Source: Candidatus Poribacteria bacterium
Lineage (GTDB): Bacteria; Poribacteria; WGA-4E; WGA-3G
NCBI GenBank assembly: GCA_012267415.1
Contig: JAAXGN010000108.1
Coordinates: 157,805-221,804, forward strand
DNA: 64,000 nt
Direction: 5' to 3'
The notes below the pieces were generated by a model. That model saw only the letters and a program-made list of their open reading frames with translations, was not told the DNA's origin and ran no database searches. The translations under genes were made by a program, and so were the position numbers. Positions 1-64,000 of this stretch are shown here, piece by piece (position 1 is the first letter of the stretch; every line of letters starts with the position of its first letter).

Positions 1-691
1 CTGTGCCGATGGCTGCCCATGGCATCAATGGTTTGCTGTTGGTCGTAGGTATCGGAGTCGTTTTTTCAATTTTTTTCATAATGTTCTCCACAAAGTTAGC
101 AGGTAGTTTTACATTTCCGAGTGTTTCACGAATCATCGGTTCTTCCTTCTGTAGACGTTTCCGTGCGCGTCTAAGGCGGCTTTTTATAGTGTTTACGGAG
201 ACACCTAAGAACTCACTGATCGCTTCAGAGGTCATTTCTCCCAGATAGTGTAGCGTTACAACTGTGCGTTCACTTTCTGGTAGTTTATCAAGTAGGTTAT
301 TTACGAGTTCTTGTCGGTGTTCTGCAGCCTTTCTCTCACGTTGTTCTTCCAGATACATTTCATAAGATGTCTTATCTAAAGTTCTTGATGTGTCAACTTC
401 TAATGATTTCATAATAGGTTTTTTCCTTTTCTTTCTTTTCCAGTCTGTGCATAGATTGGCAGCAATTACGTATAACCATCCGGCAAACTGAGTCGGATTT
501 TTTAACGTAGCGAGTTTCTTGTATGCCTGGAGGAAGGTGTCTTGAGCAATTTCTTCGGCAATCTGAAAATCACCTACTTTCCGCCAAGCAAGCGCATGAA
601 CACTCTTTTGATATTTATAGACTAATTCGCTGAAAGCCGTATCATCGCCAGACAGAGTACTACGAATCAATTTGACATCGTCCTTTTCCAT
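1..691 (-). CDS. ECF-type RNA polymerase sigma-70 factor. The 3' end is partial: the reading frame continues past region 4 into a C-terminal extension that runs off the window.
   Basis: The minus-strand ORF starts at the ATG at 691 (MEKDDVKLIRSTLSGDDTAFSELVYKYQK...). Region 2 (FQAYKKL, WLYVIAANLCTDWKRK) and region 4 (TVVTLHYLGEMTSEAISEFLGVSVNTIKSRLRRARKRL) are recognisable. No stop codon occurs before coordinate 1. The ORF is missing from the supplied track, presumably because it is open-ended. Confidence 0.8.
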   Translation of the reverse strand, partial: MEKDDVKLIRSTLSGDDTAFSELVYKYQKSVHALAWRKVGDFQIAEEIAQDTFLQAYKKLATLKNPTQFAGWLYVIAANLCTDWKRKKRKKPIMKSLEVDTSRTLDKTSYEMYLEEQRERKAAEHRQELVNNLLDKLPESERTVVTLHYLGEMTSEAISEFLGVSVNTIKSRLRRARKRLQKEEPMIRETLGNVKLPANFVENIMKKIEKTTPIPTTNSKPLMPWAAIGT

Positions 692-919
692 GAAAATCCT
701 CCACAAAAGAATCGGTTTACGAATTATAGTGACGTATTTTTAAGGTGAAAAAGGTGCATAATTTGAAAAAAATATGATTTTCTATTATATGGATTTTTTG
801 TGTCTTCGTAAAGTTCATATTCTGCTATCCTATTGAGCATACCCACACTCTATCTTGACAGAAAAGCAAGAATCAGTTAGACTATGTATAAATAATACTA
901 CTTCGCAACTGAGGTTACA

Positions 920-1813
920 ATGCAAGAAAACGAAATATCTGTTCCAGACAATCCACAGCAAACCGAGACTCATACCCTACAAGCGATGAGTTTCTCTGAA
1001 ATACTGGATGGCATGTTCTCACTCTACCGTAAACATTTCGCCCTGTTTTTTCGCATCGTTATTGTCTATTTCATTCTAAGATACACTTTTGATAAGATAA
1101 CTCAGCTTTTTCTATTTGAAAGTCTATCTGATGGAGATCCTGCTGCACTGTTTATTACGACTGTTATTACATATTTAATTGCGATTCTGGTCAGCGGTGC
1201 CCTATCTTATGCCAGCGCAGAAGTACTCTTTGGTAGGACTATCACAACCAATGCCGCCTATCAACACACGCTAAGTAAGTATTTTCCACTGCTTGTTGCT
1301 TTCATCATATATGTTCTTGTATGTACGGGTTTAGCAATTACGTGCATTGGAATACCTTTTTTTATATTCTTTTTAGTGAGATGGAGTGTATATACGCTCC
1401 CAATCCTAATAGAAAATCAATCAACAATGGGTGCATTGCGTCGCAGCGCAGAATTAGTAAGAAATAGCTGGTGGCGCGTCTGTGGAATCATCTTGGCAAT
1501 ACTGATAATTTTTCTCATGATTCAATCTATCCTTATTAATTCATTTGGGATAGTATTCTTTCTGTTGACCGGTACTAACGAAACAGAAATGTTTGGAATA
1601 ATTAGACAGATGTTTTTGCCAACACCACTTGATATAGGATGGGGACTCTATCTTATTCGAAGTTTTGTTACAATAGCGATTGAAGCAATAACAACCCCAA
1701 TCAGTGTAATTGGTTCAACACTGCTTTACTTTGATCTACGGGTACGAAAAGAAGCCTATGATTTAGAAATGCAAGCGACGCAACAACAGGATCAACAGGA
1801 TCAACAAGTCTAA
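920..1813 (+). CDS. Hypothetical polytopic membrane protein with a Q/D-rich C-terminal tail.
   Basis: 297-aa ORF with about 6 hydrophobic segments. It is the first gene of a co-directional cluster that ends with MoxR/DUF58. Confidence 0.55.
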   Translation: MQENEISVPDNPQQTETHTLQAMSFSEILDGMFSLYRKHFALFFRIVIVYFILRYTFDKITQLFLFESLSDGDPAALFITTVITYLIAILVSGALSYASAEVLFGRTITTNAAYQHTLSKYFPLLVAFIIYVLVCTGLAITCIGIPFFIFFLVRWSVYTLPILIENQSTMGALRRSAELVRNSWWRVCGIILAILIIFLMIQSILINSFGIVFFLLTGTNETEMFGIIRQMFLPTPLDIGWGLYLIRSFVTIAIEAITTPISVIGSTLLYFDLRVRKEAYDLEMQATQQQDQQDQQV

Positions 1814-1837
1814 ATCAATAGGTATCAGGACATTAGG

Positions 1838-2965
1838 ATGCGCTTTAATCAACTCCTTAAAACTACATACAGCTGCTATCGGGATAACTTCTGGTTGTTC
1901 TGGCGTATTATGTTACCTGTAGCAGTTGTTGCTATTATTTGGGATGTTGCATATCATTATCGCAATATCTCTCTTATCAATAGACATCTTGATGTATCCA
2001 TGGACATGGAAGCCAACAATCAAGGTCCTAATACGCGAGTTCTTTCACCAAGCGTATTTGAGGATTCGATAGCGGGGAACCTGAATACGCGTAACGGTAT
2101 TTTTGCTACAACAAAACTCAATCAAGAACATGATATTCCAACAGGATTACATTTCCAACTTCTACCATTACCGACTATCATTACGTATAACAGTGAAGGA
2201 ACCCTATGGAATTTGGCACTCAATTGTCGTATTCCTGATTATATGCCTTTGGGTCTAATGCTGTTGGCACTCTGTCCACTCTCTTTAGCAGTTGCAAGCA
2301 AGTCGTCGAGTATAGGAAATGAAGATATAGAAACGCTATCAGCATCAGTTACTGCCCTTGAAACATGGAAACGGACAGGTAAGAAAGCAATTAAACTGGT
2401 TATTACGTTTGTACTGTTTCTGCTTATCGTAGACATAGGCAATTACATATATTTAACACTTGGTCTATTTATTCCAACCTTAGGCAACTATTGGTTGTTG
2501 ATCCTTTGGCTGATCCCTTATATCTATTTGTTGGTAACGTTAAGTCTGTATAATCCTTGCCTTATACTTGAGGACAATTCAATAATCGGAATATTTCGTC
2601 GTAGTCACAATCTGGTTAGTGGTTCACGGATTCAGTTCCTGTTGACATATCTTGGCACTGGATGGTTTGCTGCGGTATTCACATCTGTAATGTTTGGGGG
2701 ATTCCTATTTGTTCTTTCATTCATGTCTGTTGAACTATCCCCGATCCGTTCAGCACTTACACCGTTAAGATTCTTGACGCTTTTTGTTGGAGGCAATGTT
2801 AATGTCTTCTTATCCGAGTTGCCTAATGTGCTGCCTACTATGCTGATTTGTGTTTTCAGAGGACTAATTGCGACCTTTCTCATACCTATATGGGCAATTA
2901 TCACTACACACCTCTACTTAGAGAAATCACAAAACAATACAACCTTAATCGGTCAGACGAGTTAA
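1838..2965 (+). CDS. Hypothetical polytopic membrane protein.
   Basis: 375-aa ORF with multiple transmembrane segments. It sits 25 nt after the previous gene on the same strand. Confidence 0.5.
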   Translation: MRFNQLLKTTYSCYRDNFWLFWRIMLPVAVVAIIWDVAYHYRNISLINRHLDVSMDMEANNQGPNTRVLSPSVFEDSIAGNLNTRNGIFATTKLNQEHDIPTGLHFQLLPLPTIITYNSEGTLWNLALNCRIPDYMPLGLMLLALCPLSLAVASKSSSIGNEDIETLSASVTALETWKRTGKKAIKLVITFVLFLLIVDIGNYIYLTLGLFIPTLGNYWLLILWLIPYIYLLVTLSLYNPCLILEDNSIIGIFRRSHNLVSGSRIQFLLTYLGTGWFAAVFTSVMFGGFLFVLSFMSVELSPIRSALTPLRFLTLFVGGNVNVFLSELPNVLPTMLICVFRGLIATFLIPIWAIITTHLYLEKSQNNTTLIGQTS

Positions 2966-2969
2966 TTGA

Positions 2970-3590
2970 ATGAGAATCCTATTCTGTTTGATAGTTTACA
3001 TTGTTAGTCTCATCACATTCTTAGTCTATGCATCGGAAGAAGAGGTATATCGGGATGAGCTCCATTCAGACACCGAAGTTCCTGACGTGTCGCTTGAAAA
3101 ATACCAGAAAGAATTAGCAAAATTACTAAAACCTCACCGCACGTGGGATTTGAACTTAAAGTACATCATCTGGCCACTTGCTGCGTTTGCGCTTACAGCC
3201 ATCGTCATCTTTTTCATCAGACAAATTCAATTGAATATCATAAGAAATGTTGATGAGGATGAATCTGAGACCATTGTTGACGAAGTTCAGACAGAAAAAG
3301 CTGCGCTGTCACGAGCGGATACCGCAATTGAATCCAACGATTTTCGCGGCGCAATCCGATACCTTTATCTCTCTGCCATATTTCATCTACAGGAAAACGG
3401 TATCCTCCCTTACGACAAAAGTATGACCAATCGTGAGTATCTGCAACAGACTGAAATTGATGACAACCTGCAGACCGCGTTAAGTCCCGCTATCACAGTT
3501 TTTGATGAGGTATGGTATGGGTATAAACCGTGTGACGAGGATACCGTGTCGAGTTATAGAGAACTCATAAAAGATGTCTATACAAACTAA
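2970..3590 (+). CDS. DUF4129-like membrane protein, an accessory gene of the MoxR cluster.
   Basis: 206 aa with two transmembrane segments. The C-terminal region (DFRGAIRYLYLSAIFHLQENGILPYDKSMTNREYL...WYGYKP) looks like DUF4129. It lies directly upstream of DUF4350, MoxR and DUF58, the gene order established for this cluster. Confidence 0.5.
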   Translation: MRILFCLIVYIVSLITFLVYASEEEVYRDELHSDTEVPDVSLEKYQKELAKLLKPHRTWDLNLKYIIWPLAAFALTAIVIFFIRQIQLNIIRNVDEDESETIVDEVQTEKAALSRADTAIESNDFRGAIRYLYLSAIFHLQENGILPYDKSMTNREYLQQTEIDDNLQTALSPAITVFDEVWYGYKPCDEDTVSSYRELIKDVYTN

Positions 3591-4725
3591 CATTTTGACA
3601 ATGAAGACACTACACATGCTATCTAAACCCATTTTCACACTTCTGATTATTATACTCATACTCTCACAGTTTTCGTGTGATTCATTGGAAGAGAGGAGTT
3701 TGATTTTCAGCATTCTACGCAAAATGAAATTCCGCGTCACAGAAATAACACCTTATACGCCTGCGGAATTGAAAAGATATGATGTACTGTTTATCAACAA
3801 CCTCTATCAACCTTTATTGGAATCGGAAATAGATGCTGTCAATAATTTCGTGGTAGATGGCGGAATATTGATAGTGTGTGGTGGGAAATATGAAGCGATA
3901 GAAGGAATTATCACTTCTTATGATTTAAAGCTGAGAATGACGCAAAATATGTTGAGAAATTCACGAAGATACCAAGATGATCCCTTTTTTGTGAATCCAG
4001 TTGATGAAATCTTAGTTGAGACCGATTATGTTGTCAGAACAGAAAATCAGGTCGTCGCGGTACTATACGGTTCCGATAATGCAGCTACTGTTCTTTCGTT
4101 TCGGCATGGAGAAGGTAGAGTATATCTTACGACATCCTCGTATCTGTTCTCATGGAGTGGAATGAATCATGCACCAAATGCGACGTTCTTCTATAATTTG
4201 ATGTCTACTTTACCCAACAGAGCTCGCATCGGACTGGCACAATCGATGTATTTTTCAGATGAGTCTAAACCACCAAACGCATTTGTAGAGCTTGTATTCA
4301 AAACGCCTGGTGGATTGGCTGCAGTTTATGTTTGCCTAATTCTCTACATTTTCCTAACATTGCGTGGCAGACGTTTCGGTAGACCGATGGATATTGTGGA
4401 AAGCCATCGCCGTATGAGCACAGAATATATCCATGCAATGACAACGCTTTACCAGAAGGGTAACACGCGTACAGATATATTGGGACACATACGGCATCAA
4501 TTCAGGACAGAAATAGGACTTCGCTGGCGAGTTGATGCTACTTTGAATACATCAGCGTTTTTGGAAGAACTCAGAAATAAGGGCGCGCTTGATGAAGATG
4601 ATACACTCACTGTATTAATTCAGGACCTTGACAGAGCGGAAAACAGAACAGACAGGCAGTTGCTTGATATTGCAAAACGCGTTGAAGAATACCGGGAAAT
4701 GTATAAACTAAAAGGGTCATATTGA
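3574..4725 (+). CDS. DUF4350-like protein (GATase1-like fold), an accessory gene of the MoxR cluster.
   Basis: 383 aa. It has an N-terminal transmembrane segment and a mid-protein transmembrane segment. Its start overlaps the previous gene by 17 nt. Its position is typical of the DUF4129-DUF4350-MoxR-DUF58 order. Confidence 0.45.
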   Translation: MSIQTNILTMKTLHMLSKPIFTLLIIILILSQFSCDSLEERSLIFSILRKMKFRVTEITPYTPAELKRYDVLFINNLYQPLLESEIDAVNNFVVDGGILIVCGGKYEAIEGIITSYDLKLRMTQNMLRNSRRYQDDPFFVNPVDEILVETDYVVRTENQVVAVLYGSDNAATVLSFRHGEGRVYLTTSSYLFSWSGMNHAPNATFFYNLMSTLPNRARIGLAQSMYFSDESKPPNAFVELVFKTPGGLAAVYVCLILYIFLTLRGRRFGRPMDIVESHRRMSTEYIHAMTTLYQKGNTRTDILGHIRHQFRTEIGLRWRVDATLNTSAFLEELRNKGALDEDDTLTVLIQDLDRAENRTDRQLLDIAKRVEEYREMYKLKGSY

Positions 4726-4799
4726 ACTATAGGGTAGGAATCAGAGTCTCTACCTATCATTTGTATAGTAAACTTTTGGTTTTATGTTACATTCTGTTT

Positions 4800-4865
4800 T
4801 GTAGGAGGGAACTCCGATTCCCGACTACCAAACCGTTCAGTCGGGAATCGGAGTTCCCTCCTACA
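4800..4865. repeat. Perfect 27-bp inverted repeat (module B hairpin) TGTAGGAGGGAACTCCGATTCCCGACT...AGTCGGGAATCGGAGTTCCCTCCTACA with a 12-nt loop.
   Basis: Visible directly in the sequence. Related copies occur at 17578-17642, 27188-27290, 47420-47492, 58166-58252 and 60549-60690. Confidence 0.9.
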
Positions 4866-4923
4866 AGGACTTTATATCATTAGTTTCAATGTTCACTATA
4901 TTATAGAGGAATAATAATCTATT

Positions 4924-5877
4924 ATGGAAAATTCAGTCCAATCCGTTTATGAAAAAATAAAGGAAGAAGCACAGAAGGTAATTGTCGGACAAACAGAACT
5001 CTTTGAAATGCTTGTTGTGAGTCTGTTTTCTGGTGGCCACGTGCTATTAGAGGGTGTTCCGGGAACTGCGAAAACACTCATGGCGAAAACACTCGCAATG
5101 GTAATTTCAGGAAAATTCAGCCGTGTCCAATTTACACCTGACCTAATGCCATCTGATATTGTAGGCACAAGCGTCTACGATCTCACGACAAACCAGTTCA
5201 ACCTAAAACGGGGTCCTGTTTTTACAAATGTGCTACTTGCTGACGAAATCAATAGAGCACCCGCTAAAACACAATCTGCTCTATTAGAATGCATGGAAGA
5301 AAGACAAGTTAGCATAGATGGTGTACGTCATGAACTGGATCCCCCATTTATCGTGTTGGCGACACAGAATCCTATCGAATATGAAGGAACATATCCACTT
5401 CCTGAAGCACAACTTGATAGGTTCTTGTTTAAACTCAATGTTGATTATCCTGGATCAGAAATGGAGACACAGATTTTAATCAACTACCATCAAGGATTCA
5501 ATGCCGCACAATTAGAAGATGTGGGAATTCAAAACGTGATAGACAGCACATTACTTCAGCAGTGTAAAGATACCATTCAGGGTATCACTGTTGAGGAATC
5601 CATATTCAACTATATTGTCAATTTAGCAGAAGCATCGCGAAGTTCAAATGAGTTAATATTAGGTGGGAGTCCTCGGGCATCAATTGCGTTATTGTTAGCA
5701 AGTAAGACTTATGCTGCTATGAAAGGTCGGGACTACATTCTTCCTGATGATGTAAAGTTCTTAGCACCCCATGTCTATCGGCATCGAATTCTGTTGAAAG
5801 CAGATGCTGAAATTGAAGGATTGACACCAGATGATGTGATCGACCGATTGCTTGCTGAGGTAGAAATACCGCGTTAG
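4924..5877 (+). CDS. MoxR-family AAA+ ATPase.
   Basis: VIVGQTELFEMLVVSLFSGGHVLLEGVPGTAKT (Walker A) and LLADEINRAPAKTQSALLE (Walker B / sensor) are classic MoxR sequence. Confidence 0.9.
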   Translation: MENSVQSVYEKIKEEAQKVIVGQTELFEMLVVSLFSGGHVLLEGVPGTAKTLMAKTLAMVISGKFSRVQFTPDLMPSDIVGTSVYDLTTNQFNLKRGPVFTNVLLADEINRAPAKTQSALLECMEERQVSIDGVRHELDPPFIVLATQNPIEYEGTYPLPEAQLDRFLFKLNVDYPGSEMETQILINYHQGFNAAQLEDVGIQNVIDSTLLQQCKDTIQGITVEESIFNYIVNLAEASRSSNELILGGSPRASIALLLASKTYAAMKGRDYILPDDVKFLAPHVYRHRILLKADAEIEGLTPDDVIDRLLAEVEIPR

Positions 5878-5881
5878 ACTT

Positions 5882-7237
5882 ATGCATATAACAAGACGAT
5901 TTCTCTACTTTTTACTACCTGCTGCAGTGCTAATTCTGTTACACGGATTAACACCGAGTCTTTTATATGTGGGAGGTATCTATCTCGTCATACTACTGAT
6001 TGTGGGAATAATTGATTACAGGTCTAATCCTTTGTATCAGTCTGTGGAGATTCATCGCGAGATGAACACGAAATTCTCTTTAGGTGTAGCGAATATAGTG
6101 AGGATAAGAGTTATCAACCGTTCTCAGCATCATGTCCGAATGCAAGTAAAAGATGATTTTCCGTCCGAGTTTCTTCATAAGAATTTAATTCACGGGTGCA
6201 TAATACCTGCTATGGAGAACGGTGAAGTTTCTTATAGACTAACTCCCTTACGTCGTGGATTATACAATTTCGGAGATCTGCATGTACGTTGTAGTGGGGT
6301 TTTGGATCTTGTTGTGCGTCAACGAATCATACCAGCAGAGACTGAGATTAAGGTATACCCGAATCTACAAGCAGTTCGTCAGTATGAGCTCTTGGTAAAA
6401 CGTGGCATGCTACACAGGATAGGACTCAAAAACTCACGTCTCTTCGGAGAAGGCACCGAAATGGAGAGGTTACGAGAATACCTACCAGATGACGACTTTC
6501 GCCGAATTGATTGGAAAGGCACAGCACGACAACGAAAACCTATCGTGCGGGAATTTGAGACCGAAAAGAGCCAAGATATAGTAATCATGTTGGATACAGG
6601 TAGACTTATGGCATCACCCATTTTATTGAATTCGCTTGATACATCTAAACCTGTTCAGGATGCACAGCACGCAATGTTAAAATTGGATTATGCTATCAAT
6701 GCAACGCTCATGGCTGCCTATGTTTCAACACTGAAAGGGGACAAAGTAGGTCTGATAGCCTTTGCAGATTCGGTACATCAATATCTCTCTCCTAAACCCG
6801 GGAAAAAGCAGTTTCTGACGATGTTAGAGACAATTTATGCTATTCCTGTGCAGCCTGTTGAACCGGATTTTGAAAGTGCTTTTACTTTTTTGGCTTCAAA
6901 GCAGCGGAAACGCGCACTTATCATACTTTTTACCGACATCCTTGACACAGATTCTGCGGAAGGTATAGCAACTTATGTCAGGCAACTTTCTAAACATCAC
7001 CTTGTTGTTTGTGTAACGCTGACAGATTCAGGTGTTATTGAAATTGCCAAACAGAAACCTTCAAACTCAAAGTCGGTATATGAGAAAACTATTGCAGAAC
7101 GACTCTTACAAGAAAAGCACAACACATTAGGTATTTTACGACGGCAAGGATTGATAACCATTGATGTTCCTGCACATCAATTAACGATGGCAGTAGTAAA
7201 TAAGTATTTGGAACTGAAGGCAAAATCTAAGATTTGA
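5882..7237 (+). CDS. DUF58 domain protein (vWA-like), partner of MoxR.
   Basis: DDFRRIDWKGTARQRKPIVREFETEKSQDIVIMLDTGRLM is the signature DUF58 motif. Two N-terminal transmembrane helices. It starts 4 nt after the MoxR stop. Confidence 0.85.
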   Translation: MHITRRFLYFLLPAAVLILLHGLTPSLLYVGGIYLVILLIVGIIDYRSNPLYQSVEIHREMNTKFSLGVANIVRIRVINRSQHHVRMQVKDDFPSEFLHKNLIHGCIIPAMENGEVSYRLTPLRRGLYNFGDLHVRCSGVLDLVVRQRIIPAETEIKVYPNLQAVRQYELLVKRGMLHRIGLKNSRLFGEGTEMERLREYLPDDDFRRIDWKGTARQRKPIVREFETEKSQDIVIMLDTGRLMASPILLNSLDTSKPVQDAQHAMLKLDYAINATLMAAYVSTLKGDKVGLIAFADSVHQYLSPKPGKKQFLTMLETIYAIPVQPVEPDFESAFTFLASKQRKRALIILFTDILDTDSAEGIATYVRQLSKHHLVVCVTLTDSGVIEIAKQKPSNSKSVYEKTIAERLLQEKHNTLGILRRQGLITIDVPAHQLTMAVVNKYLELKAKSKI

Positions 7238-7454
7238 TTGTTTGCTTATGCTAATGCTTTGTCAAGTCTTCTTTGTAGGTCGGGTAGAGCGAAGCGCCAT
7301 TAAAATATTAACTGGCGACATGAAAGCCACAAACAATACGTGTCCAAATCAACGTCAAATGCGCGTATGGCATTTGTCGGGTGTAAATTTAAGAAAACCC
7401 TTTAACCAAAATTCCCCTTCTCAATATCTATTGTTATTGGAATTGTCCCATTTT

Positions 7455-7590
7455 CAGTCCCGTAGGGACGGAATGTTTATAGAAAACGGTTGAACAACAA
7501 CTCTTTAGTCCCGTAGGGACGGAATGTTTATCTAACATCTTTGTTCTACACATATCGTCCCTACGGGACTAGAGAAGTTCTCTGTATGGG
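7455..7590. repeat. Palindromic GTCCCGTAGGGAC elements: two direct copies and one inverted copy. Another copy lies at 56879-56898.
   Basis: TCAGTCCCGTAGGGACGGAATGTTTAT at 7455, TAGTCCCGTAGGGACGGAATGTTTAT at 7507, and the inverse TCGTCCCTACGGGACTAGAG at 7556. Confidence 0.85.
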
Positions 7591-7638
7591 AAAAATCCTT
7601 AAGTTTACACCTATAGGTAAAGCGAATAGAAACCTGAC

Positions 7639-8607
7639 CTACATTGTCCGGGTAGACTGTCTACTAAACTCGGGTGATTTCATGCCAAAAAGATAGGTAA
7701 ACAGTAGGATCCCAGTTATTGCGCCGAAACCGATTTTTATGCCGTTTGACAATTCGGATGGTGAAATAAAACCCTCAATTGTTCCCGCAATTACAAGCAA
7801 GACAATACTCCCGCCGAGTAACTTAATTGCTGTTTTCGCTGCATTTATCAGAGCCTGTTTACGGGTGAATCGAGAAGGTGCAATGAGTGAATAACCTAAT
7901 AGCATACCTGCACCCCCTGCAATAAAAATTGTTGTCAATTCGATGTAACCGTGTGGAGAGGCAAATGACCAGAGTGCAAGTGATGCACCGTGAACATGAC
8001 ATAGTCCGGCTACGGCTCCGATATAAATTCCGTTAAATACTAAAATATAAACTGTTCCGACCATAAACAGGATCCCACCAGCAAACGCTAAGAATGCGAC
8101 TCTTATGTTGTTCGTCATAACAAAGGAAGCGAACAGATTTCTATGACCAGCGGATGTCGCATTCCATTGACCCTGTCCCAATTCTTTGATGTGTTGTACA
8201 ATTTCCTGAGGAATAAGTTGTTCCGTAAAGTCAGGGGATTTCAACGCTGTCCAATACGCACCTGCAAATGAAACGGTGAAAAATAGAAATGCTGCGAGAA
8301 TGAAATAGACATTATCCCTGAATAATCCTGGGAAACCGAATCGTAGAAACTTCCAGAAGGACCCTCGCTTCAGCGGCGATGTCTGATAGACTGCTGAATG
8401 TGCACTTGATGCCAACTCATTTAGATAAGCAACACACCGGTCTTGCGGGAAATCTCGGCGTGCAACCGCTAAATCTGATGTGATACGCCGATAGAGGTAT
8501 CCCAGCCTATTAAGTTCGTGTGCATTTGCATGACGCGATCGGTTTAACAGACCTTCTAACTCTTGCCAAGTTTTCTGTTTTTTCTCTACAAAATCAATTA
8601 CTGTCAT
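7639..8607 (-). CDS. SpoIIM-like / DUF95-family integral membrane protein.
   Basis: The N-terminus (FVEKKQKTWQELEGLL...LNRLGYLYRRITSDLAVARRDFP) is followed by 5-6 transmembrane segments. This family commonly accompanies MoxR/DUF58 clusters. Confidence 0.5.
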   Translation of the reverse strand: MTVIDFVEKKQKTWQELEGLLNRSRHANAHELNRLGYLYRRITSDLAVARRDFPQDRCVAYLNELASSAHSAVYQTSPLKRGSFWKFLRFGFPGLFRDNVYFILAAFLFFTVSFAGAYWTALKSPDFTEQLIPQEIVQHIKELGQGQWNATSAGHRNLFASFVMTNNIRVAFLAFAGGILFMVGTVYILVFNGIYIGAVAGLCHVHGASLALWSFASPHGYIELTTIFIAGGAGMLLGYSLIAPSRFTRKQALINAAKTAIKLLGGSIVLLVIAGTIEGFISPSELSNGIKIGFGAITGILLFTYLFGMKSPEFSRQSTRTM

Positions 8608-9070
8608 GGATTATCCCCTCATTTCAACATCTTCAGATTACCAAATTTGCAGTTTATTTTCAACATCTTCTTTCTTCTCGGATGTGAAGAGTTTTGGTTA
8701 TTTGCCTGGACTAGGATTTGCAGAATTTAAAGATTACCAGGATCAGAACGTGTGAACAACAAGAGACCAAGCACCAGCGGTGCGAAAGGTATATAGAACG
8801 TGTGTTTAATCTCGTAGCATGATATACCTTTCGCCCCTCTGGGGCTTACTATGGTAATACCAACGTTTTCTATACACCTTTCGCCCCTCTGGGGCTTGAC
8901 ATTTTACAGAAACCTAACGCCTCTTTTTATTCATGTGTTTCTACAAGAACTTTACACATCCAAAATATGTTCATTATTGAATTTCATGTTAGAAGGGGTG
9001 ATCAGGCAAAAAACTTTGTGCACGCGAAAAGAGCCAAAATGAACCATAAGTGCCGAATTACGTTACGAAA

Positions 9071-9649
9071 TTAGAGACCTATTTCAAATATGAACAAGTA
9101 ATTACATCCGAGTTCCCAACGTTCTCTTTTACGCAATTTCCATCGGTTGAAAATATCTGGCAAGACTTCAGGATTGAACCCGTGATGTTCCTCAAGCGAA
9201 AGTCCTTTAATGATTTTGAAAAACTTCAAAACATCCAAGATCTTATCTACAAACGGATGAGGTACGGTGATAATGACGCGTCCATCACGTGTTAAGTGAT
9301 TCCAACAGGCATCTGCTACTTTATGGAGTTCGTTTTCAGGGATATGTTCAACAACCGCGAGAAAGGTTATGACATCAAAACGTTCATCCGTATGATAATC
9401 CTTCGGGAAGGAACCAGGTAGAAGCGTATAAGACTTAGTCTTTATGGTAGTTGTGATTAGTGGGTCTATACCAACACCCGATTGAATGTGTCCGTTGAGG
9501 AAACGTAGGAAGGAACCATCGCCTGTCCCAATATCTAACAGGCGTGTGCCTTTAGGAATGTAGGTTTTGGCTTTGTTGAACCGTAGCCGTTCAAGGAGGC
9601 GATCTATCGGTTTCTCTGGTATCTGTGGAAGTTTCGGACTGTTAGTCAT
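9071..9649 (-). CDS. Class I SAM-dependent methyltransferase.
   Basis: LLDIGTGDGSFLRFL is the motif I glycine-rich loop. 192 aa. It is the last gene of the OST operon. Confidence 0.75.
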   Translation of the reverse strand: MTNSPKLPQIPEKPIDRLLERLRFNKAKTYIPKGTRLLDIGTGDGSFLRFLNGHIQSGVGIDPLITTTIKTKSYTLLPGSFPKDYHTDERFDVITFLAVVEHIPENELHKVADACWNHLTRDGRVIITVPHPFVDKILDVLKFFKIIKGLSLEEHHGFNPEVLPDIFNRWKLRKRERWELGCNYLFIFEIGL

Positions 9650-10352
9650 GTTCTGTCTGGTTGGAAAATTTATATTTCAGCATAAATCGGATATGTCGCC
9701 ATGCGTCACGAATAGCATTGAGTTTTGACTCACCTCTACGGGTGTGATAGGTGATGGGAATTTCAAGTATTTTCAACTCGGATTGCACTGCTTTGATCAC
9801 CATTTCAGAGGCGAATTCCATACCTGTTGTTTTCAAATCCATCCGTTTATATGCCTCGGCAGTAAATGCTCGCATCCCGCAGTGTGAATCTGATATGTAA
9901 GTTCCGAAAAGTATCCGCAGTATTCCTGACAGGATTGGGTTTCCGATATAACGTCTTGCCCACGGCATTGCCCCTGGAAGTATTTCACCTTTAAACCGAT
10001 TTCCGATAACAAAGTCGTATCCATTTTGGAGCGGTGTTATGAACCTCTCTAAATCTGTGAAGTCGTAGGTATCATCAGAATCTCCCATGACGATGTATTG
10101 TCCCTTTGCAGCAGCAAATCCTGCAAGATAAGCGGCACCGTAGCCGCGTGTGGATTGATGCACAACGCGCGCACCGAGGTCCTCAGCGATTGCAACAGAG
10201 TTATCGGTAGAACCATTGTCTGCTACAATAATCTCTCCTTGCATTCCTAATGCTTCCAAGGTACGTTGCGCTTTCTCAATACAAACGCCAAGTGTTTCTT
10301 CTTCGTTGAGACACGGCATGACAACAGAAACCAAAAAGTTTTGATTTGTCAT
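9642..10352 (-). CDS. GT2-family polyprenol-phosphate glycosyltransferase (Dpm1/GtrB/ArnC-like).
   Basis: VVMPCLNEEETL...IIVADNGSTDNS...GDSDDTYD carries the DXD motifs typical of dolichyl-/polyprenyl-phosphate hexose synthases. Confidence 0.85.
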   Translation of the reverse strand: MTNQNFLVSVVMPCLNEEETLGVCIEKAQRTLEALGMQGEIIVADNGSTDNSVAIAEDLGARVVHQSTRGYGAAYLAGFAAAKGQYIVMGDSDDTYDFTDLERFITPLQNGYDFVIGNRFKGEILPGAMPWARRYIGNPILSGILRILFGTYISDSHCGMRAFTAEAYKRMDLKTTGMEFASEMVIKAVQSELKILEIPITYHTRRGESKLNAIRDAWRHIRFMLKYKFSNQTEHD

Positions 10353-10367
10353 AAGATACTTCTATCG

Positions 10368-12788
10368 CTATTCTGTGGCGATATACTTTGGATGTGGTTT
10401 GATATGTTCCGGATAGTTAATCTTCCATATTTGAACTTCTGGCGGTCTATTTTTTCCTTCAGAATTATCGGTATAGATGTTTTCAAATGCGTTGGAGTGT
10501 TTTCCTCGAATAAACATTTTAAAAGCAAAACTGTTCCATCCTATTTCAGAAACGTAGAAGGCGTTACGAAGGACTTTATTCGCATCAAAAGTAAGCAGCA
10601 GTCCTCCCTTTTTCATTTTAGCAGGTTCAGGTGATTGTATACGCTTATTTCCATGGAAAGCAACATAAGGTAAATGGATTGTTTCCTCTGTTTTAGAATG
10701 TGCGGTAACTGTAAGTTTTTCAATGGATACTCCCTGGATGTCTATATGAGTCAATACTGTTTTCGTGGTATACGTATCGTGTTGTTTCTGTGGTGCAAGC
10801 GAGTATTGTGTTCCGGGTCTTGTGGGTAGATACAAGAGAGGATGAAGACTAAAATATCTGTCAAAGTCTAAATCACTACCAACAAAAGAAGCTTTGCTTG
10901 ACCTTGAAATTATGTCTGTGCCGGTGAGCATGAGATGTGTTGCGTTGTGAGATTTCAAGAAATATAATGCTTCTGCCTCGGATTGTGCACAGAAAACATG
11001 CCGGTAATACAGATGTACCCAGTGCGGAATAAAGTGATCCGGGTCTATAATTGTTTTCACGTTGCTGTGTGTATTGAGTTGTGTTCCATAATCCCAGTCG
11101 GCTGCCATTACAGTTCTTTCATGTGGGAGTCGCTCTTTTATCCATCTGAACGCTTGCATTATGTTTTCATTTTCTGGGTAAATTCTTTGATTAGCCGCAA
11201 CATGAAGGGTTCTAATTGCATATCCCCCAACAGGATTCCAGAGAAGCAGTAGTGTTAATATTGCTGCGGAAAGTAATGCCCTGACGAGTTTTGGTTGGAG
11301 ATTAAGTCCACAGAATTTTAAATTTCTGCTGAAAGAGGCAGTGATATGGTGCATTAGGAAGGCAGTTCCAAATGCCAGTGGTACCCCGATAAAGAAATCA
11401 TACCTTTTACCACTGCGCGAAAGACTTACCCACAAGATAAACCATACAAGCATTATGACTGTAACAAGTTCATTTTCCGATGATTGTTTTCGTCTAGCTG
11501 CTATGCCGAGTCCTATAACTGTTAGCGGTAAGGATGTAATGAAGAAGAAATTTGATAGATTGGGACCTACCCAATGAATTATAGACTGTCGCAGAAAAAC
11601 TGTTACACTAAGAAGCATGAGTGAAAACGATAATGTGAATGAGTTCCATTTCCAATGTTGGAGAGATACTACGATTACGCCGATACTACCCAAAACAAAA
11701 ATGCTACCGTATCTTCCAACCCAATATCTCAAATCAGGATCAGATAACTCTCCAATTATTTTCATAAGTCGATTTTCCTGAAAAGGGAAAGCAGTTGCTG
11801 CAAAGGTATTATATTGTAATAGAATATAAATCACACCTACTGTGATGCTGAAAAAGGTCAAGCTCCATGCAAGATTGCGTGAATGGGAACGCAGCTGTGT
11901 AACAAAACGAAGGATTAGGTATCTGATACTTCTGATTGCAAGTATTACGAGGGTTGGTAAAAGCATTAGTGCTCCAACGTGTGTTGAGAAACCATATCCG
12001 CTGCGATATACCGGACTGATTAGATAAAGCCATGGAATGAACATGAATATCCATAGAACATATTCCATAAGGTCATTTTCAGCATTGGATGTGCAAAACT
12101 TCCAGAGTTCTACGGATAGTATGATAAGAAGAAAAAAACCGAAACCCTCCCAGGAAAGTCCACCTAATAATATAAAAAAGCCTGCAATTGCTGTAAAATA
12201 CCATCTCTGTTTTCCGTATTGCATCTGCTCTTTCCAAAGATAGGTAGTGACTGCAAGTATGCCAATCATCCAGCACCATGCGTCTCTATCACTGAATCCA
12301 ACAGTGCTCCTATCTATGGTTCCTGGTAGGGTAGCAAGTAGGATCGCTACAATTGCTGCGAAACTAAAACCGTATGTTTTTGTCAGGAAGATTATGAGGA
12401 TTCCAAAACCAATGACAAAGCAGACAACAGGTGCGTAAAGACAAACATGATGAAGCGATACTTGGTAAAAAAACTTTGTTATTACTCTATGCGTATAGGA
12501 TAAAGCATAAGCGTAGAGGGAAAGCAGTTGCTGATTGTCTCTACCATTTGGTAACCATCTGTGTTTATCAACTGCAGGGAGATACCCGTGTTCACTTATG
12601 GATTGTGCTTGCAAATAGTAAAGATACGCATCGTTTGACGTGAATTGTCCATCTGGAATCTGTTCTAAACCTTGGAGACGGATACAGAATGCAAGAGCCA
12701 GGAGTCCTAAGAGAGATACCATGAAACTGAAACGTTTAAAATAAACATTGCGATTTACGACTTCCCAAAAACGAAGAAATAGTTGCAT
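10368..12788 (-). CDS. STT3/AglB/PglB-family oligosaccharyltransferase-like GT-C membrane protein.
   Basis: 806 aa with about 13 N-terminal transmembrane segments followed by a soluble domain. That domain contains DWDYGTQLNTHSNVKTIIDPD, matching the OST hallmark WWDYG...(K/R)T(L/I)(V/I)D. An acidic EL1-like motif (TSNDAYLYY) lies near the N-terminus. Confidence 0.7.
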   Translation of the reverse strand: MQLFLRFWEVVNRNVYFKRFSFMVSLLGLLALAFCIRLQGLEQIPDGQFTSNDAYLYYLQAQSISEHGYLPAVDKHRWLPNGRDNQQLLSLYAYALSYTHRVITKFFYQVSLHHVCLYAPVVCFVIGFGILIIFLTKTYGFSFAAIVAILLATLPGTIDRSTVGFSDRDAWCWMIGILAVTTYLWKEQMQYGKQRWYFTAIAGFFILLGGLSWEGFGFFLLIILSVELWKFCTSNAENDLMEYVLWIFMFIPWLYLISPVYRSGYGFSTHVGALMLLPTLVILAIRSIRYLILRFVTQLRSHSRNLAWSLTFFSITVGVIYILLQYNTFAATAFPFQENRLMKIIGELSDPDLRYWVGRYGSIFVLGSIGVIVVSLQHWKWNSFTLSFSLMLLSVTVFLRQSIIHWVGPNLSNFFFITSLPLTVIGLGIAARRKQSSENELVTVIMLVWFILWVSLSRSGKRYDFFIGVPLAFGTAFLMHHITASFSRNLKFCGLNLQPKLVRALLSAAILTLLLLWNPVGGYAIRTLHVAANQRIYPENENIMQAFRWIKERLPHERTVMAADWDYGTQLNTHSNVKTIIDPDHFIPHWVHLYYRHVFCAQSEAEALYFLKSHNATHLMLTGTDIISRSSKASFVGSDLDFDRYFSLHPLLYLPTRPGTQYSLAPQKQHDTYTTKTVLTHIDIQGVSIEKLTVTAHSKTEETIHLPYVAFHGNKRIQSPEPAKMKKGGLLLTFDANKVLRNAFYVSEIGWNSFAFKMFIRGKHSNAFENIYTDNSEGKNRPPEVQIWKINYPEHIKPHPKYIATE

Positions 12789-12819
12789 CTTATTCTACTC
12801 TTATTTTACTATGCTTGTG

Positions 12820-13521
12820 TTAACGTTGTTCAAGATACCGAAGACGTTCCATCATCCGGTTGCGCTCTGCTCGTATGGATTCTACACTATCCTTGAAATG
12901 ATCCCCCCATTCATCTTGGCCTCGTTGCAGACTCTTAGAGGAGTCTAATTTACTTTTCTGTGATGTATCGATTTCTTTAGCACTTGAGAATTGTGGAATT
13001 CTCTTATGACTTTGTCTAGCCTGTACATTGCGTCTCGGATTGATAAACGAAGGCCCACTGAGAGAAACCTTCAACTCATCTTTTGATGTGGTTAAAGTAA
13101 CCTGTTTCTTTGAGATTTTTTTGACAGTAGCATTACCTATATGGTCCCCTACAGCAACAACATAAAACTGATCTGTTTTTTGCTCTAGGATAAATGCTGT
13201 AGCACTGCGACCATCAGTGGATATAGCAGTTCCAAGAAGTGTATATTCAGAAACACGATGGGGTGGTTCCCAATTAAGCGGTCTAAAAATGTTGTTGTCT
13301 ATAATTATTTGATAGTATTCTTCGGGGACAACCTGCTGCGGTTGGGGGGTTTCTGTTAGTTTTGGTATAGTGTGCAAGTGTTTTGTTGAAACTACATTTT
13401 TGCCGCTTTTAATTATTTGAGTAGATGCGGTAACTTCGGAACTCAACTTATACCGATATAGAAGCAGTCCACCAATAAACACACTAAAGAATACGGAAAA
13501 AACTATGATTTTACGACACAT
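12820..13521 (-). CDS. Hypothetical membrane-anchored protein; possible OST accessory or substrate protein.
   Basis: 233 aa with an N-terminal transmembrane/signal-anchor segment. It is translationally coupled to the upstream gene by a 19-nt overlap. Confidence 0.45.
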   Translation of the reverse strand: MCRKIIVFSVFFSVFIGGLLLYRYKLSSEVTASTQIIKSGKNVVSTKHLHTIPKLTETPQPQQVVPEEYYQIIIDNNIFRPLNWEPPHRVSEYTLLGTAISTDGRSATAFILEQKTDQFYVVAVGDHIGNATVKKISKKQVTLTTSKDELKVSLSGPSFINPRRNVQARQSHKRIPQFSSAKEIDTSQKSKLDSSKSLQRGQDEWGDHFKDSVESIRAERNRMMERLRYLEQR

Positions 13522-14888
13522 TGTTGCTCCGGGCGATTGCTACTGAGGTGGTGGTGTAACAGGATCCGGTGGACGTCGGACTGGTGGGGTACCACGTGGG
13601 GGCAACTTCTTTTCTCCAACTTGCCTAATTGCCTCAAGTTCATCGACGACTTCTTGTAACACACGCAAATCTTTTGGCAATTCACCTCCATGCAGTTCTT
13701 GTAATATTTCAAACCACTGTTGAATGTTTCCACGAGAGGGTGGGCAGGTGGCAACATTTCAGGAGGAATGTTGCGTTTTTGCATGGGTCTGTCGGAACGA
13801 CGTTTAGTATCTTCAAACTCAGGTATCACGCTTCGGTTTGATTGTGATTGATGTGAGGGGACAGTCTGTTCCTTCTGTGATGCTTTTTGCGATTGTTCTG
13901 GCAACGTTTTAAAGATATCGTCATGATCAACAATCATCTGTTCAATATGCTTCTCTGCCGCTTCAAGAACTGCCATCCGGCGTTCAAAAAAACGAGGTCT
14001 TTCATCAGCAGGCAATGGGTTCCCATTTTTATCCGTATAGACAACGGTAACACCCTTCGGTGCAACTCCATATATCCTTAGATCCTCTTTCTGTTGTTCG
14101 GATAACATCACACCCGTAAAAGTTGATAGCGGCTTATCTTCTGAAACATGTACATACACCGTATTCGGTGAAAACGGCGTGAAAATACCTTGGAGATTAG
14201 TGACTCCACCGTAAACTGAAGGATCTGCTTCCTTTGCCCGCAGCTTTTTGATTCGGGCAACAATATTAAACTTGATATTAAGATCTTCAACTTCCTGCCA
14301 TGTTGCATCTATAGGTAAATTGAATGCATCAATAGTATCACTTCTTGTTATCGGATTATCGTAATCACCCTTATATATAAACAGAGACTGTCCCCGAAGA
14401 TCTGATGCTAATTTATAAGAGGTAACATCATGGAGGGGATGACCTAAATCCATTAGGTGTTGAAGCCATTTCTCTTTCGGCCAGTATTTCTCCAGTTGGG
14501 CTAATCTATGTTGTGCTATATCGTCATAGGGTGGATACTCAAAATTAATATATTTTTCCTCCCATTTGTCCATTATCTCAGAAACAGTGTATGGTTGGTA
14601 TTTTCTCCTGATGGTAGTAAGGTCCAGGTTTTCCCAGATACGGAGTATCGGATGCTTTGATATTTCGGTCTCGTTATCGGTTGTTTTCACTTTCACAACA
14701 GGCGGTGTGATCTGTCTATGTGTATGTTCTATAACTTTTCCATTGGAAGAGACGTGCTGATGTGGTTTAGAAACAGGAATACGATCTAATAACTTTTCTT
14801 TATTTTTATGACTGATGTTCATATAGAAGGCAACACTTGTCAGAACAGCAACAAGTACTATGATTAGGTAAGTAATCTGTTTTTTCAT
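13503..14888 (-). CDS. Hypothetical membrane-anchored periplasmic protein. The C-terminus is probably frameshifted, and a Pro-rich tail is encoded in an alternate frame.
   Basis: 461-aa ORF with an N-terminal transmembrane segment. Its last ~60 codons look non-protein-like (CVCYKKSSMNLRQ...). The +1 frame over 13546-13760 encodes the plausible NIQQWFEILQELHGGELPKDLRVLQEVVDELEAIRQVGEKKLPPRGTPPVRRPPDPVTPPPQ*. Confidence 0.45.
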   Translation of the reverse strand: MKKQITYLIIVLVAVLTSVAFYMNISHKNKEKLLDRIPVSKPHQHVSSNGKVIEHTHRQITPPVVKVKTTDNETEISKHPILRIWENLDLTTIRRKYQPYTVSEIMDKWEEKYINFEYPPYDDIAQHRLAQLEKYWPKEKWLQHLMDLGHPLHDVTSYKLASDLRGQSLFIYKGDYDNPITRSDTIDAFNLPIDATWQEVEDLNIKFNIVARIKKLRAKEADPSVYGGVTNLQGIFTPFSPNTVYVHVSEDKPLSTFTGVMLSEQQKEDLRIYGVAPKGVTVVYTDKNGNPLPADERPRFFERRMAVLEAAEKHIEQMIVDHDDIFKTLPEQSQKASQKEQTVPSHQSQSNRSVIPEFEDTKRRSDRPMQKRNIPPEMLPPAHPLVETFNSGLKYYKNCMEVNCQKICVCYKKSSMNLRQLGKLEKRSCPHVVPHQSDVHRILLHHHLSSNRPEQQCVVKS

Positions 14889-15434
14889 TACGATTTTTCT
14901 CCTTATGTTTTAGGGTACAAACAGATTCTTAGGAATAAACAGAATGACTCATGTTATGATAAAGTGCGTTTGACGAGTTTTGATATAAACTCAACAGTGG
15001 TAGTCTTTATATTTACAGCAAATACACAAATTGTAATATCCAGCAAAGAATTTCTTATGAACACCACGAAATGGGCGTAGAAAGTCGCAAACCGTTGTCT
15101 ACACGCCTTCAATCGCATTGATGCGCGTTTCAAGGATACCATCAACATCTGCATCCCGAGCCCATTCACCATCACTATAGTAGACGACCACATGAGAACG
15201 GTCAATACGGTTATATCCGCGCTAGACATCTGTGTATACGATAGTAGACAGATGTGTAAACTCAGGTACCTGTTTACATAATGTCACACCATCGGTTTGA
15301 TATCCGACACACAAACACACGAGACTACTTTAATGCTATAACCTCTGCGTTTATTCCCGCGCCGACGCGGTGGATCCTTTTAGTCAAGATGCGGTTTTCC
15401 TTTTTCACCAGCATTTTGAAACATCTCATCTGAC

Positions 15435-16406
15435 CTAATACGAGATTCCGCCAGACAAGGGAGTAGTTTCACCAGGAAATGTTGTATAGATGTGATCAGG
15501 TTTTATATTTCCCAGATTTCCACCTATATCCGCATCTTTAGTAAACTGCTTTGCTCCTTGTGTAATAACGATCCAATAAGGAACATCCAAAGTGGCATCT
15601 ATCCCTGTAGGGTATGCGTAAAGTCCTTCTCTTTCTATAGTGTTTTCTACTGTAAACTGAGCGGTCAGTTGTGCTGCTCCTTCTGCTACCGCGCCTCCAA
15701 TTGCTTTGGTCACCTTCTCAGTGAGCACTGTTTCTGAGACATCAATTTCTATATTCAGAAGATCAGGTTCATATTTTCCCGCAAAAGTGAGAGGCATAGG
15801 ACGAAGATAGGGACCATAACGACCTAAACTTGGGACTAATACTGTCACTGTCTGTTCTGGGATACTAAGCTTTAAATCTACATTTCCTGACCAACCGGCT
15901 GCAAAATACTCTGTACTTAATCCTTTATTGTCTGTAACACTAGGTGTCGCACTTGCACTGCAAGAACTGTTACCTGCAGAGGCCGATAGGCTTAATTTCA
16001 CTCCAAAAATCTGTTCGGGTTCAGTAGTTCTTTGAGCATTAAGACTTGCAACATGCTGTCTTTGTATTTCAGTGATGGGAGGTGTAGGTACAGCTACGAT
16101 CCCACCATTTGCGTTATATAGAGATGATGCATAAAATCTCAGTGCCCATGAAGTAGCGGATTTATCACCGTTTCCACTGCTATCTTCAGGGTAAGGATCT
16201 AGACGTGCATCTACAATATACATATTTGTAGATTCTAAGTGAGTTTCCCCAGTCCAAGAATTAACATAGAGTTCTGGCGGGTGACTCAGATTCGTGTGAT
16301 CTCCTCCAAGATCGTGTCCAAAACCTATCGGTGTCTGCACTAAATAAACAATAGAAACAACAGAAAGCAGAATTGCAGATATTTTTAACGTGTTCATCTT
16401 CAACAT
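15435..16406 (-). CDS. Secreted hypothetical protein.
   Basis: 323 aa with a signal peptide (MNTLKISAILLSVVSIVYLV) and an S/T/G-rich mature region. No recognisable catalytic motif. Confidence 0.5.
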   Translation of the reverse strand: MLKMNTLKISAILLSVVSIVYLVQTPIGFGHDLGGDHTNLSHPPELYVNSWTGETHLESTNMYIVDARLDPYPEDSSGNGDKSATSWALRFYASSLYNANGGIVAVPTPPITEIQRQHVASLNAQRTTEPEQIFGVKLSLSASAGNSSCSASATPSVTDNKGLSTEYFAAGWSGNVDLKLSIPEQTVTVLVPSLGRYGPYLRPMPLTFAGKYEPDLLNIEIDVSETVLTEKVTKAIGGAVAEGAAQLTAQFTVENTIEREGLYAYPTGIDATLDVPYWIVITQGAKQFTKDADIGGNLGNIKPDHIYTTFPGETTPLSGGISY

Positions 16407-17693
16407 CTTTCTTTAACTCTCCTTACCCTTACGGGTGTTAATATTTAGAATATCAATATAGCCAAAAAATGACAAGAACAGATTTTAACCGTTCTATTTA
16501 TAGTTTGCTGCTATCACACCCGAGCGCGAGCAGCAAGAAGCATCGGGACATCCCCAATGCAACAACAAAAACCCGCGAAGAGAAACTTTGCCAAGACACT
16601 TGCCAAGACATAGGGCGCGAGCATAAAGATATCGCAGTTTTCTAAATCCTGCAATAACAACTTTATAAAGTGAATTATTAACAAATGTAAATCGGGGTAA
16701 GAGGGTAGTTAATATAAGGTTAAAATGGTCTGCAGAAGTATTCCGTACACAAAAACCTTGAGCAGATAACAGATATCTGGTGCGTTCATTTCTGATTAGC
16801 AATTTCTTATACCGACTTCTCATTGTTAAATTAAACCCCAAGAATATAAAAAACATAATACCCAATAACCCCAGTTTTCACTAAACTATATCATTTACGA
16901 AGGTATCATATTGAGTTCCTCTAATAATTCATTCAATAGATTTTCAACAAGTATGGAATTTGATCGTATTTTCCCTTTCAATACTTAAAGACGTATTTTT
17001 TTACTCAAAAAGGTGCATAAAATGAGGCAAGAAACGAAAAAAATGAAGTTTTTCTAAAATTTCAGTCAAAACAGGCAAAAAACGATAGAATCCGTGAAAA
17101 TTACTCATATTGAGTTCCTCATAATAATTCATTCAATAGATTTTCAACAAGTATGGAATTTGATCGTATTTTCCCTTTCAATACTTAAGACACAGTTTTA
17201 TATCCAAATAGGGGCATAAAATGAAAAAAAATCTGTGAAAATCACTCATAAGGTGTTCCGCTGGCACGGAGCAGTTGATTCGTTGGGAATTTTGATGGTT
17301 GTCTATTAAGATTGTTGGAAAAGCCTTAATTCCTAATTCTGCTGATCGTTTGATGTTATCTCTGAAAACCTGTTCTGCTTCGGGTGTATCAAATGGTTGT
17401 ACCTTTCATCATATAGAAAAGTCGGGTTTCGTTCCTCTACCCGACCTACGAAAAACTGTAAAAGTAACCCTGATATGTGCAAGAACCCCTTCCGCGCCAG
17501 TTATATAGATGGCGCGTTCGCCGCGTCTTCCGCGATTCTGACTATGGTAAAATATGAAAATAATTATACACCTTACTTGTAGGAGCGATCTCCGAATCGC
17601 GACCAAATCCTTTGATAGTCGGGAATCGGAATTCCCTCCTACAACTCAGAATGTAGAATCAATTGTATAATCTACCATAAAAGACAGAAGTAT

Positions 17694-20030
17694 CTATTCT
17701 TGCGTTTTGTGTGCCGACCATTGACACCTATCTATCCAATATCGCGCAGAGAGTTTTGTTCCTTTATGTAGGGCAGCATTATCCGCTATCTCTGCAAATA
17801 TAGCCGCAGCAGTCGCGTAATTTTTCTGATAGAAATAACTCATTCCTAACAACCATTGGGTCCTAAATAATAGTTCAGGATGTATCTTTGGGGCATCCGT
17901 AACTCGATTGAGTTCCAATACCTTTTTCAGATAACGTATACTTAAATCCCATGACTCTTCTTTATACAGTAACTCACCAATTAAGTAATATGCTAACCAT
18001 TCTTCAGGTTCTTCATCAATTATCTGATGAAGCAGTGCCATCTTGGTAGCACTTCCTACCTGTCCGTCCGAACTGACAAAAATTAGAACATCTCTTAACA
18101 GGTCTTGTGTTTCTTTGGTGTAGCGACTGTTCAATGATTCAATGCGACATAGTATCCTGCGTAGGGTCGAATCTCTTGGTGCATAAGATGTGGCATCTTC
18201 ATATAGAATCAGTGCTTCGTTTACATTGCCATTCAACCATTTTATATCTCCTAAGAGTAATGAAACTTCGGCTTTATAGGATGAACCCTGCCTCTCCATA
18301 ATCTGTCTTGCATACAATTCCGAGAGATCATAATCTTTCGCTTGAAATGTACTATACATCAGTCCTCGCAATGTCAGTGGATTGTCAGGTTCATGGGAGA
18401 GCATTGATTTGAATGTTGTAACCGCAGAGCTGTAATCTTTTCTGTAATATGCGTTCCATGCCTTTTCTCGTAATGAAGCCATCTCGTGTGCACACACTTG
18501 TTCAAATATTCCGCCACGTCTCAGCCGCCGTTCTGCATACGTCTTTTCTTTTTCTGTCAACAGGACTGTAGCTGATAAATGATTTACCCATTCTTGCTCT
18601 AATTCGGCTAAATCCTTCCCATATACCTTAGCTAAATTCCCAGTTGGAAAGGCATCCTTTAACATGTTGATACCGTATTCATCAACGAGATAACGTATGA
18701 ATGAACCAGCCAGCAGGTAGCTCCGTGATCCTGCATGCCTCCAAAAACCTAACCCGATTACACTGGATAGAGATGGCGCGACGTTGAGTTCACGCATCGC
18801 TTTTGCCCATTGGTGAACTGTGAGTTTTCCTTCATCCCAATCTGCTGCAACTGCAATACCCTCGTGAATACCTACTTTTAGACTTACTTTCCAGGGGGCC
18901 CAATCGGCTGTGAAGACGTGAGCAAGTTCATGTTTTAGGACAGGATGTGGGAAACCTTGCACATGTAAATGAAATCCGTACCCAAACGGGTCTTCAACAT
19001 AAGTATTTCCAGCACCTATCAGCCGTTTCTTCTGTTCAGGTGAAGAATATAGATAGGCTCGAACTTTTCTTGAAATGTTAGACTGCATGTATACAGACAA
19101 CTGTGAATACTGAAACTCACAATCATCAGCGAATAGGTCTATATCTTCTTCAAGGTCTTGTGAATAGTATATCTTAAAATGCGTGGTTTCTCTAAATCCA
19201 CCTAATGCTTGTTCTATATCACTACGTGATGGACGGATGCCTATTTTCCCAGCGAATACTTCAAGGCAGATAATAGATGTGAATAAGAGACACACGACAG
19301 CAATGTTCCAAACTGATCTCCTATATTTCAGAACGTTCAGTTTTCTCCAATTGAGTTTTGGTGTAAAACCGGTCTCTCTCCCGATTTCACACGTCATGAT
19401 GGAGACGGATGTAAACAAAAAAGCCAATACTAACGTTTCAGTTCTTGAATATATCAACACATCTGTAATGGAGATGACAAAATCATAAATCGGACCTGGG
19501 AAATAACCGAGAATTGGATGATAGGCAAATACTGGTGGGTGAAAAATCAGATTAGTGATAACAGGAATTAACGACAATAACAGAACAACTATGTATGAGA
19601 GATAAGAGAGCCATCTTTTTTCTATCAATAGACCGAAAAAAACACCCGCAGCTGTTATGGCTAAACAACTTAACACGGGTAAAATAAGATAGAAAAGAAG
19701 ACCTTCACTGTAATCACAGTTTTTTACTCGCAACGAGTTTAGCAGTATGATAACTAAGGGGACAATTAGGAGAATAATATTTGCAAATAGAGAACGGATG
19801 AGACAATCAAAAACGACTCGTTTCGGTGAACCCGACATTAATTCCGGTTTTTTCTTCAGAACCTGAATTTCAGTTATAGCAACATGTGCTGCAGCAAATG
19901 AAATACATAAGGTAACGATAGCACAGAACTCATATCCCAGGATATTGAACAAGGGAATTGTCGTAAGAATGCATGATACACAGACAAAACCAGCGAACCA
20001 AAGCCAGTATGAAACAGTTTTAAAAATCAT
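17694..20030 (-). CDS. Polytopic membrane protein with a gluzincin-like HExxH...E zinc-metalloprotease motif and C-terminal TPR repeats.
   Basis: About 8 N-terminal transmembrane segments. The motif reads LKHELAHVFTADWAPWKVSLKVGIHEG (HEXXH-X18-E). The C-terminal ~300 aa are TPR-like (WNAYYRKDYSSAVTTFKSML..., LLGMSYFYQKNYATAAAIFAEIAD). Confidence 0.5.
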   Translation of the reverse strand: MIFKTVSYWLWFAGFVCVSCILTTIPLFNILGYEFCAIVTLCISFAAAHVAITEIQVLKKKPELMSGSPKRVVFDCLIRSLFANIILLIVPLVIILLNSLRVKNCDYSEGLLFYLILPVLSCLAITAAGVFFGLLIEKRWLSYLSYIVVLLLSLIPVITNLIFHPPVFAYHPILGYFPGPIYDFVISITDVLIYSRTETLVLAFLFTSVSIMTCEIGRETGFTPKLNWRKLNVLKYRRSVWNIAVVCLLFTSIICLEVFAGKIGIRPSRSDIEQALGGFRETTHFKIYYSQDLEEDIDLFADDCEFQYSQLSVYMQSNISRKVRAYLYSSPEQKKRLIGAGNTYVEDPFGYGFHLHVQGFPHPVLKHELAHVFTADWAPWKVSLKVGIHEGIAVAADWDEGKLTVHQWAKAMRELNVAPSLSSVIGLGFWRHAGSRSYLLAGSFIRYLVDEYGINMLKDAFPTGNLAKVYGKDLAELEQEWVNHLSATVLLTEKEKTYAERRLRRGGIFEQVCAHEMASLREKAWNAYYRKDYSSAVTTFKSMLSHEPDNPLTLRGLMYSTFQAKDYDLSELYARQIMERQGSSYKAEVSLLLGDIKWLNGNVNEALILYEDATSYAPRDSTLRRILCRIESLNSRYTKETQDLLRDVLIFVSSDGQVGSATKMALLHQIIDEEPEEWLAYYLIGELLYKEESWDLSIRYLKKVLELNRVTDAPKIHPELLFRTQWLLGMSYFYQKNYATAAAIFAEIADNAALHKGTKLSARYWIDRCQWSAHKTQE

Positions 20031-20055
20031 ATTTGATAATTAAGGAGTAATCCAG

Positions 20056-20536
20056 ATGAAAATTATTTACAGAATCTCATTAACCCTATTTCTACTTTCA
20101 TTCGCAATTTTTCTGCACGGTTGCGAAGAATCGAGGTCTGGCGGTAGCGGCACCATTGACCTCGCTCGCGGTGAACCAAAAATTGCTGATTCAGTTCTCG
20201 CAATATCAGTCTTTGAGGATAGACCAGAAGGTATTACAGATACATTCGACCCCGAACTGGATAAACAGGTCTATTATCTGGATGCTATGGGAAAACATTG
20301 ATAAAACCCACAATGTTAGGGTTGATTGGTATTCTCCAGCAGAGGATGATGATGATCCTCCGTTTTGGAGTGAAGAAAAACGTATCACCTCAACCACGGG
20401 TGAAAAAATAACATGGTTCTATATTGATGCACCAGAAGGAGGACTAAGTCTCAATCGATTTACCTCAGGTTATTGGACTGTGGAAGTCTTCCTTGATGAT
20501 CTCTTTGAACGTAGTCATTTTTTCTATATGGAATAA
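20056..20536 (+). pseudogene. Lipoprotein gene split by an apparent +1 frameshift near 20285-20300 (two overlapping ORFs, 20056-20301 and 20156-20536).
   Basis: ORF1 has a lipobox (FLHGCEE) and ends ...QVYYLDAMGKH*. ORF2 in the +1 frame continues WMLWENIDKTHNVRVDWYSP...FLDDLFERSHFFYME. Neither ORF looks complete on its own. Confidence 0.4.
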
Positions 20537-20553
20537 TACGCGATCATTTTATA

Positions 20554-21450
20554 CTATCGTAATTCTTCACCAACAATTAGATGGTATGCCTCGCGATATT
20601 TCTCACTCGTCTTTTCAATTACGGTATCAGGTAATTCTGGTGCAGGGGGTTGCTTATTCCATCCAATTTCTGACAAGTAATCTCTAACGAATTGTTTGTC
20701 AAAACTCTGTTGGGGTCTACCCGGTTCATATTGGTCTGCTGGCCAAAATCGCGAAGAATCTGGCGTAAACACTTCATCAATGAGAATTACCTTACCATCC
20801 CGCTGGCCAAATTCAAACTTTGTATCACAAAGGATGATACCGGATTGTTCAGCATGATGACTTGCTTTATTAAACAGCGCAAAACTGATTTCTATCAGAT
20901 TGTCTGTCAGTTCTGATCCAATCTGGTCACGCATTTCATCAATCGTAATGGGTTCATCATGTTCGCCTTGTTCTGCTTTTGTCGTCGGTGTAAAAAGCAG
21001 TTCAGGTAACCTATCTGATTCCCTTAAACCTGCTGGCAGTTTCTGTCCACAGATCTCGCCAGTTTTCTGATATGAGGACCACCCAGAACCCGCAAGGTAA
21101 CCTCGGACAACACATTCTACATCAACTCTTTTCGCCTTCTTAACGAGCATAGACCGTCCAGCTAACATGTCAATATCCGGTTGTAGAGCATCTGGATACT
21201 CATCAACGTGTGTCGTGATAACATGATTCTCAACCACTGATTCTGTGTATTCGAACCAGAATTCAGAAAGACCGGTCAACACTTTACCTTTATCTGGTAT
21301 ACCATTTGGCAGGACGACATCAAACGCAGAAATACGATCAGTAGAAATGATCAGAAATTCATCACCAAGATCATATAGGTCACGAACTTTTCCGTTATGT
21401 GAAGGCGTTAAGTTGGTTAATTTTGTTGAAGTGATTACATTGTTTGACAT
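20554..21450 (-). CDS. purC: Phosphoribosylaminoimidazole-succinocarboxamide synthase (SAICAR synthetase).
   Basis: NGKVRDLYDLGDEFLIISTDRISAFDVVLPNGIPDKGKVLTGLSEFWFE is a canonical PurC N-terminus. 298 aa. Confidence 0.9.
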   Translation of the reverse strand: MSNNVITSTKLTNLTPSHNGKVRDLYDLGDEFLIISTDRISAFDVVLPNGIPDKGKVLTGLSEFWFEYTESVVENHVITTHVDEYPDALQPDIDMLAGRSMLVKKAKRVDVECVVRGYLAGSGWSSYQKTGEICGQKLPAGLRESDRLPELLFTPTTKAEQGEHDEPITIDEMRDQIGSELTDNLIEISFALFNKASHHAEQSGIILCDTKFEFGQRDGKVILIDEVFTPDSSRFWPADQYEPGRPQQSFDKQFVRDYLSEIGWNKQPPAPELPDTVIEKTSEKYREAYHLIVGEELR

Positions 21451-21459
21451 AAAACGCTC

Positions 21460-22107
21460 CTAATGATTTTTTATAAGTCTTTGAAGTAAAATTGCTGTCT
21501 TATTTTCCTTATCGAGTCTCAATACATGTTCAATTTCTTGATTCGCTTTCTGTATATCTCCGAGATAAAAGTAACAACATGCTTTTAACGCATAGAGATC
21601 TGATTCAGCATTATAGTCGTGCCTATATAGAAACTGTTTCTCACCTTGCAGCGCATTATCTATTGCTAACAAGGCAGACTCAAAGTCAGTTCTGTCCTTT
21701 TGCCTTAAATATAGTACATTCGCAAGTCCAACCCATGCATCTCCGTTTGACGCATCAATTCTGATAGCAGTTTGAAAAGCCTCTTGAGCAAGCGACAAAG
21801 GCAGTCCAAGACTTAAATTACTCCACCCAACACCGTTATGTGCATCTGCTAACTCAGGGTTTGCATTCAATGCACGTTCGAAGTTCAGTATTGCTTGTGT
21901 GAAATCACCTGAATCATAAGCATTCCATCCTTCCATAAGGTGGTTAGATGGAGTGGATACTTCAACGTTGGTATCGTTAGAACAGCTTATGTGAGGTAGT
22001 GATGCGACAATGATAAGAAAGAGGATTGGAAATGAGCAAATTGCATTTTTCATGGATATTAATGTCATCGCATGGAAATTGTGGATGCTGTTTATGCTGT
22101 AGCACAA
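21460..22107 (-). CDS. TPR-repeat lipoprotein.
   Basis: Signal peptide plus lipobox (LPHISCSND). It has three or more TPR-like units (WNAYDSGDFTQAILNFERALNANPELADAHNGVGWS...). Confidence 0.6.
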   Translation of the reverse strand: MCYSINSIHNFHAMTLISMKNAICSFPILFLIIVASLPHISCSNDTNVEVSTPSNHLMEGWNAYDSGDFTQAILNFERALNANPELADAHNGVGWSNLSLGLPLSLAQEAFQTAIRIDASNGDAWVGLANVLYLRQKDRTDFESALLAIDNALQGEKQFLYRHDYNAESDLYALKACCYFYLGDIQKANQEIEHVLRLDKENKTAILLQRLIKNH

Positions 22108-22198
22108 ACTTTTAGTTTGTGCAGTCGTGTACGCAAACTAAAAGTTTGCGCTACAATTGTGTGCAAGTAATTATAGATTTCACTATAAAGTGATTCTT

Positions 22199-25100
22199 CT
22201 ATTCAGATTTCAGTGATGATAACAAAGGCAATCTGAGTGAAAAGAAGACTGCTATTGCATTAGCAATTATACCAAAACCAAATATCAAAAACAATGTAAT
22301 TATCAATGAACCCCACGGAAGCGAGGGGGAACTATCTTGGGAAAAAATTGCCCCCGAAAGACCGGCTACAACACCGATGAACATGCCAATGAATAATAGA
22401 AAACTGCTTTCAAGGAATAACATCCGAGAGAGGAGTTCTCGTTTAAAACCGATCGCGCGTAACGTGGCTAACTCACCTCTACGTTCCATAATGTTCCTGA
22501 CAAGCACTAACGCGAGTCCAAAAGTACCTAATAGTACACCCAATCCGCCAAGACTCTGAAATGTAGCGATGTATGTATTCTGCACAGAACGAAAATTTGC
22601 CAACCGCTGTGATGCAGAGGTGACATCAAATCCATAATCCTCCAGCGTTTTTTCCAGTATTTGTGATGTCTTCTCCTGCAAATAAGCAGGTGTTTTGATA
22701 AGGAAAAACTGATAACCACTCTGAATTGGAAAAGCCTTCTTAAAATCCGATTCTGAGATGATTAACTGACTCTGAAACAGGCTATTGCTTATTGTATCAA
22801 GCCTTAGACGTAGGTTTTTCCCAGCTTCATCATGAATTACAAAGTCATCTTTTGGGTTGTGGTGTAGTATCCAACGGAGTGAATTCTCATCACCTACTGC
22901 TGGGATATAGGTAGGAGTGGTCTCGGAAGCGCGACCTAAAGCTGATAAATTATCCCATTTCTCAACGGCAACTATCGTATCCGGTGCACCTAAAATCTGT
23001 GGTTTCTCTGGTTTGTATAGATTGAGACAACTCACATCTTCCCCCGGCAGCACTCTAAAGGGATATAGGACAGACTCTGACAGTACTTCAGCATCTTCAT
23101 CGCTAAAACCGAGTTCAAATCGTCCATCGGAAGAATTTAGGTTATGGTGTAAGGGTAATGCGGATTCGGCAACATAAGCATATTCACTCACAGGTGCTGT
23201 GTCTTGTCTGTTCGCGCCAACAGCGACAATTATACAACAGGCTAAACTAATGGTTAGAACACACGTTTTGCTCCGGGATGGTTGCCTTGCAGTATTCTTT
23301 AAGGCAAATCGAATTCTACTCAACTGAGATGAGACACTTTGGTATTTTAACCATGTATCAAAGTGATACCAACCGATTGAAAGCACTATAATTGTAATCA
23401 GAAAGAACGCAAACACGGGTTGGTTGGCAAAATTATTGATTGCCTCTGTTAACTTGCTGGAGAATGGCAGGATATTCAGTAAGATCCCTATAAAAACAAA
23501 TAAACTATATACTATTACGTACGGTATTAGATTCTTGAAGAAGTTCGACAAACTATCTCCCACGGCTCTAATTTGGTGGAAACGTATAAAAAAGATGAGC
23601 AATGCACCTATGATCAAAACCATGATGAGACTCCACCAATCGCCTGTGAATATCATGCCTCTTTCCACAATACCGACAGAGATGGCGATTAGACCTAAAA
23701 ACAGTAAGGTCATTTTCTTACCTAAAATTCTCTTCTTGCTCTGCTCTGGTGTTATTGCGGTATCTCCAAAGTCTGTTTTTCCTGCAAGTAAGGATACTGT
23801 TGAAATCTTACCCAATCTTCCTACTGTTCTATATATTGAGAACATGACCACGACAAAAGATATGAATGTGCCTATGAGTAAACTCAAAATGCTGATATGA
23901 ATCTGAATGAAAGGTGTACCGATAGCTGGTAACCACCATGTTTCCAAGCCATAGATCATTAATCCTGCGTAACCTATAGCAAGGAGACATCCTAAGATAC
24001 TTCCAACGCATGTAACAATCACGCCTTCATATAGGAATCTTCTGCGGATATTAGCAACTGGGTATCCAACTGCCTGAAAAATACCAATCTCTCGTGATCT
24101 CTGTTCTACACCTAATCGGAAAACCATGCCTACCAACAACGCAACTGCTATGATGATAAACCCACTCATACTGCTAAACAGCATCCCAAAGTCAGATGAA
24201 CCTTTAGCTGATTTTAGTCCTTCTGAACGAAGGGATATTGTCTGAAAACCGAGCTGGTCAGGACGAATAGCCTTCAATAACTCGGATACAAAGAGATCTT
24301 TTGTAGCTTTGATATCTTTTCCGGGAGCAGATGCCATCCTTATTGTCGTCAGATCACCAAATCTATTCCTCCATAGTTTCTTTCCTAATTCTAACGGAAT
24401 AAATGCTTTTGGGGCAGATTTATAGTCATCCCAATAGACTTCATCTTTAGGACGAATTAGACCATTATCAAATGGGAAAGGCGGATCCCAATCATGTATG
24501 TCGTTGGATGCACTGACACCGGGGAATTCTGGAATTATGTCGGTATCAGCTGCGATACTCTCAATCGGTACTATTCCTTTCAAGAGAAAGTGCGTTGCTT
24601 CTGTAATGTATGCATCGTTAGTATCTATGCTGAAGTATTTGACCTCTATTCTATCCCCCACGCTTACATCAAGATCATCCGCTGCCCAATCATTAAGATA
24701 TATTTCATGCACCTCAATTGGTTCATCTAATTCGGATAATCTTTTTTTTATGTCTGCATACGTCCTCTGATCAATCTCAGTCGTATTAGAACTGAATAAC
24801 TCAGCAAATAGACCTTCCTCAACCGGTAATGCCAAGATTGTTGAATAAGGAATTGATTTTGACATAATTGATTGATCATCAGAAGTTCTGTATGCATCAA
24901 TGCTATTGGCAAGATATGTGAGTGTTGGAAAGACAGGAATGTTGTTCTTTGATGCAACTGTAAGGGCTGCTTCTGATAGAATAGGTTTTACTAAGAACTG
25001 ATCACTCTGTAAATCAAAATAATCGTCATGTTCGGACAGATATATACCGAGCTCATCAAGTGTAAGTTTTATGTTATTGTGTGATATTGGATGCTCATCT

Positions 25101-25792
25101 GACGTAAAAAGCACATTCACACCGTCTGGCTGCATGAGTGCTTTTTGCAGTACTGGTAGTGCAATGTATGCATTCATTGGTAGACTTTGGCTTGCCTGCA
25201 GATTAAATCTACCCGCATTCTCAGTAGGGATAATCTCACTGATTACCAACCGCAGACGTTTAATGGATTCTGCTGCATCGCGTTCACCAAGAAGAAATTC
25301 AGGATGAATCTCATAAGACTGCGGCAAACTAACAAGTATAGAATCTCCAATTTTTACATTGAGCTCTTTTTGCAGTGAAGAATTGATTGCGACATTAGGA
25401 AAAGGACTCTGGACCTGACTATCCAATGTTGGAATGATGTTTTCTTCCCAGAAACCGAAAAAATCATCTTGCACACCGTAAATGTTTACCTTAGATGCGC
25501 GACTATCTGAACCAACCGCCGAGACAGAACCGTTGAGGATTATTGCAGGAACGCTGTTCTGATGATCAACAATTTCTGGACTGAAAAAGTGTTCGGCAAT
25601 GAGTGCCTGTTGGATAGAGCCGAGTCGTTCTAAGGTAACATTTCGCAGACTGCCACGCATTGAGTCACCGACAATCAAGGCACCAGCAAGCACCCCGGTA
25701 GCAACAGCAGTACACAAGGCAACTGTCAAATGTACCCGCCAATAGTATCTGAATGTAGTCCAAAGAGTCCGCATAGTGTTCTGTCCAATCAA
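22199..25792 (-). CDS. Very large ABC transporter permease of the FtsX/MacB type, with two FtsX domains and large extracytoplasmic domains.
   Basis: 1197 aa. It has two four-helix FtsX-like transmembrane bundles (around 530-700 and the C-terminal ~120 aa). The LolD/MacB-type ATPase gene lies immediately upstream in the operon. Confidence 0.75.
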   Translation of the reverse strand: MIGQNTMRTLWTTFRYYWRVHLTVALCTAVATGVLAGALIVGDSMRGSLRNVTLERLGSIQQALIAEHFFSPEIVDHQNSVPAIILNGSVSAVGSDSRASKVNIYGVQDDFFGFWEENIIPTLDSQVQSPFPNVAINSSLQKELNVKIGDSILVSLPQSYEIHPEFLLGERDAAESIKRLRLVISEIIPTENAGRFNLQASQSLPMNAYIALPVLQKALMQPDGVNVLFTSDEHPISHNNIKLTLDELGIYLSEHDDYFDLQSDQFLVKPILSEAALTVASKNNIPVFPTLTYLANSIDAYRTSDDQSIMSKSIPYSTILALPVEEGLFAELFSSNTTEIDQRTYADIKKRLSELDEPIEVHEIYLNDWAADDLDVSVGDRIEVKYFSIDTNDAYITEATHFLLKGIVPIESIAADTDIIPEFPGVSASNDIHDWDPPFPFDNGLIRPKDEVYWDDYKSAPKAFIPLELGKKLWRNRFGDLTTIRMASAPGKDIKATKDLFVSELLKAIRPDQLGFQTISLRSEGLKSAKGSSDFGMLFSSMSGFIIIAVALLVGMVFRLGVEQRSREIGIFQAVGYPVANIRRRFLYEGVIVTCVGSILGCLLAIGYAGLMIYGLETWWLPAIGTPFIQIHISILSLLIGTFISFVVVMFSIYRTVGRLGKISTVSLLAGKTDFGDTAITPEQSKKRILGKKMTLLFLGLIAISVGIVERGMIFTGDWWSLIMVLIIGALLIFFIRFHQIRAVGDSLSNFFKNLIPYVIVYSLFVFIGILLNILPFSSKLTEAINNFANQPVFAFFLITIIVLSIGWYHFDTWLKYQSVSSQLSRIRFALKNTARQPSRSKTCVLTISLACCIIVAVGANRQDTAPVSEYAYVAESALPLHHNLNSSDGRFELGFSDEDAEVLSESVLYPFRVLPGEDVSCLNLYKPEKPQILGAPDTIVAVEKWDNLSALGRASETTPTYIPAVGDENSLRWILHHNPKDDFVIHDEAGKNLRLRLDTISNSLFQSQLIISESDFKKAFPIQSGYQFFLIKTPAYLQEKTSQILEKTLEDYGFDVTSASQRLANFRSVQNTYIATFQSLGGLGVLLGTFGLALVLVRNIMERRGELATLRAIGFKRELLSRMLFLESSFLLFIGMFIGVVAGLSGAIFSQDSSPSLPWGSLIITLFLIFGFGIIANAIAVFFSLRLPLLSSLKSE

Positions 25793-25970
25793 AAAATGGG
25801 GTACCCCCGTTTGTAGTAGGGCAATTCATTGCCCGTTTCTGCAGGAGAACGGGCAATGAATTGCCCTTGGTGAACGCGCGTTTGGCATTCACATTAAACG
25901 AATTCACATGTAATTCAAAGGTAGACACTCTAATAGTTTTTCCAATCAGAAACAAGTCAGTTACTGTTTA

Positions 25971-26690
25971 TTACTTGTCAGTTGTGATTGCTGAACATAC
26001 GCCATCCCGTAAATCCAGACGATGCTCAAACCGTGAAGCCAACTCAAGATTGTGTGTTACAACGATTAAGATATTCTTTTGCATGTAATGGAGTTCAAAA
26101 AGCAGATCCACGATAGCTGCTGTCGTGTTCGTATCAAGGTTTCCTGTGGGTTCATCACAGAGAAGAATACTCGGACGGTTTATGAGAGCGCGTGCAATAG
26201 CAACCCTTTGACGTTCTCCACCAGAAAGTTCGGCTGGACGATGTAATATACGCTCAATTAAACCAACCCGCAGGATCAACCTTTTGGCTTCTTCTGATGT
26301 ATCCGGATCATTATTGTTGAAGGCAAGGGTAGGAATGAGAACATTTTCCAAAACAGAATACTGAGGAAGAAGATGGTGATCTTGGAAAACGAAACCGATG
26401 ACATCATTACGGAACTGTGCTAACTCAGGCTCAGATAGCGAAAATGGGTTAGTGCCATTAATTTCTACACTACCAGACGTCGGTTCTTCTAACGTACCTA
26501 TTACATGAAGGAGTGTACTTTTACCAGAACCTGAAGGTCCTGTAATGGCAACTGATGAACCTTTCTCAAATCCAAAAGATACATCTCTTAGGACTTGTAA
26601 AGAGCCAAAATCTTTGGACAAATTCGTTACATTAAGATGTTTGGGTATTTCTTCGGAATCTTTCATATTTTCGTGCAGCTCATCTACCAA
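25971..26690 (-). CDS. ABC transporter ATP-binding protein (LolD/MacB ATPase type).
   Basis: GPSGSGKSTLLHVIG (Walker A), LSGGERQRVAIARAL (ABC signature) and ILLCDEPTGNLD (Walker B). Confidence 0.9.
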   Translation of the reverse strand: MVDELHENMKDSEEIPKHLNVTNLSKDFGSLQVLRDVSFGFEKGSSVAITGPSGSGKSTLLHVIGTLEEPTSGSVEINGTNPFSLSEPELAQFRNDVIGFVFQDHHLLPQYSVLENVLIPTLAFNNNDPDTSEEAKRLILRVGLIERILHRPAELSGGERQRVAIARALINRPSILLCDEPTGNLDTNTTAAIVDLLFELHYMQKNILIVVTHNLELASRFEHRLDLRDGVCSAITTDK

Positions 26691-26716
26691 GGTCCAGCAA
26701 CTCCCGTCTATCTTTT

Positions 26717-27127
26717 CTAAATTGATATTTTTGCTGCAAGAAAATCGGGTATGGGAATTGCTTGAAGTTTCTCACCTGGATTCGCTATACAACAGACTGT
26801 TGTCAACTCTCCCCGTGCAACATCAACGCCATCAAGCGTAAAATGAAATTGATATGTTAACGATTTTGATCCTTTATTTGACACCCAGAGTCTAATGTCT
26901 ACCTCATCCTCAAATCTGAGTGGATGCAAATACTCACAAGATGCAGTGACGCGAGGCCAACCAATTTTATTACCTGCCCACTCTGTCACAACACTGGTAC
27001 CTAAACTACGAAGAAACTCATGCTCTGCAGTCTCCATAAAAATAAAGAACCTTGTAAAGTGAACAATACCTGCCATATCCGTATCGGCAAATTCTATTTT
27101 CCTTTTAGTTTTGAACTCAGTACGCAT
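26717..27127 (-). CDS. Acyl-CoA thioesterase, 4HBT/YbgC hotdog fold.
   Basis: IEFADTDMAGIVHFTRFFIFMETAEHEFLRSLG is the typical YbgC-family N-terminus. 136 aa. Confidence 0.75.
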   Translation of the reverse strand: MRTEFKTKRKIEFADTDMAGIVHFTRFFIFMETAEHEFLRSLGTSVVTEWAGNKIGWPRVTASCEYLHPLRFEDEVDIRLWVSNKGSKSLTYQFHFTLDGVDVARGELTTVCCIANPGEKLQAIPIPDFLAAKISI

Positions 27128-27315
27128 TTCTGGACCCTGATTTACAGGATTGACTAGTGTTCTGTCAAGTTTATATTTAAGGGTAAATGTCGCGATTCGG
27201 AGATCGCTCCTACAGAAAAGGCTTGTCTTGTAGGCGGTGAATGCCTAAATGGCATTCATACCGTTGATTTGATCTCCGAATCGCGACCTACAATACTTTG
27301 TTGACTAAGCACTAG

Positions 27316-28749
27316 TCAATTTTTGGGATACATCGGCACTTCCTTATACCGACTCCACGTTTCTGAGTATATCTTCCAATACCCATCTGCAGGATCTATC
27401 ATCAAGTTTAGCTTTTTTGTGCCAATGTCTGAATAGGCAGGACGACTCCCTGAAGCAGGCATACCCTTGAATTCTTGTAAGAATTCCGCATCAGCAACAG
27501 CTCTATCCCCATTTATGATTAGGTTAGATATCTTTACCTGAATTCCAGCATAACCCAGATTTAACCGCTTCATCTTCTGTCTTAACTGTTTTTTTGTTAG
27601 ATAAGTAGATGTTTCTCTATCTCCTCTCACAGTTACCCGCGTAATGAGTGCCTTTTCCGCATAAAGAGACATATAGGTATCAAGGTCCTTGTCCTCCCAT
27701 GCTTCCTGCCATTTTCCCAGAATCTGACTGACCTTGAGTTGTGTATCCAATGGCGCGTTACCATTAAAAATACCACCTACAGACTCTTCTGTAACAGGTT
27801 CATCAACTAATGGGTCATTCTGTGATATGGGTGGCTCGGTAATATAATCATCACCCATCTCATCGTTGATTATCCGCCATTTTCTAACGAAGAAACCTTT
27901 CTTTTCAATCGTTAACTGACGAGAATGTGTCTCAATGAAGGTACCACTACTGTATACAGATACATTGATATTGTCTACAAGATGTTTCGTCTTAGAATAT
28001 GCCATCGCTTTATATTCAGCTTGGGATAGGTCTACTTCCAATTCTTGGGAGATATGACCGATTGCTAATGTATAGTTCTTTCTCTGTTTCTTTCGTGCAG
28101 ATTTGTCCCAAAGAGAAGTATATTTCTTCTGATCCTGTGTTTCCAAAGCCCTTTTCCATTCTAAAACTAATGGTGCGACAGGACTATCTATACTTTGCTG
28201 TGCAGTGTCTACATCGTCAGAGCCGAACTCAGGCACGTGTGTGGCAATCTCTTCAGAGTCTACTTCATCTCGGACAAGTTTCCAACGTCTTTGAATGAGC
28301 CCGGTTCTTGCGATAGTCAGAGTTCTGGACTGTAGCAGTGGTTCACCGGGGGCATGGATCCAGATCGGAATTTCCTCTATCCTTAGATAGTCCTTCCCTT
28401 GTGGGTCATTACGTGTTCTGTTTTCAGCATCTCGGATATCTACATCAATGTCCAGTTGTTCCTTAAATAACTGAGCGGTATGCTGGTAACCTGCGTTAAT
28501 TTTGTTTCGTGCATTCTTACCCCATAGTTCATCATATTTTTCAATTTCACCAGATTCCAGGGCACTTTTCCACTTAACCAAAAATGCTAATGCTGATTCA
28601 TTAGATCGAGTGAGAAGAAGTCCACAGAACACCAAAATGAAAACTGCACAGGCAATTGCTCCCCATTTTACATAATTTTTGTAATTAAAGTTTGGATAAA
28701 GTGCCTGCTGGCTGTTTTGACCTGATTGAAACGATTGATTGGCATTCAT
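27316..28749 (-). CDS. Hypothetical membrane-anchored protein with three NTF2/SnoaL(DUF4440)-like repeats.
   Basis: N-terminal transmembrane segment. Three repeated W-x-x-A-(L/W)-E...Y-x-x-LW(D/G)K-x-AR-x-K units (VKWKSALESGEIEKYDELWGKNARNK, LEWKRALETQDQKKYTSLWDKSARKK, LGKWQEAWEDKDLDTYMSLYAEKA...GYWKIYSETW). Confidence 0.45.
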   Translation of the reverse strand: MNANQSFQSGQNSQQALYPNFNYKNYVKWGAIACAVFILVFCGLLLTRSNESALAFLVKWKSALESGEIEKYDELWGKNARNKINAGYQHTAQLFKEQLDIDVDIRDAENRTRNDPQGKDYLRIEEIPIWIHAPGEPLLQSRTLTIARTGLIQRRWKLVRDEVDSEEIATHVPEFGSDDVDTAQQSIDSPVAPLVLEWKRALETQDQKKYTSLWDKSARKKQRKNYTLAIGHISQELEVDLSQAEYKAMAYSKTKHLVDNINVSVYSSGTFIETHSRQLTIEKKGFFVRKWRIINDEMGDDYITEPPISQNDPLVDEPVTEESVGGIFNGNAPLDTQLKVSQILGKWQEAWEDKDLDTYMSLYAEKALITRVTVRGDRETSTYLTKKQLRQKMKRLNLGYAGIQVKISNLIINGDRAVADAEFLQEFKGMPASGSRPAYSDIGTKKLNLMIDPADGYWKIYSETWSRYKEVPMYPKN

Positions 28750-28760
28750 AAACTCACTCC

Positions 28761-30104
28761 TTATAATTTTGGTATATTCTCATAGACTTGCCAGGTTTCG
28801 CGATAAATCTTCCATTTACCTGCCACCTGATGTGCCCAAACTTCGCGTATCCATAATTCATATAGTGCGGTATCATCTTCATTTTCGGCAGGTGATACCA
28901 ATCGACTAAATCTGTATGTACCTATTACACTTTCCTGTTCAACTTCAGAAAACGCATCAGATTTTGTCCAAGCAAGTTTGTTCATCTCTCGCAGCTTCGC
29001 TTCAAATTGCGTCTTGTTGAGAGCTGTTGCATTTTCCTTACTCTCTCGTATAACGATATGGTTAGTAGTTACATCAGGTGCATAATAGGCAATATGTGCA
29101 TCCATGTTCTTACTTTTCCAAGTCTTTTCCCAGTTACTTAACGCAGTTTTACCAGCATTTATCTGTGTAGTAGATAGTGAAGTTCTGCCTGTACGAGGGG
29201 TTTTAGCACTGGGAAGTTGCGTTGCAAATGCTCTTGCTTTTTCTGCTTGTCTTCTGACAAATTCTTGATGTTCAACAGCGATATTCTGCTTATTGGATTC
29301 AGTTAGTTTCTGCGTAAATATTTTTGCTTGTTCGCGCATCTGCTTTTTAACTGACTCTGTTTCAGCGATCGCTGCCCGTTTCAAACGACTCTCGGTTTTC
29401 GCTATCGTTTCCGCTGCATCAACCTTAAGTGATAACTTATCTAATTCCAGTCCATAGTTTTTCACATTAATTTCTGACTTATCAAGTCTTGCTTGAAAGG
29501 AATCTAAAGAAGCATTGAGTTCTGCCATTTTTTGGTTATGTGTTTTCTGTTCCTCAATTAACTCCTGTTTATCTGCTTCAAGATTACTGATTGTCGCTTT
29601 AAGTCCAGATTCAGAATCTTGTAGCAACTCAATATCGTTTTCTAAACTGACTATTTTTGTATCCTTTGCCGTTAATTGACTTTTCAGTTCCCCAATTTTG
29701 GCATCTCTTGATAGGATGTTAGAATTTGTTTCTACATCCTTGGTGTTCTGAATAGCAATTCTTGAAGCGATCTTAGCATAAGTGATAGCATTGTTTGCAT
29801 ACTTAATGGCATCAACACCATTCTTACTTCTTTTCGCGTCTTTTGCCTTTTCAAGCTCCGTTTCAGCTTGTTCATAAGTTTCAAAAGCAAGGGACTGTGC
29901 GTTGACTTCTCGTGCAGAAGTTAATGCGGCTTCCGCTTTCAACAGAAGTGGGTCAATATCCTGTAATTGGATCGTGCCTAATTTCCCACCGCAGGCAACT
30001 ATCAGTAAGAGTGAACAAAGCAAACAAAATAACTGTATCCTGTTACCTACTTGGTGTTTTATTAATTGCCTATAGTTCTGTAATGTCGTCATTTTCTTTT
30101 TCAT
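28761..30104 (-). CDS. Lipoprotein with a DUF4398-like N-domain, a long coiled coil and a C-terminal NTF2/SnoaL-like domain.
   Basis: Lipobox LIVACGG. DUF4398-like LLKAEAALTSAREVNAQSLAFETYEQAETELEKAKDA. Heptad-rich middle section. The C-terminus (TALSNWEKTWKSKNMDAHIAYYAPD...GKWKIYRETW) resembles the C-terminus of the adjacent gene. Confidence 0.45.
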   Translation of the reverse strand: MKKKMTTLQNYRQLIKHQVGNRIQLFCLLCSLLLIVACGGKLGTIQLQDIDPLLLKAEAALTSAREVNAQSLAFETYEQAETELEKAKDAKRSKNGVDAIKYANNAITYAKIASRIAIQNTKDVETNSNILSRDAKIGELKSQLTAKDTKIVSLENDIELLQDSESGLKATISNLEADKQELIEEQKTHNQKMAELNASLDSFQARLDKSEINVKNYGLELDKLSLKVDAAETIAKTESRLKRAAIAETESVKKQMREQAKIFTQKLTESNKQNIAVEHQEFVRRQAEKARAFATQLPSAKTPRTGRTSLSTTQINAGKTALSNWEKTWKSKNMDAHIAYYAPDVTTNHIVIRESKENATALNKTQFEAKLREMNKLAWTKSDAFSEVEQESVIGTYRFSRLVSPAENEDDTALYELWIREVWAHQVAGKWKIYRETWQVYENIPKL

Positions 30105-30145
30105 GCATTGACTCCTTTGGTTTATAGTTTCTCTTTTTTATTTAT

Positions 30146-31267
30146 TTAATCCCAATCGAAAATAGGTGATGTTAAAACTCGTGGTTGTGTCGCTCCTGTT
30201 TTCATCTCTATAAGGGACTCTTTGATTGCTTTCGCCCGTACTGTTCCGACGCCTTCTACTTTTTTAAGCGCATTAACATCTGAGGTGATGATTGCATCTA
30301 AGGTATTGAAACGATCAATAATGCTCTCTACTACGGTAATTGGAATCCGTGATACCTGACTCAAGATTCTATATCCACGGGGTTCTAAAATCTCTTCAGG
30401 CCCAATATCGTTTTGCGAATAGCCAAGTGCTTCATAGATGTTCTTCACATCTGACAGCTCTGATACACTCAGTCCAAATAAATCTTCATACACTGCTGTT
30501 ACGTCTCGCGTGTCATCGTTAAAATAATCCCTTATAATGAGTAAGGATCTCTCAATCTCAGTTGCTAACTCAGTAGGAATTAACTGTAATGACAATGCTT
30601 CATTCCCTAATTCTATTCTATATAGATTTAGGTCGTGTTCTGTTCTTCTGACGCGTTCACAAACTTGTATAGCAGTTAAGACATTTGACAATTTGACTGT
30701 CCCACTTAATTCCACCCAGTTTAATGTTGCTAATACGTGCTGCATCGTTTTTGCATATTGCGTAAGCGATAACATCGCTTGATTTGCACCAGATATTAAA
30801 ATGGGACGATCACGAAAGAGATAGTGCTGATATTTTGTATATAAGGTGAGTGTATTCCTACGCCTTGAAACCGCAATCACAATCTCACCAGTTTCTTTAG
30901 CGAACTTTTCTGCTGACCGGTGACGTAAACCGGTTTCATTGGAGGTAATGGATGGATTTACCTTGAGTGTAACATTAGCACGTACAATCCGTTTCATATC
31001 AGATGAAAGGATAATAGCACCATCCATTTTAGCCAATTCGGCAAGACGCGAAGGTAGGTAAGGACAATCTATGCCAAAACCATCCTCAGTAAGCTCCAAT
31101 ACTTCTGGCGAATCACCTACAACGATCAAGCCACCCGTTTTTGCCTGAAGTATGTACTCAATACCATCACGCAGCGCAGTACCGGGGGACAATAACTTCA
31201 ATGTTGCAATGAGTTCTCTTTCTCTAGAATTTTCTGTTGGTACTCTGAGCACTTTCGTCACCTCCAT
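30146..31267 (-). CDS. disA: DNA integrity scanning protein DisA (diadenylate cyclase).
   Basis: Strong motif matches to DisA: SPGTALRDGIEYILQAKTGGLIVVG, ELAKMDGAIILS, SNETGLRHRSAEKFAKETG, PRGYRIL and a C-terminal HhH region (VEGVGTVRAKAIKESL). Confidence 0.9.
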   Translation of the reverse strand: MEVTKVLRVPTENSRERELIATLKLLSPGTALRDGIEYILQAKTGGLIVVGDSPEVLELTEDGFGIDCPYLPSRLAELAKMDGAIILSSDMKRIVRANVTLKVNPSITSNETGLRHRSAEKFAKETGEIVIAVSRRRNTLTLYTKYQHYLFRDRPILISGANQAMLSLTQYAKTMQHVLATLNWVELSGTVKLSNVLTAIQVCERVRRTEHDLNLYRIELGNEALSLQLIPTELATEIERSLLIIRDYFNDDTRDVTAVYEDLFGLSVSELSDVKNIYEALGYSQNDIGPEEILEPRGYRILSQVSRIPITVVESIIDRFNTLDAIITSDVNALKKVEGVGTVRAKAIKESLIEMKTGATQPRVLTSPIFDWD

Positions 31268-31424
31268 CTATAATAACGTAACACATCAGAGAATGGTCTG
31301 TCAAGGGAATCTTAGGTCGGTCATACACAGTCTTAACAACGGTCAAAGAGAATATTCTTGACTTCCTAACCAAAATTATGTATCATGATTTATGTTAGTT
31401 TGTGCAGGAACGCTCCCTTGTTTG

Positions 31425-31560
31425 TTTATATACGGCACACGGAGAGTGCCTACTACTATTAATACGGCACACGGAGAGTGCCTACTACTATTTAATACGG
31501 CACACGGAGAGTGCCTACTACTATTTAATACGGCACACGGAGAGTGCCTACTACTATTAA
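31425..31560. repeat. Four tandem copies of a 33-34 bp unit (TACGGCACACGGAGAGTGCCTACTACTATT(T)AA) that abut the PPIase start codon.
   Basis: The direct repeats are visible at 31431, 31464, 31498 and 31532. Each unit contains a GGCAC...GTGCC inverted pair. Confidence 0.9.
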
Positions 31561-31573
31561 GTTTACAGATGTT

Positions 31574-32068
31574 ATGAAAAAAATTAAAAATGAATCACAA
31601 ATTGTAACGCTTGAAACCGATAAAGGAAACATAATTATTGAACTTTATTCTGAATGTGCGCCATTGACCGTAGCGAATTTTGTTAAATTGATTGAAGCAG
31701 GCTTTTATGATGGTTTAACCTTTCATCGATTTGTAAAGGGGTTCGTTATACAAGGTGGTGACCCGGATGGAACAGGAACAGGTGGACCTGGTTGGACAAT
31801 TCCGGGTGAATTTAAGAAAAAGAAACTCCGAGAATTAATGCCACAACACGAAAAAGGTGTACTGGCAATGGCGCGTAAACCTTCACCTGATTCCGCAGGA
31901 AGTCAATTCTATATCTGCCTCAGTGATGATTCAACTATTTATGAACATCTGAACGGTAACTATACCACATTCGGTCGAGTTATTGAAGGTATGGATGTCG
32001 TTGAATCACTACGAGAAAGGGATGTGATGACACAGGTGTCGGTTAAATTAAACAAAGATTCGGCTTGA
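31574..32068 (+). CDS. ppiB: Peptidyl-prolyl cis-trans isomerase, cyclophilin type.
   Basis: FHRFVKGFVIQGGDPDGTGTGGPGW and MARKPSPDSAGSQFYI. The track ORF begins at 31544 (GTG) inside the tandem repeat. The ATG at 31574 (MKKIKNESQIV...) is the likelier start. Confidence 0.85.
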   Translation: MKKIKNESQIVTLETDKGNIIIELYSECAPLTVANFVKLIEAGFYDGLTFHRFVKGFVIQGGDPDGTGTGGPGWTIPGEFKKKKLRELMPQHEKGVLAMARKPSPDSAGSQFYICLSDDSTIYEHLNGNYTTFGRVIEGMDVVESLRERDVMTQVSVKLNKDSA

Positions 32069-33162
32069 GTATTCTCTATTCTTGGAGTGTTGGAAGGATC
32101 ACATATATGGAAGTATGGAAACAACTTGTTCGTGATACAGTTAATACACCAGAAAAACTTGCTGATAAATTTGACGTGGATATTGAAGAGATGCGACGGA
32201 TACACAAGGAATTTCCTATTCGCATCAATCCTTACTATTTGAGCCTGATAGAAAAACCAGGAGACCCAATCTGGAAACAGGTAGTACCTGATACAAAAGA
32301 ATTGATCAGTACTGGTGTTGAAGACCCACTTGATGAAGAAAACGACAGTGAAGTGCCAAATGTTACACACCGTTATCCAGATAGAGCACTCTTTTATGTC
32401 AATTATATGTGTCCTATCTATTGCCGGTTCTGCACACGAAAACGTAAAGTCGGGGACCCACATTCAATATCTGAAAATAACATAGAAATAGGACTTGATT
32501 ACATCAGATCACACCCAGAAATACGGGACGTCATCATCTCTGGCGGCGACCCACTCATGTTGACTGACAAGAAAATTGACTTGGTAGTTGGTGGGTTGCG
32601 CGATATTGACCATATAGAGATAATACGTATCGGTTCACGTGTACCTGTAACACTGCCACAACGCATTACACCCGAACTGTGTGCAATATTGAAACAGTAC
32701 CATCCTTTCTATATTAATACACACTTCAACCATCCCCGTGAAATAACACCTGAAACTGAAAAGGCATGTGGTATGCTCGCAGATGCTGGAATACCACTCG
32801 GTAATCAAGCCGTATTGCTAAAGGGTGTAAATGATGAACCGGAGACAATGGTCGAATTGATGAAAGAACTCCTACGGATTAGAGTTAAACCTTACTATAT
32901 CTATCAGGCAGACCTTGTTTACGGCACAGATCATTTCAGAACATCAGTTGAAACAGGACTAAAAATCGTTGCCGCATTACGGGGACATATATCCGGCCTT
33001 GGGGTGCCGCATTATGTTATTGATGCACCAGGCGGGGGTGGAAAAATCGCTATAATACCAGACCCTATCGTTACTTTTGATGACGACGAAATACAACTCA
33101 AGAACTATGAAGGTAATATATACAGTTACCCCAGTACACCCTTCTTTGATGAAGACTGGTAA
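32065..33162 (+). CDS. KamA-family radical SAM enzyme (lysine 2,3-aminomutase / EpmB-like).
   Basis: CPIYCRFCTRKRKVGD (CxxxCxxC cluster), GGDPLM and the PLP-binding region. The real start may be the internal Met at about 32107. Confidence 0.85.
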   Translation: MSILYSWSVGRITYMEVWKQLVRDTVNTPEKLADKFDVDIEEMRRIHKEFPIRINPYYLSLIEKPGDPIWKQVVPDTKELISTGVEDPLDEENDSEVPNVTHRYPDRALFYVNYMCPIYCRFCTRKRKVGDPHSISENNIEIGLDYIRSHPEIRDVIISGGDPLMLTDKKIDLVVGGLRDIDHIEIIRIGSRVPVTLPQRITPELCAILKQYHPFYINTHFNHPREITPETEKACGMLADAGIPLGNQAVLLKGVNDEPETMVELMKELLRIRVKPYYIYQADLVYGTDHFRTSVETGLKIVAALRGHISGLGVPHYVIDAPGGGGKIAIIPDPIVTFDDDEIQLKNYEGNIYSYPSTPFFDEDW

Positions 33163-33182
33163 ATTGAGAATGGCGAGAGTGG

Positions 33183-33962
33183 TTACTCCTTCTCTGTATC
33201 CTGCTTATTATCCTTGTTCATAAAAGGAGTCAGTAGATCGATTGGAATCGGGAAGATCACGGTTGAGTTCTTCTCTGCACTGACTTCAACCAATGCCTGA
33301 AGAAAACGGAGCTGCACAGATGTTGGTGTCTGGCTTAATATCTCTGCTGCATTCGTGAGAACCTCAGCAGATTCAAACTCACCTTCAGCGTGCACAACCT
33401 TGGCACGACGTTCACGTTCAGCTTCCGCCTGTTTCGCCATTGCACGTTGCATCTCCGCGGGAAGGTCTACGTGTTTTATCTCCATAGAAAGCACTTCAAC
33501 ACCCCACGGTTCACACTGCTTCTTGATAATATCCTCTAAATCTTTGTTGAGTTTGTCACGCTCAGAGAGTAAGTCATCAAGTTCAGCACGTCCAAGAACA
33601 CTACGGAGTGTTGTCTGTGCAATTTGTGATATAGCAAAACCGAATTCTTCTACCTCAATAACTGCTCTATCCGGTTCTGTGACCCGAAAGGTCAGGACAG
33701 CATTGACACTGACAGAGACGTTATCTTTTGTAATAACATCTTGTGGGGTGACATCGTTAACGACGACGCGAAGACTTACCCTCTGCATACGTTCTATCCA
33801 GAACGGAATCAGTATCACAAGTCCGGGGCCTCTTGACCCCTTAAAACGTCCTAACCTGAATACAACAGCGCGTTCATACTCCTTAAGTATCCTTATACTT
33901 GTAGCAAGCATTATCACTACTACGATCACAATTACAAAATAATATAGTTCAATTGGTTGCAT
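33183..33962 (-). CDS. SPFH/band-7 (stomatin-like) membrane protein.
   Basis: N-terminal transmembrane segment. [18 protein letters not shown]...[15 protein letters not shown]...AERERRAKV is typical SPFH sequence. Confidence 0.85.
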
Positions 33963-33977
33963 CTAACAACTTCCTTT

Positions 33978-34997
33978 CTACTCTCCAACCCCAGTTATTT
34001 CTCTAATCTTCTGAAAAAATGCCCGTTTTCGTGGTGTGTTGATCTGCCATTGTACAGGTACAGACTGATAACCGTGATGATAGTCATTTTCACCGGGATC
34101 AAAATACCCCCACGACGCGTATTGACTGACAGCAGCCATGCAGTTGTTCATAGGTTTATCAAAGTCAAAATGATCATCTTCATTGAATAGAATAGGCATC
34201 GGGCGATACCTAGGAACATGTCGTGTTTGTTGCACCATTTCAAGAATCCGATTTGGGTCTTTGACACCGTTACCATGCACTAATATAAAATCTGATGCGC
34301 GAACTACGTTCTCATAAGGCACGCGTCCGCCACCGTAGCTTGTACCTGCTAAATAACTTCTGCCGTTGTGTGTTGTTGATCTTACCCGTTCAATCAGTTC
34401 GTGTACTCTTTCAGGTTGCAAGATTTCATGCTTATATCGGACATTACATTCATTATTAACCTCAACGATCACATTCGTCCATTCGTTATCAAAGAGCCAT
34501 TGTGTCGCGTTATCAACAGCAGTGATAACAGCATTCTCATCTGAAAGTCGATGGTCTTGTCCAAAATAGAAATATCCCAGAATAACGACCATACCGAGTT
34601 CATCAGCAAAATCGATGATTCGTTTTAGGCGTGATAGATAATCCGGGTTAAGACTACCGTCCGCTTCTATTCCCGAATTATGCCACGGTTGTGCTTTTGA
34701 ATATCCTTCCGGACTTCCACCCTGTAGGTTGATAGTAAATGCTAACACACCGTGTGCACGCCATGCTGGCATAGCAGAAAGGAACTCCCGAGTATTCCTT
34801 TCAGGATCCCATTTACCAGTATCAGGGTATTCCCAAATGTGAACGGTTTCAACATTCCTATCATCAAAGATACCTTGAACCATGCGACTGTTCATCAACA
34901 GACCTTCTATCTTGTTTCCCTGATAGACTCGACCGGGATAGGTTATTTCTCCGTTAATATAAAATGCATCTTCAACAATACTAACTTCAGTATTCAT
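33978..34997 (-). CDS. Putative glycoside hydrolase with a (beta/alpha)8 fold, GH5-like.
   Basis: 339 aa. VIVEVNNECN carries a candidate NE acid/base motif. It is W/Y/H-rich, as glycosidases typically are. The family assignment is tentative. Confidence 0.4.
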   Translation of the reverse strand: MNTEVSIVEDAFYINGEITYPGRVYQGNKIEGLLMNSRMVQGIFDDRNVETVHIWEYPDTGKWDPERNTREFLSAMPAWRAHGVLAFTINLQGGSPEGYSKAQPWHNSGIEADGSLNPDYLSRLKRIIDFADELGMVVILGYFYFGQDHRLSDENAVITAVDNATQWLFDNEWTNVIVEVNNECNVRYKHEILQPERVHELIERVRSTTHNGRSYLAGTSYGGGRVPYENVVRASDFILVHGNGVKDPNRILEMVQQTRHVPRYRPMPILFNEDDHFDFDKPMNNCMAAVSQYASWGYFDPGENDYHHGYQSVPVQWQINTPRKRAFFQKIREITGVGE

Positions 34998-35033
34998 AGA
35001 ACTCCTTTCTTATAGATGCTGGAATTTTGTTAA

Positions 35034-35984
35034 TTATCGTTCAAAAAGTTTTGTCTGTTTGTCGTCGACGGTGTTGCGGTATTTGCCAACATTCTTGCCT
35101 TTTAATTTACGTTCTTTAAATGTTGTCTGCACATCACGTAAAGCGAGTTCTTCATGAATTTTTGGCATTTCATTTCGTGCTTTTTCCAATCTGTCACATG
35201 TCATTTCCATATATGCTTCGCTTCTGTCAATACCGATATATTTATGTCCTAATAGTTTTGCAGCAACAGCAGTTGTACCGCTCCCAAGGTAAGGATCTAA
35301 CACAATACCCGGTGTATCTGTTCCTAATATTGAAATAATCACACGTGCAGGTAACCATAAGGGAAACGGTGCAGGATGTGGATTCTTTCTTCCGTTTTCT
35401 GGTACGCCGCGCCATATAGATGTCAACTTAGCATCACAGGATTGCAATTCTTTACCGATTAGATGATCACCAATGGGTTTATACAACCAATAAATACGTT
35501 CCTCCTCTACCTGCCAAAACCGCCATCCTCGTATGTTTCCAGCTATCATCCTGTCCCAAATGATTTCCTGTTTTACCGTCCATACTGTTTTGCGCAGCCA
35601 ATCCATAGGATGATACATGTTGCCTTTTTCCCATCGTATTTTGTGATTATAGAAAAACGAGCCTCCTGGTGCGGTTATCCGATAAATTTCATTTAGCACA
35701 TCTACTTGATTTTGTTGGTAGTCAGGTTCAGGCATCGCATCTTTGTAGACATCATACACTACATTTTTTACAAGCCATCCTTTATGCTTTTCTTGTTTGT
35801 TATAGGGTGGCGAGGTGATGCCGACATTGACAACATCATCATCTATCTTACTAAGGACGTTGAGGGTGTCCCCTTCAATGAGTTTCCCATCTCCAAGCGT
35901 GTCAGCAGTAATTTGTATATTCTCCAGTAGATTGTCTTTAAGAAGATGTTGGTCAGCGATATTCATGCCAGATACCTTATCCAA
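35034..35984 (-). CDS. DNA methyltransferase of the beta-class N4/N6 family (SPPY motif), M2 of the R-M operon.
   Basis: VGITSPPYNKQ (motif IV) and DPYLGSGTTAVAAKLLGHKYIGIDRSEAY (motif I / AdoMet binding). The N-terminus is paralogous to M1 (MNIADQHLLKDNLLENIQITADTLGDGKLI). Confidence 0.85.
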   Translation of the reverse strand: MDKVSGMNIADQHLLKDNLLENIQITADTLGDGKLIEGDTLNVLSKIDDDVVNVGITSPPYNKQEKHKGWLVKNVVYDVYKDAMPEPDYQQNQVDVLNEIYRITAPGGSFFYNHKIRWEKGNMYHPMDWLRKTVWTVKQEIIWDRMIAGNIRGWRFWQVEEERIYWLYKPIGDHLIGKELQSCDAKLTSIWRGVPENGRKNPHPAPFPLWLPARVIISILGTDTPGIVLDPYLGSGTTAVAAKLLGHKYIGIDRSEAYMEMTCDRLEKARNEMPKIHEELALRDVQTTFKERKLKGKNVGKYRNTVDDKQTKLFER

Positions 35985-36594
35985 TGATAAATTCTGGAGA
36001 GGGATTTACTAACGACAATGGTATTCTCCACCAAACCTGCCAACTCATTGTCGGATGCAATGTGAATATCACGTTGTGAGAATTGATTTGTTTCCAACTG
36101 GATCTGCTTACATTTTCCCATCCAGCAGGATCGAGTTGACGAAGATAAGACTGGTCTACATATACTATCTGGTAAATATGATGTCTGCCAGTATCATCAT
36201 CTACTTTACGGTAAGGTATGGCGAGAAAATCCGCTCTATCTGTGTTTAGATATTCTGTCATATCCTCAAAATTGCCGTTAAAACGTCCTAACCTATGTCC
36301 TGACAAGACTAAATGGGGAGATATGTGATCGCCAGATTTGATCTGTTTTATCTCGCCAGATTTGATCTGTAATGGGTATACTTCGCCATTCACCCGAACG
36401 CGAATATCTGCTTGGTCATCGTGTCCGCCTTCTTGCCAAGCGGCGTGATGTCCAGCAGTGCTATCTGCTTGAATTGATTTAAATACAAGTTCTTCTAATT
36501 CCCAACCAGAGCAACGTCCTCCGTCAAATAGGTCGTGATATTTTTCCAAGTATTGCCGTAATGTCTGTTCCATTCTTGCTGTTAATCGGTACAT
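35977..36594 (-). CDS. Putative restriction endonuclease, a small ORF between two methyltransferases.
   Basis: 205 aa with no recognisable family. A possible PD-(D/E)xK-like segment is ADIRVRVNGEVYPLQIKSGE. It overlaps M1 by 13 nt and M2 by 8 nt (translational coupling). Confidence 0.45.
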   Translation of the reverse strand: MYRLTARMEQTLRQYLEKYHDLFDGGRCSGWELEELVFKSIQADSTAGHHAAWQEGGHDDQADIRVRVNGEVYPLQIKSGEIKQIKSGDHISPHLVLSGHRLGRFNGNFEDMTEYLNTDRADFLAIPYRKVDDDTGRHHIYQIVYVDQSYLRQLDPAGWENVSRSSWKQINSHNVIFTLHPTMSWQVWWRIPLSLVNPSPEFIIG

Positions 36595-37634
36595 TTTTCA
36601 TTCCATTCTTCAACTATGTATTCAAAAAGTCTTAACGTTATCTGATCTCTACTTTCATATTCTAACCACTTTGTAGCAAAATCGACAAATTCGGGGTTGA
36701 TCTCTATACCCAAATATTCTAATCCCAATGCTTGTGCCACGACACATTCCGACCCTGAACCGGCAAACGGAACAAGCACCTTTCCATTTGTCCCATTGAT
36801 ACGAGAGAGTATAAGTCTTTTTGTCAATTCCATCGGTTTTTGGGTTGGATGTTTCAAAATATTATGTTCTCGGTGTTCAGATAATTCACCTGGTGGATAG
36901 ATCTGATCTTCACACGTTCTACAAACGAACCACCTTTCAGCACGACCAGCCCCCCCTGCTAATGCTGGAATTTTGATTACATCTCTCGGCAAAGCACCGT
37001 TTTTATGGGCATTGTAGGTTGTTATTTTGCCTGGTGAACCGTAGCGTGAAGGTGTATCTTTTCGTTCTTTTCCTGCAGCATTTTTTAGGAAGTTTTCGGT
37101 ATAAGGTTCTCTGATCTGATCTACTTCCAAATTTGTGCGTGGCATATTCGGTTTCCAGAGACATAATATCGTCTCATGCGATCTTTGCCAGAATTTTAGT
37201 GACGGTACGGTTTTGTTAGTATAATGCCAGACCAGCCAACGTTGTTCATGAATCGGGAAACAGACAGATATTCTTGCGATGATTTCGGGGAATCCGTATA
37301 GGTAAAGTAAGCCGTCATCTGTGAGAAGGTGAAGACAGTCTTTTATCCACGATTCTGACCATTGGACATAATCGTCCATCGGCATGACTTCTGCATCATT
37401 CCCGAAATCTTTGCCGATATTGTAAGGTGGATCAGCAATAATCACATCGTATTGCTTCTCAGATTTGATGAGTTCTGGTAGTATTTTTGTTGTATCTGCG
37501 GCAATAATAGTGTTGATGCATGTGTCTTCCTTCATTTTTTGTTTAACCAGTTTCCCTTCTCCCAGTGTGTCGATGGTGATCTGTTTATTTTCTAATTGAC
37601 TGTCATTAAGAAGACGTTGCTCAGCGATATTCAT
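36582..37634 (-). CDS. DNA methyltransferase of the beta-class N4/N6 family (DPPY motif), M1 of the R-M operon.
   Basis: IIADPPYNIG and PFAGSGSECVVAQALGLEYLGIEINPEFV. N-terminus is MNIAEQRLLNDSQLENKQITIDTLGEGKLV. Confidence 0.85.
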   Translation of the reverse strand: MNIAEQRLLNDSQLENKQITIDTLGEGKLVKQKMKEDTCINTIIAADTTKILPELIKSEKQYDVIIADPPYNIGKDFGNDAEVMPMDDYVQWSESWIKDCLHLLTDDGLLYLYGFPEIIARISVCFPIHEQRWLVWHYTNKTVPSLKFWQRSHETILCLWKPNMPRTNLEVDQIREPYTENFLKNAAGKERKDTPSRYGSPGKITTYNAHKNGALPRDVIKIPALAGGAGRAERWFVCRTCEDQIYPPGELSEHREHNILKHPTQKPMELTKRLILSRINGTNGKVLVPFAGSGSECVVAQALGLEYLGIEINPEFVDFATKWLEYESRDQITLRLFEYIVEEWNEKCTD

Positions 37635-37761
37635 GATTTCATATACCTTGAAGTTAACAACGTTCTTGATTAACTGTAAGATACATTGGGTATAAATAGT
37701 ATATCAGAATGGCATCAAGAATTCAATATTGAATAAAGAAAATGAGAGAAGATAAGATACG

Positions 37762-39417
37762 CTACCGAAGCGTTACTGGTAGCTTACCAGTTGCCAGTTT
37801 CTTACCTAATAGCACCTCTACAGCCGCAAGAAGGGAATAATAGTTGCTATCATACGCAGCGATGGCACAATCAACATCAGGACAGATACTCAGAAGATAA
37901 GGGGATGCATGAGATATGACAACAATGGGAACATCCGTCTTCTGACTCAATATGTGCAACATTTTTGCTTGTTCACTGTTCACTATGCCTGCAACAATTT
38001 TGGACGGTTTAGACAGTAAAAGTTGTGATGCAACCTGTTGTGGATTTATTCCGCTGGGAATCAATACTGGGGTGATGTGTGTTAGATCGGTATGTGCCTT
38101 CAGATAAGCATTCGTAAAATTACGAGATGGACTCAGTAGCAAAACCGGTTCCTTTGGTTCAGCACTCATCGGAATAATGTTCTGCGTATTCTTTACAATG
38201 GTTATGGACCTGTTAGCAATTGTTTGTGCCACGTCTCTGTGCTGCCTGTTGCCTACGATTGCTATTTCAGTTCCGATACTATCTGGATTATTCAACAATG
38301 CCTCCTGTTGATCAAACAGACCGTAAGCACTTTTGTAGTACAAGATTCTTCGTACTGAATTGTCAATACGCATGGGTGAGATAATCTTCTTTTGGACTGC
38401 TTGCCGAATGGCACTAAAGACCCTCTGCTGCATCTTGAAAGTTGCTGACACGAGTATAATGTCAGCTCCTGCCTGTATTGCTAATACGGCTGCGTTTCCA
38501 ATTTCATATTGGTCATCAATTGCCTTCATCTCCATGTCATCCGTCATGATAAGACCTTCAAATCCTAAACGTTGCCGTAGGAGTCTCGTCAGTATCTTAG
38601 ACGATAATGTTGCAGGATATTCTGGGTCCAATTTTGGATAGAGCACATGTGCGGACATAATTGCTGCTACATCTGAATCAATAGCAGCACGAAATGGATG
38701 CAATTCAATCTCATCAATTCGTTCTTGGCTGTGTTCAATAACGGGCAGTTTAAAATGTGAGTCCAGACTTGCGTCTCCGTGACCAGGGAAGTGTTTCGCA
38801 GTTGCAAGAACACCATTCTTTTGAAGACTCTGGATATAGGCTGTACCGAGTTGGGATACAAGTGTAGGTGTCTCACTATAGGAGCGAACCCCAATAACTG
38901 GATTTATCGGGTTCGTATTTACATCCATGACAGGTGCACAATTGAAGTTAATCCCTACTGCGGATAATTCGATTGCTGTTAGTTCACCGGTCTTTGCTGC
39001 TAAATCCTGAGACCTTGTTGCACCTAAAGCCATATTCCCGGGTAGAACTGTCGCACCTTTCTTTAACCTTGCAACTATGCCACCTTCTTGGTCAACGGCA
39101 ATAAATAACGGTATGCCGTTCGGGTTCTCCGCCGCCAATCGTTGAAGTGATGTTGTAAGTGCCACGACTTGCGATGCCTCTTGAATATTCCTGCTAAAAA
39201 GGATAATTCCACCGACACGACGTTTGGATATGTGTGCTTCTGCGACAGGACCGATCTCTCTACCTCCAATACCGTATAAAAGGAGTTGACCGATTTTTTC
39301 ATCTATCGTCATCCTACCTAACATTACTTCAATTTCTGCATTAGACAAAGCATAAGAAGAAATTGAGACAGATACAATAAGAAACATTACAAAAAAGGTT
39401 TTATAGAATAATTGCAC
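37762..39417 (-). CDS. Glycoside hydrolase family 3, beta-N-acetylhexosaminidase (NagZ-like), with a signal peptide.
   Basis: KIGQLLLYGIGG...RRVGGIILFSRNI...FIAVDQEGGIVARL...KHFPGHGD is canonical GH3 N-domain sequence. 551 aa with a C-terminal domain. Confidence 0.85.
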   Translation of the reverse strand: MQLFYKTFFVMFLIVSVSISSYALSNAEIEVMLGRMTIDEKIGQLLLYGIGGREIGPVAEAHISKRRVGGIILFSRNIQEASQVVALTTSLQRLAAENPNGIPLFIAVDQEGGIVARLKKGATVLPGNMALGATRSQDLAAKTGELTAIELSAVGINFNCAPVMDVNTNPINPVIGVRSYSETPTLVSQLGTAYIQSLQKNGVLATAKHFPGHGDASLDSHFKLPVIEHSQERIDEIELHPFRAAIDSDVAAIMSAHVLYPKLDPEYPATLSSKILTRLLRQRLGFEGLIMTDDMEMKAIDDQYEIGNAAVLAIQAGADIILVSATFKMQQRVFSAIRQAVQKKIISPMRIDNSVRRILYYKSAYGLFDQQEALLNNPDSIGTEIAIVGNRQHRDVAQTIANRSITIVKNTQNIIPMSAEPKEPVLLLSPSRNFTNAYLKAHTDLTHITPVLIPSGINPQQVASQLLLSKPSKIVAGIVNSEQAKMLHILSQKTDVPIVVISHASPYLLSICPDVDCAIAAYDSNYYSLLAAVEVLLGKKLATGKLPVTLR

Positions 39418-39442
39418 AGGAATCCTCCATTAATTTACGGGT

Positions 39443-42400
39443 TTATTCATCCACTGTCTTTTCCGATAGTGCTTTGAAATACTGACGAAGTTGTTCACGA
39501 TATTGGTACGGAATGTTTTCAAATTCCTTTGCATTGGGTGCTATATCAAGTTTACGTACATATTCTAAAAGGTCTGGATGAAGCGGTGGCACATCTTGAG
39601 CGGGGGTTGAAGGTCTTTTAGCGACTTGTGCCTTACGTCTTCTGCCGACATCCCGTTTTTCCAACGATTTTAAACTATCAAGCATCCTCGTCAAAATACG
39701 TTTTTGTTGGTCAACAACATCCTTATCCAGAGTCCCTTGTTTTAGTTTTGTTTCTACATCTTCCATCTCTTCTGCGACATTCTGTAAACTTCCCAAGATT
39801 TCTGAAGCCTCATCAGCAATTTTTGAAAGTCTTTCTGTTGCTTCTCTGATCAGTTGTTGTTGGGAGGCAATCCTTTCAAGCCGTTGTTGAAGACTGGGTG
39901 TACGTCCCTGTTCACGCATCTGTTGACTAAGTCTCTCTGCCATCTCATTCAGCTGTTCTTGACTCTGTGCAAGTTGTTGCAGCTGTTCCAACATGCTTTG
40001 TAGTCCACCCGCACCCATCTGCTGACTCATTTGAGCCATAGCATCTAACATATCAGAAATTGCCTGATTGATGTCAGCAAGTCCTGTTCTTTGAATAGGC
40101 AATGCGAGCGATGCTTCTCTATCTTCCAAAGCACGGGCAGCACGACCCAGTGCATCACTTGACGCATTGAGTCGCCATACGATCTTCGGGTCCACCTCCA
40201 TCTGCTGTTTACCAAGTTCCCACAAATTTTCAGCAATTTGAGATATTCCTTGAGACGCGCTCAGTTCTTTAGCAGCGAGTTCCTGAAGCCGTTTAATCTC
40301 GCTCGGAACATGTTCTTCAAGACTGGATATAGTCAAACCCTCTGTCTGTTCAATTACTTTCTCATGGAGATGCGAATAATATAGACCGCTCTTTACAGCC
40401 TCATTCATAGCAGCTAATGCCTGTTCACTGTTAGAACCCTGCATAAATTCCAGAGCATTGTCTAATCCTTGTGCTAACTCAGTCATAGTCTGTTCTGCTT
40501 CCCTACCGGTTTCTAATGCTTGCTGTTTGTTTTCATTGCGTAAACTTTGACTGGTACTCTGTAAATTATCAGGAAGTTGTTGATCTTTTGTATACTGATT
40601 AAGTCGTTTTACCTCATCCGCAACTTTCTGAATCTGCGGTGCTATATTCTCCTGAGATTTTGCAGTATCCGCCAGTTCATCTCCGATTGACTCTAATTTG
40701 TCGCTGAGTTTATCTGTTTCTTTCTTGATCATGTCCTCTTTCTGTGCAGCGTCATCCATTTTGGATTTTTCTGAAAGAGCAGTCTCCGATGAATCCTCAG
40801 TCCGTTCATCACTACCTTCAGAATCTTGCATATCTTCTGTATTCTCAGATACAGCAGTATCTAATGAGTCCATTAACGTTTTCTGTTGTTCGGCTAATTG
40901 CTGTGCTTGCTTTGCTGCAGCTTCAAGCTTCTGCTGCAAAATCAGCTGCTCATATAGAGATTTGAGCCGTTCAAGCTGCTGTTGAAACTGTTCCTGATTG
41001 AAATTGGCTTGAGTAAGATCACTCTGCTGTTGAGAAAGTTCCTGTTTCGCTAACGCTTCACCCAATTGTTTGAGAATCTCCCGTTGTTCCTCTGTGAGTG
41101 CTTCCTTCATCAACTCTTGAAGTTCTTGATATTTCTGAATTGTTTCTGGTTCAAAGAGTTCATTCTTTTCCATATCAGTAGCTGTCTGTTGCATAGAATC
41201 AATTAGATCATTTGCTTTTTCTTCTATCTGCTGCTGCGATTCAACGACCTGCTTTAGCAGTTTCTCATCTGTCAAAGAGAGATCTTTGAACTTTCTTATT
41301 TTCTCAAGTATATTTTCAACCGCGCTGGTCGCTTCAGCCTGTTCATCATAGAGTTCATCAAGGCTCTGTTGCTCAGTTTCTTGTTCCGCTGCAATGTCAT
41401 CATAGAGTTCATCAAGTGTTGGAAAACGTAGCGTAAATGTCCGAGATTTTCCAATATTTGGACCGGAGACATCATCAGTATCTATTGCCTGCACGTAATA
41501 CGACAGTGTCTCACCGGGAAATAGTCCGATCGGAGCAATATCCCAAGCATACGTAAGAAATTGTGTTGTCAGAGGCGGTGAGGTGTTATGCGGCACATGT
41601 TTCAAAGTCGTTTTTATGGGATTAAAGTCATCTTTCTGTATACGATAGACTAATTGAACATTTTGAAGTCCATAGTCATCAGTGACATCAACCTTCAATC
41701 TGACGATTAGGTCTGTATCCAATACAAGGTCTTTACCAGGTTCAATTATATCAACCTGTGGTGCCTCATCCTTGAAGACATTCAACGTGTATGTAAGTGG
41801 AACCTTATTGGACATACCGTGTTCATCCTGAACATGAATATGATACGTGCTTGCTTGTTTTGCTATAAAACTACCCTTCATATTTGTCCCCTCTAATGTA
41901 GAGAAGTCTATATTAATATTGACAGGGTCAGAATCTTGAAAAATCAGGTGTGCTTCAGAAAGTGGTTTATTACTCACGCCTGTAAATGTTATCTCTGTTC
42001 CATATAATACCTCAACATCACCAACATTTGCATCTAACTGTTGTGAAGGTAATTGTGTATAATTGGGGTATGTGAGTTCAAGTTGAAATGTCTTGACAAT
42101 CGGTTCCTCACTGACAGTAACTTGAAAGTGTGTTGACATTACATCTTTTGTTGAGACATAGTATTGCATTGAACGGTCAATTTGCTCTATCGTAGCTGAA
42201 TATAAGGCTTCATTAGCGTTCCGATTCATCTGAATAGATTGCCATCTGTCAGGATTAGCATCATGGGATAATTGTGTATCTTTATCAACTACATTCCCCT
42301 TGATTTCATTATCCTTACTACTTTCCGTTTCACCTTTTTCTGTTAGTTGATAATAGATCGCAACAGGTGCATCAAGATGTCCACTCACTTTCGCTGTAAC

Positions 42401-43060
42401 AGTGATATCCTCTCCTCTTTTGATTTGAATATTACCGGGACTCACATTCTCAATACTTGCAGCGAATCCATCTGACGGTTTTATCGGTATAGACTCAATA
42501 GTACGCGTAAATCCATTCAGTGAAGAGGGCAGCAGGAAGTTAGCCAGAATAAGTAGCGCAAATCCAAAAATAGCGAACAGTGAATTCATTCTGATTCTTC
42601 TGAATCCAGTTTGAAAAATCCTTGCTGATTTAATTTGATCTATATCATTTTGCGTCTGTAGGATCAATTGCTCAATAAATTCCGGGGCATACCCCAACCG
42701 ATTTTCATCTAATGTGGGTCTTAGTTGAATGGAACTCAGAATCCTGTTTTCAATACTCGGATAGAATGTTTCCAGAAAGGCAGCAACTTTTGCATAAGGT
42801 AATTTTCTTGTCAATGGGATAATAAGAACACGTAGTGTAATGTAGACGCCAAAACCGATACAAACAACTAAGAGGAGAGAGTTTAGAATTGGGTTTAAGG
42901 GTAACTGAAAGATGAGCAAAACAACTGTCAAGGTAATGGCAAGAATACTGAGCAGTTTTAGCAACCGCTCAGAGAAGATTAACCAACGCCAATTTCTTCT
43001 GACAGCATTTAGTTTATCTATGATAGTTTGATAAACCTGATGAGGAGTATTTTCTTGCAT
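39443..43060 (-). CDS. Giant membrane protein (1205 aa) with two or three N-terminal transmembrane helices, a beta-rich periplasmic segment and a very long Q/E-rich coiled coil.
   Basis: Transmembrane segments at about 35-80 and 160-180. The region from about 560 to 1200 is low-complexity coiled coil (QQ.. EE.. LEKR...). It is the last gene of the DUF4159/vWA cluster. Confidence 0.55.
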   Translation of the reverse strand: MQENTPHQVYQTIIDKLNAVRRNWRWLIFSERLLKLLSILAITLTVVLLIFQLPLNPILNSLLLVVCIGFGVYITLRVLIIPLTRKLPYAKVAAFLETFYPSIENRILSSIQLRPTLDENRLGYAPEFIEQLILQTQNDIDQIKSARIFQTGFRRIRMNSLFAIFGFALLILANFLLPSSLNGFTRTIESIPIKPSDGFAASIENVSPGNIQIKRGEDITVTAKVSGHLDAPVAIYYQLTEKGETESSKDNEIKGNVVDKDTQLSHDANPDRWQSIQMNRNANEALYSATIEQIDRSMQYYVSTKDVMSTHFQVTVSEEPIVKTFQLELTYPNYTQLPSQQLDANVGDVEVLYGTEITFTGVSNKPLSEAHLIFQDSDPVNINIDFSTLEGTNMKGSFIAKQASTYHIHVQDEHGMSNKVPLTYTLNVFKDEAPQVDIIEPGKDLVLDTDLIVRLKVDVTDDYGLQNVQLVYRIQKDDFNPIKTTLKHVPHNTSPPLTTQFLTYAWDIAPIGLFPGETLSYYVQAIDTDDVSGPNIGKSRTFTLRFPTLDELYDDIAAEQETEQQSLDELYDEQAEATSAVENILEKIRKFKDLSLTDEKLLKQVVESQQQIEEKANDLIDSMQQTATDMEKNELFEPETIQKYQELQELMKEALTEEQREILKQLGEALAKQELSQQQSDLTQANFNQEQFQQQLERLKSLYEQLILQQKLEAAAKQAQQLAEQQKTLMDSLDTAVSENTEDMQDSEGSDERTEDSSETALSEKSKMDDAAQKEDMIKKETDKLSDKLESIGDELADTAKSQENIAPQIQKVADEVKRLNQYTKDQQLPDNLQSTSQSLRNENKQQALETGREAEQTMTELAQGLDNALEFMQGSNSEQALAAMNEAVKSGLYYSHLHEKVIEQTEGLTISSLEEHVPSEIKRLQELAAKELSASQGISQIAENLWELGKQQMEVDPKIVWRLNASSDALGRAARALEDREASLALPIQRTGLADINQAISDMLDAMAQMSQQMGAGGLQSMLEQLQQLAQSQEQLNEMAERLSQQMREQGRTPSLQQRLERIASQQQLIREATERLSKIADEASEILGSLQNVAEEMEDVETKLKQGTLDKDVVDQQKRILTRMLDSLKSLEKRDVGRRRKAQVAKRPSTPAQDVPPLHPDLLEYVRKLDIAPNAKEFENIPYQYREQLRQYFKALSEKTVDE

Positions 43061-43086
43061 AAGGATATTCCAATATCAAATAGTTT

Positions 43087-43761
43087 CTAATGCGTTAGCA
43101 CATAAACAGCCAGGTTAACAGCCATCTTAGATGCAAGTTCACGAACTTCTGGTGTATCATCCGGATACACTCTTGCATCTTCTAATCCATCTCCTATATC
43201 CGAACTATAAGCATAGAAGAGGACCATTCTGCCATCGTGAAAAAGACCAAAACCTTGGGCTGGATGGGAATCATGTTCATGGATTTTCGGTAGTCCCGGT
43301 AGATCATAAAAACAGTTATATATCAAATGTGAATTTGGAATAGGCTGTAATTCCTGTTTTGGAAATACACGACTTATCTCTCGCCGAAAACTCTTATCTA
43401 ATCCGTAATCATCATTTACGAAAAGAAATCCGCCGCGCGTGAGATATTCACGTAACGCTACAACTTCAGAATCTGTTAACCGTATATTCCCGTGACCAAC
43501 GAGGTAAAGCATAGGGTATCTATAAAGGTCATGATCTGTTAATTTTAGTATAACTCTATCCTCAGCAGTATCAATATCTGTTCTTTCGCGTAGTATATTC
43601 AGCCAATTTCTGATGGCAGAGGGGTCTCCATACCAATCCCCACCCCCTGCATATTGAATCTGAGCAATCGTGAAACGTTCTCCAGCCCCTTGTGTACTTA
43701 AAAGCAGGAAGAAGAATATGCTACATACTGAAAACAACCTAAACATTGTATCTTTTTTCAT
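43087..43761 (-). CDS. DUF4159-like secreted protein.
   Basis: Signal peptide. GGGDWYGDPSAIRNWLNILRERTDIDTAEDRVILKLTDHDLYRYPMLYLVGHGNIRLTDSEVVALREYLTRGGFLFVNDDYGLD matches the DUF4159 pattern. Confidence 0.6.
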   Translation of the reverse strand: MKKDTMFRLFSVCSIFFFLLLSTQGAGERFTIAQIQYAGGGDWYGDPSAIRNWLNILRERTDIDTAEDRVILKLTDHDLYRYPMLYLVGHGNIRLTDSEVVALREYLTRGGFLFVNDDYGLDKSFRREISRVFPKQELQPIPNSHLIYNCFYDLPGLPKIHEHDSHPAQGFGLFHDGRMVLFYAYSSDIGDGLEDARVYPDDTPEVRELASKMAVNLAVYVLTH

Positions 43762-43885
43762 GGGACAGTTTCAACTATTATAACCTAAGTTGCCACCTTG
43801 TAGCACAATCTGTTAGATTGTGCCTGTGAAACGCAAACTAAAAGTTTGCGCTACAAAATACACGTTTCTTTTCATTGAAACAACT

Positions 43886-46180
43886 TTAAACGAGTCCAAC
43901 CCGTTTCCGAATGATCCATTCTGAACCTAAAAAGCCGACTATTATTATAAGCAAAAGTGGATTTGTCCATAAATCTCTTTGTGTGTCAACAAATACCGGC
44001 TTTTCAACTGTCTTTATATGCTTATGTAAATTGTCTATGGAATCAATATTCAGATAAACACCACCTGTCTGTTGTGCAATTTCCTTCAAAAACGTCTCAT
44101 TTAGCTGCGGTGACTCCATTTCAATAAGTTGTTGATGAACAGAAATGTTTATCTCATCTTCATCAAGCATTCTATTCTCTCTCATAGCAACAGCACGGAT
44201 TTTGTATCTACCATATTCATCTAACTTCAACTTTGCCGAATAATTCCCCACATTACCTGCTTGTGATTCTATTTTCCCATTCCGAGTCTTTAGTGGAAAC
44301 GTTGTACCACGTGGCGATGTTATTTCCAATTGCACATCTATAAGCTCATGGGACTGAAATGTTTGTAAGAATGTCCTTACCCGAATTTCAACTTCATCAT
44401 ACTGTGCATAACTTGAAGCATCTGTTGAAATATAAACGCTCTTATCTTCAGATTCTTGTGCCATCCACCGAATTGTTTGTGCCCAAAACCGCTGATATGC
44501 AGTTCTGTATTTTGAATCTTTGTATGAATTTACGCCAAAATTCCAGTTCCACACTCCTTCGGCAGTAAATAGCAGACTTTTCCCCAATCCCACTCTCTGG
44601 AACAGAAGTATTGGACTCCCATCATGTTTATTTAGTAAGGTGGTTGCCCCCGCTTTCTGTTGATAACCTGTGAAGTAGATTGTCATCACAGGTAAGTTCT
44701 GCCACATTTCAGTATTCTGTTCATAAGAGTCATCCAACTGTAATATTGGGTGAAATAAACCTGCTTGTGTGGGAGCAACTGCAAACTCACCATGTTGTTC
44801 ATTACATCCATTATTAGGTATCTGAATCGGCAATATACCTGCAAAAAGCGTGCGGTTAAATCCGCCTCTTCCTAATGCTGTTTTGGATGGAAGGAAAATC
44901 ACAGATTTACTGTGCTCTATAACATACGTTGAAATCGCTTGCTGTTGCGTCTTCGTTAGATGTTGTTCTGATAAATCACCAAGTATCAAGACATCGTATT
45001 GCCGTAGTTCTTCAATAGATTCCGGAAATCTAACAGGTTGGCTGGCAGATTCAATGGGGTAGTATCCATCATTTTGACTCAATACAGTTTCTGGATCAGA
45101 CTTATTGGTTCTCATCGCAATGGTTGCATCTATATCGGGATCACGTTCTAAGGTTCTCTTGAGAAACGCATACTCCCAACGCGGTCTACCTTCATAGTAA
45201 AGCACATTTAATTTTGCTTTAACAACTTTCAATGAAAACGTCTTTTCATTATTGGCATAAGTAAGTTCCCCTTCAAGTGAAGGTATCGTTACTGAATACT
45301 GGTAATTGCCTTCTCTTTCGGGTGTTAGTTCGAGTTCAACATAATGTTGCGTTGTGTTTGTTATACGCTGATCTTGAATAGCGGTATCCTTTGGAATATC
45401 AAGTATCGTAGCATCAACAAGTTGATTACTGTCAACTTTGCGCAGTGCAACTCTTACCGATTCATTTTCATATCCGGATTGCGTAATCGTAATACCAACA
45501 ATGCTTTCGTGTCCAATATGTGCAACAGGCAGAACGTCAACCTTACTAATACGTATGTCTTTTGGTGGTACTGCTGAACCTACACCAATAGTATATATGG
45601 GAGTATCCATATCTGCGATTTCCGCAACGTTTATACTTGAGGCATTATGTGCACCATCGCTAATCAGGACTACACCCGCGTTCTGTTGTCCCTTCCAAAG
45701 ACCTACAACATCACGGATACTTGATGTAATATCAGTTAGTAAACCCTTGGGCGAAAAATCTAAGGCACTGACTGAATCTGTGTGCGTTCTTGTATCAAAA
45801 CTGTATATATGTACCTTGTAATCACTACTTAATGTTGATATGAATTGATGCGTTTCATCATTAAGGATCTGTTTAACCTGATCTAATCGTGATTGATCAG
45901 ATTTTCCAGAATAGTTATCCTCCATTTGCATACTTAATGATGTATCAACAAGAATAGATAAATTAGTAGGAGGCGTAATATCTTTCTTCTCAATGATTAC
46001 GGGTGCCAACAAGCAACCCAATAGAATCGTTATTGCGCAGAACCTTAAGGCAATTAATATGTTACGGACTGTATTATTTAACGGTTGTCCAATCCTCAAA
46101 TATCCGTATACGGTTATGCTGACTGAAATTACAATACAAAGAAGAATGCCCCACAATGGTAGATAGTATGAAAATCGCAT
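43886..46180 (-). CDS. Membrane protein with a vWA domain and a GATase1-like (ThuA/DJ-1-type) domain, BatA-like.
   Basis: Two N-terminal transmembrane segments. MIDAS motif LSILVDTSLSMQ and ...VVLISDGAHN. Later YDVLILGDLSEQHLTKTQQQAISTYVIEHSKSVIFLP is GATase1-like. Confidence 0.55.
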   Translation of the reverse strand: MRFSYYLPLWGILLCIVISVSITVYGYLRIGQPLNNTVRNILIALRFCAITILLGCLLAPVIIEKKDITPPTNLSILVDTSLSMQMEDNYSGKSDQSRLDQVKQILNDETHQFISTLSSDYKVHIYSFDTRTHTDSVSALDFSPKGLLTDITSSIRDVVGLWKGQQNAGVVLISDGAHNASSINVAEIADMDTPIYTIGVGSAVPPKDIRISKVDVLPVAHIGHESIVGITITQSGYENESVRVALRKVDSNQLVDATILDIPKDTAIQDQRITNTTQHYVELELTPEREGNYQYSVTIPSLEGELTYANNEKTFSLKVVKAKLNVLYYEGRPRWEYAFLKRTLERDPDIDATIAMRTNKSDPETVLSQNDGYYPIESASQPVRFPESIEELRQYDVLILGDLSEQHLTKTQQQAISTYVIEHSKSVIFLPSKTALGRGGFNRTLFAGILPIQIPNNGCNEQHGEFAVAPTQAGLFHPILQLDDSYEQNTEMWQNLPVMTIYFTGYQQKAGATTLLNKHDGSPILLFQRVGLGKSLLFTAEGVWNWNFGVNSYKDSKYRTAYQRFWAQTIRWMAQESEDKSVYISTDASSYAQYDEVEIRVRTFLQTFQSHELIDVQLEITSPRGTTFPLKTRNGKIESQAGNVGNYSAKLKLDEYGRYKIRAVAMRENRMLDEDEINISVHQQLIEMESPQLNETFLKEIAQQTGGVYLNIDSIDNLHKHIKTVEKPVFVDTQRDLWTNPLLLIIIVGFLGSEWIIRKRVGLV

Positions 46181-46580
46181 GCGTCCATTAGATTTCTGTT
46201 TATATGTTAATGTATAAAATGAAGATTAAATAATCAGGTAATTCTACGAATAAGACTCATCGTAGGAGTAAGGTTTCGTAGGGGCGGGGTTTCCCCGCCC
46301 GCGTATTACCCAATTAATAACTTAATCTTCATATTATACCTTGTTTCATGCCTGAATGTCAATACCAAGTGAAAATGGTGTGTGTAAAGTTTCTGTCACT
46401 TAACTGTCTGCGTTTCGGGTTACATAAAAGAGCAGAGACTGTGAAAGAAAATCTTATGTGTCAAAGAACACCTTCCGCGTCTTCCGTGTCCTCCGCGCTT
46501 TCCGCGATTCTGACAAAAAGAGGGACAATAACTTACACACCCTGATGAAAAGACTTTTATATTCTATTCAGGGTTGAGAT

Positions 46581-47381
46581 TCACTCATCCAATGTAGGAC
46601 GATTCAAACGTGCGTGATACGGTGGTTCCATAACAGCACGTTGTCGTTCATCTGCCCAATCTGGCACTTGATAGGCAGGAACATAAGCCATATTTCCTGC
46701 AGTGTATCGCGTGAGAATAGAACGTCGGGGATGCTCTGCCGTCCACGGTAAAGTTCCGTGGGTCACTGCTTCAGTAAAGATAATAACGTCGCCAGCATTA
46801 CAGACGAGTTGTCTAATGTGTTCTTGATGTTTCTTATAGAGTCGCATCTCTTGCGGACATGCATAATTACTCTTATGACTCCCAGGAATGACAATCAATC
46901 CGCCTGCGCCAGGGGGTACATCTGTCAGTTGAAATGTCACAACAGTCAACCCGTTGTGCATCCTTCCATCACGAAAAATATAGTACTGATTCGGATCAAA
47001 TCCGGGTCCCGATGACCCATGGAATATAAACCCTTCTGCACCTTTGTCCATAGAAAGCAGAAACATCTGGTGATCCATACGAAATCCTTTACCCAAAATT
47101 ACATTTAGGTACGGGACAAGTGTCGGGTGTGTCAACATATTGCGAAATGGATTACACCACGGTTCTTCCCATCCCAGCATACCACCGAGTTCACCTCTTC
47201 CATGTTCACCTCTTAGTTCTTCAGAGCCACCGTCAAGCGTCTGCTCCTTAGGACGAATACGCATCTGATCACTATGCCTGTCAATTGCTTCATTTGCGAC
47301 TGCTACCTCTTCAGCTGTTAGGACATTCTTGATGATGAGATAACCGTTCAAATCAAATAAATATCTCTCTTCTGCATTCAT
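46581..47381 (-). CDS. Phytanoyl-CoA dioxygenase (PhyH) family Fe(II)/2-oxoglutarate oxygenase.
   Basis: FDLNGYLIIKNVLTAEEVAVANEAID is the PhyH N-terminal signature. HxD...H ligand residues are present. Confidence 0.8.
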   Translation of the reverse strand: MNAEERYLFDLNGYLIIKNVLTAEEVAVANEAIDRHSDQMRIRPKEQTLDGGSEELRGEHGRGELGGMLGWEEPWCNPFRNMLTHPTLVPYLNVILGKGFRMDHQMFLLSMDKGAEGFIFHGSSGPGFDPNQYYIFRDGRMHNGLTVVTFQLTDVPPGAGGLIVIPGSHKSNYACPQEMRLYKKHQEHIRQLVCNAGDVIIFTEAVTHGTLPWTAEHPRRSILTRYTAGNMAYVPAYQVPDWADERQRAVMEPPYHARLNRPTLDE

Positions 47382-47560
47382 TCTCTATCTCCTCATTCTA
47401 GTGCTTAGTCAACACATTATTGTAGGTCGCGATTCGGAGATCGCTCCTACAGAATCGTTTGTATTGTAGGAGGGAACTCCGATTCCCGACTTTTTAATAC
47501 TATCAGATAACACTTGACTAAGCACTATTTTCTCTATGAAATGATATCAATCTGTCTAAC

Positions 47561-48757
47561 CTACACTGCATAAGCAACGGAACCGTCTTCCCGCAAGGGT
47601 GTAGTTCCACTGTTCATCGGTTGAAACGGAGTCTTTTCAATCAGATCGTCAACAAGCGTAACCCCTAAACCCGGTGCTTGTGGAATAGGTATATATCCAC
47701 CCTCGCGTTGGTATGTAACCTTGTAGACCGCGAATTTATCTGATTCATCTGATTTTGTATACTCCTGTGTAACGAAATTCGGAATACTGGCGTCTAAATG
47801 AAGTGATGCCGCCGTTATCACCGGACCAAGAAAGTTATGGGTAACAACTGCACTGTGATATGCCTCTGCTATCGCAGCGATCTTTTTGCAGTGCGTCAGA
47901 CCACCTGCCAAACCGACATCAGGACGAACATATTGCGGTCCACCTATCTCCAGAATCTCACGAAACTCCCAGATGCTTACATTACGTTCACCTATAGCGA
48001 GAGGAGTCGTCATGCGTTTGGCTAACTCAGCCTGTGTTGTGATTGTATCAATCTGTATCGGATCTTCAATGAAATAAAGATTGAATGGTGCTAATGCAGA
48101 TTCTAAGACGATACTGTTTATTGGTGTAAGTTTGCGATGTACTTCAACAATCAGGTCAAGGTCCGGTCCACCCCCTTCTCGTGCAGCTGCGACAAGATCA
48201 CGTGCTGTCTTCACAAGCCGGTCCAATGCCATATCTTGAAAATTTCCTACTAACGGATCAAACTTCAGAGCAGTGAATCCTTCCTCAACTGCTGATTTCG
48301 CAGCTTCGAACATTGTTTCGGGTGTGCTGCCGCCACCAAGCAAGTGCAATCTGATTTTATCCCGACAGTTACCTCCCAGTAGTTCCCATATCGGCACTTC
48401 AAAATGTTTCCCTTTTATATCCCACAATGCAATATCAACCGCACTGATTGCTCCGCTGAGTGCAGTTCCCTTGAACGGTCCCATCCGATAGAGGTATTGC
48501 CAATGATGTTCAATCCGTAAAGGATTCTGACCGATGAGATACTTCTTAAATGTATCAATTATCTTATCAACAGCTTCCGGATACCCCCAACACGCAGTTT
48601 GACCGATACCACTAATTCCGGTATCTGTATGTATTCTGATGACATATCCGTTAGCAATAAAAAACGACTCAATCTTATCTATTTTCATAAAACGCTCCAA
48701 TGAGAAAGTGATTACTTGAACTGAAATCATTGTATCACAAGCAGTAGAATTTGACAA
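47561..48757 (-). CDS. Enolase-superfamily enzyme, mandelate racemase / muconate lactonizing (sugar-acid dehydratase-like).
   Basis: MKIDKIESFFIANGYVIRIHTDTGISGIGQT, the KxK and metal-binding D/E/D residues, and DxH. The track start at 48757 is probably too far upstream. The likely start is MKIDKI at about 48688. Confidence 0.85.
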   Translation of the reverse strand: MSNSTACDTMISVQVITFSLERFMKIDKIESFFIANGYVIRIHTDTGISGIGQTACWGYPEAVDKIIDTFKKYLIGQNPLRIEHHWQYLYRMGPFKGTALSGAISAVDIALWDIKGKHFEVPIWELLGGNCRDKIRLHLLGGGSTPETMFEAAKSAVEEGFTALKFDPLVGNFQDMALDRLVKTARDLVAAAREGGGPDLDLIVEVHRKLTPINSIVLESALAPFNLYFIEDPIQIDTITTQAELAKRMTTPLAIGERNVSIWEFREILEIGGPQYVRPDVGLAGGLTHCKKIAAIAEAYHSAVVTHNFLGPVITAASLHLDASIPNFVTQEYTKSDESDKFAVYKVTYQREGGYIPIPQAPGLGVTLVDDLIEKTPFQPMNSGTTPLREDGSVAYAV

Positions 48758-48850
48758 TAGTAGAAGCGCGAGGGGCGTGTAAAGTCTGGGTTACCTGTCT
48801 GGACCAGGATTATTAGGATTTCCAGGATAAGAACATTATGAACAATAAAG

Positions 48851-48985
48851 CCTAAGCATCAGCGGTGCGAAAGGTGTATAGCACGTGTGAGCAAAAATAT
48901 CCTAAGCACCAGCGGTGCGAAAGGTGTATAGCACGTGTGAGCAAAATATCCTAAGCCCCAGTGGTGCGAAAGGTGTATAGAAAAC
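48851..48985. repeat. Three tandem copies (~50 bp period) of CCTAAGCAYCAGCGGTGCGAAAGGTGTATAGCACGTGTGAGCAAAA. A fourth dispersed copy lies at 8767-8804.
   Basis: Direct repeats are visible at 48851, 48901 and 48950. They contain the hairpin GCACC-AGC-GGTGC. Confidence 0.85.
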
Positions 48986-49030
48986 ATTTACAAAAGAAAA
49001 AACGAAAGTCGCCCAAACTACAGTAGAAGG

Positions 49031-50608
49031 TTACTTCCTTATTAACATCTTGCGTGTCGCAGAAAAATCGCCTGCGGTGATTGAATAGAAATAGACTCCG
49101 CTTGAGACAGGTTCCCCTTGTGCATTCTTACCATCCCAATACGCTGCACGGTTTTTCTCTTGATACATACCTGCAGGTTGTTGTCCGATTGCCAACTTCC
49201 GAACCACCTTCCCATTTGCTGTATAGATTCTCAGCGTAACTTCTGCGGGTTTCGCTAACTGATAAGGTATCCATGTTTCCGGGTTGAATGGATTAGGGTA
49301 ATTTGGTAAGAGTGCCGTTGCTTTTGGTGTCAATACCTTCAATAGATTTTCCAACACCTGTATACCGCGTTGAAAATGGGGATCTGTCAGGTTGGGCTGC
49401 CGTGCTGCGTTTAGCCATTTTTCAACGTTTTCGCGTGTGAGTATCTCATCCGTATTGAGTCTCCACAAAGTAGGAGCTGCATCAGCATCCGCATTTTCAA
49501 ACGCTACTGCGACGATCAGAAAATCCTTCGTATTCACGACACCATCACCATTGACATCAGCAGGATTCGCACCCTTCGCACCGAAGTTAGAAGCGACAAG
49601 CGTTAGGTCAGTGATATTCACCACGCCATCGTTATTGACATCTGCAGTTTGTGTAGGGTTCAGTTCCCACAGCAGTATGGTGCCGTCCCTACTCTCACTT
49701 GCGAGCGTTGTGCCATCTGGACTAAACGCTACACTATAGACATCCCCCGTATGTCCTGTTAGTATTTTTATGTTCTCTCCTGTGGACACATCCCATAAAT
49801 GGATTGTTTGTTCCCAACCTCCACCCCCACTTGCGAGTGTGTTTCCATCTGGACTAAACGCTATACTCTCGACATCCCGGGACCAATGTCCTGCCGATAG
49901 CGTTCTAATGTTCTCTCCTGTGGACACATCCCATAAAAAGATCGTGCCATCCCCACCCCCACCTGTGATTGTGTTTCCATCCGGACTAAACGACATACTC
50001 TTGAACGAAAACGTATCTGTTAGTGTTCTGATGTGCGTCCTTGTGGACACATCCCATAACCGGATTCCTCCAAGGCCGGATCCCCTACTTGCAAGTGTAT
50101 TTCCATCCGGACTGAACAATACACTCTCGACATACCCCCAATGTCCCGTTAGCGTTTTGATGTGTGTCCCTGTAGACACATCAGACACATCAAATAAAAA
50201 GATCGTGCTATTTGAATTCCCAGTTGCGATTGTCCTTCCATCTGGACTAAACGCAATACTCATGATATTACACGCATGTCCTCCCGATAGCGTTCTGAGG
50301 GGCATCCCTGTGGACACATCAAATAAATGAATTTTGCTCCCACTCCCACTTGCGAGGGTGGTGCCATCTGGGCTATACGACAAACGCACGTAGCCATCCC
50401 CTGGTAGTGTTTTTATGTTTTCTCCTGTGGACACATCCCACAAGCGGATGGTGTCGTCATAACTCCCAGTTGCGATTGTGTTTCCATCCGGACTAAACGA
50501 TAGACTCGTGATATTCCTTGTATGTCCCGTTAGCGTTCTGATGTGCCCCTGTGGACACATCAAATAAACGGATTTCTCTCCCACTCCTACTTGCGAGGAT
50601 GTTTCCAC
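49031..50608 (-). CDS. WD40-repeat protein, C-terminal part, with dockerin-like repeats and a T9SS-type C-terminal sorting domain.
   Basis: WD units (WDVSTGENIKTLTGH...) and dockerin-like ADVNNDGVVNITDL / ADVNGDGVVNTKDF. The C-terminus NYPNPFNPETWIPYQL...GVYFYSITAGDFSATRKMLIRK matches the Por-secretion (T9SS) CTD pattern. It overlaps the upstream WD40 ORF by 116 nt, so this is probably one gene with a frameshift. Confidence 0.6.
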   Translation of the reverse strand: METSSQVGVGEKSVYLMCPQGHIRTLTGHTRNITSLSFSPDGNTIATGSYDDTIRLWDVSTGENIKTLPGDGYVRLSYSPDGTTLASGSGSKIHLFDVSTGMPLRTLSGGHACNIMSIAFSPDGRTIATGNSNSTIFLFDVSDVSTGTHIKTLTGHWGYVESVLFSPDGNTLASRGSGLGGIRLWDVSTRTHIRTLTDTFSFKSMSFSPDGNTITGGGGDGTIFLWDVSTGENIRTLSAGHWSRDVESIAFSPDGNTLASGGGGWEQTIHLWDVSTGENIKILTGHTGDVYSVAFSPDGTTLASESRDGTILLWELNPTQTADVNNDGVVNITDLTLVASNFGAKGANPADVNGDGVVNTKDFLIVAVAFENADADAAPTLWRLNTDEILTRENVEKWLNAARQPNLTDPHFQRGIQVLENLLKVLTPKATALLPNYPNPFNPETWIPYQLAKPAEVTLRIYTANGKVVRKLAIGQQPAGMYQEKNRAAYWDGKNAQGEPVSSGVYFYSITAGDFSATRKMLIRK

Positions 50609-51671
50609 CTGGACTGAACGCTACACTATCTATACGCCCATGTCCCGATAGTCCTGGTGTTGTTTTTATGTTCTCTCCTGTGGACACGTCCCATAAATGG
50701 ATTTCTCTAGGACTCACACTTGAGATGGTGTTTCCATCTGGACTAAACGCTACACTATAGACCCAGTTCGTCTGTCCCGTTAATGTTTTGATGTTTTCGC
50801 CTGTAGACATATCAAATAAACCGATTCCTTCCGAACTCCTACTTGCGAGGATGTTTCCATCCGGACTGAACGATCCATATCCCCCCGTTAGTGTCCTGAT
50901 GTGTGTGCCTGTGGACACATCCCATAAAAAGATACCTTCCCTACTCTCACTTGCGAGGGTGTTTCCATCCGGACTAAACAATACACGACTGACCCCCTGC
51001 TCATGTTCTGTTAGTGTTCTGATGTTTTCACCTGTGGACACATCCCATAAATGGATGGTGCCATCCCGACCCCCACCTGCAAGTGTGTTTCCATTTGGAC
51101 TAAACGATAGACTATGGACCCAGCTCGTATCTCCCGTTAGCGTTTTGATTCTCTTGCCTGTGGACACTTCTGACAAAACGATTCCCTTACTCCCAGTTGC
51201 GAGTGTGTTTCCATCTGGACTGAACGCTATACTATAGATAGTCCACTGTCCCGGTAGTGTTCTGATGAGCATCCCTGTGGACACATCCCATAAATGGATG
51301 GTGTTGATATTAAAATCCCTACCCAAAACCCTACTCACACTTGCGAGTGTGTTTCCGTCCGGACTGAACGCTACACTATAGACCTCCCCCGTATATCCTG
51401 AGATAAGATCAAGTGCTTCCCCTGTCTGTGCGTCGTAAATCCAAATACCGATACTACTTGCAACTGCTAACCGAGTGCCATCGGGTGAATACTTGACTTC
51501 ATTTATTGTCCCTTTCCCCAATCGTGCTTTCGCACCTACGGGTAGGTGCCATTGCGGGGAAACTTGTGCGGAGGTGTTTGACGTAAAAATCGTTGTGAGA
51601 ACAAAAGTTATCAGGATCAGAAAGTGTCTGTTTTTCATATAGATTTTCCTCCTACTTATAGTTTGTATCAA
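50493..51671 (-). CDS. WD40-repeat protein, N-terminal part, with a signal peptide.
   Basis: MKNRHFLILITFVLTTIFTSNTSAQ is followed by 8 or more WD units (FSPDGNTLA...WDVSTG...). The frame is lost within a repeat unit near 50530-50560. Confidence 0.6.
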   Translation of the reverse strand: MIQTISRRKIYMKNRHFLILITFVLTTIFTSNTSAQVSPQWHLPVGAKARLGKGTINEVKYSPDGTRLAVASSIGIWIYDAQTGEALDLISGYTGEVYSVAFSPDGNTLASVSRVLGRDFNINTIHLWDVSTGMLIRTLPGQWTIYSIAFSPDGNTLATGSKGIVLSEVSTGKRIKTLTGDTSWVHSLSFSPNGNTLAGGGRDGTIHLWDVSTGENIRTLTEHEQGVSRVLFSPDGNTLASESREGIFLWDVSTGTHIRTLTGGYGSFSPDGNILASRSSEGIGLFDMSTGENIKTLTGQTNWVYSVAFSPDGNTISSVSPREIHLWDVSTGENIKTTPGLSGHGRIDSVAFSPGGNILASRSGREIRLFDVSTGAHQNANGTYKEYHESIV

Positions 51672-51720
51672 ATGACTCTATGAGTTAAACTCATACCAGC
51701 CATCCTACAATCATTTGATA

Positions 51721-51879
51721 CTATTTCCGTATCAACATCCTGCATGTTGCAGCAAAATCACTAACATGGGCATGAAACCTGACCTCTAATACTGTGAGGA
51801 TTGCTTCTGCGGTTTGTTCTTTTTTCCCTTGTCGTATGCGGCGTTGTATCATGGTTTCGTAAAAAGGCGATTCTTTCAT
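51721..51879 (-). pseudogene. Remnant of an Rpn/YhgA-like (DUF4351 C-terminal domain) gene.
   Basis: A 52-aa ORF preceded by GGAGG. MKESPFYETMIQRRIRQGKKEQTAEAILTVLEVRFHAHVSDFAATCRMLIRK resembles the DUF4351 tail (…AE.L..LL..RFG…). The nuclease domain is absent. Confidence 0.3.
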
Positions 51880-52658
51880 GAGTGCCTCCAATATGCCATC
51901 CTGAATAAAGTGCAGGAGGATGAATTAAACTCCAAATTCCGATAGTGTATATGCTGTGTATTCAGAGCAAACGCTGCGAGTTAGTCAGGTGAGTATTCTC
52001 CTAAATGCTTGAAGAATTTATCATAGTGTGTCCTGTTAAGTATTATACACAAAGTTAAGAAAAATATCAAGGAAACGCTGCACAGAGGTGTGTAAAGTTT
52101 TATTTGACAAATGAAGTAGTTGTATGTTATAATACATTTCACAATAATTTAAAAGGGTGCGCATCATGCAAAACAACAGAAAACAAAAACCTATCGTCAT
52201 AAAAAATCAAGTGGTGCAAATCGAACTTCAACTGCAAAAAACGTAAAATATATTTGACATTTGGTTTCTTACCGTTTGGGAAAATTAAAAAAATAAATAC
52301 TCAAAAAAACAGCCGATAACCCCTTACACAGACTGGGTTAATAGACACATTACCAAAAAATACCACGGTAAGAAATTTCTTACCGTATGGTAACTTTTCG
52401 AAGAATTGACATGTCCCATAAAATTGACGAAAACACATAGTCTGTAATTAACTTGCAGAGCACATGATGTTGTGAAAAAAACCTGAAATTAACAAAATAC
52501 CCTTCCGCGCCCATCTGTGTAACTGACGTGTTCCCCGCGTGATCCGTGATTCAGACAATATACTGAAAACTGAAATTTGTGTTGAATATAAGACAAATCT
52601 CTGTTAAAATATATCTCTAATGCAATACTTTGTCAGGTTTGAAATGAATTGATAAGCG

Positions 52659-53516
52659 ATGGAAATTAGAATGGACAGAATCAAAGACTTTTACGCGAAA
52701 GCGAATAAATATATGCCCATCTTCCCCAAAGCGACTGGACAACCGACCATTTATATTGAAGGATATCCATTTGAGGATGATGAACCCATGGCAGCAACCT
52801 TGGCTCACGGTGAACAGATTTCCACCTTTCACGAACAACTCAAACGTTATTATTGGACGGATCCTTATGTCTTGATAGGACTTGACTGTTTTATCTATTA
52901 TAGTGAAGGAGACAAGAAAAAATGCGTTGCTCCCGATATATTTGTGGTGTTGGGTGCAAAGAAATATCCACCGAGACGTAGTTTCTATACCTGGGCAGAA
53001 GGTGCTGTCCCCGATACGATACTTGAGTTTCTATCAGATAGCACGAAAAAAGACGATAGAGATAGAAAAGTACAGATATATTTAGGGGAGATGGGAGCAA
53101 AAGAATACTTTATACATCAACCCGATTTGGAAAGACCTGCGGAGTTCCGGGGATGGTATCGTGACACTTCCGGTGAAATCATTGAGATGACACAAGACAC
53201 ACCAAGAACGTTGTTTAGTGAGAGACTAAACCTATTGTTCAAATGGAATGTAGAAGTGGATTTGAATGTCCGCTTGCTGCGTCCATATTTTCCAGATGGA
53301 ACCCCCATAACCACATCCATAGAAGAAAGTGTTCTGCGTGTAAATGCTGAGACTAAAGTTGAAGAACAAGCAGAGCAATTGAGAGATGCAAAGAATCTCA
53401 CAGATGAACAAGCAGAGCAATTGAGAGATGCAAAGAATCTCACAGATGAACAAGCAGAAAAGATTCAAGAACAGGCAGCTGAATTAGAAAGATTGCGTCG
53501 ACAACTTGGTAAGTGA
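52659..53516 (+). CDS. Uma2-family (DUF820) PD-(D/E)xK endonuclease with a C-terminal coiled-coil tandem repeat.
   Basis: APDIFVVLGAKKY...FYTWAEGAVPDTILEFLSDSTKKDDRDRKVQIYLGEMGAKEYFIHQPD matches the Uma2 core. The C-terminus has a 2x14-aa repeat, EQAEQLRDAKNLTD (42-bp DNA repeat at about 53368-53451). Confidence 0.7.
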   Translation: MEIRMDRIKDFYAKANKYMPIFPKATGQPTIYIEGYPFEDDEPMAATLAHGEQISTFHEQLKRYYWTDPYVLIGLDCFIYYSEGDKKKCVAPDIFVVLGAKKYPPRRSFYTWAEGAVPDTILEFLSDSTKKDDRDRKVQIYLGEMGAKEYFIHQPDLERPAEFRGWYRDTSGEIIEMTQDTPRTLFSERLNLLFKWNVEVDLNVRLLRPYFPDGTPITTSIEESVLRVNAETKVEEQAEQLRDAKNLTDEQAEQLRDAKNLTDEQAEKIQEQAAELERLRRQLGK

Positions 53517-53659
53517 TAACAGATATCAATACCTTCGACATTTTATACCAGATTAACATGATTCGTAGCGGTAGGTGCGATATCCTTATCGCACCGATCA
53601 CCTAAAAAACAAGATAAATCCCGTTAATTTGGTATTATAAATACACGAGGAAGTCTAAT

Positions 53660-54934
53660 TTGAAAATTTTGGTAATTGGACAGGGAGGACGAGAACATAC
53701 ACTTGTTTGGAAACTTGCACAAAGTCCACTCGTTGAAAAGGTCTACTGCACCCCTGGGAACGCAGGTATAGCACAAATCGCAACGTTAATACCATGCAAA
53801 GGTGATTTTAGTGAACTTGCTGATTTGGCAAAATCCAAAAAGATTGACTTAACAGTCGTGGGACCTGAAGTGCCACTGGCAGCAGGTATTGTTGATGATT
53901 TTCATGAGCGGGGTCTGATAGCATTCGGTCCGAATAAAAAAGCAGCACGACTTGAAGGGAGTAAAGACTTTGCCAAGCAGCTTATGACAAAAAACGGGAT
54001 CCCTACGGCTGCACATCAAACCTTCTCAGATGCTGATGCAGCGATTGCCTACATTCAGGACATCAGATCGCCTGTTTTTGTAAAGGCAGATGGACTCGCT
54101 GCTGGAAAAGGTGTTATCCCCGGACGAACGCCAGATGAAGCAATTAAAGCTGTCCAGACGATATTAGTTGACAAAGCATTCGGTGCAGCAGGAAACAACG
54201 TCGTCATTGAAGAGGAATTGATGGGTGAAGAGGCGTCTTTTACAGTCCTGACAGATGGCGAAAACTGTCTGCCTTTTGTCAGTTCACAAGACCACAAAAT
54301 GTCTCATGACGGGGATACGGGAAAGAACACAGGGGGAATGGGAGCATATTCACCCGCACCTGTCATTACACCTGAACTTCATGACTTTGTAATGAAGCAA
54401 GTTGTACACCCAACAATCAGTGGCATGTCAGAGATCGGATGTCCCTTCAAAGGTGTGTTATATGTTGGATTGATGATTACAGACGACGGACCTAAAGTGC
54501 TGGAATACAACTGCCGTTTTGGAGACCCAGAAGCTCAAGTCTTATTGCCACGACTAAAAAGCGACTTAGTTCCGCTGTTATCTGCATGCATTGATGGGAC
54601 GCTCGGTCAACAGAATGATGTAGAATGGCACGATGACGCAGCTGCTTGTGTCATCATGGCTTCAGGTGGATATCCAGATACGTACCAAACGGGTAAAGAT
54701 ATTATAGGTTTGGAAAATGCTTCAGAATTGGAAGGTGTAAACGTATTTCATGCAGGAACAGCACTAAAAGGTGAGAACATTGTAACTGCTGGTGGCCGTG
54801 TGTTAGGGGTAACAGCATTGGCTAAAGACCTGAAGTCTGCAATTGAACAATCCTATCGCGGTGTTTCTGCAATTCACTTTGATAAAGCACATTGGCGAAA
54901 AGACATCGGATATAGAGCACTTGCACGAAGCTGA
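53660..54934 (+). CDS. purD: Phosphoribosylamine-glycine ligase.
   Basis: MKILVIGQGGREHTLVWKLAQSP...VYCTPGNAG and ATP-grasp motifs. TTG start with an upstream GAGGAAG. Confidence 0.9.
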   Translation: MKILVIGQGGREHTLVWKLAQSPLVEKVYCTPGNAGIAQIATLIPCKGDFSELADLAKSKKIDLTVVGPEVPLAAGIVDDFHERGLIAFGPNKKAARLEGSKDFAKQLMTKNGIPTAAHQTFSDADAAIAYIQDIRSPVFVKADGLAAGKGVIPGRTPDEAIKAVQTILVDKAFGAAGNNVVIEEELMGEEASFTVLTDGENCLPFVSSQDHKMSHDGDTGKNTGGMGAYSPAPVITPELHDFVMKQVVHPTISGMSEIGCPFKGVLYVGLMITDDGPKVLEYNCRFGDPEAQVLLPRLKSDLVPLLSACIDGTLGQQNDVEWHDDAAACVIMASGGYPDTYQTGKDIIGLENASELEGVNVFHAGTALKGENIVTAGGRVLGVTALAKDLKSAIEQSYRGVSAIHFDKAHWRKDIGYRALARS

Positions 54935-54962
54935 ATAGATTTATCCCTGATGGTTTAACAAG

Positions 54963-55466
54963 ATGGTTGACGAACTCACATACAAAATTGCAAAGTGTTG
55001 TAATCCGGATGAGAAGCATGCAATATTAGGATACTTTAAGGAAGATGGTTCAATCACAGTGCACGATTCATCATGTATTACAGTTGCAGGATTGAGACCA
55101 GAGAGGTTGTTAGATGTAACATGGGATGAGATACATAAATCCGAAAAACCTGAAATAATGCTGGAGATCCCGGCTGAATTAGATGAAACTGACTACTACA
55201 TTCTGAAGCATCATCAAGAAATGGGAATGGATTACTCTATTGTTGTCGCAGAAACGATAAGACTTCCACTTGAGGAGATGCATCAGAGACATCGTAAACT
55301 CAAGGAACTGGGTGGTTTGAAGCGCGTAGAGGGACGTATCATCCACTATCGAAAAAACAGAGTTAAAGGCAAATGGATAAAACATCGTAATCATACATAC
55401 TATGAACTGACACCAGAAGGGAGTCAGTGGATACAGATATTTGAGAGAGATACAACTCAGCAATAA
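54963..55466 (+). CDS. Hypothetical protein with an N-terminal RelA/SpoT conserved-cysteine (CC/ZFD)-like motif.
   Basis: KIAKCCNPDEKHAILGYFKEDGSITVHDSSC resembles the RelA CC motif (AKCCNP.PGD.IVG.ITRGRGI.VH...C). The rest is basic and helical. Confidence 0.45.
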   Translation: MVDELTYKIAKCCNPDEKHAILGYFKEDGSITVHDSSCITVAGLRPERLLDVTWDEIHKSEKPEIMLEIPAELDETDYYILKHHQEMGMDYSIVVAETIRLPLEEMHQRHRKLKELGGLKRVEGRIIHYRKNRVKGKWIKHRNHTYYELTPEGSQWIQIFERDTTQQ

Positions 55467-55499
55467 TCCAATCTGAATGAATATCATAAGGAGACCGTA

Positions 55500-56684
55500 A
55501 TGTTTGATGAAATGAGAGACCGCATGGCTGAAAAAGAACAACGTAGAAATCGTCTGCGTTCAATAGTTCTGTTGTCGCTTATACTCCACATGGCTATTGC
55601 CATTGTCTACATTTTTGTGCCGTTAAGTCGTGTTGCTGATCAACCTGAAGACTCCCTGGCTTTTGACGTATTTGAAGAACCTGACCGACTGTTAGAGCGG
55701 AGAATCAGACCGAAGACGCCTTTGACACAGCAACGGCTTGATCCGTCTCAGAAGTTGGCGAGAGATGCCGAACAGAAAAAGATAAACTCCGCAAAGAACG
55801 AACGCGCTGAAGTTGTAAAACTGAGTGAACAGATCGTGTTACACGATGTTGAGATCAATAAAGCACCCGTTGATGATATTCTACCGGATGTGATGACGGA
55901 TGCGAAGTTGAGAGAAGCTGAAGCGTCAAACCTGAGTCGCCTGCTTTCACAACCCGGTGAAACAGATGGTCGCGGCGATGTTACCGGAAGAGTACGTGCC
56001 AGAGGAGACGGAACGGGGATATATCACGGTCTCGGTCAAGATGGTGGTGGCGGCGGACTCGTTGAAGGTGGCGGCAGACCTGGTGGCAATGATCCACTCG
56101 GTATGGGTAGATTTCTCGCTAGTCTTGATGGACCTCAGGATGTCGTTTTCTGTCTTGATATATCCGCAAGTATGCAAGCTGCGGGTTTAAATAAACTTGA
56201 TCTGGCACTTAATTCATTAAAGGATACTGTGATGATGCTTGGCACCGATGACACATTCAATATCGTTCCATTCTCTTCTACCGCAAGACTCATGAGTGAG
56301 AAACTGCTTGAGGCAAACGACACAAACATTAGTCGTGCATTGATGTATCTTGACACATTCACCCCAGAGAGAATTCAAAACAATGTAGGCACTAATATCC
56401 TTGCTGCACTTGATAAAGCGATTAAGCAGAATTCAACTGCCATCGTTCTTGTAACTGATGGACTTCCAACGACAATGAAGGGACACAAAATTGAAATTGA
56501 TCCTGAGAAAATACTTGAATTCGTGTCGAAGCATAACGTCAACAAAGCACGAATATTTGTCGTAGCACTTGAAATTGATTTACAACGTTCACCTGGCGCG
56601 TATCTGCTTAGTTCGCTTGCACATCAGAGTAAAGGTGACATCAAGGTTGTTGGATCTGAAAAGGTTGATGAGTTAAACCAATAA
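55500..56684 (+). CDS. vWA domain protein with an N-terminal transmembrane anchor.
   Basis: Transmembrane segment LRSIVLLSLILHMAIAIVYIFV. A G-rich linker. MIDAS motif VVFCLDISASMQ ... VLVTDGLPT. Confidence 0.7.
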   Translation: MFDEMRDRMAEKEQRRNRLRSIVLLSLILHMAIAIVYIFVPLSRVADQPEDSLAFDVFEEPDRLLERRIRPKTPLTQQRLDPSQKLARDAEQKKINSAKNERAEVVKLSEQIVLHDVEINKAPVDDILPDVMTDAKLREAEASNLSRLLSQPGETDGRGDVTGRVRARGDGTGIYHGLGQDGGGGGLVEGGGRPGGNDPLGMGRFLASLDGPQDVVFCLDISASMQAAGLNKLDLALNSLKDTVMMLGTDDTFNIVPFSSTARLMSEKLLEANDTNISRALMYLDTFTPERIQNNVGTNILAALDKAIKQNSTAIVLVTDGLPTTMKGHKIEIDPEKILEFVSKHNVNKARIFVVALEIDLQRSPGAYLLSSLAHQSKGDIKVVGSEKVDELNQ

Positions 56685-56950
56685 CCTTACACATTCCTTG
56701 TTATACCATTTCTGTTAATCGTTCTGTCATTACCATGTTGTTAGGAATGAAACGGAGAACGGGACAGACTAAAAGTTTATGCTATAATACCTTCACCAAT
56801 AATAGACAATCTGTTATATTATGTGTGTTGTAGCAACATGAGTGTCATATTTAGGAAGTTAATTTTCTGGGATTTCTTTAGTCCCGTAGGGACTGAAGAG
56901 GGGACATTTCCAATCACAATGCATATTCACAATACATATTAATGATAGTA

Positions 56951-56985
56951 AAAAACACTTCAGCATAAAACTGAAGTGCTAAAAA
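56951..56985. terminator. Candidate bidirectional intrinsic terminator hairpin.
   Basis: AAAAA-CACTTCAG-cataaaa-CTGAAGTG-CTAAAAAAT: an 8-bp perfect stem flanked by A/T runs, between the vWA gene (+) and the SDR gene (+). Confidence 0.5.
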
Positions 56986-57051
56986 ATGGCGAAGGTATTA
57001 ACAATAAAGAGGTATTTTCAATTAGAGAAATAGAAATGGCATTAGTTTATT

Positions 57052-57858
57052 ATGGATCATAAATCGGCTTCAGACACAATACGGCATTTTCGGTTAGATG
57101 GTAAAGTCAGTCTCGTGAGCGGAGCAAGTCGCGGCATCGGCAGAGCCATGGCAGAAGGACTTGCAGGAGCAGGTTCAGACCTCGTCATCACAGGCAGGAA
57201 GATAGAAACGCTCTTACCTGTGGCGCAACAGATCGCTGACGAAACGGATAGAAAAGTTATTCCTATTCAGTCTGACGTTGGCAACCTTGATGAGATTGAT
57301 TCGCTTGTTGAGGATGCCGTCAAGGGTTTCGGAAAGATAGATGTATTGGTGAACAACGCTGGTGTAAACGTGCGTAATCCTGCTCTGGAATTCTCTGAGG
57401 AGGATTGGGATTTTGTTACGGATGTCAACCTGAAAGGTGCGTTTTTCCTTGCAAAAGCATGCGGTCAAGTCATGCGACAACACGGTGGCGGTAAGGTTAT
57501 CAATACGCTATCACTCACCTCAGCAATTGGATTACCAACAAGTGTGGCTTATACTGCTGCAAAGGGTGGTCTCTTGCAATTAACAAAGTTACTTTCTGTT
57601 GAATGGGCGGAGCACAATATACAGGTCAACGGAATCGCACCCGGTTTCATCCGCACTGAGATGACTGCTCCCGCGCAAGAAGATAAGCGAAATGAATGGA
57701 TACTCAGTCGTACTCCCGCAGACCGATGGGGTGAACCCGAAGACTTAGCTGGGTTGACAATTTTCTTTGCATCCAATGCTTCCGACTTTGTTACCGGTCA
57801 GATGGTATTCGTTGATGGTGGTTTTATGGCAGGTAGCGATTGGAGGAAGCAGACATAA
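57052..57858 (+). CDS. SDR-family oxidoreductase (FabG / gluconate-5-dehydrogenase-like).
   Basis: VSLVSGASRGIGRAMAEGL (TGxxxGxG), NNAG and the YxxxK region (VAYTAAKGG). Confidence 0.85.
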   Translation: MDHKSASDTIRHFRLDGKVSLVSGASRGIGRAMAEGLAGAGSDLVITGRKIETLLPVAQQIADETDRKVIPIQSDVGNLDEIDSLVEDAVKGFGKIDVLVNNAGVNVRNPALEFSEEDWDFVTDVNLKGAFFLAKACGQVMRQHGGGKVINTLSLTSAIGLPTSVAYTAAKGGLLQLTKLLSVEWAEHNIQVNGIAPGFIRTEMTAPAQEDKRNEWILSRTPADRWGEPEDLAGLTIFFASNASDFVTGQMVFVDGGFMAGSDWRKQT

Positions 57859-58086
57859 ATGGAATCCGAGTCAACGTTAACTGCTCTGGAGCATGCAAAA
57901 AAGTGTCTCGCAGAACATAAGATCAAGAATGTCAGATTGTTTGATCACAAACCGGTATTGAGAATTCAGGTCACCGAAGCAGATTTTGAACGTATCCTTG
58001 ATATGCGAACCGAACTTATTGAACAACTAAAATCTACAGGTTTCCGTTTCATTGCTATTGACCTTGAGTATAACAGTGAAAAATAA
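57859..58086 (+). CDS. Small hypothetical protein, possibly a remnant of the C-terminus of a PP-loop (LarE-like) ATPase.
   Basis: 75 aa. FRFIAIDLEY resembles the ...V.LDLEGYR tail of LarE-type enzymes. It starts 1 nt after the SDR stop. Confidence 0.3.
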   Translation: MESESTLTALEHAKKCLAEHKIKNVRLFDHKPVLRIQVTEADFERILDMRTELIEQLKSTGFRFIAIDLEYNSEK

Positions 58087-58390
58087 TACTGATTAATTTC
58101 TAATGTATCTCTGAAGATACCCATCAGGGAGTGTAAAGTATTTGGCAAAATATGCACAGAAAACCTGTAGGAGCGATCTCCGAATCGCGACCTGTCGGGA
58201 ATCGGAGTTCAAATCAACGGTATGAATGCCATTTAGGCATTCACCGCCTACAATGAATATGTCGGTTAATGCCAAAAACTTTAAGCACCCTACCCGTCAA
58301 CAAAACTTGAATAAATCACAGAAATGTAGTATAATTTACCAACGGTACATGCAAATTTAGGAGTAAAAGTCGATACAGGTAAGGAGACAC

Positions 58391-59455
58391 ATGCCGAATT
58401 CTGATCCTGAACCAGCACCAAAAAAAGAACTTGTCACAGCATACCTAAAGAAAGTCAAAACTAAAGTAGATGCATGTATCTTTGACTTTCTTCCTACCAC
58501 ACATGAACATCCAGATATACAAGAATTATATCAGATGATATTAGACTATCCGCAACGTGCGGGTAAAGGATTAAGACCTGCTCTCTGCTTACTCTTGTGT
58601 GAGGTATTTGGCGGTGATCCGAAACGAGCTGTGAATACAGCAGCGGCATTAGAACTGCTTCAGAATTGGCTCCTTATACATGACGATATAGAGGACGGAT
58701 CGGAATTACGTAGAGGTGAACCGTGTCTGCATCAGAAACATGGCATCCCTATGGCAATAAACGTCGGTGATGCATTACACTGCAAAATGTGGGAGATGCT
58801 ATACAGGAATACCGAGATTCTTGGAGAGAACCTCTCACTCAAAATCTTGTCAGAATTTATACAACTCAGTAACCAGGTCGTTGAAGGGCAACACATAGAA
58901 CTGAGCTGGGTGCACAACAATCAATGGGATATTGATGAAGATGATTACTTAAGGATGTGTATACAGAAAACCGCTTGGTATACATGTATAACACCGTGTC
59001 GCTTGGGCGCAATCATCGGTGGTGCAACCGTTGAGGAGACGGATGCTTTTATTGAAATAGGAAAATCGCTCGGCATTGCATTCCAGATCCAGGATGATGT
59101 CCTAAACTTAATCGGTGACGTTGGCAGATATGGCAAAGAGATCGGAGGAGACATCAGCGAAGGAAAAAGAACGTTAGTCCTGATACATCTTATCAATTCA
59201 TGTAATCCACCGGAAGCGAATGCTGTTATTGAGATCATGTCACATAACAGGGATGAGAAAGACGAAACAGAAATACACAAAGTCTTGCAGTTGATGAAAA
59301 AATACAATTCTATTCAATATGCACAACAATGTTCTACAAAATTTCTTATGCAAGCAGCAGAAAAGTTCAAGCAGGATTTCAAGCATGTTCCCAACAATAA
59401 AGCAAAGCAGCTGTTTCTATCACTAATTCATTTTTTCGTTGAACGCGAATACTAA
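58391..59455 (+). CDS. Polyprenyl diphosphate synthase (trans-isoprenyl diphosphate synthase).
   Basis: First DDxxD motif LLIHDDIEDGSELRRG and second FQIQDDVLNLIGD. Confidence 0.85.
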   Translation: MPNSDPEPAPKKELVTAYLKKVKTKVDACIFDFLPTTHEHPDIQELYQMILDYPQRAGKGLRPALCLLLCEVFGGDPKRAVNTAAALELLQNWLLIHDDIEDGSELRRGEPCLHQKHGIPMAINVGDALHCKMWEMLYRNTEILGENLSLKILSEFIQLSNQVVEGQHIELSWVHNNQWDIDEDDYLRMCIQKTAWYTCITPCRLGAIIGGATVEETDAFIEIGKSLGIAFQIQDDVLNLIGDVGRYGKEIGGDISEGKRTLVLIHLINSCNPPEANAVIEIMSHNRDEKDETEIHKVLQLMKKYNSIQYAQQCSTKFLMQAAEKFKQDFKHVPNNKAKQLFLSLIHFFVEREY

Positions 59456-60548
59456 AAGAAGGAGAATGTATTATATGGCAAATAATGGAATTTCATCTGG
59501 TAAATTGAGAGGACTGATGAAACTGGCAGATTCAAACGGCAGATTTAAGATGATGGCAATAGACCAGCGTGGTTCTATGGTTACAAAACTCTCAGAAGTA
59601 CTTGATATTGAAAAAACAGATGTTAAATACGATGATGTCGCTGCTGTCAAGACTTTAATCACACGGATTCTTTCACCCAATGCAACTGCTGTGTTGACTG
59701 ATCCAATCTATGGACATCCATATTCATTAACAGAAATCCCGAGAGATGTAGCGTTGCTGTTGGCTTATGAGGAGTCAGGATATGTAAGCGAAGGTGCCAG
59801 TGAAAACGAAAGACTATCCAATCCAATTGAAAACTGGACTATCGCAAAAGCACAACGCGCAGGGACTGATGCTATAAAACTACTTGCCTACTACCACCCA
59901 GATGCTTCACCTGTAACATTGAAACATCAACAGAAGTTCGTAAAGCATGTTGGCGATGAATGTGAGAAACAGGACCTCCCATTCCTGCTTGAACTTGTTA
60001 GCTATGCACTTGAAGGAACTACGAAAAGTGTCGAATTTGCCAAGCAGAAACCTGACTTAGTGATACGAAGTGTAGAAGAATTCACTGCTCCAGAATATAA
60101 AGTAGACATCCTGAAATTAGAATTCCCCGCAGATCTGAAGTATACGACTGAGTACCAAGACCATGCATTTTATGCAGGTGATTCCGCCTACGACTTAGAT
60201 GAAGTCAAGGATGTATGTAACAAATTAGATGAAGCATCAACGTTACCGTGGGTTATCTTGAGCGCAGGTGTGGATATTGAAGAATTTATTGAAAATGTGA
60301 AACTTGCTGCAGCTGCAGGGGCAAGTGGTTTCTTGTGTGGACGCGCTATCTGGAAAGATGCAGTGGATTTTTATCCTGATACAGCTGCTGTTAGACAGTT
60401 TCTTGAAAATGAAGCAACGACTAATTTCCACAATGCAAATGCTGCCGCAGAGACTGCGTTACCCTGGTTTGAGCATCGTAATTTCGGGGGTGTGGAAAAC
60501 ATCAGTCTGTCTAAACAATCTGAAAATTGGTATCAGGACTATTCATAG
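59439..60548 (+). CDS. Class I aldolase of the LacD / tagatose-1,6-bisphosphate aldolase family (DUF2090-like).
   Basis: KMMAIDQRGS matches the LacD AFDQRG motif. It has a TIM-barrel-like alternation. The likely start is the internal MANNG at about 59475. Confidence 0.45.
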   Translation: MNANTKRRRMYYMANNGISSGKLRGLMKLADSNGRFKMMAIDQRGSMVTKLSEVLDIEKTDVKYDDVAAVKTLITRILSPNATAVLTDPIYGHPYSLTEIPRDVALLLAYEESGYVSEGASENERLSNPIENWTIAKAQRAGTDAIKLLAYYHPDASPVTLKHQQKFVKHVGDECEKQDLPFLLELVSYALEGTTKSVEFAKQKPDLVIRSVEEFTAPEYKVDILKLEFPADLKYTTEYQDHAFYAGDSAYDLDEVKDVCNKLDEASTLPWVILSAGVDIEEFIENVKLAAAAGASGFLCGRAIWKDAVDFYPDTAAVRQFLENEATTNFHNANAAAETALPWFEHRNFGGVENISLSKQSENWYQDYS

Positions 60549-60763
60549 TGTTCTGTCAAGTCTTCTGTGTAGGTCGGGTAGACTAGTGATCTGTCAAGTT
60601 TAGAATTAATGGTAAATGTCGCGATTCGGAGATCGCTCCTACAGAAAAGATGCGTCTTGTAAGAGGGAACTCCGATTCCCGACTATTACCGATACCCACA
60701 ATTTGACACTTGACAAAGCACTAGAGGAACGCACTAATCGCATTCAGTAATCTCTCTGAATCA

Positions 60764-61246
60764 TTAAGAGGATAACACTTTTTCAATTTTCTGAAGAATT
60801 TTTTGTGCAATTGCCAGTGTGGTTTCAGCAGTGACGAGTCCACCAATTTCTGCGACAAGTATCACAATAGTGTCTCGTACAAAAAGCCAATTGGCTCCTG
60901 TTTGCCAGACTGAGTCTCCGAGTTTGATTTCATCTAAGGAAACGGGTTGATAGGCTGAAACGGGACCACCGAGTTTTAGTAACGTTCGTGAGGTAAGTCG
61001 TTTGCGACCTTCATCTGCCGCAGTATTGGCTTTATCAGTTGAATCAAAAAACCAATAATGTATTGCAACCTGTTCAGCGGGTTTTTTATTCAACCACCAC
61101 CTATCTCGCCAACCAAAAAGTGCTATCGGTTCGGCGGGGGCAGTTGGGGAATAAAGTTCTTGGGAAGAACTTAAACTCGCCGAGTATTCTGATAAGTCTT
61201 CTGCCGTTAACTGAATTGATTCCAATGTAATATTCATAATAAACAT
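60764..61246 (-). CDS. Hypothetical protein.
   Basis: 160-aa ORF with clean codon structure and no recognisable motif. Confidence 0.4.
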   Translation of the reverse strand: MFIMNITLESIQLTAEDLSEYSASLSSSQELYSPTAPAEPIALFGWRDRWWLNKKPAEQVAIHYWFFDSTDKANTAADEGRKRLTSRTLLKLGGPVSAYQPVSLDEIKLGDSVWQTGANWLFVRDTIVILVAEIGGLVTAETTLAIAQKILQKIEKVLSS

Positions 61247-61631
61247 GTTACCATGTCCACAACCGAATTTCTAATAAAAATGTTCTGTTTTATTGAATAT
61301 TTTTAACGAACAGAGCAACAAACAGATTAGCACATCTATATAATACCCAATAAATATGGTAGAATATGGAATTTTTTGTGCATTCTGCAAACAGTGCGAT
61401 TAGATGAAGTTTAATGAAATATTTCGGTAATAAACGGGCAATAAATTGCCCTACTACAAACGATCAGGTTCGTAGTAGTGCGATTCATCGCACGTTCCAA
61501 CATTACCGAATTAAAAAATTAATCTTCATGAAATCGCACCTACCGACGGATGAAAGTGTATAATTGTTTTCATATTTCACCATGAATAATATTATCAGAG
61601 AAAGATACCTTTAGTGTTCTGCACATAGATT

Positions 61632-62834
61632 ATGAAAATCCTTTCACGATACTGCCTTAAAGAGTTCATTCCACCATTCTTAATATCCCTTATCTGTTTC
61701 ACTTGTATCATACTTTTTGATGAACTTTTTCGTCTCATTAAACTTTTTGTCAAGAAGGGTGTAGGTCCAATATATCTCATCGAATCGCTTTTGTATATTG
61801 CACCAGCGACGGTTGTTTTATCTATTCCGATGGCAGCATTAGTTGCTATTCTACTGGCGTTAGGCCGTCTGGCAACGGATTCAGAGATAATGGCAATGCG
61901 GGCAAATGGTGTCGGTCTACACCAACTCATGATCCCTCTACTTGCTATGACTGTTCTTTTAAGTGTTATTGATCTCGCAGTGATTGAATATGTGCTGCCG
62001 CAAGCCACTCAGGCTTCCGTAAAACTCAAACGGGATATTCAAAAACATAATCCTGCGCTTATTTTAGAGGAGGGGACAATCATGAAGGAACTTCAAACGA
62101 AAGGTAAACTCTGGATGTATGAGTCAACTGACCCAGAAACAGAACGACTTCAAAATGTCAGAATATGGGATGAAATCTATCAAGGGCAACCACGTTTGAC
62201 AATAGCGAGAACTGCAATGCTCAGTTATGAAGGCAGCGAGGCAAAGTTGACACTATACGATGGACATACTTATGAACCGGTAATCGATAAATCTGACGGA
62301 TATAGAATAACGCAATTTCAGGAACAACAGATCGCACTTGACTTTACAAAAGACCTACAGCGGCGTGATTATACATCACAACATCCACAGACAATGCGGA
62401 TTGGACAACTCAGCACATATATCGGACAGTTAGCTGCCTCAATTAAACCGGATAAACCCTCTACATATACACTTAGCAGGCTCCGTTATGCCAGAGTTGA
62501 ATACCACAAGAAATTTGCTTTGCCATTTGCTTGTTTAGCATTTGGACTAATCGGGATTCCTCTCGGAATTATGGTGAAAAAAAATGGAAAAATGATAGGT
62601 TTTGGCATCGGTTTAAGTTTGATACTGCTATACTATCTATTGCTTCAAATTGGACAAAGCACAGGAACAAACGGACAAATGCACCCCGCATTTGCAATGT
62701 GGTTACCAAATTTTGTTATTGGCACTATAGGACTCATCCTCATTGCCACTATATTTTACGAAAACAAAGTAAGGTCATTTATGAACAGAGAAAGAAAAAT
62801 GCCTATCGTAGTAAATAGCAGAGCGGTAACTTGA
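61632..62834 (+). CDS. lptF: LPS export permease of the LptF type (YjgP/YjgQ family).
   Basis: MKILSRYCLKEFIPPFLISLICFTCIILFDELFRLIK is the canonical LptF/G N-terminus. Six transmembrane segments with a periplasmic beta-jellyroll insert. Confidence 0.75.
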   Translation: MKILSRYCLKEFIPPFLISLICFTCIILFDELFRLIKLFVKKGVGPIYLIESLLYIAPATVVLSIPMAALVAILLALGRLATDSEIMAMRANGVGLHQLMIPLLAMTVLLSVIDLAVIEYVLPQATQASVKLKRDIQKHNPALILEEGTIMKELQTKGKLWMYESTDPETERLQNVRIWDEIYQGQPRLTIARTAMLSYEGSEAKLTLYDGHTYEPVIDKSDGYRITQFQEQQIALDFTKDLQRRDYTSQHPQTMRIGQLSTYIGQLAASIKPDKPSTYTLSRLRYARVEYHKKFALPFACLAFGLIGIPLGIMVKKNGKMIGFGIGLSLILLYYLLLQIGQSTGTNGQMHPAFAMWLPNFVIGTIGLILIATIFYENKVRSFMNRERKMPIVVNSRAVT

Positions 62835-63916
62835 TGGAAAACTCAGGAATGCGTTTGACCATCCTTGACCGTTATCTGATTATAGAATACCTAAAAGCGT
62901 TCTTTGTTGGTTTCTTCTTCTTTAGTGCACTCGTCGTGATTGTTCGTCTTTTAGATAAAGACATCAAGTATTTTGATGAAGATACCACCTACCTTTATGC
63001 GCTAAAAATTGTCCTGTTACAGGCTCCAAGACGGATAATGGAGATAGTACCAGTATCAGGATTTGTTGCGATATTTTTCGTCCTTGGTCGCCTGGTCAGA
63101 AACAATGAATTTGTTGCAATGAAAGCTGGGGGTATTAGTGTATATCGCGTTTTAATTCCAGTTATACTTGTAACGTTAATTCTCTGTGTACTCTTCTCTA
63201 TCTTTTATAATAGGGTTGCCTCCCCAGCCTATCATCAAGCAAACCTGTTGCAGAAAAAAACGGGTCCAACTTTCCGAAGATACCTTCCATTCATAGGTAA
63301 AGGAAATCGCGTTTTCTATCTAAATAGTATCAAACTCAATGATAAGAATATTCATGGGATCACAATTTGGGAAACAAGCGACGATGGCCTAATTGAACGT
63401 AGTATCTATGCTAAGAAGGCAACATGGACAGATACACACTGGTTACTCACTGATGGGAATATCCGTTACTTTGAAAATGAGGTCGAGGTGGGTTTTGAAA
63501 CATTCAAGGAGAAACTATTAGAACGATTCGAAGAACCGGAACGATTTATTGGAAGCGACAAAGATCCACGAGGGATGACAATTAAGGAACTTAGAGAACA
63601 GATCGTATACAAAAAAGAAGCAGGACAAATATCACGGATAGAACAGGTAAAACTGCACCATAAAATTGCCTATCCTTTCGCAGCAGTTGTCGTTGTCATG
63701 TTAGGAGCACCGATCGCAATTCGGTTCGGTAAAGCCGGCTTTTTTGCTGGACTGGTCATTGCATTTTTCCTTGTCTTCATCTATTGGGCACTCTCCTTTG
63801 CGACATTTGAAGGCTTGAGTGAAAACGGAAAACTTCATCCATTCTTAGCATGTTGGGGAGCGAATATCCTATACGGAATTGTCGGTGCCATCCTCATCTG
63901 GCGTACACCGAAATAG
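62831..63916 (+). CDS. lptG: LPS export permease of the LptG type (YjgP/YjgQ family).
   Basis: LTILDRYLIIEYLKAFFVGFFFFSALVVIVRLLD. Same architecture as lptF, with a 4-nt overlap to it. Confidence 0.75.
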   Translation: MMENSGMRLTILDRYLIIEYLKAFFVGFFFFSALVVIVRLLDKDIKYFDEDTTYLYALKIVLLQAPRRIMEIVPVSGFVAIFFVLGRLVRNNEFVAMKAGGISVYRVLIPVILVTLILCVLFSIFYNRVASPAYHQANLLQKKTGPTFRRYLPFIGKGNRVFYLNSIKLNDKNIHGITIWETSDDGLIERSIYAKKATWTDTHWLLTDGNIRYFENEVEVGFETFKEKLLERFEEPERFIGSDKDPRGMTIKELREQIVYKKEAGQISRIEQVKLHHKIAYPFAAVVVVMLGAPIAIRFGKAGFFAGLVIAFFLVFIYWALSFATFEGLSENGKLHPFLACWGANILYGIVGAILIWRTPK

Positions 63917-64000
63917 TCAATAGACAAGGTTCAACTCAATTCTAATGTTCTGTCCAGTTTAAAATTGCTGTAACCCCGTTCGTAGTAGGGCAATTGATTG

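What the first reader, a model, noticed from the sequence alone, without database searches (positions are those of the whole stretch)
35034..37634. M-R-M restriction-modification operon with two paralogous beta-class methyltransferases flanking a novel small endonuclease
Three minus-strand genes overlap by 13 nt and 8 nt. M1 (350 aa) carries DPPY and M2 (316 aa) carries SPPY. Both have the circularly permuted beta-class layout, with motif IV ahead of the AdoMet-binding motif. They share a clearly homologous N-terminus, MNIAEQRLLNDSQLENKQITIDTLGEGKL against MNIADQHLLKDNLLENIQITADTLGDGKL, so they are duplicated paralogs. Between them lies a 205-aa ORF with no recognisable family and at most a weak PD-(D/E)xK-like segment. 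The two-methyltransferase arrangement is typical of Type IIS or asymmetric-site systems in which each strand needs its own methylase, for example one m6A and one m4C. The endonuclease candidate is probably a new or highly divergent REase. The module sits between unrelated housekeeping glycosidase genes, consistent with an inserted defence island.
Basis: partly seen in the sequence, partly recalled or inferred. Interest (0 to 1): 0.6.

Follow-up and report, generated by a model that had tools for sequence, protein, structure and literature searches.

The report
Restriction system plus orphaned second methylase
The three genes are real, but they are not one three-part system: they are a complete two-gene restriction-modification pair (an adenine methylase plus an uncatalogued small restriction nuclease) followed by a leftover cytosine methylase from a second system whose own nuclease gene has been deleted. 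Both systems are shared among marine sponge symbionts from many bacterial phyla.

Summary
The three minus-strand genes exist as described. M1 (350 aa, DPPY) and M2 (SPPY) are beta-class N6/N4 DNA methyltransferases. The 205-aa middle ORF (R) matches no Pfam, NCBIfam, PADLOC, PHROG or PDB sequence.

R is very probably a restriction endonuclease:
- E34/E35, D63 and Q76-x-K78 are near-invariant.
- In 64 of 67 loci with an intact R, an M1 orthologue lies directly upstream.

The strand-specific two-methylase (Type IIS) reading is not supported. M1-R occurs without M2 in most loci. M2 has its own partner, a 222-225-aa PvuII-like nuclease 'X' that abuts or overlaps its start. Related genomes carry X-M2-M1-R or M1-R-X-M2. 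One keeps only an X remnant, and the window has lost X completely, leaving 10 nt between R and M2.

The shared N-terminus is a 94-nt copy of the M2 5' end fused in frame to M1, a rearrangement scar. The 8-nt R/M2 overlap comes from a TTG-extended ORF.

CATATG is absent from the window (12.7 expected), which makes it a tentative target site. This is an ordinary kind of system, with an uncatalogued nuclease family and a striking restriction to sponge holobionts.

The parts
36582..37634 (-). M1: beta-class DNA methyltransferase with a DPPY motif, probably N6-adenine. It is the cognate methylase of R. Residues 34-350 are the conserved core.
   Evidence: PF01555 E 1.5e-33. Best PDB sequence matches are beta-class methyltransferases: 9c3u/8urk ('Methyltransferase') at about 5e-22, MboIIA at 3e-15, and CcrM and RsrI. 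An orthologue lies directly upstream of R in 64 of 67 intact-R loci.
37536..37634 (-). N-terminal extension of M1 (codons 1-33). It is a relic copy of the first ~30 codons of an M2 gene plus the former 5'UTR of M1, fused in frame. The ancestral M1 start is the ATG at 37535.
   Evidence: 94-nt direct repeat with the M2 5' end, 78% identity. In 13 of 15 Poribacteria loci M1 starts at 'MKxDxFxNTII' with in-frame stops upstream. Only the window, L012 and P0363 carry the extension.
37698..37726 (-). Promoter-like site (TTGAAT-17-TATACT, with TG) upstream of M1. Candidate operon promoter.
   Evidence: Consensus scan. The number of such sites is no greater than in shuffled sequence, so this is only a candidate.
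35977..36594 (-). R: 205-aa candidate Type II restriction endonuclease with a PD-(D/E)xK fold. It overlaps the M1 stop by 13 nt.
36361..36495 (-). Predicted catalytic core of R: E34/E35 in helix 30-43, D63 at the start of strand 64-68, and Q76-I-K78 in strand 71-87.
   Evidence: These residues are at least 90% conserved in a 45-sequence alignment. Secondary structure comes from the model.
36329..36370 (-). 18-nt exact repeat with 24-nt spacing inside R, giving 'QIKSGEIKQIKSG'. It falls within the 8-13-column insertion, just after the catalytic strand, that makes the Poribacteria R proteins (204-205 aa) longer than most others (about 196 aa).
   Evidence: Repeat family D4. The insertion is visible in alignment A1.
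35967..35976 (-). 10-nt R-M2 junction, the place where the nuclease gene X of the second system has been deleted.
   Evidence: L031 and L089 have a full X between R and M2. L013 keeps about 219 nt with an X remnant (aa 153-204). The window has 10 nt. tblastn with X finds nothing in the window at E<=1.
35034..35966 (-). M2: 310-aa beta-class methyltransferase with an SPPY motif, probably N4-cytosine. It is intact but orphaned, the surviving half of an X-M2 system.
   Evidence: PF01555 E 3.4e-27. PDB 8s9m/8s9n rotifer N4CMT, E 2e-39 (PMC10406627). Orthologues start at MNI.... X abuts or overlaps M2 in 13 of the fetched loci (11 after removing duplicate loci).

Best explanation
The locus is a composite of two independent Type II restriction-modification modules, one complete and one half-decayed.

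Module 1, complete: M1 plus R.
- M1 (DPPY, probably m6A) methylates a short site, probably palindromic, in the host DNA.
- R is a single-domain PD-(D/E)xK nuclease that cuts the same site when it is unmethylated.
- The 13-nt overlap couples R translation to M1.

Module 2, a remnant: M2.
- M2 (SPPY, probably m4C) is the methylase of an X-M2 system. Its PvuII-like nuclease gene X has been deleted here.
- M2 therefore now acts as a solitary methylase, probably co-transcribed with M1-R.

Shown:
- the gene content
- the predicted nuclease fold and conserved catalytic motif of R
- the strict M1-R linkage
- the X-M2 linkage
- the loss of X in the window
- the origin of the M1 N-terminal extension as a fused copy of the M2 5' end

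Inferred:
- the bases methylated
- that R is active
- that M2 does not serve R
- the target site. CATATG is a tentative candidate for M1-R.
For: R is a nuclease:
- AF2 model pLDDT 90.8.
- Near-invariant E34/E35, D63 and Q76-x-K78 sit on the canonical helix-strand-strand-strand core.

M1-R is a unit:
- An M1 orthologue lies immediately upstream of R in 64 of 67 intact-R loci, and the loci come from at least ten phyla.
- Many loci have no second methylase within the 4-6 kb flanks fetched on each side.

M2 belongs to X:
- X-M2 occurs alone in L095/L096 with a 4-nt overlap.
- X abuts or overlaps M2 in L001, L014, L028, L031, L089 and L090; in L017 and L092 a truncated X lies upstream of M2.
- R and X are unrelated in sequence (hhalign probability 0.2%).

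Decay series for X:
- X is full length in L089/L031, a remnant in L013, and absent in the window.
- M2 also occurs entirely alone in L094.

Dependence of R on M1:
- In L028 and L090 M1 is gone. R is frameshifted in L028 and reduced to aa 128-205 in L090, while X-M2 is intact.

Origin of the N-terminal extension.

Target-site lead:
- CATATG is observed 0 times against 12.7 expected in the window.
- It is observed 2 times against 53 expected in Poribacteria loci, and 60 against 121 in other phyla.
- It has the lowest observed/expected ratio among the twelve most depleted hexamers in both groups.
Against: - No biochemical or methylome data exist. Nuclease activity, the methylated bases and the site are all inferred.
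- The two modules are adjacent in three different gene orders in Poribacteria, Dehalococcoidia and one further genome (L097: M1-X-X'-M2). That is more often than independent systems might be expected to be, so some functional coupling is not excluded, for example related or overlapping sites.
- The argument that 'R breaks when M1 is lost' rests on two loci.
- The CATATG signal has no non-carrier control. It is absent in one Poribacteria lineage (L011: 2 observed, 2.3 expected) and in the AT-rich Rickettsiales-like loci. Poribacteria also strongly avoid CTAG, GGCC, TCGA and CTCGAG, so several systems may be acting.
Confidence: 0.72

Rival explanations
1. M1, R and M2 form one three-gene system for an asymmetric (Type IIS-like) site. 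M1 puts m6A on one strand and M2 puts m4C on the other, as in MboII.
For: - The pairing of an m6A-type and an m4C-type beta-class methylase matches the MboII precedent. MboIIA is among the M1 PDB hits.
- The three genes are tightly packed on one strand, with no terminator-like site between them.
- M1-like and M2-like genes recur together in several phyla and gene orders.
Against: - R is paired with M1 alone in most loci.
- M2 has its own nuclease partner X, and occurs with X alone or entirely alone.
- R is broken where only M2 remains (L028, L090).
- R is a 205-aa single-domain protein with no separate cleavage domain.
- The window differs from M1-R-X-M2 relatives only by deletion of X.
Confidence: 0.1
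2. The modules are separate in origin but functionally coupled. M1 and M2 modify the same or overlapping sites, so either methylase protects against both R and X. That would explain why the modules travel together and why either nuclease can be lost.
For: - The four genes are repeatedly adjacent in different orders: X-M2-M1-R, M1-R-X-M2 and M1-X-X'-M2.
- 5' ends have been exchanged between the methylase genes. An M2 head is fused to M1 in the window, and an M1 head lies upstream of X in L014, L017, L092, L090 and L028.
Against: - Most M1-R loci outside Poribacteria and Dehalococcoidia have no M2 within the flanks fetched.
- In the two loci that have M2 but not M1, R is not intact.
- The adjacency within Poribacteria may reflect one ancestral composite that was inherited vertically and then decayed.
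Confidence: 0.13
3. R is not an active restriction enzyme. Either it is a decaying or domesticated nuclease-fold protein, or it has another role linked to the methylase, and M1 and M2 are both effectively solitary methylases.
For: - No family annotation and no biochemical evidence exist.
- The third catalytic position is Q rather than E or D.
- Some loci carry broken R copies (L083, L085, L086, L091).
Against: - R is full length, with every near-invariant residue present.
- The family is strongly conserved across phyla, at 45-92% identity, and keeps a conserved overlap with M1.
- From my own knowledge, not checked here: QxK variants are active in known enzymes, and HinP1I uses D...QxK.
Confidence: 0.05

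Closest known systems
ThaI and other small Type IIP PD-(D/E)xK restriction endonucleases (PDB 3ndh; also NaeI, BglI, DpnI, MspI, HinP1I)
   Same: - Similar size.
- Single catalytic domain.
- Adjacent cognate methylase.
   Different: - Only 9% sequence identity.
- No sequence or profile match to any PDB chain or to any Pfam, NCBIfam, PADLOC or PHROG model.
- QxK in place of ExK.
- The recognition site is unknown and need not resemble CGCG.
MboII-type Type IIS systems with an m6A and an m4C beta-class methylase (M1.MboII / M2.MboII)
   Same: One DPPY and one SPPY beta-class methylase lie in one gene cluster with a nuclease. MboIIA is a PDB hit for M1.
   Different: - Here the two methylases belong to separable modules (M1-R and X-M2).
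- The nuclease is 205 aa and single-domain. From my own knowledge, R.MboII is about twice that size.
- M2 is dispensable for R in most genomes.
PvuII restriction-modification system (R.PvuII plus the m4C beta-class M.PvuII)
   Different: - X is 222-225 aa, with an extra N-terminal helical region.
- X shares about 10% identity with PvuII.
- X is absent from the window.
- The specificity of X-M2 is unknown.
Bdelloid rotifer N4CMT (PDB 8s9m/8s9n)
   Same: It is the best PDB sequence match of M2 (E 2e-39 over 239 residues). Both carry the SPPY motif. N4CMT is a horizontally acquired bacterial-type N4-cytosine methyltransferase (PMC8885841, PMC10406627).
   Different: - N4CMT is eukaryotic and, in the full-length protein, is fused to a chromodomain.
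- M2 is a plain bacterial enzyme with a 27-aa N-terminal peptide found only in the Poribacteria copies.
NdeI-type CATATG systems
   Same: This is a lead only. CATATG has the lowest observed/expected ratio among the most depleted hexamers in carrier loci. CAT(6mA)TG methylation exists in bacteria (bioRxiv 10.1101/2025.10.01.679924), which is compatible with an m6A M1.
   Different: No sequence comparison with NdeI or M.NdeI was possible here, and REBASE was not available. The depletion lacks a non-carrier control and is not uniform.

Membership tests
Beta-class N6/N4 DNA amino-methyltransferases (Pfam PF01555) | Score above the Pfam gathering threshold for the whole protein | tested here: met
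   M1 scores 117.1 bits and M2 96.3 bits against a cutoff of 26.7.
Beta-class N6/N4 DNA amino-methyltransferases (Pfam PF01555) | Permuted motif order: catalytic (D/S)PPY (motif IV) N-terminal to the AdoMet-binding FxGxG (motif I), with both intact | tested here: met
   M1 has IIADPPY ... VPFAGSGSE. M2 has ITSPPY ... DPYLGSGTT.
Beta-class N6/N4 DNA amino-methyltransferases (Pfam PF01555) | Base modified (m6A for M1, m4C for M2) | not testable with these tools
   This is inferred from DPPY versus SPPY, and from M2's best PDB match to an N4-cytosine methyltransferase at E 2e-39.
PD-(D/E)xK nuclease superfamily (for R) | alpha-beta-beta-beta core fold shared with solved members | tested here: met
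   [not shown]
PD-(D/E)xK nuclease superfamily (for R) | Conserved acidic and lysine catalytic residues on the core (E ... D ... (D/E/Q)xK) | tested here: met
   E34/E35, D63, Q76 and K78 are at least 90% conserved in 45 homologues and lie on helix 30-43 and strands 64-68 and 71-87. The third acidic position is Q.
PD-(D/E)xK nuclease superfamily (for R) | Metal-dependent DNA cleavage | not testable with these tools
   No biochemical data.
Type II restriction-modification pair (M1-R) | The nuclease gene is consistently linked to one methylase gene across unrelated genomes | tested here: met
   64 of 67 intact-R loci have a full M1 orthologue immediately upstream, often overlapping. Of the three exceptions, one is a contig end, one is a split M1 hit and one carries only a weak partial M1 match.
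Type II restriction-modification pair (M1-R) | Same-site cleavage and protective methylation | not testable with these tools
   There is only indirect support. R is degraded in the two loci where M1 is deleted (L028, L090). CATATG avoidance is a further lead.
Type IIS two-methylase system (MboII-like M-R-M) | Both methylases are required partners of the nuclease and so co-occur with it | tested here: not met
   M2 is absent from most M1-R loci. M2 also occurs with X alone (L095/L096) or entirely alone (L094).
Type IIS two-methylase system (MboII-like M-R-M) | The nuclease has separate recognition and cleavage domains | tested here: not met
   The 205-aa model is a single compact PD-(D/E)xK domain.
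Type IIS two-methylase system (MboII-like M-R-M) | Asymmetric recognition sequence with strand-specific marks | not testable with these tools
   This needs methylome data.
ThaI family | Detectable sequence homology to ThaI | tested here: not met
   [not shown]

The most novel reading that the evidence does not exclude
M1-R, and separately X-M2, may be holobiont-wide restriction-modification 'barcodes'. On this reading the same two small modules have spread horizontally through sponge and other marine-invertebrate symbionts of at least ten bacterial phyla, while being almost absent elsewhere among 185,000 species genomes. The community would then share methylation marks (possibly m6A at CATATG), which would ease DNA exchange among co-resident symbionts while excluding outside DNA and phage. 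The modules would also recombine with each other by capturing each other's promoter and 5' coding ends, producing chimeric methylase N-termini like the one in the window.
Probability: 0.3. Interest if true: 0.6.

Novelty: new member of a known kind. Interest (0 to 1): 0.4.

Why it matters
In mechanism this is an ordinary Type II restriction-modification locus. Its value is threefold.

1. It defines two restriction-endonuclease families (R with about 310 members and X with about 557) that have no match in any of the family libraries searched here. Both could yield new specificities.
2. It shows that a tidy 'M-R-M operon' can be a composite of one live system and the orphaned methylase of another. 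That is a caution for automated defence-system calls.
3. Both modules are concentrated in sponge-associated bacteria of many phyla. This gives a concrete, testable case for the known 'unity in defense' pattern of sponge microbiomes (PMC5649159).

Tried and rejected
- R against phages gave no match. R against plasmids gave one weak hit, an unannotated stretch of a Spiroplasma plasmid, which was uninformative.
- hhalign of R against X showed no relationship. This rejects the idea that X is a diverged copy of R.
- The idea that R and X are two subunits of one heterodimeric enzyme (BbvCI/Bpu10I-like) was rejected, because each occurs with its own methylase in the absence of the other.
- I looked for flanking repeats and mobility genes around the module in the window. 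There is nothing convincing and no GC shift. The flanking genes have no counterpart in any other locus.
- The metagenome-contig scan added only two loci.
- ATGCAT was considered as a target because M1's best NCBIfam hit is PRK11524, the model that (from my own knowledge) covers E. coli YhdJ, whose site I recall as ATGCAT. It is only mildly depleted, at a ratio of 0.68-0.75.
- The literature search for CATATG methylases gave a motif report but no sequence link.
- One search counts some R genes as 'broken' only because the BLAST alignment included the stop codon, so I cite only the intact-R count.
Full report
**Observation**

The three minus-strand ORFs exist as described:
- M1 at 36582-37634 (350 aa, DPPY)
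- a 205-aa ORF, R, at 35977-36594
- M2 at 35034-35984 (316 aa from a TTG, SPPY)

Both outer proteins are PF01555 N6_N4_Mtase (E 1.5e-33 and 3.4e-27). Motif IV lies ahead of motif I, which is the beta-class layout. PADLOC calls both Type II methyltransferases. R has no hit in Pfam, NCBIfam, PADLOC, PHROGs or PDB sequences.

The M1/R overlap of 13 nt is real and is found again in other genomes. The 8-nt R/M2 overlap is not real. Every M2 orthologue begins at 'MNI...', which is the ATG at 35966, so M2 is 310 aa and starts 10 nt after the R stop.

**What R is**

R belongs to a well-conserved family of 196-205-aa proteins. It has 310 homologues, and none carries a functional name or a Pfam domain; the few names given are 'hypothetical protein'.

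In a 45-sequence alignment, E34/E35, H58-D59-D60, D63 and Q76-x-K78 are each at least 90% conserved. An AlphaFold2 model built on that alignment is confident (pLDDT 90.8, pTM 0.86). It places E34/E35 on a helix, D63 at the start of a strand, and Q76-I-K78 on the next strand. That is the canonical PD-(D/E)xK core.

R is therefore a PD-(D/E)xK restriction-endonuclease candidate from a family that has no model in any library searched here.

**Comparative genomics of M1-R**

Ninety-three related loci were collected, from gene look-ups by exact protein sequence, a scan of GTDB species genomes and a metagenome scan. tblastn with the M1 core, R and M2 shows a full-length M1 orthologue immediately upstream of R in 64 of 67 loci where R is intact. 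Of the three exceptions, one is a contig end, one is a split M1 hit and one carries only a weak partial M1 match.

Most of these loci have no second methylase within the 4-6 kb flanks fetched on each side (for example L002-L010). M1-R is therefore a self-sufficient two-gene module.

**M2 belongs to a different module**

M2's family is much larger than R's (5065 hits at E<1e-10, with the top 120 at least 73% identical). It occurs in other contexts:
- alone, in L094
- directly after a 224-225-aa ORF 'X', overlapping it by 4 nt, in L095/L096
- as M1like-X-X'-M2, in L097

tblastn with X finds it next to M2 in most M2-bearing loci:
- X-M2-M1-R in L001/L021 and L014, and with a truncated X in L017 and L092
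- M1-R-X-M2 in L031 and L089
- X-M2 followed by a broken R in L028 and L090
- only a 52-residue X remnant between R and M2 in L013

X is thus the likely nuclease partner of the m4C-type M2, in an arrangement analogous to PvuII.

The window contains no trace of X. Aligning the R-M2 junction with L013 shows that the ~219 nt carrying the X remnant in L013 correspond to just 10 nt in the window.

**Dependence of R on M1**

In the two loci that have M2 but have lost M1, R is not intact. It has a frameshift in L028, and only residues 128-205 remain in L090. X-M2 is intact in both.

This is what one expects if M1 is the only methylase that protects against R. It rests on two cases.

**The shared N-terminus**

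In 13 of 15 Poribacteria loci, M1 starts at 'MKxDxFxNTII...' with in-frame stop codons upstream. Only the window and L012 carry the extension. A third example is P0363, from the same 90% identity cluster.

The peptide is native to M2, since the Poribacteria M2 copies examined carry it. The junction 'KQ(N/K)M' in the extended M1 proteins corresponds to the untranslated 'EQNM' just upstream of the M1 start in other loci.

So an in-frame deletion in an M2-M1-R ancestor fused the first ~30 codons of M2 to M1. The extension is 73% identical between the window and L012, against 88% for the M1 core, which suggests relaxed constraint.

The mirror-image scar also exists. The first 33 codons of M1, followed by a stop, lie upstream of X in L014, L017, L092, L090 and L028.

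The two modules have evidently been rearranged against each other repeatedly. Apart from the repeat, M1 and M2 share only about 29% identity. They are family members, not recent duplicates.

**Mechanism proposed**

- M1 (DPPY; related to beta-class methyltransferases, including the adenine enzymes MboIIA, CcrM and RsrI) methylates its site.
- R is translated from the overlapping reading frame and cleaves unmethylated copies of that site.
- M2 (SPPY; E 2e-39 to the rotifer N4-cytosine methyltransferase; PMC10406627, PMC8885841) methylates the site formerly guarded by X, and now acts as a solitary methylase.
- M2 is probably co-transcribed with M1-R from a promoter-like site at 37698-37726. No terminator-like site lies between the genes.

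The gene content, the predicted fold and the linkages come from the analyses above. The methylated bases, the activity of R and the independence of M2 from R are inferred.

**Target-site lead**

Maximal-order Markov expectations were computed over the window and about 0.9 Mb of carrier loci. CATATG comes out as the most depleted hexamer:

| Sequence set | CATATG observed | CATATG expected |
|---|---|---|
| Window | 0 | 12.7 |
| 22 Poribacteria sequences | 2 | 53 |
| 61 loci of other phyla | 60 | 121 |

In the other phyla this is the lowest ratio among the twelve most depleted hexamers, and 52 of 61 loci fall below expectation. CAT(6mA)TG methylation is known in bacteria (bioRxiv 10.1101/2025.10.01.679924).

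There are several caveats:
- There is no non-carrier control.
- One Poribacteria lineage (L011) and the AT-rich Rickettsiales-like loci show no depletion.
- Poribacteria also strongly avoid CTAG, GGCC, TCGA and CTCGAG.

I treat CATATG as a hypothesis with a likelihood of roughly one in three.

**Context and distribution**

The flanking genes are a GH3 glycosidase and a weakly GH5-like protein. The module shows no GC shift and no flanking repeats or mobility genes. None of the window's flanking proteins occurs next to the module in any other locus, so its position differs between genomes, as expected for a mobile module.

The window is most likely from Candidatus Poribacteria.

Of 102 R relatives among 185,579 species genomes, the 80 listed are almost all MAGs of sponge symbionts, with a few from other marine-invertebrate hosts. 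They include:
- Poribacteria, Chloroflexota, Acidobacteriota and Actinomycetota
- Alpha- and Gammaproteobacteria and Bacteroidota
- Spirochaetota, Verrucomicrobiota, Bdellovibrionota, Thermodesulfobacteriota and Binatia
- a tardigrade symbiont and Rickettsiales-like MAGs

This fits the reported enrichment of restriction-modification systems in sponge symbionts (PMC5649159, found). Whether it means more than frequent horizontal transfer within a dense community is untested.

**Verdict**

This is a restriction-modification locus with an uncatalogued PD-(D/E)xK nuclease. It is one complete M1-R pair plus the orphaned methylase of a second, PvuII-like system. It is not a two-methylase Type IIS operon, and the shared N-terminus is a recombination scar.

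In kind it is ordinary, a new member of a known kind. What is noteworthy is the two unannotated nuclease families and their habitat-restricted spread across phyla.

Noticed in passing
L012-L091: The R/M1 module is found almost only in MAGs of marine sponge symbionts, with a few from other marine-invertebrate hosts. It spans at least ten phyla at 45-92% protein identity. One hit is a 4.7-kb contig binned as a Nitrososphaerales archaeon (L018). Its R is 85% identical to the window's R, within the 73-92% range of the Poribacteria copies, so it is probably mis-binned.
   Followed up: partly
window 1-64000; Poribacteria loci: Several short palindromes are strongly avoided in this genome and in its relatives. 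Window counts, observed/expected: CATATG 0/12.7, CTAG 17/132, GGCC 17/59, TCGA 56/160. In Poribacteria loci CTCGAG is 1/13.4. This points to a history of several restriction systems. Which motif belongs to which system is unresolved.
   Followed up: partly
L001:3397-4062, L095:3327-4004, L097:2653-4001: There is a second unannotated nuclease family, 'X' (222-225 aa, 557 homologues). It has a PvuII-like predicted fold and matches phrog_3210. It is always next to M2-like m4C methylases, and is tandemly duplicated in L097 (80% identical copies).
   Followed up: yes
window 36329-36370 (inside R): An exact 18-nt repeat with 24-nt spacing duplicates the codons for 'IKSG' just after the catalytic QIK, giving 'QIKSGEIKQIKSG'. 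It falls within the 8-13-column insertion that makes the Poribacteria R proteins (204-205 aa) longer than most others (about 196 aa). In the model it lies in a long beta-hairpin (strands 71-87 and 90-98).
   Followed up: partly
window 36852-36929 (M1 residues ~236-261): All M1 orthologues inspected carry a conserved 'RWF-x-C-x2-C ... PP ... H-R-x-H ... LKHPTQKP' insertion just before motif I. It is a possible zinc-binding element in the target-recognition region.
   Followed up: no
window 35034-35966 (M2): M2's best PDB sequence match is the horizontally acquired N4-cytosine methyltransferase of bdelloid rotifers (PDB 8s9m, E 2e-39). The published searches reported bacterial relatives at under about 40% identity (PMC10406627). 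The very large M2 family in sponge symbionts may be of interest for tracing the origin of that enzyme.
   Followed up: no
L014, L017, L092, L090, L028: A relic of the first 33 codons of M1, ending in a stop, lies upstream of X and overlaps its start in L014, L017, L092 and L090. It mirrors the M2-head-on-M1 fusion in the window. The two modules appear to swap promoter and 5' ends when they rearrange.
   Followed up: partly
L077:5001-6281: In a Porisulfidus MAG, R is followed by three further partial R-like segments (matching aa ~95-196 at 35-39% identity). This looks like tandem duplication of the C-terminal half.
   Followed up: no
L008:1805-3466 and L007:1-506: Other defence genes sit near the module in some genomes. 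L008-L010 have a DNA C5 methylase with Vsr, and a TIR-domain protein. L007 has a Type I/IIG-like methylase-specificity fusion and an HNH protein.
   Followed up: no
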